A stretch of 63,254 nt of DNA, counting the filler, from Octopus bimaculoides (Eukaryota), in NCBI RefSeq assembly GCF_001194135.2. It is 5 parts of 5 records of this genome, joined end to end, with 100 filler letters (N's around TTAATTAATTAA, not from the genome) between each part and the next. Parts side by side here need not be neighbours in the genome. Positions count along the whole stretch, not along the records: positions 23,026 to 31,525 come from NC_068994.1; 4 more parts are not named here. One strand, 5' to 3'. The translations under genes were made by a program, and so were the position numbers. Shown piece by piece: positions 1 to 63,254 of this stretch; the first letter of the stretch is position 1; each line of letters begins with the position of its first letter. The notes beneath the pieces are model-generated. The model was not told where the DNA came from and made no database searches. It saw nothing but the letters and a program-made list of their open reading frames with translations.

Positions 1-54
1 GTATTTCTCTTCTTTGAATTATTCCTCTTGCTCTTGTTTTGCACGTTCATATCT

Positions 55-59
55 TCGTA

Positions 60-125
<66 letters not shown>

Positions 126-131
126 ATTATT
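55..131. repeat. (TTA)n microsatellite, representative of dozens of di/tri/tetranucleotide repeats (GT, TA, GA, GAT, CAT, AAT, GATA, TACA, GAA) across the window
   Basis: Direct reading. These repeats explain the poly-L, poly-D, CVCV, YIYI, THTH and YLSI ORFs in the track. Confidence 0.98.
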
Positions 132-315
132 ACTATTATCATGCGACTTTTTCCGCATTGCAAGATTACTTTCAAGGTTCCTGAAATCTCTCAATATACA
201 CGTACTTGATACCCAGTACAGCATTAATGTGACCAGCTGCCTAGTAGTCCTAATTATATAATTTGCACTTAATGTGATTACTTTTCTTCATTGTATTATT
301 TTTTTTAATGGGTTA

Positions 316-475
316 GGCGGTGAGCAAGCAGAATCGTTAGAGTGTCGGACAAAACACCTTACGGTGTGTCAACTGACTCATTACATTCGGAGTTTAAATT
401 CCGCCAAGGTCAACTTTGCCTTTTGTCTTTTCGGGGTTGATGAAATTAAGTACCAGTCACGTACTAGGGTCGATG
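316..475 (+). mobile_element. tRNA-derived SINE, family A
   Basis: 'GGCGGTGAGCAAGCAGAATCGTTAG...GAGTTTAAATTCCGCCAAGGTCAACTTTGCC' with a B-box-like motif, ending in a microsatellite. Homologous copies at 9770-9897, 17714-18135, 26238-26370 and 42740-42965. Confidence 0.8.
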
Positions 476-493
476 ATGATGATGATGATGATG

Positions 494-543
<50 letters not shown>

Positions 544-916
544 ATATACAGAGAGAGAGAGAGAGAAAGTTTTTGTTTTCTTCATGTTTTCTTATTGCAG
601 TAATCACGTTCCCCTTGTTTGCCTTTCACTATTTTTCTTGTCCCAATGTCATTAGTTTCTTCAACAGCACACATAGACCTTGTCAACAGATTACCGTCTT
701 CAGAGTAACCGACAGCGTATCTCACCAAACTCTTAGAATGTTTGCAGATTAAAGGATGCCTGTTTGGTATGATGGTAATTATGGTGATGATGGTGGTGGC
801 AATGATGATGTTGATGATGATGATGATATTGAGTAGGCATCATCATAATGATGATGATAGTGACGAAGACGTTAACTGTAGAGGCAGCGACCGTAGTGAC
901 GACGACGACGACGATA

Positions 917-980
<64 letters not shown>

Positions 981-2201
981 GATGATGATGATGATGAAAC
1001 TACCAAAAGTAATGATACGGCATTGTGAGAATTCAACGAGAAGATTGAGACAGATGGTTGGGAATTTTTTCGGATTTTCCTTGGTTGCTGCTTGTTTTTA
1101 TTGTTAATGGCAACCACTAAATGAATAAGTTTTATATAATGTGATTACTTTTCTCTGAATAAAGCTATTTCACTTCACAAACCTAATGTCCCCCAGAAAC
1201 CCAAGAATGCTACCAGGATCACTTTCTCTCTCTCTGTTCCCCCATACTGTTTTCTTTCCCTTCTGCGTGCTCTTTTTTTTTTCTTTTTGCCTAAAATACG
1301 TGGCATTTTGTTTCTGCCTGATTAAAGCAAGAAAAAGCAATTGAATTATATAGCGAGTGAACTGGTTGCTTAAGACGGATGAGACCTCTCACTTTCAATG
1401 TCTCTTTAGTATCTTAGCATAAAAGGAGAAAATGAAAAACGTAAAAGATATGTAGTTAAAGCAAAGTCTGGAAAGAGAATTTAGATTGCGATATTGCTAG
1501 AAATATGTTTAAGCATATCAAGACCTCGTCTCCTTGACAGCAGTTTTACTAATAAATGCACAGTAGTTTTATATAAGAACTTGCAGTGCTTTCTTGAAAT
1601 ATTTTCGCTCAGCATTGGAACTTAACACATCATTAAGGTAACCGTGCAGTAGTACACGTGGTAAGTTCTCTATATGTCGAGTTTGCCAACTAGTTTCTAA
1701 TCCTAAACGAAACCAATTTATTTCACCTTCATCTGTTAATGTTCTTACGAAACACATGGCTGTTACAATTTCCTTTTTCTTTCCTCCAAATATTTGTGAC
1801 GTTTGGATAACATCAAAAAACGATATTTTTCATTGAGGAAACTAAAGCAAAACCTGTTAAAACGACAAGGAGCTGTATTTTATACCCAATGAGATGAGTA
1901 CAGACTGAAAACCCCCCAATCAATATACTAAACTTCATTAGAACACCAGTTTCCTCTTTTAAAATATTTCAGTGAAGTTTATTAATTTTTCAGCGATATT
2001 AAAGTCTTTTAACATTTATTAGTAAAATGTCATTACTTTTCATGGTTCCTAGAACCTTTTAACATACACTAGAGAGCTTTCATGGTTTAAGATTACCTGA
2101 AAGTTCCGTAAACACTAGAGCTCATTTGTTTATTAGACGACCCTATATATATATTAGTGCTTGAGTGTATATAGAGTGGAGTTGGTCTTCAAACCCCATT
2201 C

Positions 2202-2462
2202 GTGGCTAGCCAACTTAGCAGCATTACTTTAGTTGATCTGTTGGAAAGAAGAGGGTTGGTTTGCGTAACGTTTTTTGAAACCAAGCCATATGTTTTTGGA
2301 TCAAAGAAATTCAATTTATGCGTGGCAGAAAGATCACATATTCTTTTTAGATCCAAGAATTTCACCACACTACTTAATTCCAGATCTGAAATTTTTAGCA
2401 GTTGCAAACACATAGGTTTGTTTTTGGGAACTGGAGGGCACCACCTGCTCTGGATTGAGTAA
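2202..2462 (+). mobile_element. Penelope-like element, decayed C-terminal coding fragment
   Basis: Translation 'TKPYVFGSKKFNLCVAERSHILFRSKNFTTLLNSRSEIFSSCKH' matches the PLE C-terminal pattern PY..GSK.CNLCL.EK..IL.....LLN.RSE....C.H as I recall it. A hammerhead-like motif follows at 3227-3349. Confidence 0.7.
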
Positions 2463-2661
2463 GTTGTCTCGCATAGTTTGGTATCTTTTCTGTAATATTG
2501 GTCTGCACCAGCTGCATTAATTGCGGTTTCTGTAATCAAGGATGACGGGGATCTTGATTTTCTTGCTCCTCTTCTCTTTTCTTTCTTCACGTCCCACTTT
2601 TTGCATCAACTTTCTTCACGTTTTCTTCCTTCTCGTTTTGTTTTTTCTCATTTTCTCACAT

Positions 2662-2942
2662 GCTAGTTAATATTTATCCAAAAACAAAACCGTAGGGTTC
2701 TTATAATGGTGTACATACTGAAATATTGTAGAGACCACCACCTGTTGTCCGCAGTGGAATTGACCAAATCTGTCCATCTCTACAATTGGATATTTACGTT
2801 TGTCCTTCGTTCAAATATAATTGACCAATTGTATAGACGGATAGACTTTGGTTAATTCCATTGCGGACAACAGGTGGTGGTCTCAACAGTATTTCAGTAA
2901 TAAGATCCCTAGGGTTTTGCTTTTGGATAAATATTAACTAGC
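2662..2942. mobile_element. ~280 bp foldback/MITE-like element (near-complete palindrome)
   Basis: Left arm GCTAGTTAATATTTATCCAAAA...GAGACCACCACCTGTTGTCCGCAGTGGAATTGACCAAA mirrors right arm TTTGGTTAATTCCATTGCGGACAACAGGTGGTGGTCTC...TTTTGGATAAATATTAACTAGC. Confidence 0.85.
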
Positions 2943-3226
2943 CCTATTTACGATAACATAAGTACTATTCTTTGTCTAGACATATTGGTAATTCTTGTCT
3001 TATTTTAGTACTAACTTCATTTGACTACTATTCAAACACCTTGGTTGCCCCTTTATATAGAAATAACCTGTAAATATTTCCCTAGATCACTGCTAGTTCG
3101 TTCTTTGGCCTATCGACTTCAAAGCTCCACGCTGCTAGATGGTATGATTTTAATATATTGAGCCTTCTCGAGGCCCTGTTCTTTCCTTTTCCCTCTTCTC
3201 TTCGTTTATTTTATTTTACACATTTG

Positions 3227-3349
3227 TATTCACTCTGATGAAGCTCCATGTACTAGATCGAATGTGCTATGAAGATGACGAATATCATTTTCGGAATTTC
3301 TTTTGTAAGCACCGACTAACATTGGAAGCGGAAACGGCCGTAAGAAATA
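3227..3349 (+). ncRNA. Type I hammerhead-ribozyme-like motif (probably decayed), Penelope-associated
   Basis: CTGATGA at 3235, then A-GCTCC...GGAAGC-G, GAAAC-GGCC-GTA at 3331-3342, and an imperfect helix I (TATTCACT / AGAAATA). Confidence 0.5.
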
Positions 3350-3474
3350 ATCAACCGATGTTGTTCAATTTGTTTGTTTGTTGATCAAAAGTTTTCTCCG
3401 TTTCCTGATTATTTAAATTATATATATNNNNNNNNNNNNNNNNNNNNNNNNNNNNNNNNNNNNNNNNNNNNNNN

Positions 3475-3507
<33 letters not shown>

Positions 3508-4961
3508 GTATTCTCTCCTCAATAACCCAAGTTCAACCATACTTTGCTCCAAGCGGGTTGGTACGTATCCAGTTGCTGCAATAATAACAATCATAAAGCT
3601 AAAAGTGTATCTCGAGAACCGGATTGACAAACAATTTCTCAGTATGTATGTATATTAATATATTTCAGACGATGGTATATAATTTGAGGGAGATGTGGTC
3701 GCTATTCCTCGCTGGCTGGTCTACGATGTCTTGATCATAGTATACCTTGTGTCAAGGACGGGATAACCAAACCGCCGAGCACTCTACTTCTTGCCAACTA
3801 TTAACGATTTTAACATCACGGCCATCTTAGTTCTCTCACAGAGCTCACGTGAACGAACACTTTAAATAAATGAAACACGCATACAATAAAGACTCAGAAC
3901 AAACAAGGGAAAAATGTATGATATTTATTATTATAATTATTAATATTATCATTTTGTTTATACTTATTTACCGAATTAAAAAAATAAATAAATAGATAAT
4001 ATCCGTTGTTTACTTTTTTGAAAGGATTATCAATGGTGGGAGTAAGAGACAAGGGGGAAGGTTGCATTCAATTGAAAATAGTTTAAAGTATTANNNNNNN
4101 NNNNNNNNNNNNNNNNNNNNNNNNNNNNNNNNNNNNNNNNNNNNNNNNNNNNNNNNNNNNNNNNNNNNNNNNNNNNNNNNNNNNNNNNNNNNNNNNNNNN
4201 NNNNNNNNNNNNNNNNNNNNNNNNNNNNNNNNNNNNNNNNNNNNNNNNNNNNNNNNNNNNNNNNNNNNNNNNNNNNNNNNNNNNNNNNNNNNNNNNNNNN
4301 NNNNNNNNNNNNNNNNNNNNNNNNNNNNNNNNNNNNNNNNNNNNNNNNNNNNNNNNNNNNNNNNNNNNNNNNNNNNNNNNNNNNNNNNNNNNNNNNNNNN
4401 NNNNNNNNNNNNNNNNNNNNNNNNNNNNNNNNNNNNNNNNNNNNNNNNNNNNNNNNNNNNNNNNNNNNNNNNNNNNNNNNNNNNNNNNNNNNNNNNNNNN
4501 NNNNNNNNNNNNNNNNNNNNNNNNNNNNNNNNNNNNNNNNNNNNNNNNNNNNNNNNNNNNNNNNNNNNNNNNNNNNNNNNNNNNNNNNNNNNNNNNNNNN
4601 NNNNNNNNNNNNNNNNNNNNNNNNNNNNNNNNNNNNNNNNNNNNNNNNNNNNNNNNNNNNNNNNNNNNNNNNNNNNNNNNNNNNNNNNNNNNNNNNNNNN
4701 NNNNNNNNNNNNNNNNNNNNNNNNNNNNNNNNNNNNNNNNNNNNNNNNNNNNNNNNNNNNNNNNNNNNNNNNNNNNNNNNNNNNNNNNNNNNNNNNNNNN
4801 NNNNNNNNNNNNNNNNNNNNNNNNNNNNNNNNNNNNNNNNNNNNNNNNNNNNNNNNNNNNNNNNNNNNNNNNNNNNNNNNNNNNNNNNNNNNNNNNNNNN
4901 NNNNNNNNNNNNNNNNNNNNNNNNNNNNNNNNNNNNNNNNNNNNNNNNNNNNNNNNNNNNN

Positions 4962-5054
<93 letters not shown>

Positions 5055-5221
5055 ATATATATAATGAATATGTGGTATGACATGCAATATATGTTTGTTT
5101 CTCTTGGTTCCTCAAATATATAGAGACAGAATGTTACATATACCCACATGCAATTATGTATATACATATACATACACATACAAATACATACACACATACA
5201 CATACATATATATATATATAT

Positions 5222-5270
<49 letters not shown>

Positions 5271-5271
5271 C

Positions 5272-5332
<61 letters not shown>

Positions 5333-5554
5333 CAGATATATAATATATATAGATATATGTATACATATCTATATATATACATTTATACTTCCATATACTC
5401 ACACATACAGAAATGTACCGACATATCTTTCCATTATTATGAGCTTATAGTTATGTGTACCTGTGTATTTATGTATTTATGTAGATACCTGTCTACCTGC
5501 CTACATACATACATACACACACACACACGCAATTAAGCATTTAGGTATGTATGA

Positions 5555-5609
<55 letters not shown>

Positions 5610-5724
5610 GTAAGAATTTAGACAATATACATGTGTCTGTGTGTGTACATACATAAATAGGTATACATACACAAACACTATATATGCAAATGTGTGTACA
5701 TGTTTGCGTGTGTGTGTGTGCGTG

Positions 5725-5760
<36 letters not shown>

Positions 5761-6278
5761 GAGTAGGTACANNNNNNNNNNGTGTGTGTGTGTGTGTGTT
5801 GAGTAGGTACATGTCCATTTGCTATTTGCGAAAGTTGAAGTTCTTTCCATACGTTTTCTTCGGTGTTCAAATATGATGTTGAGAATATTAAGGCTCTTGG
5901 CAGTTATGAAATGTTTTTATGAGCATATCAATCAGTTTAGTGAGTTTATATAATTGCTATATCATAGTGTTGCTGCTGCTGCTGTTGTTGTTGTTGTTGT
6001 TTTGTGGCTGACAGCACTCTCAGCAGTTGCATTGATTAATGTACATTTAAATATACATGTATCTGAATAAGTTTTGCAATGTACCAGTGCGTGTACATGT
6101 GTATGTGTGTGTGTATTCGTGTGTGTATGTGTGTGTGTATGATAATATGAAATTGTATATATGCAATGCATATATGCACGTTTTGATATTTTTAAGTAAG
6201 CACACACAGACACTCACACACATATATGTGTGTGTGTATATATATGTATGTATGTATTTGTATGTATGCGTGTGTATG

Positions 6279-6340
<62 letters not shown>

Positions 6341-6895
6341 TATAAATTTATGTGTGTCTGTAGAAATATACATACTACATATCGCTACCCCTAGAAGAAA
6401 GAAAACTGAATATATATGAGTGGTGTATGTCTTTATTGACGTAAATGAAAGTACAATTCCTGGCCAGTTTCATTTCAAAAACAGTTTTCGTCTCAAAGGG
6501 AATCATCGGACTGGTTCTCTTTGAGATTAAACTTGTCAGTCACTGTGACGAATTCTACCTTCAGCCCCTCATCTCTATATATACACATCCGCACAGAACC
6601 TTCCAGATATACATACATATGTACATACATACATACATACATACATACAAACATACATACATACATGCATGCATATATACATACATTTCAAAATGCAAAG
6701 AGCCCAAAAAGGTTCTCTTTTTCTTCTAAAATCTTGGTAAGGAATTTGTTTTTATTCTTTTAACCGAAATAGAAGAATTATATATTTTCACCTAAAAATT
6801 TAATTTGCATTCTTATTTATAGTTAATATTTGCTTCCCAGCATTGAAGTGGCCTATAAAACACTCTTGTGTATATACTTGGCAATACTTCTAGCA

Positions 6896-6937
<42 letters not shown>

Positions 6938-7805
6938 GGGGAGAGAGAGACAAAATTCAAATTTAGGGTTCAGCAAACATTGCTTTACCACACACCAAAA
7001 ATTAGAAATAGCAGCCATGGTAGAGNNNNNNNNNNNNNNNNNNNNNNNNNNNNNNNNNNNNNNNNNNNNNNNNNNNNNNNNNNNNNNNNNNNNNNNNNNN
7101 NNNNNNNNNNNNNNNNNNNNNNNNNNNNNNNNNNNNNNNNNNNNNNNNNNNNNNNNNNNNNNNNNNNNNNNNNNNNNNNNNNNNNNNNNNNNNNNNNNNN
7201 NNNNNNNNNNNNNNNNNNNNNNNNNNNNNNNNNNNNNNNNNNNNNNNNNNNNNNNNNNNNNNNNNNNNNNNNNNNNNNNNNNNNNNNNNNNNNNNNNNNN
7301 NNNNNNNNNNNNNNNNNNNNNNNNNNNNNNNNNNNNNNNNNNNNNNNNNNNNNNNNNNNNNNNNNNNNNNNNNNNNNNNNNNNNNNNNNNNNNNNNNNNN
7401 NNNNNNNNNNNNNNNNNNNNNNNNNNNNNNNNNNNNNNNNNNNNNNNNNNNNNNNNNNNNNNNNNNNNNNNNNNNNNNNNNNNNNNNNNNNNNNNNNNNN
7501 NNNNNNNNNNNNNNNNNNNNNNNNNNNNNNNNNNNNNNNNNNNNNNNNNNNNNNNNNNNNNNNNNNNNNNNNNTATATATATATATATAAATGATATTTG
7601 GTCGAGTGAAATCATGACCGACGATTAAGGAGAGAAATAACAGAGTTCTTCAAGCCGCCATGTTGAAATTATAATTCAAATTGTGTTCAGTTTTAATCCA
7701 ACGTGGTAGCCCGGCGAACTACAAAGTTTTTGGCATGAAAGAAGTGAAGTACATGTAGACTTCGGGATTAGTTTCAATTGACCTAGTATACAACTAACGT
7801 GCGCG

Positions 7806-7854
<49 letters not shown>

Positions 7855-8131
7855 ACACGCACATACACATTATAAAATGTCAGCGTATCTTATTGGTGTT
7901 AGTATGTTTGTGCGTGCATATGCGTACAACAATCATATATTTTGCTAATTCAAAGTGCATTAAACGCTTATAGATGCATTTTATGCGCGTATGCACAATA
8001 AACGTATGTATGTAAATATATATGTATACACGTATGTATATATATATGTATGTATACATATATATGTGTATATACATACATATATATATATATGTGTGTA
8101 TTATATATATATATATGTATTTATATATGTA

Positions 8132-8164
<33 letters not shown>

Positions 8165-9482
8165 NNNNNNNNNNNNNNNNNNNNNNNNNNNNNNNNNNNN
8201 NNNNNNNNNNNNNNNNNNNNNNNNNNNNNNNNNNNNNNNNNNNNNNNNNNNNNNNNNNNNNNNNNNNNNNNNNNNNNNNNNNNNNNNNNNNNNNNNNNNN
8301 NNNNNNNNNNNNNNNNNNNNNNNNNNNNNNNNNNNNNNNNNNNNNNNNNNNNNNNNNNNNNNNNNNNNNNNNNNNNNNNNNNNNNNNNNNNNNNNNNNNN
8401 NNNNNNNNNNNNNNNNNNNNNNNNNNNNNNNNNNNNNNNNNNNNNNNNNNNNNNNNNNNNNNNNNNNNNNNNNNNNNNNNNNNNNNNNNNNNNNNNNNNN
8501 NNNNNNNNNNNNNNNNNNNNNNNNNNNNNNNNNNNNNNNNNNNNNNNNNNNNNNNNNNNNNNNNNNNNNNNNNNNNNNNNNNNNNNNNNNNNNNNNNNNN
8601 NNNNNNNNNNNNNNNNNNNNNNNNNNNNNNNNNNNNNNNNNNNNNNNNNNNNNNNNNNNNNNNNNNNNNNNNNNNNNNNNNNNNNNNNNNNNNNNNNNNN
8701 NNNNNNNNNNNNNNNNNNNNNNNNNNNNNNNNNNNNNNNNNNNNNNNNNNNNNNNNNNNNNNNNNNNNNNNNNNNNNNNNNNNNNNNNNNNTTTTTTTCG
8801 TCCAAATGTAGTATACCAAGGATTACGTTACCGAATGCATCCTTCCTTTTTAAAGATGGTATTGTACAATAAGATGGAAATTTGTCTGCTGTTGCGAGCA
8901 GATCGAGCGACCTTATAGTGGTCCCCTCGATGGCTCAGTATTTGCAGCAGTTATTATTTGTTTCAGGGCTCTAGTGATTGTGTGGTAAGGGTCGGTGGTA
9001 TTTGACAGTGGTGATGATAGTGCTGGTGGTGGTGGTGGTGGTGGTCATCGTGCTGTTTGGTAGAAGGTTTAGTTGGTACGATTACCGTGGTACTGGTGTT
9101 AGTTGTAATTATTTTGACATTGTCATCTGTCCTACGTAGAGGCCTTTTGTAAATGCTACAGTAGTTGTATTTAGTAATGGTAGTTATTGAGCTGGAAAAT
9201 AGTAGTTAGTAAGTTAGGAGTTGGTAATGGTCATAGAACTGATCATTGGCAGTGGTTGCAGTGCTGGGTAGTAATAGTAGTAGCTGTTCTAGTAGTGTTA
9301 ATTGTAATAGTAAGAGAGTTTGTAGTTGTAGTAGTAGTTGTTGTAACAGTTGTGAGAAGTAGTGATTTTTGATAGTAGTCCTACTATCTGTTGATTGCCA
9401 AAGGTGAAAATAGTGTATGGTTGGTTGGTTGATTGGTTGGTTGGTTGGTTTGTTGATATGCTCAAAACTGGCTTGTTAGTAA

Positions 9483-9676
9483 TCAGTTGTAGGAAGTCAC
9501 GTGGCTTTCAAAAGCGTAGATGATCGCTGTAAAGAAGCTAACCACACATGCCCCGACTCCCAGCCAAAATGACCAACAAATCATGGCTTGTGAGCTCTCG
9601 TTCCAAGTGATGGCCGCGTCGTATTTTTTATTCATGGCGATTCCATAGATTACAAGGCCGATCGACATAAAAACCA
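9483..9676 (-). CDS. Terminal coding exon of a claudin/PMP22/EMP-like tetraspan membrane protein
   Basis: Polypyrimidine tract plus TTTGCAG acceptor (AG at 9678-9677), phase 1. Encodes (V)VFMSIGLVIYGIAMNKKYDAAITWNESSQAMICWSFWLGVGACVVSFFTAIIYAFESHVTSYN* (TM3, loop, WSFWLG motif, TM4). TGA at 9485-9483. Confidence 0.85.
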
Positions 9677-9769
9677 CTGCAAAGAGAGAAAAAAGAAAAC
9701 AATGGCAATAAAAATGTGAAACAGTATAAACTGGTGAAGATAAATAATTTTCAATTTTCGCCACAAGGC

Positions 9770-9897
9770 CAACAGTTTTGAGGGAGCGGGTAAGTCGATA
9801 AATTCAACCTCAGCGGCATTTGAACTCAGAATGTAACGACGGACGAAATGCCACTAAGCATTTTGCCCAGCGTGCTAACAATTCTGCCAGCTCACCT
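9770..9897 (-). mobile_element. SINE family A copy
   Basis: Reverse complement reads GGTGAGCTGGCAGAATTGTTAGCACGCTGGGCAAAATGCTTAGTGGC...TTCTGAGTTCAAATGCCGCTGAGG. Confidence 0.8.
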
Positions 9898-9924
9898 AAC
9901 AACAACAACAACAACAACAACAAC

Positions 9925-9978
<54 letters not shown>

Positions 9979-10019
9979 CCTTTTCCTATAGGCACAAGGC
10001 CTGGAATTTGGGAGAAGGG

Positions 10020-12170
10020 AGTGAAAAGGTGTCTGGCGTCTTCAAATAAACAATGCTAAGAGTAGGTTGAGTTCGTTAGCCTTGGATGACAAAGAGACTA
10101 CAAGGGTCACTCTGACACCAAAGCCAGGGGAGCAAGACCTCTTTCGCTCTGATGGGCAACCTTACTAGAGGTGGTGTCTCAATAAAAATACTGGTTGGTG
10201 GCAACTTAATAGCACACCTCATTTACGAGTGAAAATGTTAAAGAAATCAGCTAAGGTGCCGCACCTGGCAGGTATCCCATTGTGCAGCAGGATGGGCCCA
10301 GTTGTAATCTAATAACTGTTAATCATGCAGCGAGGCAAAAGTGGAGTAAACAAATAAACATAATGGTTATGGAGTGTTGCTTTCGGAGCATGCCAGTAGA
10401 TGCAAATAGCGTACCAGTCAGAGGATACAGATAATGAATGCACAGAGAATGGAAAGGGATGAAGCTCTCTGAAATCACAGAATAGAGATTATGTGATCAA
10501 GCATGAGCAATACGAAAGAATGGGTGATCGTCAGAGTTGGAGTTAGAAGCTATCAAAAGAAGGATGTCTGGGGATGTTGAGGATATGAGAAATGAAAGTG
10601 ACATAATGGAAGAAATGGACGTCAGTAGTGAAAGAAGTGAGATAAGAGAACAATTAAACGGTGAAAATTAAATGATAATGAACAGGGTTGTGGATCTATT
10701 AAATGCAAAAGGGACAGAATTTATGTGTGACTTCAAGAAGGCTGATCAATGGAGACTAAATCAAGAAACAAGTGAAGTCAATAATGTATTGAAATGGATT
10801 GAAACAAAGAACATCTCACAAGCAAACTCATCAAGCGAACTTTAAGTTAATTGCAATATGTTTGAGACATATTTCAACTTCTAAAGGCAAATCCACTGCA
10901 GTTAATGAGGGGAAAAAATCTCTATGGCAAAATGTTATTTTAGATTTGCCTTTAGAAGTTGAAATATTTCACAAACACATTTCAACTAAAGTTCGCTTAT
11001 AACTAAACTCTGCTTGGCGCTGTTACTGCTGAAACTCGAGGCTGCAAGTAAGACTGTTGCAGAAAGGATGGGACTGAAGATCAATGAGAACAGAACTTTG
11101 ACGGAAAGAAAAGGAAATAAACAACCTTGGTGGAAAAGAAGAATATACAGGAAGAAGTATAATGTCAATACTTGACAGAAAGAGAGAAGTAGAATAGAAA
11201 TTGAAAGTAGAAGTAAATTTGAAAAATTGAAGTATGGTGTTGATGCAAAAAGACTGTATGTTTTTATTGAAGAGCTGAAGCAGTGCATACTTGCGAAGAA
11301 AGCAAAACTAAATAGGTTTGGGCAACGGATTAAACAAGGCCGGCAATACTGGTTGTTTTACAATCGACCAAAAAACATTTTATCAAGAAATTTATGATGA
11401 TTTATGCGAAAAATTAGTTCCTGATACTGATGAAAGTCGATAGTTTTGGGATAAGATATGGAGTAAGCAAAAACAACATAGTACTGGAGCTGAAAAGTTT
11501 TGCAGTCTGAAGCAAAGAGCTTCTTATCCCCAGCAAAAAAGCTTTCCTCTTTACCGAAGACGTTATCAGAAATATGAAAAAGATGACGAATTGGAAAGCA
11601 GAAAGATCTGGTGGTGTACAGGGATTTTGGTTTAAAATATTCAGTAGGTGTCATAAATTGATTGCAGAACAATCTAATGCATTGATTGATGGAGCAGAAG
11701 AAATTCCAGGGTCGTCGACTAAAGGACGAACGATGTTGTGTTTGAAGGATATACGGAAAGGAAATGCTGCCGACAGTTACAGGCCAATTGCTTGCTTTCC
11801 ACTGGTGTGGTAGTTACTGTCAGGAGAGATTGCAAAAACGTACAAATTTCTTGATGATAATGACACTTTATCAAAGGAAAAGAGTGCTGTAGATAGAAAT
11901 GCATAGATACCAAAGACCAATTACTGATAAACGAAATGGTAATACAAAATTGTAAGCGAAGCAGGACAAATCTGGGAATGACCTGGATTGATTACCGCAA
12001 AGCTTACAGTATGATTCCACATTCGTGGATCATTGAGTGCTTAGATCTGTTTGGAATTGCCAGGAATGTAACGTGTTTTCTGAAGAGAAGTATGGTGGGT
12101 TTAAAAACTGAGTTGACATCGTGCGGACAAAGTTTGGGCACTCTAAGCATCAAGAGATTCTCAGAGATCT
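10020..12170 (+). mobile_element. Decayed, 3'-truncated R4/Dong-like (restriction-endonuclease-type) non-LTR retrotransposon
   Basis: N-terminal 'RQKWSKQINIMVMECCFRS...RLCDQA*AIRKNG' motif. RT blocks 'NWKA...GFWFK', 'GRTMLCLKD..KGNAADSYRPIACFPLVW' and 'NLGMTWIDYRKAYSMIPHSWIIECL'. Many stops and frameshifts. Confidence 0.8.
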
Positions 12171-13204
12171 GTATTTTACGCAGAATTTTCAACCCATATA
12201 CGCTTAAAACTTATACAGTTCATATGTAAATATCTTCTCACCATTCTACTGGTCCCATCTCGGTACACAACTATCCCAACCCTACTTTTTGGGTAGTGAA
12301 CTTAATCTGTCGCCCGGTCTCACATTGCTATCTGGTTCTTGAGTGCCTTTTCTTCTTTCCTTGCTTGCTTGCTTGCTTGCTTCCTTCCTTCCTTCTTTCC
12401 TTCCTTCCTTATTTCCTTCCTTCCTTCCTTCCTTCTTTCCTGCCCACAAGTCTTCCTCACATTACAAAATACGATCTTAAGCAAAAGGAGAGCCAATGCT
12501 TGAAAAATTGGATGGCCATGACTGGAATAGCTTTGTTCATTGATATATTCTTTCAGGGATCGCCATGTACCATACAGTTGCACCAGTAAGCAATCTATGC
12601 GGTGTCACGTATTCTCTTTGACATAGCAGCCATATCTCCCTGAAGTTACTGTATCATCCTAGAAATGAGGACAGGCCAAACCAATGAGGGCATCTACATG
12701 TTGTCGCTCGACCTTCTAAACGTAGCTGCCAAATCTCTTACGGATCGTATCCTGACCTCATAAAAAAATGGTGGGAAAGGAGGACACATTAAATGACGTA
12801 GTCCTACCAGTTTCGTGATATGATGTCCACAGCCGAAACACCCTTGGCTATTGGTCAACTCAATCAGAAATAATCTCCTGGGGCAAAACAGAAATATCAG
12901 CAACAACAACAGAAACGGAAACAACGATTTATTTAGTGTTTCATTCCATCAGTAACGTTTTGCCAGATTGTTAAAAATGTTGTATAAATTAGTAAATAGA
13001 TAAGAACATAGTACTTAACCATAGCGATAAACAATGAAAAATGTATGAGACATTTAATAGAAGAAGATAACAAAAATGAACAGAATAAGAAGCAAAAGGG
13101 AGAAAAGATTTCTTAGTCAAAATCTAAGTATGTACGCGCGTGTGCGAGGAAATGCATGTGCACGCGTGTGTGTGTGTGACTGAGAGGGAGAGAAAGAGTA
13201 GAGC

Positions 13205-13239
<35 letters not shown>

Positions 13240-13692
13240 TAGAGCGAGAGAGAGAGAGAGTAGAGCGAGAGAGAGAGAGAGTAGAGCGAGAGAGAGAGAG
13301 AGNNNNNNNNNNNNNNNNNNNNNNNNNNNNNNNNNNNNNNNNNNNNNNNNNNNNNNNNNNNNNNNNNNNNNNNNNNNNNNNNNNNNNNNNNNNNNNNNNN
13401 NNNNNNNNNNNNNNNNNNNNNNNNNNNNNNNNNNNNNNNNNNNNNNNNNNNNNNNNNNNNNNNNNNNNNNNNNNNNNNNNNNNNNNNNNNNNNNNNNNNN
13501 NNNNNNNNNNNNNNNNNNNNNNNNNNNNNNNGAGAGAGAGAGCGAGAGAGAGAGAGTTTTGTGTATGTGTATGCGCTTTTATTCGTCTGAGTATGTGTAT
13601 GTGTGCGTACGTGCGTACGCGTTTTTGCGAATTTCTGTTTATTTATGTGTGTGTGTGTGTGTGTGTGTGTTTGTGTGTGCGCGCGCGCGAGC

Positions 13693-13726
<34 letters not shown>

Positions 13727-14966
13727 TAGTATGTTTATTTGTGTATGGACGTGTACGTATATTTAGATGGTGTGTTTGAGTACTGTGTGCGTGTATGATC
13801 GTATATGCGTGCGTATGTGCGCGTTTGTGTTTAAGTATGTCTGTATGAGTGTGTGTATAACCATAAATATATTTGCGTATACGTGTATGCACGTACTTGT
13901 AGGGATTTCTCTCTCTCTCTGTTTCTTTCTTGCTCCTCTCTATCTCTCCCTCTCTCCCTCCCTCTCTCTCCTCCTCTCCTCCCCTCTTTCTCTGCGTCTG
14001 TATGTGTGTGTGTGTGTGTGCGTGCGTGCGTGTGTGTGTGTGTGTGTGTGTGTGAGTGTGTGTGTGTTTATTGGTGTATGTAGAGCGCAGTTAATTTGTT
14101 GTTAGTAGGAGTGTAAGCTGAAGGCGCCACACTAATATCAAAACAGACTGAAAGACGGCAGACAAATTGGCAACCAAAGTTTATTTCAGTCTTAAATTAA
14201 CATATTTATTTATCTATTATTTATTTGTTTGTTTATGTCTTTAAATATTTGCATATACATTTTAAAGTCAAATTNNNNNNNNNNNNNNNNNNNNNNNNNN
14301 NNNNNNNNNNNNNNNNNNNNNNNNNNNNNNNNNNNNNNNNNNNNNNNNNNNNNNNNNNNNNNNNNNNNNNNNNNNNNNNNNNNNNNNNNNNNNNNNNNNN
14401 NNNNNNNNNNNNNNNNNNNNNNNNNNNNNNNNNNNNNNNNNNNNNNNNNNNNNNNNNNNNNNNNNNNNNNNNNNNNNNNNNNNNNNNNNNNNNNNNNNNN
14501 NNNNNNNNNNNNNNNNNNNNNNNNNNNNNNNNNNNNNNNNNNNNNNNNNNNNNNNNNNNNNNNNNNNNNNNNNNNNNNNNNNNNNNNNNNNNNNNNNNNN
14601 NNNNNNNNNNNNNNNNNNNNNNNNNNNNNNNNNNNNNNNNNNNNNNNNNNNNNNNNNNNNNNNNNNNNNNNNNNNNNNNNNNNNNNNNNNNNNNNNNNNN
14701 NNNNNNNNNNNNNNNNNNNNNNNNNNNNNNNNNNNNNNNNNNNNNNNNNNNNNNNNNNNNNNNNNNNNNNNNNNNNNNNNNNNNNNNNNNNNNNNNNNNN
14801 NNNNNNNNNNNNNNNNNNNNNNNNNNNNNNNNNNNNNNNNNNNNNNNNNNNNNNNNNNNNNNNNNNNNNNNNNNNNNNNNNNNNNNNNNNNNNNNNNNNN
14901 NNNNNNNNNNNNNNNNNNNNNNNNNNNNNNNNNNNNNNNNNNNNNNNNNNNNNNNNNNNNNNNNNN

Positions 14967-15035
<69 letters not shown>

Positions 15036-15554
15036 ATGTATGTATGTATGTATTAGAGTAAGCACATAAATGTGAAACAAGGTGGAAAAAATAGTACTCG
15101 AATATCGGAGGTAGAGTAATATGCTTTATTAATAAAGCTGCAAAAACATCACAAAACGTCAGCCATAGAAACGAGAATCCGTATTGTTTCGGCACTTTTA
15201 ACATCCAGAGACTTTGAATTTCATGGTAAAACTCATCTGGTTGCTCCAGTTATACTTTGTAACGCCTACCATCTCAGTGATTGACGTTAAAGTGAAAAAG
15301 AGTAAATATTTAGAGGACAACGACATACTGGCGTGACGGAGAACTACGAACAAATACTAGACTTCTTGTTTCGCCATAAGATAGATCTATGGGTAATGCC
15401 ATTCATGTGTTGCTTGTTTAAAAACATATGAGAATAAACCGTTCTCACTATGTTTCAATTGTGCAATATATTTTCTCATCGGTGATTACGCTTATTCTAT
15501 TATTATGTATTCCTTATTTAAACGCATGTGTATATATGTGCGCAGTTGCTTGTA

Positions 15555-16755
15555 TTAAGTTGTAAAGGAAATCCAGTCGCTTTTTCAAGATGGTCTTAAT
15601 TGATACATTTAATCAACTTAACTATATCTATTTAGCAAATTGTTGATCCCTTAAGCGTAAAATTCTTCAGGTTTCGAAGCAAAGAAACACTCAATATCAT
15701 TTTCAACTTCTTCATGATTAATAAAATGTTTCCTTCTATAGAATGTTGCAATGTTTAAAAATGTAATAGTGAGATCGACTAAAGTCATGTGTGTAAAGTG
15801 GATGATACTTCCATATTTAGTGCCATAATCTTTTTTCTGAGTGACTTGAGTATTATTGTGTAAGAGCAATACCCTTCATTATCGACCAATGATGCACGCT
15901 TTTCCGGCAAACCTTTGTGCAATGTTTGCAATTGGTGATAATAATTTTCCGCATCATCTGTTTCGTTTTGGATTAACACTTATGGTAGATGAAACTTTTC
16001 ACATCCCTCCAACACATATCCCTCCAAACTATAATTTTTTTTTAATGGAACGGAGTAAGTTCTGGTTTGGGATGAATCTTCCTCTTTCACTGAGTACTAT
16101 TATCGTATTAGTTGGATATTGATCATAGAAAAACCCACTTTTCATCACTTCTGATGATTCTACCCAGTAAAGGTTCAGGAGCAAATCAGCTCTTCAACTG
16201 GATTAAGCTGAGAAGTAATCAGACGATGAGAGACCCACTGACCAAGTTTAGACACTTTTTGTAGCTAATGAGAGTGTTTTATGATGGAAGATTGAATTAA
16301 ATTGAACTGTTTTGCTATTTCTCGTACAGTTTGCGTTGGATCTTCCTCAACTACGTTTTTCAGAATTTCAGTATTGACAGAACGTGGCCGTCCAGATAGA
16401 AGGGAATCTGCGAGAGAAAGATTTTTCGAGTGAAATTGGCCAAATCATCGTTGGCATGCCCAGATAGTTAATGCTCCATTTTCTTAGACATATTGAATAT
16501 CCTCGTCAGTTCTATTGCTGAAGAGGACCTTTTGAATTCAAACAGCATGCAGTGTCTGATATGAGTTTAATCTAAACTTATTTTTAAAGGGTAAGAACGA
16601 TACGAATTTAACCATTATGCTATGAAATAACCAACAAAGAAATAAAAAAAAATCATTAGTATATAAAATTTAATGCTTATTTTACCGTAAGTATCGAAGA
16701 AATACTTTCACAATGATCATGTCAAAAATGCGACAGGACTATCTTTCCAGTTTAA
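15555..16755 (-). mobile_element. Full-length decayed mariner transposon with TIRs and TA target sites
   Basis: TA-TTAAGTTGTAAAGGAAATCCAGTCGCTTTTT at 15553 mirrors AAAATGCGACAGGACTATCTTTCCAGTTTAA-TA ending at 16757. Fragments 'RHCMLFEFKR', 'SGRPRSVNTEILKNVVEEDPTQTVRE' and 'HEEVENDIECFFASKPEEFY'. Confidence 0.85.
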
Positions 16756-16782
16756 TATTTGTGTAGAAAGCATGATACTTAC

Positions 16783-16923
16783 CAGCCAGTATAAGTAGAA
16801 TGGCCACGGCTTTATGTGCATTGCACTTACAGTCACAACACAAGGCTATTGTTGCTATAAGCAGACTGAGGATACCACATACGGCGCCAATAGAGTAGAG
16901 GGCTTGAGTGACTTGAATCAAGA
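16783..16923 (-). CDS. Internal coding exon of the claudin/PMP22-like gene (TM2 and intracellular loop)
   Basis: ATTGCAG acceptor and G|GTAAGT donor. 141 nt, phase 1-1, encodes xLIQVTQALYSIGAVCGILSLLIATIALCCDCKCNAHKAVAILLILA. G+TG joins in frame to the exon at 9676 as Val. Confidence 0.85.
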
Positions 16924-17588
16924 CTGCAATATGGAATAAAAGAAAAACCGTTGAAACATTTATAGATATACATTTGAGACATTTGAAAGGTTAGAAATAG
17001 AAGTCTACAAAAAACAAACTATTTAAAAAAAAAAACTTTAATCATACAAACAAATTTACATACACCATCACTAATCCAAAGCTACTCAAGTACATTAGTG
17101 GAACGAGTAAATATATGGACTACAAGACCAGGAAAAGATGACAGAATAAAAGGATCAAGATTGTGTGTGTAGGTGGATGGGTGGTGGGTGGGAAGTTTGT
17201 CACCTTTGCGTGGATGAGTTGCTCGTTTCATTGTTTAAATTTTATCTTATTTTAAATATGCTTTGTTTTTATGTATTTTCTGTTTCTGTAATGTTCATCA
17301 AACTTTAAGTACGTTCATTGCAAACGTCCTTACCTGTCACCGCGCATTTATAAAACTTTCTCATGTCCAACTTCACTTACTTTTGTAATTGCAGTTTTAA
17401 TGTGTGTTTGACTTCATTTATTTATTTATTTATTTTTTTTCATTTTGTTGGTTACATAAACATGTTGGGCGACTGCCGTTCTTTAAGCTGTTGACTTGGT
17501 AGCTTCATGTAGGTAGGCATTGATCTTGGGCTGCTATGATAAATCCTTCTGTCTTTGATTTTAAGCTATTATTCTAATAATAATAATA

Positions 17589-17647
<59 letters not shown>

Positions 17648-17660
17648 CATTATTATTATT

Positions 17661-17710
<50 letters not shown>

Positions 17711-17713
17711 TCA

Positions 17714-18135
17714 AGGCGCGAGCTGGCAGAATCTTTAGCTTGACGGACAAAATACTTAGTGGTGTTTAGTCCATCTTTACGTTCTGAGTTCAAATTCTGC
17801 GGAGGTCGACTTTACCTTTCATATTTTCTGGCCCGATAACATAAGCACCAGTTTAGCCCTGAGGCCAATATAATCAACTTACTCTCTCCCCGAAATTGCT
17901 GGCCTTGTGCCAAAATTTGAAACCATTATTATAACTATTAAAGCGGCAAACTGGCAGAATCGTTAAGTATTTTGTCCGCGAGTTTAAATGCTGACGATGT
18001 TCACTTTGCTTTTCATCTTTTCAGGGTCAGTGAAATAAGTACCATTTGAGTACTGGGGTCGATGTAATCGTCTAACCACCCTTCTCTCCCAATATTTCAG
18101 GCATTGTGCATATTGTAGGAAAGCATAATTATTAT
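17714..18135 (+). mobile_element. Two tandem SINE family A copies
   Basis: GGCGCGAGCTGGCAGAATC...GAGTTCAAATTC...GGCCTTGTGCC, followed by GCGGCAAACTGGCAGAATCGTT...GGCATTGTGC. Preceded by a TTA/CAT microsatellite. Confidence 0.8.
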
Positions 18136-18179
18136 AACTGACAACTCCTCAGACTGACATTTTTTGATTTGTAAATTTT

Positions 18180-18725
18180 TTTCCCAATCTGAATTGCTAA
18201 GAGGATGTTGCCAAGAGGATATTTCTAAAACGGCATTGTTAGCATGACGTTGCTGAGTTGAATTGCCGACCTGACATTGTTTAGGTGGGATTAGCTCAAT
18301 GACATTTTTTTTACGATATCATTGTTGATACAACAACGTTGCTTAGGTGACATTGTCTCAGAGATTGCTAAGATTACATTGTTGACAAGACATGGCTATG
18401 ATAGTTTCTAAGATGACATTGTTGATATTACGTTGCTGCAGTGTCATTGTGGAGATGAGGTTCTAAGGTAGCACTTCTGATATGACGTTGCTAATGCAAC
18501 GTTGGTAAGGTGTGAAATTGCTGGCGTGATGTCACTAAAGTTTCATTGCTAAATTGAGTTTCTAAGGTGGCAGTACTGACTAGTGTTTTCTCAGCATTCT
18601 TAAGGTTTCTTTGTGGGTTGAAGTTCTTATGTGACAGTGTTATCAAATTGCTAAACTGTGATTGTTGAGATGATGTTGTTAAGGCACCATGGTTGAGATG
18701 ACGTTGCTAAGGTATCATGCTGAAA
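18180..18725. repeat. Highly degenerate ~13-bp minisatellite (GATGACGTTGCTA-like)
   Basis: Recurring GACATTGTT, GACGTTGCT and TTGCTAAG words at short regular spacing. Confidence 0.6.
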
Positions 18726-18993
18726 GGTAGAAAGCTAATTTGACTTCTGTGAAATTTAATCTCAGATCCCAGTAAAGTGACAAAAACAAATACCTGTCGG
18801 CGCCAGGCAAATACAGAGATCGACATTGTCAACTACCCCGCTCCCTAATCGTTGGCTTTTGTGCCAATGTTTGGAGCAATTATTTTAATCTTTGCTTAAG
18901 AATAACAACTAAATGCTTCTTCATGGCTGACTCAATACCGAGAGCAGAATCTGAATTATTATAGAATTCAACAAGGAATTCAAGTTCCGTAAG

Positions 18994-19060
<67 letters not shown>

Positions 19061-20686
19061 CGTGCGTGTGTGCGTGTGTGTAAAATTTGTTTTATCCACT
19101 TGAATGTGAATGTTTGCTTCTGTTCCCCTTTTCTAACCGATTTACTTTGGCTATATTTCAGATCTGAAATGCTGTGTAATTTTTCACATTTAGACTAGTA
19201 TTCCCATTTAGACATCGTATTCCATTTTCTGAAAATATGTTCACATTTGCTAACAAAAGTCTAATGGAAGAATTTTAAGGAAGTGAAACGATTTCATCGA
19301 GAATGGGAAACGAGTGGCGCTGATTTAGGTTACAAGGGTATATAATATTCTACAGAATAGTATAAAGTACTTGCTGCTTTATCATTCATAAAACACAGTC
19401 TGTTATCATATATAGAGCACGGTTTATTTGCAAAGACAGCCTCCTTACATGTCTACATATTTTTTCGTTTCACAGTCATTCTTGCAAAACGTTCACAGTA
19501 CACGCGCATGTGCATGCGCAAATACCGCCACATGTGTAATCCCTCTTTCTCCCTCTGCCCTTTCTCACTCTTTCATATGCGTGTGTAAATATATGCGTGT
19601 TTGTGTACGTATACACACACACACACAAACATATATATATTCATAGATATATATACAAACATACAATTATGTGTGTGTATGTAAATATATATATATATAT
19701 ATATATNNNNNNNNNNNNNNNNNNNNNNNNNNNNNNNNNNNNNNNNNNNNNNNNNNNNNNNNNNNNNNNNNNNNNNNNNNNNNNNNNNNNNNNNNNNNNN
19801 NNNNNNNNNNNNNNNNNNNNNNNNNNNNNNNNNNNNNNNNNNNNNNNNNNNNNNNNNNNNNNNNNNNNNNNNNNNNNNNNNNNNNNNNNNNNNNNNNNNN
19901 NNNNNNNNNNNNNNNNNNNNNNNNNNNNNNNNNNNNNNNNNNNNNNNNNNNNNNNNNNNNNNNNNNNNNNNNNNNNNNNNNNNNNNNNNNNNNNNNNNNN
20001 NNNNNNNNNNNNNNNNNNNNNNNNNNNNNNNNNNNNNNNNNNNNNNNNNNNNNNNNNNNNNNNNNNNNNNNNNNNNNNNNNNNNNNNNNNNNNNNNNNNN
20101 NNNNNNNNNNNNNNNNNNNNNNNNNNNNNNNNNNNNNNNNNNNNNNNNNNNNNNNNNNNNNNNNNNNNNNNNNNNNNNNNNNATATATATATATATATAT
20201 ATACTTACGCCCACACACACAAACTCACAAACATCAAAACATCACAATCATATGTACATGCATATACACACACCCATCTAAAAATATACCCAAACATAAC
20301 ACAGATGGCGAAACCAAAAACGCTTCAACACTCAACTAAACAAAAACTGTTGCATATAAACACAGCTACTTCTACACTCTACAATATACACGTACACCTA
20401 TACACACAGACATACACACACACACAACACACACACACGCACGCAAGCATAAAACACGCATGCATATACATATTCTGACACACTTATGCACACTCACACA
20501 TATACAGACACACAAATACACATGTATATATATTTACATCCATACATACACATACCACATCCCAGAAATAGACAAATAACAACTATTTTTGACAAGCAAT
20601 TTCTCCCTAGTTGCCTATATTATACAAGCTTCTAAATGTTGTGGGTTTGGATATATACAAGACACATATGTGTCTCTGTGTGTGTG

Positions 20687-20722
<36 letters not shown>

Positions 20723-20966
20723 NNNNNNNNNNAGTGACAGAGACGTCGGAGGAGAAGGCAAAGAACGGGACGAAATTGAGAGGAGCATAGTACCAAGATT
20801 GAGTGATTTATGATGACACACATGCTTGACATTTCTAGCGTTACGGCTGGTCATATATTATCGGAGGAAGTCGATCTATGCACGTGATTAGCACACTAAA
20901 CTGACAATCGCCTCAGTTCATCTGCCTCAATATGTACGTTGAATATGTATATATGTATATACAGAA

Positions 20967-21023
<57 letters not shown>

Positions 21024-22639
21024 CTGTTGCTACAAGCAGTATCAATGGCAAAGGTAAATGAAGAAGTCTCTAGTGGTTGTTGTTGCTGTTGCATTTCTTG
21101 AGGATGTTTTTGTTGTTGGTGGTGTTGTTGATGATGTTTTTGTCGTCGTCGTCTTTGTTGTTGTTGTAGTTGTTGTTGCTGCTGCTGCTGCTGCTGCTAT
21201 TATTTAATTCCAGGTCAGAACTGATCTATGACAAAAGCCGTCCTAGTAAGGGGCATGCTGTCTTGTTATGTGTATACAGGCGTTCATTATCCTATGTTTC
21301 TTTTCCATTTTTGGAGGCTTGGCTGTTATTTCTAGCAGGCCCAACTACCATATAAAGGCTTTTCATTTATCAGCTTAAAATACCCAGAAATTAGGGACGG
21401 AGTTTGCCACATTAGCCAATCAAAGATAAATTCTATGTATAGGCGAGTTGTAAACGCCGGACAGTCTTAAGTACACCTATGATCGAAAGTATTCCAAAGG
21501 TAACCATTCTTAATTGCTTTCAATCATAGTACATCTCAATAAACAGAAGTCCATATAAAAAGTACTGGATCGAAATATGTATTCAGATTCATACAATCAA
21601 CTAAAAACACCGAAGGCTATGCCCCAACCTAGTAATGACCGGAATTGTTAAAAAAGAAAATTGATGTAGAAACACATTGAAACCGTGTAACGATTGTAGA
21701 CTGTCCCGAGCTTATCTCACGCCCCGTGGTGCTTAGTCATATTACTAAATGAAATACTCCTCTTTTACGTGGTATAAGTCCTCACTCATTTTAGAAGAGT
21801 AAGAAAAAGCAATTGATAATATAGTCGAATTTTAAACCTCGATATATTACTGGTATTTTAGTCTTACGATTCTACGTACCAACATCGGAAAGTTGAGGCA
21901 AGGGGAAAAAAAAGTGGGATTCATTTATACGTGTTTTGAACTCTAAACAGTAAAGTACAGATAAAGATACAAAATAAGTTGGACATACAATTGAGCAATA
22001 CACAACCACCACATAGGAACCTTCTACATGGTTCGCTTTATCTGCTAGAATTAGTAGCCAAATTTTCTTTAAATCCCGCGCTACCGCCAAATAAAAATAA
22101 ATATTTAAATAATAAAGGATATTTTGGATGTGTACAAAAAAAAAATATATGGAATGATAACGGATGGAACGCCTTTGATCATAGGACTGCTCAATGAAAG
22201 CTGGTTTGGGACTAAACAACAATAAAGGACCCCACACCCTACCAGGCAAGCCGAAAGACAATGATATAGTTTCAATTGTCATCTGGAAGCCATTTCATTT
22301 CAGAGTCTATAGCTAATTTGGAATTACAAACATCACAGTTTAATCTTTTCCCTCTTCTCCTCCTCCCTCATCTCATCCTCGTGAAAGCGAAAATGGAGAA
22401 AAGCCAATCTTCACTCTACAACGTCTATTGTTAATAATTCCTGACACTTCAGATACACCCTTATGGGGAAAAAAATAACAGAATTCAAAGCTTGGACAAG
22501 CTCTAAGGATTCTATACATTTTGAACGGCATTATTGCAAGCATGGAATTAAAATAACTGGCAATTGTTGTACAAGTATTAACATTTGAAGACGCGCGTGC
22601 AGTACACACACACACACACACGTATTTATACATATATAT

Positions 22640-22925
22640 ATGTATACATATACATTAATGTATATATTTATATATGGGAGAATATACAAAAAATAACAAC
22701 AGACGAGGACAGGTGGTGTAAATAACAAAAGTATATATTAGTATGACGCTCGGGAATACGGAAAGTCTTTGACGTTTCGAGCTACGCTCTTCAACAGAAA
22801 GAATACGGATACAAGGAGAAAAACACGGAGAAAAAAAAAATTGAATAGTGTTCAGTCAACGGTCAATCATAATAATGGCCGATCATAACAATGACTGACC
22901 GGAAGTTAGAAATTCTTATTTCAGG
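22640..22925 (-). mobile_element. Penelope-associated terminal repeat carrying a hammerhead-like motif (22766-22802)
   Basis: Highly similar to 36560-36780 (+) and related to 29680-29880 (-). Minus strand reads TCTTT CTGTTGAA GAGC GTA GCTC GAAA C GTC AAAGA. Confidence 0.65.
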
Positions 22926-23025
22926 NNNNNNNNNNNNNNNNNNNNNNNNNNNNNNNNNNNNNNNNNNNNTTAATTAATTAANNNNNNNNNNNNNNNNNNN
23001 NNNNNNNNNNNNNNNNNNNNNNNNN
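22926..23025. other. Artificial assembly linker (44 N + TTAATTAATTAA + 44 N)
   Basis: Identical 100-bp structure at four sites. The 12-mer is palindromic and gives stops in all six frames. Confidence 0.9.
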
Positions 23026-23170
23026 ACCGCAAAACGGTTTAATGATATCACTCGAAATCCGGACTACACTCATAATTTTTTTTTTTTCTTATGGGCCGAA
23101 ATAGCTTGTGGTGTGATGGAGGAAAAAGACAACAAGAAGCAAAAGGACAGAATGAAACGTTGGACCTTAC

Positions 23171-23330
23171 CTTGTCGACCGCAGCGGAGTACACAATCGC
23201 TCTTGATCTAAACACGTCTTTCTCGTAACCTGTCTGTTTTCTGACTCGCACGTGCTGGCCTTCGACCGTGTGTGGCCGACTTCCGGTCTGACCCTTCCGG
23301 TCTGGCCCTTCCGGTCTGGCTTCACTTCTG
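23171..23330 (-). promoter_or_regulatory. Putative CpG-rich promoter and non-coding first exon
   Basis: Three tandem ~14-bp units each containing CCGGAAG (ETS-type), an E-box CACGTG, locally high CpG, and a strong donor AAG|GTAAGG at 23171/23170. Confidence 0.4.
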
Positions 23331-23687
23331 TTTGTCTCATCTCTCTCCACCAACAACACACAGCTCATCACAGCCCCTAACACCACAAAGAGCTGACCAC
23401 AAAATATTGACATCACCATACCACAGACCATATCATCCTATATTCACTACACCACACAACATTCCTCCCATGCCAAACTCCATCACATTACATCATTCTC
23501 CCTCACAACATGTAGTATCCCCATCAAGGTGCACTCCACCATATATTATATTGCTTTATCCCACAAGAGCTTACCACACTTCTCTTCACCCTGCCACTCA
23601 CTCCCGTACTCCAACATTTCACACTACAACCCATACAATCCATATCACATCGATCCAAAACACACAACAAACTACAATAGCACCAAC

Positions 23688-23798
23688 TTTGTATTCTTCA
23701 TTGTCGATTTGGTGAGTATCTGGTAGGTCCCTTAGATAGAAGAAACTCTGTTCCTTGGAATGAATCACATCATTCAGAACAGCATGCTGAATTTCAAG
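23688..23798 (-). CDS. Exon of DUF4062-domain protein (third visible exon)
   Basis: TTCTTCAG acceptor. 111 nt, phase 0, LEIQHAVLNDVIHSKEQSFFYLRDLPDTHQIDNEEYK. Continues the family motif SVT.LEI.H.VL...FFY.RD. The donor (GTTGGT) is less certain. Confidence 0.75.
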
Positions 23799-24689
23799 CT
23801 GAAGAACAACAAGGGTAGAAATTCTATTCAGAACAAGGATTTGATTTGAATCTCTGTGGTGTCTTTTGGATAAAATTCAAACCACATGATAAGAAACGAC
23901 CTTCTCAACCACAGAGCCATACTTGTTCCCACACATACACATTCAAGCACAGATACATGTGCTATGCCTGTGATATAACAATGCTACAGTCATAATGAGC
24001 AATATGAAGTAAAACAATATCAGCCTAGTATAAAATCCTTGTCTCTCTTGCTAATTAGTTCTCTATCAATAACCAGTGAAGAACTTGCACTGTCTTAGAT
24101 ATGTGAAACCTATCAAACAGGACAGTGACAATGAAACAGTGATAAAGAGTCAGTGACATTAATGAGACAATGAAAATATGTATGACATGACTGAGGTACT
24201 TCCTTTTACCAACTCTCACTCAGCTATCATGACTTACGATGGTGTCAAACAGCATTAAAATGTACGGTCTAAAGTTGTTTGGGAATATATTATTTTGATC
24301 CCAGAATACGAATCATAATCTAGAAATCAAAACACAGGCATACAAAACATAAATTAAAACTTATATGAATTAAAATACCTATAAATAAAGCATAAAACAT
24401 AGTTCAATTGAAAAGGATAAAATACTAAGAAAGTAAAAGGTGAAGAGACTAAGCAATCAATATTCACTCATTAAAAAACAAAAACAAAAAAAAAGGGTCA
24501 GATTCCACCCATCCATTTCCCTTAGTAACTTTCCAAAAAAAAGGACTGGAAATTGTGAAGGATGACTTCCGAATCTCTTGCAACTCTTCTGGACGATCCC
24601 CTTGTCTAAAATACACAAAAGTGAAAATAACACTGACATCTCATTTTAACAGATATATTTCCCAAAATTACATAAAAATATCTTCAAAT

Positions 24690-24950
24690 ACTAAAAAGTA
24701 AATTTATCCAATAAAATCGCCATTGGCTTCAACCACAGTCTCCAGACGACTTCGGAATCTCCTGCAACTCTTCTGGATAGTCTCCTTGTTTAAGTTGGTG
24801 AATGCTGCCATAATCCTTGCCTTCAGTCCATAAGGAGTTTTATTGGTCTCTCGCTCAACTGTACCCTACACAAAATAATCAAGAGGGTTGCGGTCTGGGG
24901 AGTTAGGTAGCCAGATGTTAGGGGTTGTGTGGTCACAAATCTGAATTGCT
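24690..24950 (-). mobile_element. Tc1/mariner transposase C-terminal remnant
   Basis: 'WLPNSPDRNPLDYFV*GTVERETNKTPYGLKARIMAAFTNLNKETIQKSCRRFRSRLETVVEANGDFI' contains the SPDLNP.D catalytic motif. Confidence 0.8.
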
Positions 24951-25252
24951 ATGTCATGTGCCTTCAGACATGCACACATATATTGAGAGATGATAGAATG
25001 AGAGCATGGAATAAAAGTATTGTGTAATATTTCATTCACCCATTTAGGTTCTGAGTTAAACTATTGCCATTAACTTTGCCTTTCCTTTTGAAGGTGATAA
25101 AATAAATAATCAAAGTGGATATAATTGATTATACCCTAAAGTAGATGCAGCACAATCACATGACTTTCAGTAATTTTAAAGTATTTCAATAGCCTCAATA
25201 TTTAGCGCATATGCAACACACAAACACTCTTTACTAAACATTTACACCCTAC

Positions 25253-25423
25253 CTGTGTTACACTGACTCCATAACGACACTCTTCCAACCATTTTAAATC
25301 ACTGATATGTTCAATGGCATAATTAAAACTCTCATTAAGGACAATATCAGGTTTGTCTTCTCTCTGGCTCCAACCAAATTTTTCTCCCATTAAAGAAATG
25401 AAGTAAGGGCGACATCTCTCAAT
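25253..25423 (-). CDS. Exon of DUF4062-domain protein (second visible exon)
   Basis: TTTTTCTTCCAG acceptor and CAG|GTAGGG donor. 171 nt, phase 0-0, IERCRPYFISLMGEKFGWSQREDKPDIVLNESFNYAIEHISDLKWLEECRYGVSVTQ. Confidence 0.9.
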
Positions 25424-27367
25424 CTGGAAGAAAAACATTGATAAATATAGCACGCAAGATCACATTCTTCCTACATATTTGTTTCTTTTCCTCATCCCCC
25501 TACTGTGCCTATATTCTACCATTATTCTCCTCCTCACATTATTATCACCATTTTATAAGTGTGTGTAGGAATATTATAAGCACATACATAGAACAAAAAG
25601 TTTCTTAGCAGTTATTCAAGCCCATATTTTCATGCTTTGGAAATCTATGTATCAAATTTAAATAGTTAATGTGGATACAGCTTGCTGGAGCCTTTCAAGC
25701 ATTCCACTACATTTTTTTTTTTAATTGTGAAGCACATCTATCAGTTAATACTGCTGCTATATAAACCAGAAGATTGCGGAAAGCATAAAAGTACTTGTTT
25801 TATCATGTCATGTCATAAAGTTGTGAATATATTCTTAAGTCAACCATTTCGTCAATCACAGCAGCTTCACCACTAATTCAGTTCTCAACTAAATTGCAAA
25901 CTGTTAACAGTTTTAAAGAGGACACCTCCTCAGCTACACTTTGGCATAAATAGTTTGAGATTTGGTTCCGTAGAAAAAATGTTACATCAAAATATGTCAG
26001 ACATCAAGGGGGTGGGGCAGTAAGGCAGATATTCATTATCAATTAACATAAATTTTTTAATTTTAAAATAAAAGTATACTTTTCTTAGGCTTAAATGATA
26101 GAAAAATGCACGAGGAATTCAGAATCATTTGTCGCATTGGACAAAAAATAGTAGAAAAAGAGTTATGCACAAAATTTAATGTCAGTAAGTAAGAAGTGAT
26201 ACCCCAAGCAATAAGAATAAAGAAAATATCTCTAAGGCTGTGAGCTGGCGGAAATGTTAGCACGCAACCGGGCGAAATGCTTAGTGGTATTTCGTCTGTC
26301 TTTATGTTTTCAGTTCAAATTTCGCCAAAGTCAACTTTGTCTTTTATCCATTTTGGATCTATTCAGTTTGATGTACAGATTATTTAATTAATTTTTTTAA
26401 ACTAAATACTTCGAAACTTCCAATACTGGTAGAATGTGTCACATAGAACAGGGTTTAGTCTTAACATTTTTGACAAAAGTTTGTATTTTAGGAGTTATTT
26501 GGTCAGAAGTTACAGAGTGACAATGGACAAATTCGTGTTTGAGAAGTGCCAATGCACGAAACTCTCAGCTTTTGACTTACTCTCTAACTTCTGCCGATAA
26601 TATATATGCATATTACATATATGTGTAAAAAAAAAAACAATCTCGTCATACAATCTCGTCATACAATCGAACCAATGAAAGAGTCTCTACCTGGTTGCTT
26701 GACACGCTAAAAATAGCAGCCAAAGTACCCCCCTACCTAAATTACATGCTCATTGTACATAATGTCCTTGATTATCCCTAAAAAGACGGTTTGCTGAAGG
26801 CTGGAATGTCTTTGATGATAGGTCTGCAGTATCAGGGTTGATTTGAGGCTAAATAACAACAACATTATGTTAAATTTCTATATTAACACCTGCATGATTT
26901 TTTACGTAGAATCAAGTACCCTGACCTCCTAATATGCTGCAATTCCCTTTTTTTTTTTTTTCATTCAGAAAGAATGAGGTGGGGAGAACCGCCCCACATA
27001 CCTAATTCCGGAAACACTGGAAATTTTTTTTTTGTTGAATGAAGTCCTGTGACCTAATATGGCAAAATTAGGTAATTTAAGGTGAGCCTGGTAACTAATG
27101 GTTTTGGGGTCTTGTTTGTAACTTTTGGTGAGCCATAGTGCAACCAACAACATCATAAAAATGCCTGCCATTAATCTGGTGTGGATGGGTAATATCAAAT
27201 AATTCAAACACAACATAGTTAAATTAAACATGAAAAAAATTGAAATATTATCATCACTTTCATGGAAAAATTGAAATATCTTTCAGTGTTTTATAAGATA
27301 AAATCTTAAATTATTAATTGACACATTAGTAATTATCTTATAACAGCAATGCCTGGAAAAATCATGG

Positions 27368-27883
27368 ATTACATGAGAAAATGCGAGCATGAAAAGTAAT
27401 ATTCTTAAGATTATAAACCTGGAAAAGTACAGGACAAGTTATTACACCTGTAAAAGTATAGGACAAGCTATTACTTCTAGTAAAGAACAAGAAACTTTTT
27501 ACTTAAAACATTGCGGCTAAAATTAAAATTTGAATATTAAAACTTATTTTATTATAGTTTACAAATAACGATATACTAATTTAAGTGGAATTTGGCTAAT
27601 TTACTACCTTAAATACAGAAAAAAGTGACTAATTAGACAAACTTACAAATTAACTGAACAGTTTAGTACAATAAATTTAAAAGATGAGAACTGTAAAGAG
27701 TGATAAATTTGAAGAACTGGCATTCATTGCTGCAATATTTTAAGTAAAAAGTTTCTTATTCTTTACTTTACTAGAAGTAATAGCTTGTCCTGTACTTTTA
27801 CAGATGTAATAACTTGTCCTGTACTTTTCCAGGTTTATAATCTTAAGAATATGACTTTCCATGCTTGCATTTTTCCATGTAAT
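27368..27883. mobile_element. MITE/foldback element with ~150-bp terminal inverted repeats
   Basis: 27368-27517 is the reverse complement of 27729-27883 (e.g. TTCTTAAGATTATAAACCTGGAAAAGTACAGGACAAGTTATTACA). AT-rich spacer between the arms. Confidence 0.85.
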
Positions 27884-27929
27884 ATATATATATACGTATA
27901 TATAAGGTGCAATAAACACTGTAAACAAA

Positions 27930-29060
27930 CAGGAAACAACTTCTGTGTCATTCCAGGGAGAAAAACTAGAGGTAGTTGATAGCTTCTGCTATCTGGGTGA
28001 CCAAGTTAGTAGTGGGGGTGGGTGCGCTGAAAGTGTAGCTGCTAGAATAAGAATATCCTGGGCAAAGTTCAGAGAGCTCTTACCTCTGCTGGTGACAAAG
28101 GGACTCTCACTCAGAGTAAAGGGTAGACTGTATGATGCATGTGTACGAACATCCATGCTACATGGCAGTGAAACATGGGCTGTGACTGCTGAGGACATGC
28201 GTAAGCTCGCAAGGAAAGAAGCCAGTATGCTCCGATGCATGTGTAATGTCAGTGTGCATACTAGACAGAGTGTAAGTACCTTGAAAGAAAAGTTGAACCT
28301 AAGAAGCATCNNNNNNNNNNNNNNNNNNNNNNNNNNNNNNNNNNNNNNNNNNNNNNNNNNNNNNNNNNNNNNNNNNNNNNNNNNNNNNNNNNNNNNNNNN
28401 NNNNNNNNNNNNNNNNNNNNNNNNNNNNNNNNNNNNNNNNNNNNNNNNNNNNNNNNNNNNNNNNNNNNNNNNNNNNNNNNNNNNNNNNNNNNNNNNNNNN
28501 NNNNNNNNNNNNNNNNNNNNNNNNNNNNNNNNNNNNNNNNNNNNNNNNNNNNNNNNNNNNNNNNNNNNNNNNNNNNNNNNNNNNNNNNNNNNNNNNNNNN
28601 NNNNNNNNNNNNNNNNNNNNNNNNNNNNNNNNNNNNNNNNNNNNNNNNNNNNNNNNNNNNNNNNNNNNNNNNNNNNNNNNNATTGGGGCAAGCGAAAGCG
28701 AAATCGGGATGGCACCTGTGCCCAGCGTCGCCTTTCTGGCACTTGTACCTGCGGCATATGTAAGGACTTTCGAGCGAGATCGTTGCCAGTGCCCCTGGAC
28801 TCGCTCTTGTGCGGGTGGCACATAAAATACACCATTTTGAGCATGGCCGTTGCCAGCACAGCATGACTGGCCTTCGTGCTGGTAGCACGTAAAAGCACCC
28901 ACTACACTCTCAGAGTGGTTGGCGTTAGGAAGGGCATCCAGCTGTAGAAACTCTGCCAAATCAGATTGGAGCCTGGTGTAGCCATCTGGTTTCACCAGTC
29001 CTCAGTCAAATCGTCCAACCCATGTTAGCATGGAAAGCGGACGTTAAACGATGATGATGA
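27930..29060 (+). mobile_element. 5'-truncated RTE-clade LINE (RT C-terminal region, gap, 3' UTR, (GAT)n tail)
   Basis: 'EVVDSFCYLGDQVSSGGGCAESVAARIRISWAKFRELLPLL...KGRLYDACVRTSMLHGSETW' and tail CCATGTTAGCATGGAAAGCGGACGTTAAACGATGATGAT. Confidence 0.88.
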
Positions 29061-29066
29061 GGATGA

Positions 29067-29097
<31 letters not shown>

Positions 29098-29679
29098 CAT
29101 GCACATACCACACATCATCATGCACACTCCCACATCCACACAGGCATATAATACCCAGACACAGACAATATATTCACATGCATGCAGCATCCATAAACAC
29201 ATGCAACATGCATAGACAAACTTTCACCCACAAACATACACTCTGCACATGCACACTATTTGGTCACACACGTGTACACACCACCTGAACAAACACACAT
29301 CAACTGCTACATACAACACACTCACACACACACAAACACACACACACACACACACTCACACACACACACACACTCACGTATGTAAGACTCACTTGCCCCC
29401 ATTCACACACACTCACTCACACCATTCTCAAATACACGCACATGCTTGTGCACCTGAGTTTGTTGGGTCGCCATTACTGTTATTATTATTATTATCTCTG
29501 TTTCATTCAAGCTCTTTTTCCAAGTCATCTCACCATGTTGGACTCTGCACAGTTTTTCTCTCTCCATTTTTTCCCTCTTAATCCTTTCTGTCAAAGAACT
29601 TAGGCTCAAAACATAAAAGTCTTTTCCATTTTTCCCAAGCGTTAGACTAATACACCTGCTTGTTGTTCCTACAACTGTC

Positions 29680-30610
29680 TTCATCTTTTGTTTTCTGTAA
29701 ATTTGAACAAATATATATATATAGGGGGAGAAGTCACAAAAAAAAGCAAAAAACGAAGACAGGTAGTGTAGACAACAAACAGATGTATTAGTTTAACGCT
29801 CAGGAAGTGAAAAAGTCTTTTACGTTTTGAGCCTGCACTCTTCCACAGAAAGGAACACAGAAAGAAACAAGGGGAGAAGATAAAGAATGTGTAGTGGCTA
29901 GCGATCTATCATGGTGAATGCCGGACAGAAGGGTCACACAGGAGAGTTAGGAAGGAGGGGAGATAATAAAGTAGTGGTGATCCCAAAATGAAGGTGCGCG
30001 AGTGTGTGTATAAGAGAGTATGTGCGTGTGGAAGAGGGCAGGTGATCTTGACGTGTGTGTGTATGTGCAGGTGTGTGGATGTGGGGTTGGGAAGTGGTCA
30101 GTGCTAGTGTGTGCATGGTGGTGTGATGTGGTGTTGTGTGGTATGGTGGTGTATGGGGAAGGGAGAAGGTGGGTAGGAGTGAAGAGAAGAGAGAAGGAGA
30201 GTAGAAGTGAAGAGAAGTAGGAGTCGTAGCAAGAGATGAGAGGTGGATGGGACGAAGTAGGTGTGAGAGGAGAGAGGGGAGGAGAGTAGAGTTGACTCCA
30301 TGTGGTGAGAGTAGAGTTGACTCCATGTGGCGCAAAGGAGCAAAGAGAGAAGATTAATCCCTGTTTACGGCGCAAGCAGGAGCCAGATGGCCCCTGTACA
30401 AGGACAACCTGAACACAGACAGGTGTTGCAAAGAGTGACTGGTAGAGCAGAAATGGTGCGAGACTGGGGTGTCATTGCTGAGTTGGATGTCTCACAAGTG
30501 TTCCATGAACCGGTTAGCCAAGCAGCATCCCGTTTGCCCGATGTATAGAGAAGGGCAGAGAGAGCAGGAGATGCGGTAGATGACATTAGTAGAAGTGCAG
30601 GTATAATAAA
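29680..30610 (-). mobile_element. Penelope-like element 3' part: decayed GIY-YIG endonuclease, low-complexity 3' region and hammerhead-like terminal repeat
   Basis: A minus frame absent from the track reads YTCTSTNVIYRISCSLCPSLYIGQTGCCLANRFMEHL*DIQLSNDTPVSHHFCSTSHSLQHLSV (~30606-30400). Hammerhead-like motif at 29816-29853. Confidence 0.82.
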
Positions 30611-30649
30611 CACTTGAAATGTACAGGAAATAGACTTTGTCAAATACCT

Positions 30650-30950
30650 GGGGGGATACTTAGAAGTAGCAGATAACTTCTGTTACCTACATGACCAAGT
30701 CAGAAGTGGAGGAGGATGCTATGAAGGCATAGGGGTTAAAATAAGAACAGGCTGGGTGAAATTCAGAGAGCTATCTTGTTGGTAACAAAGGGCCTCTCCC
30801 TCTGAATGAAAGGCAGACTGTATGATGGTATGATGCTTCTGTGTGAACAGCCATGCTACACGCCAGTGAAACATGGTCTGTAACTGCGGAGGACATGCAA
30901 AGGCTTGAAAGAAATGAAGCTACCATCCTCTGCGGGATATGCAATGAAGA
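30650..30950 (+). mobile_element. Second, more decayed RTE LINE fragment
   Basis: Nucleotide homology to 27960-28250 (TTAGAAGTAGCAGATAACTTCTGTTACCTA...GCCAGTGAAACATGGTCTGTAACTGCGGAGGACATGC). Confidence 0.8.
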
Positions 30951-31144
30951 AATAAAAAAAATTTGATGGTGTATACACACACACATGTATACAACACTTA
31001 AATTCATATGCTTAGATGTACTTACATATATACACACATTCATATACATGCATCAATACACTCATACATAAATAAAGTATCAGCTTTGGTAGTAACCACA
31101 ATGAAAGTTTCTGAAACAAATTTCCTCTAAGAGTTTCAACTTAC

Positions 31145-31258
31145 TTCTTGAAGACAATTTGCAATAGTTTTTTCATGCTGATTCTGTTCTTGGCTTATTC
31201 CCCATCTTAGATCAACATAAGAGAAAAAAATTCTTCGATCCATACATTCTTGGTTGAG
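31145..31258 (-). CDS. Exon of DUF4062-domain protein (first visible exon)
   Basis: TTTGTTTTCCAG acceptor and GAA|GTAAGT donor. 114 nt, phase 0-0, LNQECMDRRIFFSYVDLRWGISQEQNQHEKTIANCLQE with the diagnostic VDLRWG motif. Not in the ORF track. Confidence 0.9.
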
Positions 31259-31294
31259 CTGGAAAACAAAATAAAGTATCATTTGCTTGGATTC

Positions 31295-31525
31295 TATCAT
31301 CATCATCATCATCATCGTTTAACGTCCGCTTTCCATGCTAGCATGGGTTGGACGATTTGACTGAGGACTGGTGAAACCGGATGGCAACACCAGGCCCCAG
31401 TCTGATTTGGCAGAGTTTCTACAGCTGGATGCCCTTCCTAACGCCAACCACTCAGAGAGTGTAGTGGGTGCTTTTACGTGTCACCCGCACGAAAACGGCC
31501 ACGCTCGAAATGGTGTCTTTTATGT
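31295..31525 (-). mobile_element. 3' end of the same RTE family, inverted
   Basis: Reverse complement of 28830-29060, with a (CAT)n tail at 31295-31317. Confidence 0.88.
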
Positions 31526-31625
31526 NNNNNNNNNNNNNNNNNNNNNNNNNNNNNNNNNNNNNNNNNNNNTTAATTAATTAANNNNNNNNNNNNNNNNNNN
31601 NNNNNNNNNNNNNNNNNNNNNNNNN
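31526..31625. other. Artificial assembly linker
   Basis: 44N-TTAATTAATTAA-44N. Confidence 0.9.
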
Positions 31626-32329
31626 AAGAAGAAGAAGAAGAAGAAGAAGAAGAAGAAGAAGAAGAAGAAGAAGAAGAAGAAGAAGAAGAAGAAGAAGAAG
31701 AAGAAGAAGAAGAAGAAGAAGAAGAAGAAGAAGAAGAAGAAACGGAGATAGATAAAGACGTGTGAGAAAACGCTTTTAATACAAAGCTGTTTATTCTGTG
31801 TCCATCTTGTTTTTAGTTTTGCTTGCTTTTCTCCAAATCTGTTTTCGAAGACAGCCAACAGATATCTATTGATTGACCCAAACCGACCTCTGTAATCCAG
31901 CAGACTCTACGTCAAATATATTCCAATTCTGGCCATCATGTCTTTTCCTTTTGTTTCTGTGAAGCTATGATTACATTATATTGTTCCATTTTTTTAATAA
32001 ATTTATATTTTAGTCACATTGTGACAAGGTAATGGCGACACAGTTTTCGCAAAAGTAGTAGTAGTAGTAGTAGTAGTGGTACTAGTAGTAGTAGTAGTAG
32101 TAGTAGTAGTTGATGTTGTTGTTGTTGTTTTTAATCTTGTGTTGGTACCCCTTATATCTGCTGAAATTCCGTGAGCTTATGGTCAAATAATTTTTAGCAA
32201 CGCCCATTCTGTCTGTCACTCTAATATACTGTTTTCGGACTGTTGTATGTGATTTTGACACTCCATTCTTAAAGCAGCATCTTCAAATCCTTGCCTACCG
32301 TGACCATCAGGTATAAAATAACAAGAGTT

Positions 32330-32950
32330 ATATGCTTAACATTTGTTTCTGATATAATACCTCTATCATCTTTTTTGTAACATGAGAATAGCTCCATTAT
32401 CAATGGCGATATGTTAATAGCTCTGTTGTATGTTTGCTGTTGGCACTCCGTCGCTTACGACGTCCAAGGTTCCAGTTGATCCGATCAACGGAACAGCCTG
32501 CTCGAGAAATTAACGTGCAAGTGGCTGAGCACTCCACAGACACGTGTACCCTTAACGTAGTTCTTGGGGATATTCAGCGTGACACAGTGTGACAAGGCTG
32601 GCCCTATGAAATACAGGCAAAATAGCTCTGTTATACCTTGCGACATGAAAATACCTCCGTTATTACGCATGACGTGGATATAACTCTGCCATATCTTATG
32701 ATCTGAGAATAGCTACGTCATTTCTTGTGACATGAGAATAGCCTTGTCATATGTTGTATCATAAGAATAACTCTGTTATATCTTGCTATATGAGAAAGCG
32801 TCCGTCATATTTTGTGAGATGAGAATAGCCCAGTTACAACTTGTGACACTAGTTCTGTTCTATCTTCTGACATGAACACAGCTCCGTCGTATCATGGATA
32901 CTTCTGTCATATGCTGGACACTCCCGTCGTATGTTGTGACATGAAAGATC
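32330..32950. repeat. Degenerate ~29-bp minisatellite (CATGAGAATAGCTCTGTTATATCTTGTGA-like) interrupted by a ~200-bp interspersed repeat at ~32430-32620
   Basis: Repeated CATGAGAATAGC units. ATAGCTCTGTT flanks the insert on both sides. Confidence 0.65.
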
Positions 32951-33293
32951 ATCATCATCATCACCACCGTCGTCAGCATCCTCATTGTCAGCATCATCGC
33001 TTTGCGCGCCCACATTGAATTTCTCCAGGCGTTAACATTTGTCATTACATTCGATTTGTTGCTGTATGTTCATTGAAAAGATGATGATGTTGATGATGGT
33101 GATGGTCGTGGTGGTGGTGGTGATGATGGATGTTGTTCGACACGTCTAAACTATACAAAGACCATTATTTACTCAGTCCAAGAGACGTTGTTGGTGAATG
33201 GAGATTTGCTTAAAACTGATCATTTGTCCGTCTGACAAAACTTTTGATCTATATGTAATCAATACGCTCTTATAGACATGCGTTCGAACATTC

Positions 33294-33360
<67 letters not shown>

Positions 33361-34489
33361 GTCTGTATAATTATATATATATATGTATATGTATACATGT
33401 ATATATATGTGTATNNNNNNNNNNNNNNNNNNNNNNNNNNNNNNNNNNNNNNNNNNNNNNNNNNNNNNNNNNNNNNNNNNNNNNNNNNNNNNNNNNNNNN
33501 NNNNNNNNNNNNNNNNNNNNNNNNNNNNNNNNNNNNNNNNNNNNNNNNNNNNNNNNNNNNNNNNNNNNNNNNNNNNNNNNNNNNNNNNNNNNNNNNNNNN
33601 NNNNNNNNNNNNNNNNNNNNNNNNNNNNNNNNNNNNNNNNNNNNNNNNNNNNNNNNNNNNNNNNNNNNNNNNNNNNNNNNNNNNNNNNNNNNNNNNNNNN
33701 NNNNNNNNNNNNNNNNNNNNNNNNNNNNNNNNNNNNNNNNNNNNTATATATATATATATATATATATTTACATGCATATACGCGGACATGTGTAGATGTG
33801 TATATGTGTGTGTGTGTTGGACACTTTGAGTTACATTTACCACCAAAGTTTCTTTTCTTTGCATAGAAATCAAAATACCCAATTTTCGGTACTTCAATTC
33901 ATTCGTCTTTTAATGTCAGTCTATCTGAGATCGCACCCGTTCCATAGATCTAAATCAAGGCTTTTCGCCAAAATGCTTCCCCAACATTTTCCCTTAAAAA
34001 AAAACATCCGCTTAATTATAACAAAATGGTTATTTTCACTCTATACAACTAAAAGCGTAGGGACAAATAATTATAATTGAGCATTCGTTGAGCACTTTCG
34101 TGGAAAGTAGCGCGACGGGATTAATAGGAATACACCATGTAGTATAGTTACGTGTCTTGAAACAGAACGCATATATCTGTGTTTGGGTGTATATGTTATG
34201 CGTCTGTTCGCGTGTTGGTGCGGCAGATCTTTTCTACGTGCGTGAGAGAGTGCTCAAAGGAACCGACTAATCTACAAACGAGATGTGAAATTTCAAATAT
34301 AACTTGTAGAATAGATATTAGATTTATATAAATGAATTTCTTTCATGCTATATATATAATGCATACTCACACACACACACACACTTACACGCATACACGC
34401 ACCCATTCCCCATTTCAAAATATATATATATGTGTGTGAGCGTGTGTATGTAATGTATGTATATGTATATATGAATGTATATACAAATT

Positions 34490-34584
<95 letters not shown>

Positions 34585-35005
34585 ATGTATGTATGTATGT
34601 ATGTATACAGTCACACATACATATATATGATAGTTTTCTCATCTGACGATCTCTTTTGCCTGAAACACGAATCGTAATGAATTGCGTGTGTGTGCCTGTG
34701 TGCCTGTGTTTGTGTGTGTGTGTGTGTGTGTATGTGTATGAGCGTGTATTCGTATGTGTGTGAGTGTATGCGAATATTAAATCTCTATTTTTCTGATATG
34801 TAAGGATACGTGCGAAAAATATTAGTTATGAAAATCAAAAATCTAATTTTGAGAATAACTTTCGAAGTAAAACCAGTTTCACTTTTCATTGCCGAAATGA
34901 AGATTCTAGGTTTTGGCGCTTCCGCTCATAACATTGGTTATGCTGTCGATTACGATGATGACGAACACGACGACGACACCGACGATGGTGATGATGATGA
35001 TGATA

Positions 35006-35050
<45 letters not shown>

Positions 35051-35928
35051 ATCATCATTCATCATCGTCATCACCACCGCAAACATTTCTTCTTCTCCAT
35101 CTTCTTCTTCTTCTTCTTCTTCTTCTTCTTCTTCTCCTCCTCTTCCTCCTCCTCCTCCTCCTCCTTCTTCTTCTTCTCAATTTCCTTCATTCTTCTTCGT
35201 CTACCTTCTCCACCCCTCCCTCTCCTCCCCATCCTCTTCTTCTTCTTCTTCTTCTTCTTCACCTCCTCCTCCTCTTCTTTCTTCTTCTTCTTCATCATCA
35301 TCATCATCATCGTCATCATCATCATCATCCCCACCATCATCATCCCCACCATCATCATCCCCACCACCATCAGCACCTCTCCATCACCGACACCACTATC
35401 ATCATCACCGCTATTATTATCCTTATCCCCCACCGTCCACATCGTGGCCATCGCTATCATCACCATCATTACCATTATCATCATCATCATCACCATCCTC
35501 AACATCACTATGGTTGTGATAACAACAGCGTTGACGATGATGATGACGATGATAACGGTGGTGGTGGTGGCGTTGGGGACAATACAGTTCGACATGTCTA
35601 AACTATAAAAAGATGAATATTTACTCAGTCCAAGAGATTTTGTTGGTGAATAGTGGTTTACATAAAACTGATCATTTGTCTGATCTAAAAAAAAACTTTT
35701 GATCTACACACGATGAATACAGTTTTATATGCAAATATACGTCTCAAGTGTGTGAGTTTGCGTGTGTGCGTGTGCGCGTGTGTGTGTGTGCGTGTATGAG
35801 TGTATGTGAGTGTATTATACGTATGCATATCATGTGGATATACATATGTATATATATATATATGTGCGTATATATGTATGTATATATACATATGTATATA
35901 TATATGTGTGTGTATATATGTATGTATA

Positions 35929-35963
<35 letters not shown>

Positions 35964-36073
35964 ANNNNNNNNNNATAGAGATATACATATACATATAAGT
36001 GTGTACATATATATGTGTGTCTGTGTGTGTATGTGTGTGTGTGTGTGTGTGTTTGCGTGTGTGTGTGTGTGTT

Positions 36074-36115
<42 letters not shown>

Positions 36116-36559
36116 GCACTGAAATAAAGATTTCAGAACATTTATAAAGAGAAAGTCTTACAGCTGTTTCCGGGATATTTTATATATCCCTTCTTCGGAG
36201 ACTGTGCGAGAATATGTTTAAGCAATAGTTATTCTCATTCGCATAATCGCCGAACCTGAAGCTTAACTATAGTCTGTCCATAGCACTTACTCGGCATTGC
36301 CTGACACCTTTGCGTCTTCTTGGACACCATTACCTCTCATAACCTATATATAAAGATATATATTAAAATAGATTTAATCAAAAGATTTAATGTGGTAATT
36401 AAAATGTTTGTGGCACCAGAATTTGGTAGGGTAAAGACCAAAAACAAAATCAAGAGATTTGGTGAATAAAATTTGAAGAAAAGCAACAAAAATGTATTAG
36501 GTTATACTGCTATGACCTAATACATTTTTGTTGCTTTACTTCAAATATAAAGATATATA

Positions 36560-36775
36560 TATATCCGCAGAAGCCATGATAGTCGTTGACCAAGGACTAT
36601 TCAATTTTTTTGTTCTCCGTGTTTTTCTCCTTGTTTTCTCCGTATTCTTTCTGCTGAAGAGCGTAGCTCGAAACGTTGAAGACCTTCTGTATTCCCGAGC
36701 GTCAAACTAATGCATCCTTTTGTTGTTTACACCACCTGTCCTCGTCTGTTGTTGTTGTTTTTTTCGTGCATTCTC

Positions 36776-36780
<5 letters not shown>
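36560..36780 (+). mobile_element. Penelope-associated terminal repeat with hammerhead-like motif (36646-36682)
   Basis: TCTTT CTGCTGAA GAGC GTA GCTC GAAA C GTT GAAGA. Homologous to 22640-22925. Confidence 0.65.
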
Positions 36781-36836
<56 letters not shown>

Positions 36837-37503
36837 TGCTCGTATATAAACATTCTTATTCTCTTAGATTATGAAACATCTTCCCGTGTAAAGATAAGAG
36901 AAAATGCATATTGCATTTCATTGATACCGAAGTGGAACAAACTTCAACGATTTTGAAATTATTCAGAAAGCAGCTTATCACAATTAAAGATTGCGTTCTT
37001 TACTTTTCATGAAAAAAGAAACCCCTTGAACTAAAATAAATTAGTCCAATTAAAATAGATATTCATATTATCAGCAAGAATATACTAGATAAGATAAAAG
37101 CGGAAATTAAGCTAGCAGAATATATCAGATTTTCCACTTCTGTTATTAATCGGAGAATCCAAACCTAATGAAGCAAGCTATAGCTACGTTCTGTATAAAA
37201 TTGGTAAATATTATTCCTAGGTTATTGAACTTTAATGAATGTTCGCAGATTTATTTCGAAATTTTGATAAATACAGGCGCAGAGCTGGTTGTGTTTTGTG
37301 AAAGAAAAAATCGCTCTGTGATTGTGTTGTATCGCGTTCACTCCTACTCTGCGGCACCTTGGGCAATAATCTTCTGCAGCCCAGGGCGGGACAAAGTCTT
37401 TTGAGTGAATTTAGGAATCGGAAACTGCGTGGAAGCCCCTTGTATATATATACATGTGTGTGTGTGTGTTTGCTTCTGTGTGTGTGTTTGTGTGTGTACG
37501 TGG

Positions 37504-37541
<38 letters not shown>

Positions 37542-40015
37542 CTGTGTGTGTCTGTATGTGTGCGTCTGGTTTGTATATATATAAATACGTATATATATGA
37601 ATATACACACACGCACGCGCACGCAAACACACACACACACACACACACACGCATATATATACATATATATATACATACTACAGAGTGTATACGCGAATAT
37701 AAAATCATTACCATATGTTTATGCGTATGTATATACATGTATGTATGTATGTATGTATGTATGTATGTATGTAGGTAGGTAGGTTGGTAGGTTGGTAGGT
37801 AGGTAGGTAGGTAGGTAGGTAGGTAGGTATGTGTGTATGTATATGTGTGTATACATATATATATACGTATAATATATATATATATATATNNNNNNNNNNN
37901 NNNNNNNNNNNNNNNNNNNNNNNNNNNNNNNNNNNNNNNNNNNNNNNNNNNNNNNNNNNNNNNNNNNNNNNNNNNNNNNNNNNNNNNNNNNNNNNNNNNN
38001 NNNNNNNNNNNNNNNNNNNNNNNNNNNNNNNNNNNNNNNNNNNNNNNNNNNNNNNNNNNNNNNNNNNNNNNNNNNNNNNNNNNNNNNNNNNNNNNNNNNN
38101 NNNNNNNNNNNNNNNNNNNNNNNNNNNNNNNNNNNNNNNNNNNNNNNNNNNNNNNNNNNNNNNNNNNNNNNNNNNNNNNNNNNNNNNNNNNNNNNNNNNN
38201 NNNNNNNNNNNNNNNNNNNNNNNNNNNNNNNNNNNNNNNNNNNNNNNNNNNNNNNNNNNNNNNNNNNNNNNNNNNNNNNNNNNNNNNNNNNNNNNNNNNN
38301 NNNNNNNNNNNNNNNNNNNNNNNNNNNNNNNNNNNNNNNNNNNNNNNNNNNNNNNNNNNNNNNNNNNNNNNNNNNNNNNNNNNNNNNNNNNNNGGAAGGG
38401 GGAGATAAATATGGAGCGTATTGCTTTTATTGTGCACAAATATTTGCAGTCATCCTCATCCTCATCATCATCGTCATCGTCATCACTCTGCCTCTCTTCT
38501 TCCTGTTCGTGTTATCTACTCGATAGATAACATCAACAACAACTACTACTATTACTACTACTACTACTACTACTACTGCTACAACGGCGACAATGACAAC
38601 AGCATCAACAACGACCTGACTATTAACGGACGTAATTGTACCGCCATGTTTGATGTCATTTCCTGAAAAAAGATTCGAATATTTGTCCGAGGCTGGCATT
38701 GTTATAGTTATTCCATCGTCCCCCACCGCGCCCCAGCCTCTCTATAAACACAATTCGCTAACCAACGTGATCGTCACTATCACTGCTATCGTAACAATCA
38801 TCGTCATCATCATCATCACCATCGTCATCGTCATCGTCATTATCGCCATAATCATCGCTATCATCCCCTCTCCGCCTCCTCTTCTACCTCCTCCTCTTCC
38901 TCCTCCTCCTCACCATCGTCATCATTATCATCATCATCGTCATCGTCATCGTCATCGTCGTCGTCGTCGTCGTCAGTACCGTTTCCATCGTCATCATCGT
39001 CATCATCTTCTACGTCATCGTCGTAGTAATCGTCGTCCCCCTCCTCCTTACCTCCTCCCTTCAACTCTCTCCTCTTCTTTTCAGCATCATCATCCACATC
39101 ATCATCATCATCATCATCATTTATCATCATCGACATCGTTATCTTCGCCCTCACAATCATCACTATAATCCTCATCAGCCTTCTCCTCTCCACCTCCTCC
39201 ACCTCATCATCATCATCATCATCATCTTCATCCTCATCATCATCATCCTCATCATCGTCGTCGCCATCATCATCATCTTCATCCTCATCATCATCATCAT
39301 CATCTGCAGTTGTACAAATGAATACATGTTCTTCATCAGTGGTGAAGTCCAGATATTAAATTCATTGTCGAATAAATAAAAATACCATGTTGTTGATGTT
39401 AAAATTCCAACGAAGAAGCCATCGAACTAGGTTAGAAACCGGTTCTTTCGCTATTGGCAAGAAATCTTGAAATAAAACTAAACATTGCCATACATAGCGC
39501 AGGTCACATAACTGATATCTTTCCGGAAAAAAAGAGCTTCTGGCAATATCACGTTTATACCATTCATTTCAGCTTGCAATAAACACAGATTTACAGGTTT
39601 CCCATATCTCTCCTGCTTAGTGTACACACCCATTTTTAATATGTTTCCCAAAGTTTATATACGAGATTTTCAAAAATGTGTACAATGTCATGTAATTTAA
39701 TTTTTGAAAAAAATGATCAAAGTATAACATATTGGTTGAGAATGAGTGTGAGCGGCAGAAGTACGGAATTNNNNNNNNNNNNNNNNNNNNNNNNNNNNNN
39801 NNNNNNNNNNNNNNNNNNNNNNNNNNNNNNNNNNNNNNNNNNNNNNNNNNNNNNNNNNNNNNNNNNNNNNNNNNNNNNNNNNNNNNNNNNNNNNNNNNNN
39901 NNNNNNNNNNNNNNNNNNNNNNNNNNNNNNNNNNNNNNNNNNNNNNNNNNNNNNNNNNNNNNNNNNNNNNNNNNNNNNNNNNNNNNNNNNNTATATATAT
40001 GGGGAGATAGATAGG

Positions 40016-40056
<41 letters not shown>

Positions 40057-40069
40057 GGATAGATAGATG

Positions 40070-40108
<39 letters not shown>

Positions 40109-40109
40109 G

Positions 40110-40160
<51 letters not shown>

Positions 40161-40434
40161 CCATACACAAATATATATGTACATGTAAAGTAATACATAC
40201 ACACACACACACACTCATATATGTGTGTGCGTCTGTGTGTGTGTATGCTTGCGCACGGGCGTATGTATGCATACATATATGTGTTTATACATGACTATAT
40301 GTGTATGCATATGTAGAGAGAAATATCGAAAAATATATAGATAACCGTATGTATATTTACAGACCTACCCACATACACACACATATATATACATATATAT
40401 ATATACATGCGTATATGTATATATATATATATAT

Positions 40435-40534
40435 NNNNNNNNNNNNNNNNNNNNNNNNNNNNNNNNNNNNNNNNNNNNTTAATTAATTAANNNNNNNNNN
40501 NNNNNNNNNNNNNNNNNNNNNNNNNNNNNNNNNN
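40435..40534. other. Artificial assembly linker
   Basis: 44N-TTAATTAATTAA-44N. Confidence 0.9.
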
Positions 40535-40914
40535 TCTGCATCTGTGAGTCTGGTATTTCTGAGGATATCTCTTCTAACATTTGCTAATCTGTTTTCATCC
40601 AGGTTTGGTCTGCTAGCTGGATTCCGGCTCCTCCAAATTCTGTAGAAGTTTGCGGTGTGTTTCTCTTGGGTTGGCCTACTTAATGCAAAGTAATAAGCGT
40701 AAATTACTTCTTTACATTCTTCCCGGTTCCATTTAATTCTTTTACATTTTTGATTTTGTGGTCGTTGTGGTGGTGAACTTTGGGGGCTTAATTTGGGACA
40801 AATCCCGTCTAAGTGACCTTCCAGGTTCGTATTCGGGGAATATATTCTGCTATTTGAAACTTTTTCGTCGTCAGGCTGACAGATTCCTGACAGGCGCGCT
40901 TCCATTATAACCAC
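40535..40914 (-). mobile_element. N-terminal region of an R4/Dong-like non-LTR element, cut by the linker
   Basis: Open frame 'KRIKWNREECKEVIYAYYFAL...NFYRIWRSRNP...LDENRLANVRRDILRNTRLTDA', the same motif type as at 10330-10560. Confidence 0.7.
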
Positions 40915-42739
40915 TGGACAAGCGATTTGGTGTACTGTTTGAATTTTTTTTTTTAAGTAAAGTTAAATTGTCGTCGTCAACGTCGGCGTTGTTGTTGTTG
41001 TTGATTTACTCCTCAAAGTGGATTATTTTTACTACAATGCATAGCTTTTGTATGAAACTTACTCACTTGCAGAAAGAATATTTTAAAATTGGAATCTTCC
41101 ACGATTTTACATTACACAAAATAAGATTTGATTGTTTCTAAACACATGGTCTCTTCACACACAAAAACATGGCTGCTAAAATTTCAATGCAAGACGAACA
41201 AAGAAACGTGATCATGGACAAAATGATGCAATTTACAAGAAAAAATAAAAGAGTTATAATTTAATTTCACAGCAAAATAATAGTGTGAGACTTGAACAAA
41301 TAAATTAATCTGTTAAGTACAAAATGTCAGTTTGAATAACTTGAGAGTTAATGTGGCCAAAAGCAATTGCTGCACTGCTGACACCTACATACATTTTGTT
41401 GCCAAATCTAAAAATGTTTCCGCTATTGCTTAAGAGTAAATACCTCTTTAGCAACCACAATAAAAGATTTGAAGTTTTTCAAGAATTTCAATGTTAGGCA
41501 CTTTTGCTTTCTAAATTCTTTCTCTTGTTACTAGATTGGATCAATGTAGGTGAAACACCTGAGGAAAATCTGTCCCTCTTCACCCGCCGACCAACTGTAT
41601 ACAATAGTGAGCAAAAAAATTATTGATCCCTTTACCTAAGAAATAGGGTCGTTTTAAATGCGCTCAAACAGAAAAGAAAGCAAAGAGGAGCCGCATCATA
41701 TATGAGACGAGAAATATTCTCTTTTGACGAGTACAAAATGCACAGAACAGCCTGCATCGATTTCAGACCAGAAACAATGCGTCAAACCAGGCGAAGATCC
41801 TGAGCTACAATACCCCAAGATATCGTGAAGAAAACTAAAAAGATAACCATCACGGTGATCGAAAACAATGATGATTAGTAACTTCCTGTCCACTTGCTCT
41901 TACGCTACGGATTTCATGTCAGTGTAACACAGTCGCAAGTGGTATGAGATCACGAGATAACAGATGAAATTTAGAAATTCAAAATAACACTTGTGTAATT
42001 AAACAGATCTATTGCAGTTGCGAAACAATCGAAATGGAAGAAATGCAATGGACCTTGTTGTACAAAGAATAAAATTTAGCTGCTAACTTGTAGAGGAGAA
42101 GAACATGTGAAGTAGTTATGCACTAAAACACGGAGAAGATAGAAAGACAAGAGATGAAGCAATAAAAACTGAAGTTGTCTACATTGCAGTTTTCCACAGG
42201 TCAGAGTTCCAGGGATGTCGAATAATATCACACTTTCATTACCATGTGATGAAGACACAAATACTCCATCCTTGGCTATATTTGCAAGGGATTTTTAGTT
42301 GGAATTGAACAGGTTAGTTTTCAAGAGCGAGTATCACCGACTGGAGCTCTGCTTAGCGAGAGAATCTATCTTGTCCTCAGCCGAGAAGCGGAAGAGCCCT
42401 CACCTATAAATTCAATAGTAGCACCCCTATCCTCTCACAATTGAAGACGGACGGCAGATAAAAACCTACTGGCAAAATAGTAAGAAAACCAAGGCTGAAC
42501 TCCAGCTAAATGCTTGTGAAGCACGATTAGAGGCTTTCAATTACAACACCATAAAATTATAAAATTCAAAAGAACAAGTAATAGGTAAACAAATTAATCT
42601 CTATGTGATATCTAGGGTATAACATTATTGTAGCTCTCATAAAACTGAGAGAAGAATTTTGTTATGACTAAAAATGGGAGTATCTAGGTGTAGGTTGTAT
42701 TCAGTCTAAATATTTACAAAATATATTAACGTCCTTACT

Positions 42740-42965
42740 GGCATGGTGGGAGGATTGTCAATGCATCGGGCGAAATGGTGAATGGTATTTCCTCCCAGGT
42801 TTTTACGTTCTTGGCACAAATCTCTCAGAGGTCAACTTTCATGTTCTTCTCTTCGGGATCGATAAAATAAAGTACTAGTTAAACACCCGGTTTGAAGTAA
42901 TTGACATGCTACCCCAACGCAAATTACTGGTCTTCCTCCAAAATGCGAAAGAATTATAGTATTTT
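42740..42965 (+). mobile_element. Degenerate SINE family A copy
   Basis: GGGCGAAATGGTGAATGGTATTTC...GAGGTCAACTTTCATGTTCTTCTCTTCGGGATCGATAAAATAAAGTACTAG. Confidence 0.7.
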
Positions 42966-43017
42966 TACCATCATCATCATTATTATTTCGGATGCACATA
43001 TGCATGCACGCACGCAC

Positions 43018-43050
<33 letters not shown>

Positions 43051-43128
43051 AATACATACATACATTAATACATACATACGTACATACATACATATGTACA
43101 TACATACATACGTACATGCATACATACG

Positions 43129-43159
<31 letters not shown>

Positions 43160-43839
43160 GTACATACATACATACATACATACATTCTTAGCCCTATTTC
43201 TCAAACATATAATGAAAAAATATTGAGGAAGTTTTGCGTACGAGATCATAATAAAATATTTGGCATTCATGAGGCTGATGGATTCGCAAAGTTGCCATAT
43301 TAACATATACTGTGATGTGCGAATTTTAAAATTAGAAGAGCTCACAGTTTTGTCGGTCTGATCACAGTTGATTTCTTAAAGAGAGCAACAGAGAAGAAAC
43401 AGAACCACCACTACAATAACATAGAGAACGAAGAAGATACCTGAGTATGAAACCTCTACATTACAAATGACTACGAATGGATGAAAGGGTAAGTGTGCAA
43501 TTTCCAGTTTTGAGCTCAAAAACTCGGAACAAATGCCGTGTGGCATTGTGTCCAAGTCTATAAGGAACTTGCTAAAAATGGGAAAGACTGAAAATTTGTT
43601 AGTGTATAACAAATAATTTGTGATCGGAAACGAGATGTGAATATTTGTGATGTTATTCGCCCCAAACTGTTTAACCAACACAATTCTAGACATGAACACC
43701 TCTCAAAATGTGAATGTGGCAAAACAAAGCCAAAAACAAACTAAGCTTTTGGCTTTCACACAACACCAGCCACTGCTACTACTTCAGTGCATAAATTCCT
43801 ATCATTGCTATCATCAACTCGCAAACCCAACGCAATGAT

Positions 43840-45900
43840 AATGTTGAATGTACAAGGTGTAATGTCTCTCACACATCACAAATAAAAAGAAAATAATTAT
43901 AGAACTTGAATAGAGAGGAAAGATAATATCGGTAGTACTAAGTGAAATACACGTAACTCCAGACATATTGGACTTGAAAGCGCATATATCAGGTTACATA
44001 TTAGACAGACTTGACAGCAGAATACGGAGACAAGGACGAGCATCTCTCTTCATCCGTAAAGACCTAGCAGCAAAAGTCCTCTTTTCTCACTCCAACACAG
44101 ATTGTGATACACTAATAAATAATACAGGCGATCAACCTCAGTTTGATCATAGGCATTGCCTGTCGTTCTCCTGATGCGTTTAATCATGGAAATCACTTCA
44201 GAGATGCTTTGTCGCTGATAAGTCAAACCCTAAGTGAAACCTACCCTCAAGCTATAGTATTTTTGACAAGGGACTTAAATTTTCTTAGTCTCACCTGTCC
44301 TGTTCGCTATATCCAACCTGAAACTAAACAACTTAACAGGAGAGTTATGGACACTCTCCTCGACACCACTAAAGACTTTTTTCATACCAAGTGGAAGAAC
44401 ATCAAAACTGATCCTCAGAAAACTGGTTTCAACATATTGACAACCTCACTGTTAACGGTGGATTTAAGTTACTGTACGAAGAATTAATTTAAATCTGTCG
44501 AAAGGATTACCTGATATAAACTCGACTATGCCTGCACGAACTAGATCCCACGACATAGACGGATACCAATGTGTAACAAGACCAAACTAACAAAACTAAA
44601 ACACCAATCCCTCTCTCAAAAGATGAGATAACGAAACAAAAAAAAATGAAAAGAGAGGACATTGAACTAGATTTTAAAATATCTTATGATAAAGAAATTT
44701 CGAATAATAAACAGAATGCAGAATATAAAGTATAATGTTGAGTTCTTTTTCGTTTTTTTGCAAAGCAAAAATCGTCTACACATAATCAGAGCGGCTCTCT
44801 AATAGATTATATACTAACGATTCATCACAAATATGAATACAACCTCTTAGATGAGACAACACGGTTTTCGGAGTGGGGGAAGTTGTCTGACATAGCTATT
44901 ACTCCACCATAACATTATTCTCAAAATTTTCGTGAGACACTGAAAACATATAGTATGATTTTGCTAAAACGTTTGAAAAGATTGATAAAAAAATCATCTA
45001 TTATAGGATAACAGACAACTCGGAAAATGACTCTTTTACAGGGGTGGAACAAATCTGCTGGTGCAAACGGTTTCCTCTTTGCAAGCCACTTGTAATAAGT
45101 GGTGTGCCTCAGGGCACGGTTCAAAGACCATTATCATTTATCATCACCCTATCAGCCAACTAACGAGCTACGCCAATGACAATACAGTATCAATGGCTAT
45201 TCAAATTCCAGAAGATGCAGTCACACTCCAAAATGAGTTAAACCTCGGGCAGATAAAAACAACATAAAATTCAATGCACACAAATCACATTATTTTTCAC
45301 ATTTGTCAGCTGATAACACAATGATTCAGAGCACTAATGACATATAGGACTTAGCAGTAATCATGTCAAATGGTGCGTCTTTTGTCAGCCACATCAGCGA
45401 ACTGACCTCTAAATGCCGACATCTCATATGGTGGATCCTACGAATCTTCCTGACAAAAGAGCCAATAGTTATTCTGATCTTATGACAAACATTAGTTCTG
45501 ACCAGAGCAGATTACTGCTTACAGCTTTAGTCTCATAGAAAAAAATTGAAGGGTTACAAAGAACGTTCACCAGTAAAATAATTGATTAATAGCCTTAATT
45601 CCTGACAACGTTTGAAAGGTCTGCGTCTCTACTCTCTTGACCACCGACGAAACTTCTGGAGGAGCATATTCAAAACTTCGTCATTAGAGAGAATTTTAAT
45701 GCTCGAACTGATAGATACTATTAGCTTTCAAATACATCACCGTCGAAATCAGAAGAAAAAGTAATCTATTGTGCCAATATGATATTTAGTTCAACTGCCT
45801 ACCTAAAGAAATCAAAAATATAAAACCTTTACTGGAAGATTTTCAAATACATTAAATAAATTAACAACGACCAGGTGAGCCAACTATTCAAATAAACACT
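43840..45900 (+). mobile_element. Heavily decayed APE+RT LINE (CR1/L2-like)
   Basis: APE-like 'HISGYILDRLDSRIRRQGRASLFIRKDL' and RT-like 'GVPQGTV' and 'SYANDNTV...EDAVTLQNELN'. Many stops. Confidence 0.75.
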
Positions 45901-47319
45901 CAATGAAGATCAGATGCTTCAAACTCATTCATAGACCAACTTCCAGGTAAGAAGCCACAACAAAACCAAAAGAGATACTCTAATGCGGTGCTCCAGCATG
46001 GCCGTAGTCCTATGACTGAAACCATGAAAAGAATAAAACAATAAATATATAAGTATTTTTTTGTATCACCTAAGTGTTCGTGCGTAGCGGTTACCGAAAT
46101 AACTCAGAGGTGGTGATGAATGATTCATTTTAGACAGATTCTTTGAGATACTTTATGATGAAATGCAATGATTTCACAACAATTAATTCCCTCATGTATA
46201 TCTTTGACGCTAACAAAAGTACTCGCTCAGAAACTGGCTGTTGAAAATATTGCGCAATACTAACATCTTCTAGCGAAGCAGACATAGATTGTAAGAAACT
46301 TTACAAATATTTCATTAAATACATATAATTAGAGCTAATTTTCCCTTTTACAATTTATTTTGTTTTTTATATTTTATTATTCTTTCTTCTATTGTTTTCA
46401 TTTTTCGATAATTGTTTTCTATTGCTGTTGAGCTATAGAAGCTGGAACTAATTATGGAAGTGCTTCAGTGTCTGAAAGATAATTATTTGCTTCCCAATAA
46501 TCCTGCTGTTATTGAAATATTGGAACCGGAAAATCGACTACTTACGCTAGGCTGGAGGACAGAACATTCTTTCTCAATTAAATACCCTAGATCAGAAATA
46601 CATTCAATTACATTCTTATTTATATTCATGTACTCTTATCTGATAAAATTATTCTTTGTTTTTGTGAAAGAATAATTATTCGGTGGAGTAAATCTGCATT
46701 GAGTTATACTTATATACTTGAAAATTTAAACTACTGGCTGTTACCAGCTACCAAATTTTATAGCTTGCTTCGAATACAAAACTTCACTAATCAAAAACAG
46801 CTAGGCGACTGAGTAAAAACATATTCCTATGGATGTTCTTTCACATTATCACCACAGGATTTCAGGAACTAATGTGGTTCGATCATAACTGTGATTTGAC
46901 AAAAATGACGTCTTACATTGCTGGAAGAATTTTACCCAACCCTACAATTTGGTGGTTTTAAATCAGCCTTGCAACTACAAAAGACATCAACCAAATCTCT
47001 TTAAAAGTCAGTATTTTTCACTCCATTTCGCCATGACATTTAGTGCTCATGTACCTCTTGCATTTCAAATATCTTTCCCGCTATCCTGAGCTGTACACCC
47101 AATAGGTAATACCCCCCCCCTCTCTCTCTCTCTCGTCGCAAACCGCTCTCTCCGTTGGGCTTAAACAACAGTATCATCGTATTGTATGAGGACCGCCACA
47201 TTCTGTTGGCAAATAAAATTTACTATTCAGTACTGTTACTGTATGTCTCTCGCTGAGAGGTTTTAAATAAATTTTATATATATACACACACATACACACA
47301 CACACATATATATATGTAC

Positions 47320-47855
47320 ATATGACAGGCTTCTTTCGGTTTCCCGCAACCAAATCCACTAACAAATCCTCAGTCGACCCAAGGCTATAGTAGAAGACAT
47401 CTGCCCAAGGTGTCGCACTGTGGCTCTGAACCCGGAAACGTGTGGCTGGGGAGCAAGACTATGGACCTGCTGGGGCACTGTCTTTTAGTAGTATGAATCG
47501 ACGCCAGTACTTTTTAGCTTGTTATTTACTATATGGGCCTCCTTTAGTAAACCATTAATTGATAGGAACGTAAACAAACCAACAATGGCTGTCACGCGGT
47601 AGTGGGAAGAAAACACAGGCACAAAGACGCACACACATAGACACACATAGAGACACACAGATATATACACGATGGGCTTTTAGTTTCCGTCTACCACACA
47701 AGATTTTGGTTGGCTCGAGACAATAGTAGAAGAAACTTTCCCAAGCTGAAACGCAATGGGACTGATCCTTGAACCATGTGACTGAGAACCAAGCTTCTTA
47801 TCTCGCAGCCTCGTCTGCACCTATAGCCACGCCTGCGCCTATATCCACTCTTGCG

Positions 47856-47911
<56 letters not shown>

Positions 47912-48400
47912 NNNNNNNNNNNNNNNNNNNNNNNNNNNNNNNACACACACATGTATGTATACATATATAATGTTAAAACAGAACAAATACTCTCTTCTAC
48001 TATTTTACTTGTTTCTGTCGTTTGACTGCCGCCATGCTGGAGAACCTTTAGTCGAGCAAATCGATCCGAGGACTTATTCTTTGTAAGCCTAGTACTTATT
48101 CTATCAGTCTGTTTTGCCAAACTGCTAAGTTAATGGGACGTAAACACACCAGCATCAGTTGTCAAACGAAAATGGGGGGACAAACACATACATATACACA
48201 AACATATACACACACATACATATCAATATATATATACATATATATGACGGGTTTCTTTCTGTTTCCGTCTACCAAATCCACTCACAAGGCTTTGGTCGGC
48301 CGGAGCCAATAGTAGAAGACACTTGCCCAAGGTGCCGCGCAGTGGGACTGAACCCAGAACCATGTGGTTGTTAAGCAAGCTACTTACCACACAGCCACTT
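47320..48400. mobile_element. Cluster of interleaved SINEs from two families
   Basis: Three minus-strand tRNA-headed copies (GGTTCAGTCCCACTGCGCGGCACCTTGGGCAAGTGTCTTCTA type; ~47325-47462, 47670-47830, 48247-48400) and two copies of a second family (~47480-47620, 47975-48180). Related pieces at 37340-37440 and 45985-46025. Confidence 0.75.
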
Positions 48401-48469
48401 CCTGGGGAACATTTCACAAAAACATTTTTAGTCGTCCTGCTTTTTACAACTTCTCCTACCTAATTTGAT

Positions 48470-49700
48470 GGTGTTAGGTTCAGAAATGCCCCAAGAAATT
48501 TTCCATCAGGTCAAGTTTTTTGTTACACAAGAATTCCTTTTTTTTTTCTTTTACCAAAAAATGTCAATTTTTGCCATTAAAAGCAAGTCTGAAATAAGAA
48601 ACTAGCACAAACCAAATAGTACTTTTTATTGTTTAACAGATACGTTACACCAAATGCTTAATTACACATCTTAGAATAGATGTTTCTGTCAAATTGGAGT
48701 CTGAGCTACTCAAGGAATGAACTTTCTCCTTGTTGCTTTATGTGAATAAATTGCATCATGACAGTCTCTTTGCAATGATCAGCAGTAGACAGCACCATGC
48801 TGGTGTTCCATCTGCCTTGATACCTAGTCCCCATGTTCTCGATGTCTTTGTGGAATCTTTATCCTTGTTCATCACTATTGCCTTAGGAATTTCAAGGAAG
48901 TAGTCCAGATGACTGTGCAGGAAATGTACATTTACACTCATGTTGCAGTCCAGTGCTCGCAAACTGGTTAACAAGGTCTGCATAAGATCTTCATAATTTG
49001 ATGGCTTCCCGTTTCTCAGGAAATCAGATACAACTGCAACAAAAGCATTCCATGCTTCTTTTTCAATGCCAGACATGGACTCCTAGAATACCTCGCCCTG
49101 CGATAATCACCTAATATGTGGCCCATCAAACACTATAACCTCATTTTTCTCACATGACAAAGCTGGAAACTTTCTGCTGAAGTATTTGAAGCAGTCTCTG
49201 TCTCAGTGTTTCAGCACACTATATGGGATGCCCAAGGTTTGTCTTGACACCTAGTCTCATGCTAAAGTAAGTAGGAAGTAGGGTAAGCTTTCTTCACAAA
49301 AATCTGTTATTTTGTTTCACTGCCTAATCCAGAAATATGCAGACGATATCGGGAATGTTTTTACATTCTCTTCTCTCACAACTGGCCATATCTCTGAAAT
49401 ATAAAACATGTTAAAGTCAGTTGTCAGCTGGGAAAAGTATTTTCAGAATAGTAAGCAAATGCAGACTTGTGATGGCAAAGTTCCATAAAGAGCATACCAT
49501 GAAGTTCTTTTTACAGTTCTTTGAGCATGCTCAATGAAAAGTGACTTTGACCCATGTGATCTCACAATCAAAACAGTAAGGGCACATTCAAAACACCAAT
49601 TTTTATTAAAAGAGTTCAACAAAACGTCATATATATTTTGCAATGACAATCACACTAAATTAAGCAAAGCGTGGGCATATCTGTAGATAGATTCTGCAAA
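48470..49700 (-). mobile_element. Decayed DNA transposon, probably CMC/Chapaev3-like
   Basis: 'EKEAWNAFVAVVSDFLRNGKPSNYEDLMQTLLTSLRALDCNMSVNVHFLHSHLDYF' matches the CNMS.K.HFLHSHLDFF transposase motif. The superfamily assignment is from memory. Confidence 0.6.
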
Positions 49701-63235: not shown

Positions 63236-63254
63236 TATATATATATATATATAT

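Follow-up and report, generated by a model that had tools for sequence, protein, structure and literature searches.

Three exons of an uncharacterised FBA-NIR-NACHT-TPR gene in Octopus bimaculoides

Described DUF4062 proteins and the architecture of the octopus gene product

Three preprints from 2026 show that DUF4062 is a TIR-like NADase, both in the defence systems of bacteria and in human TEP1, in which the TIR-like, or NIR, domain covers residues 886-1113 (PDB 11gz; Osinski et al. 2026 bioRxiv 10.64898/2026.05.01.722283; Le Mouellic et al. 2026 bioRxiv 10.64898/2026.09.04.749371). NADase activity, its dependence on a Glu and its activation by oligomerisation or concentration have been published for family members; the catalytic residue is E97 in KpSwz and E108 in PsAvs2. 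When four human DUF4062 proteins were purified, only TEP1 hydrolysed NAD+, and NWD1, NWD2 and NPHP3 were inactive in vitro. Alanine substitution of TEP1 R976 reduced activity. The 2026 literature covers the NIR family itself, the TIR-like fold, the NADase chemistry and the broad distribution of the domain among NLR-like proteins of eukaryotes. An earlier note on the octopus DNA had proposed a TIR-like, NAD-cleaving family, and experiments have now demonstrated this in bacterial members and in human TEP1; because this chemistry is in print, the note's central biochemical idea is no longer new.

The window analysed here is a stretch of 63,254 nucleotides of O. bimaculoides DNA, filler included, of which one 8.5-kb piece (positions 23026-31525) holds three of the at least 20 exons of a single gene. 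Using the O. vulgaris locus and orthologues from amphioxus, sea star, sea urchin and crinoid, we found that the gene product has about 1,900-2,000 amino acids and consists, in this order, of an extended N-terminal region, an F-box-associated (FBA) β-sandwich, NIR, a P-loop NTPase of the NACHT type and TPR repeats. The orthologues are O. vulgaris CAI9733595.1/A0AA36FCZ1, Branchiostoma belcheri LOC109471895, Patiria miniata LOC119740704, S. purpuratus LOC576310 and Anneissia japonica LOC117111194. Pfam matches to FBA, DUF4062, NACHT and TPR (TPR_12) were present in the three full-length orthologues scanned, and FBA, DUF4062 and NACHT in the truncated O. vulgaris model; the same FBA/NIR/NACHT/TPR order occurs on one intronless transcript contig of 6,023 nt. 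The earlier guess of a STAND/NACHT protein with TPRs was right, as both modules lie downstream of DUF4062 in the closest full-length relatives. By contrast, its placement of DUF4062 at the N-terminus was wrong: the domain starts at about residue 700-1,030 in all six of the closest relatives (707 in the truncated O. vulgaris model; 968-1,005 in the three full-length orthologues), after a long FBA-containing extension, and the transcript contig agrees.

The octopus peptide belongs to the same Pfam family as TEP1 and has the VDLRWG, CLxE, GxR/KY/FG and SVTxxE motifs in common with it, and in both proteins the domain is internal, directly before the NACHT module. However, TEP1, a vault protein, carries TROVE and vWA upstream and WD40 downstream, whereas the octopus flanks are FBA and TPR. 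Among bacterial effectors, Avs2-NIR, Swarozyc, Vulcan, Vesta and Evangelion have the same domain and catalytic Glu (E97, E108, E98, E103 and E87 among them), and Avs2 follows the same logic of effector, STAND NTPase and TPRs as the octopus protein. Metagenomic homologues of probable bacterial origin share 40-46% identity with the octopus peptide. The bacterial effectors carry the domain at the N-terminus and are triggered by phage proteins such as the portal, whereas the octopus protein has an N-terminal extension of 700-1,000 residues. NWD1, NWD2, TTC41, NPHP3 and the "TPR repeat-containing protein DDB_G0287407-like" also place NIR beside NACHT, followed by WD40 or TPR; in these proteins the domain lies at or near the N-terminus and FBA is absent, unlike in the octopus group. 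None of these families appeared by name among the 150 best matches. Partial matches to Pfam TPR_NPHP3 (66-82 bits; cut-off 100) and NPHP3_N (20.8; cut-off 24.8) were found in the TPR region of the octopus group's orthologues, and we rejected assignment to the NPHP3 family.

Three coding exons and the domain that they encode

All three exons lie on the minus strand, are in phase 0, have lengths that are multiples of three, and are preceded by a pyrimidine tract and AG and followed by GT. Exon A (31145-31258; 114 nt, 38 aa, LNQECMDRRIFFSYVDLRWGISQEQNQHEKTIANCLQE; acceptor ttttccAG, donor GTAAGT) covers the sequence from the last part of helix αA through strand βB (VDLRWG) and the BB loop into the beginning of αB, and aligns with the orthologues without gaps. 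Exon B (25253-25423; 171 nt, 57 aa, IERCRPYF...GVSVTQ; acceptor cttccAG, donor GTAGGG) encodes the remainder of αB, followed by strand βC (PYFISLMG), the GEKFGW loop and an inserted helical segment. Exon C (23688-23798; 111 nt, 37 aa, LEIQHAVLNDVIHSKEQSFFYLRDLPDTHQIDNEEYK; acceptor ttcttcAG, donor GTTGGT) encodes a helix with the predicted catalytic Glu and strand βD (FFYLRD); at this position the orthologues read SVTQLEIQHAALNN and SVTQLEIYHGVLNDV. Spliced together, the exons yield a peptide of 38 + 57 + 37 = 132 residues, with coordinates and sequence exactly as the earlier note had given them. Two of the three exons are indeed missing from the ORF track, whose default threshold of 60 aa lists only the ORF of exon B.

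Intron 1 (25424-31144; 5,721 nt) contains several interspersed-repeat copies and an assembly gap, a run of Ns at 28311-28681 that falls wholly within it. Five orthologues align across the junction of exons A and B (...CLQE|IERC...) with zero residues missing, and the sequences to either side of the gap match a single O. vulgaris intron colinearly, with order and orientation preserved (at about 71.6 kb and 73.8 kb of locus L001); the gap is thus intronic. No orthologue-supported exon was found between the O. vulgaris counterparts of exons A and B. Intron 2 (23799-25252) measures 1,454 nt, and the orthologue alignment is ungapped over both exon junctions.

Pfam DUF4062 (PF13271) matched residues 20-61 of the peptide, across the junction of exons A and B, with 30.2 bits (E 5.4e-7) against a gathering score of 24.7, in support of the domain assignment of the earlier note. 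An exhaustive phmmer search with the 132-residue peptide returned 5,605 matches at E<=1e-3, including 1,401 homologues at E<=1e-10. The best matches were the O. vulgaris protein (E 4.5e-53) and the amphioxus protein (E 5.9e-44), and the amphioxus and echinoderm orthologues, of about 1,900 residues, ranged from E 1e-28 to 1e-44; orthologues in this search reached 56-59% identity. Judged by sequence comparison, the match of the peptide to the family is far above chance. A family profile also matched the TEP1 TIR-like crystal chain (E 1.5e-37) and KpSwz (E 1.2e-4).

A complete domain (βA to αE, about 220 residues) is not encoded within positions 23026-31525, where exons A-C supply βB to βD only. 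Exons beyond this piece supply the initial strand-helix pair (..RLFVSSTFKDF..) and the final one: in O. vulgaris, βA and αA (REVRLFVSSTFKDFTKEREELIKKTFQE) are encoded about 1.6 kb upstream, and the exon for αD, βE and αE lies downstream. The domain is incomplete at the limit of the window, not in the gene. AlphaFold models (pLDDT 82 and 88) predicted strands and helices in the order expected for a TIR-like fold; in the model of an orthologue's domain (pLDDT 88), the β-α-β-α order was apparent and the Glu lay at the start of the helix after βC. A Foldseek search of the PDB with both models gave nothing significant, the best hits being flavodoxin-like reductases (E 0.06), and no TIR match. Taking the exon structure and the alignments together, exons A, B and C are genuine coding exons, conserved and part of a single octopus gene, and encode the middle 132 residues (βB-βD) of a DUF4062/NIR domain.

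Predicted catalytic glutamate and proposed activity

The earlier note had proposed the Glu of "CLQE" as the catalytic residue. This Glu, encoded by the last codon of exon A (31147-31145), aligns with TEP1 E962, whereas the counterpart of E1008, the published catalytic residue, is the Glu of "LEIQH", where exon C begins (SVTQ|LEIQH). Residue numbers in the TEP1 crystal chain 11gz_A run 893 below those of the full-length protein, as verified by three published arginines (R908, R954 and R976 correspond to residues 15, 61 and 83 of the chain); chain residue E115 is thus E1008. It aligns with Glu97 of the spliced octopus peptide, whose GAA codon (23793-23795, minus strand) is the second of exon C. 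Glu occupies the Glu97 column in 40 of 41 aligned homologues and the "CLQE" column in 34 of 41. Any activity assay should thus mutate Glu97 and not the "CLQE" Glu.

We consider it probable, as the best explanation overall, that the exons belong to an FBA-NIR-NACHT-TPR gene whose product works as an autoinhibited STAND NADase. For the mechanism taken by itself, which is modelled on bacterial Avs2-NIR, Swarozyc and human TEP1, we judge the chances to be evenly balanced; by the same analogy, NADase activity of the octopus protein is plausible. At rest, the protein would be a STAND monomer kept in an autoinhibited state. Once the TPRs, the FBA domain or both sensed a ligand, the NACHT module could oligomerise, which would crowd the NIR domains together and open their active sites. 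NAD+ (or NADP+) would then be hydrolysed to ADP-ribose and nicotinamide, with Glu97 as the catalytic residue. The positions of TEP1 R908, R954 and R976 hold Lys in octopus, and Lys30, Lys53 (codon 25381-25379 in exon B, the equivalent of R976) and one Lys from an upstream exon may stand in for the three phosphate-binding arginines of TEP1. The likely result would be NAD+ depletion, or a stress or cell-death signal.

A less probable, though still credible, explanation is that the octopus NIR is catalytically silent and serves only as an oligomerisation or scaffold module that signals by protein-protein contacts, as may hold for human NWD1, NWD2 and NPHP3. That TEP1 was the sole NAD+ hydrolyser among the purified human proteins points this way, although the others were perhaps simply not activated in vitro. 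Two octopus residues point the same way. Octopus alone has Lys at the R976 position, within the G-x-R-Y/F-G loop, in place of a near-invariant Arg present in 38 of 41 homologues, but the exchange preserves charge. The BB loop carries Glu at a site where 34 of 41 homologues have Gly. Retention of the catalytic Glu argues against silence; the exons are also under constraint, although a scaffold role would fit constraint equally well.

In a more speculative reading, FBA-NIR-NACHT-TPR proteins might form an undescribed class of conserved bilaterian NLR-like sensors in which a glycan-binding FBA and TPRs gate an internal NADase, and the skipping of exon C might be a genuine switch; we regard this whole proposal as unlikely. 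If true, the sensing of foreign or aberrant glycans would be coupled to depletion of NAD+, and an in-frame skip of the 111-nt exon C, as in the O. vulgaris model, would produce a catalytically dead isoform.

Conservation in Octopus vulgaris and across the orthologue group

At the colinear O. vulgaris locus, the exons were 97.3-98.2% identical at the nucleotide level and the introns 81-92% identical, and all six splice dinucleotides were conserved. Exon A differed at 2 out of 114 nucleotides, both synonymous, and exon B at 3 out of 171, one of them non-synonymous; the acceptor and donor of exon C were identical. Intron 1 was colinear with L001 67490-76057, with 81-92% identity on either side of the gap. 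Intron 2 was mostly colinear with L001 76229-79485; its positions 24943-24609 had no colinear counterpart there. FBA exons lie colinear upstream in the O. vulgaris locus and NACHT exons downstream, including the P-loop exon (GESGCGKSS) and more NACHT-region exons, all beyond the window.

It is very improbable that the exons are a decaying pseudogene or an unexpressed duplicate and that the apparent gene is an annotation artefact. In favour of this, transposon debris fills the introns, and the public O. vulgaris model is fragmentary and junk-ended. However, the three frames are open, the canonical splice sites are identical between the two species, exon divergence is about 2% compared with 8-19% in introns, every family-invariant residue is present in the octopus peptide, and orthologue-matching exons are colinear along about 80 kb in O. 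vulgaris. Orthology to TEP1, the vault/telomerase protein and the one animal DUF4062 protein known with an internal domain, would account for the internal position and for TEP1 being the only solved structure matched, but is effectively refuted by the absence of TROVE, vWA and WD40 Pfam matches in the four closest relatives scanned, which carry FBA and TPR instead, by the weak single-sequence similarity to the TEP1 chain (35 bits, E 1.2e-7, against 115-166 bits for the FBA-NIR-NACHT-TPR group) and by the FBA exons upstream in O. vulgaris.

The O. vulgaris model CAI9733595.1 is truncated, contains a spurious mini-exon of 10 aa and junk sequence at its end, and skips exon C, though this exon is intact in that genome. 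Its identity to the 132 residues was 94%, with a single substitution once the spurious insert was removed. Joining exon C to the exon that follows in O. vulgaris (VNLPESEWH...) gave a junction that aligned without gaps to a transcript-derived orthologue (P0009). Given that exon C is missing from the only public octopus model, an octopus isoform that lacks the catalytic Glu may exist. Because the model omits exon C, surveys of predicted proteomes that score the catalytic Glu as present or absent would misclassify the O. vulgaris protein.

Non-octopus members of the FBA-NIR-NACHT-TPR group were 49-59% identical to the octopus peptide over the 132 residues. Conservation at this level from octopus to amphioxus is high by the standards of immune-type NLRs and suggests that the protein has a conserved role in housekeeping or stress. 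An SVT-Q-LE clade signature is common to octopus, amphioxus, sea urchin and P0009, with K/R at that position in sea star and crinoid. The orthologue group is uncharacterised, as the earlier note had supposed: its members are named "uncharacterized protein", "hypothetical" or "FBA domain-containing protein". Its domain order, with FBA upstream and NIR internal, is unreported; a full-text literature search for "F-box associated", NACHT and TPR found no paper. In this analysis, the putative sensor class was found in a mollusc, a cephalochordate and echinoderms.

Three exons from the centre of a NIR domain

The three minus-strand exons proposed in an earlier note were reproduced in coordinates, AG/GT ends, phase 0 and translation. 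Exon 1 (31258-31145, 114 nt), exon 2 (25423-25253, 171 nt) and exon 3 (23798-23688, 111 nt) are each in phase 0, preceded by a pyrimidine tract and AG and followed by GT, and splice into a 132-aa peptide. "Hidden", as they had been called, is a fair word, because at the default 60-aa ORF threshold only the ORF around exon 2 is listed. Comparison of the spliced peptide with Pfam DUF4062 (PF13271, renamed NIR), the check suggested at that time, gave 30.2 bits, above the cut-off of 24.7, over residues 20-61, a span that crosses the exon 1/2 junction. Run exhaustively over 1.8 billion representative proteins, phmmer returned 5,605 matches at E<=1e-3, led by the Octopus vulgaris "FBA domain-containing protein" CAI9733595.1/A0AA36FCZ1 (4.5e-53). 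Matches two to six (1e-28 to 1e-44, 49-59% identity) were to proteins of 1,884-1,964 aa from amphioxus, sea star, sea urchin, crinoid and one transcriptome. These close relatives needed the exhaustive search, since a word-indexed protein search yielded only six short metagenomic homologues. The similarity of the exons exceeds chance; the original observation is confirmed and its interpretation is partly supported.

The piece holding the exons (positions 23026-31525) is colinear with positions 67335-79881 of the O. vulgaris locus L001 (OX597827.1, reversed). Exons 1, 2 and 3 share 98.2%, 98.2% and 97.3% nucleotide identity with their O. vulgaris counterparts, with eight differences over 396 exon nt, four of them synonymous, whereas intron identity is 81-92%. 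All splice dinucleotides are kept in O. vulgaris, including those of the weak-looking exon 3 donor, GTTGGT. The piece thus belongs to a separate but closely related Octopus species, and constraint acts on the exons.

In the NIR region, the public O. vulgaris model contains errors. CAI9733595.1 omits exon 3, which the O. vulgaris genome carries intact (L001 79486-79596), and adds a 10-aa mini-exon, MNICLTAQLE. This mini-exon has AG/GT sites in O. vulgaris, and the homologous sequence in the window (26036-26007) has neither; five orthologues also lack the insert, and we rejected it as a conserved exon. Joined to the O. vulgaris exon that follows, exon 3 of the window reads ...THQIDNEEYK|VNLPESEWHKERQQSL, which aligns without gaps with the transcript-derived orthologue P0009 (TDEMDTEELKVCQAESPWHHEKQQSL) and so supports the 3' boundary that the earlier note had given to exon 3.

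In the AlphaFold domain model of P0009 (pLDDT 88), the elements run in the order βA (RLFVSSTF), αA, βB (VDLRWG), BB loop, αB (CLxEIxRC) and βC (PYF...LG), followed by a helical insert, the Glu-carrying helix and βD (FFYLRD). Exon 1 starts at the end of αA and exon 3 ends just past βD; the piece covers only the centre of the NIR domain. By the O. vulgaris layout, the βA/αA exon lies about 1.6 kb upstream, beyond the piece edge at 31525, and the next exon lies 526 bp downstream. Searches of the piece for the flanking exon strings LFVSSTFKDF, EREELIKKTFQE, VNLPESEW and PESEWHKERQQ found none of them. The final 368 nt of the piece (23393-23026) show no colinearity with O. vulgaris and lack the next exon, which suggests an inserted or rearranged segment, or a join made during assembly.

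That segment, where the O. vulgaris layout would place the next coding exon, has no match anywhere in the 108-kb O. vulgaris locus, appears more GC-rich than its surroundings and carries three tandem copies of CCAGACCGGAAGGG.

The predicted catalytic glutamate and possible activity

Three 2026 preprints establish DUF4062 as a TIR-like NADase domain, covering bacterial Swarozyc, Avs2, Vulcan and Vesta and human TEP1 (TEP1 domain: bioRxiv 10.64898/2026.05.01.722283 and 10.64898/2026.09.04.749371); the third of them (Evangelion) models a TIR-like NADase core with a putative catalytic Glu, E87. In the four bacterial systems and TEP1, activity depends on a single Glu: KpSwz E97, PsAvs2 E108, Vulcan E98, Vesta E103 and TEP1 E1008. 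The Pfam model has 82 positions and stops at about the G-x-R-Y-G loop. It thus ends before the catalytic Glu, and a DUF4062 match alone is silent on whether the active-site part is present.

The TEP1 crystal domain (PDB 11gz, 220 residues) matches the window peptide at E 1.2e-7 and the family profile at 1.5e-37. Chain residues R15, R61 and R83 are the published R908, R954 and R976; these three correspondences give an offset of 893, and E1008 therefore corresponds to chain residue E115, the latter of the two Glu in SVTEMEV. In the alignment, E1008 falls on the Glu of SVTQ|LEIQH, Glu97 of the octopus peptide, encoded by codon 2 of exon 3 (23795-23793). The Glu of CLQE, for which a catalytic role had been proposed, aligns instead with TEP1 E962, which neither TEP1 paper names as catalytic, and the Glu-to-Ala mutant suggested on that basis consequently aims at the wrong residue. 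In an alignment of 41 homologues, 40 retain Glu97 and 34 retain the CLQE Glu.

We assign the fold from the sequence match to the TEP1 crystal domain and from the published structures. Foldseek searches of the PDB gave no match below E 0.6 for an AlphaFold model of the 132-aa peptide (pLDDT 82), which lacks the central first strand. For the P0009 domain model, the best matches (E 0.058) were flavodoxin-like FMN reductases and RadA; none of its PDB matches was significant, and no TIR domain was among them.

Evidence on activity points both ways. In favor, the octopus peptide keeps the catalytic Glu and every residue that is invariant in the 41-homologue columns. Against it, octopus has Lys at each position of the three sulfate-binding arginines of TEP1; K53 is unique among the 41 sequences, and Arg occupies that position in 38. 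In the BB loop, octopus has Glu in place of a near-invariant Gly, and purified human NWD1, NWD2 and NPHP3 were inactive. We predict Glu97-dependent NADase activity on activation with even confidence for and against. In such a mechanism, which we infer from the concentration-dependent activity of TEP1 and from bacterial systems, STAND-driven oligomerization would crowd NIR domains and thereby switch on activity. The chemistry has already been published; what merits recording here are the corrections to the gene model and to the catalytic residue, and an unusual conserved architecture.

Architecture of the gene

The domain had been expected to open a STAND-TPR protein at its N-terminal end. As to STAND-TPR this held, with Pfam placing NACHT and TPR_12 after the domain in three full-length orthologues; the N-terminal placement did not. 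NIR starts at residues 968-1,005 in those orthologues and at residue 707 in the truncated O. vulgaris model, and is preceded by an extension of about 750 residues without a Pfam match and then an FBA domain. The order FBA-NIR-NACHT-TPR occurs in one uninterrupted 1,952-aa ORF on a 6,023-nt transcript contig, and in O. vulgaris the exons for FBA, the three for NIR and those for NACHT follow one another colinearly on a single strand across about 80 kb. Because transcript and genome show the same order, this is not a gene-fusion artefact. The gene is not a TEP1 orthologue, since the relatives scanned with Pfam lack TROVE, vWA and WD40 matches, and we did not file it as NPHP3 because the TPR_NPHP3 and NPHP3_N matches fall under their cut-offs. 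It belongs to an uncharacterized FBA-NIR-NACHT-TPR orthologue group of the known NIR family; a literature search found no paper describing this domain order.

The O. vulgaris model CAI9733595.1 (L001 10001-108397; 1,126 aa) is fragmentary: orthologues reveal exons missing from the annotation, among them L001 27427-27651, 38381-38527, 45814-46116, 50343-50438 and 79486-79596, and others past the annotated model end (L001 105360-107256). From about residue 1060, after …RGNTGLSACY, the model ends in ~66 residues of low-complexity junk. The true O. vulgaris gene exceeds 98 kb; L001 does not reach its TPR exons.

The assembly gap and repeats

Intron 1 contains an assembly gap, a run of N at 28311-28681. 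The ...CLQE|IERCRPYF... junction aligns with five orthologues with no residue missing, the flanks are colinear with a single L001 intron in order and orientation (window 29159 = L001 71622; 27904 = L001 73806), and tblastn with two orthologues revealed no exon in the O. vulgaris interval that separates the counterparts of exons 1 and 2. Taken together, these results show that the gap hides no coding sequence and that its two sides belong together. Sequence immediately beside the gap matches only dispersed repeats at other places in the locus.

A plus-strand ORF fragment (…LYDACVRTSMLHGSETWAVTAEDMRKL…) is present in two copies, 77-82% identical, at 27945-28310, directly abutting the gap, and at 30777-30946. 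We take it to resemble the C-terminal tail of a non-LTR retrotransposon reverse transcriptase; Pfam gave no significant match for it. A degraded minus-strand ORF with an in-frame stop (24704-25039; …NIWLPNSPDRNPLDYFV*GTVERETNKTP…RFRSRLETVVEANGDFIG) presumably resembles the C-terminus of a mariner/Tc1-type transposase, and Pfam returned no match. Positions 24943-24609 lack a colinear O. vulgaris counterpart and are therefore probably a lineage-specific insertion. In that area, 24561-24609 recurs at 24745-24793 as a 49-nt direct repeat.

Rfam and tRNA scans of the piece gave no match. An interspersed 195-nt repeat forms an inverted pair at 28873-29067 and 31299-31493 (95% complementary), both copies ending in an (ATC/GAT)n run. 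At least six more copies at 82-88% identity are spread over the O. vulgaris locus (L001 52.3, 59.5, 77.3, 86.8, 97.4 and 107.3 kb). The repeat has the look of an octopus SINE-type element. In intron 1, a 118-nt inverted repeat (27368-27485 and 27766-27883, 94% complementary, 280-nt spacer), which recurs at the colinear O. vulgaris place (L001 about 73.8-74.35 kb), could be a MITE-like or foldback element. The (TG)n and (AT)n microsatellites of the same intron, at 29300-29400 and 29070-29110, give rise on both strands to spurious ORFs rich in Cys/Val and in His/Thr.
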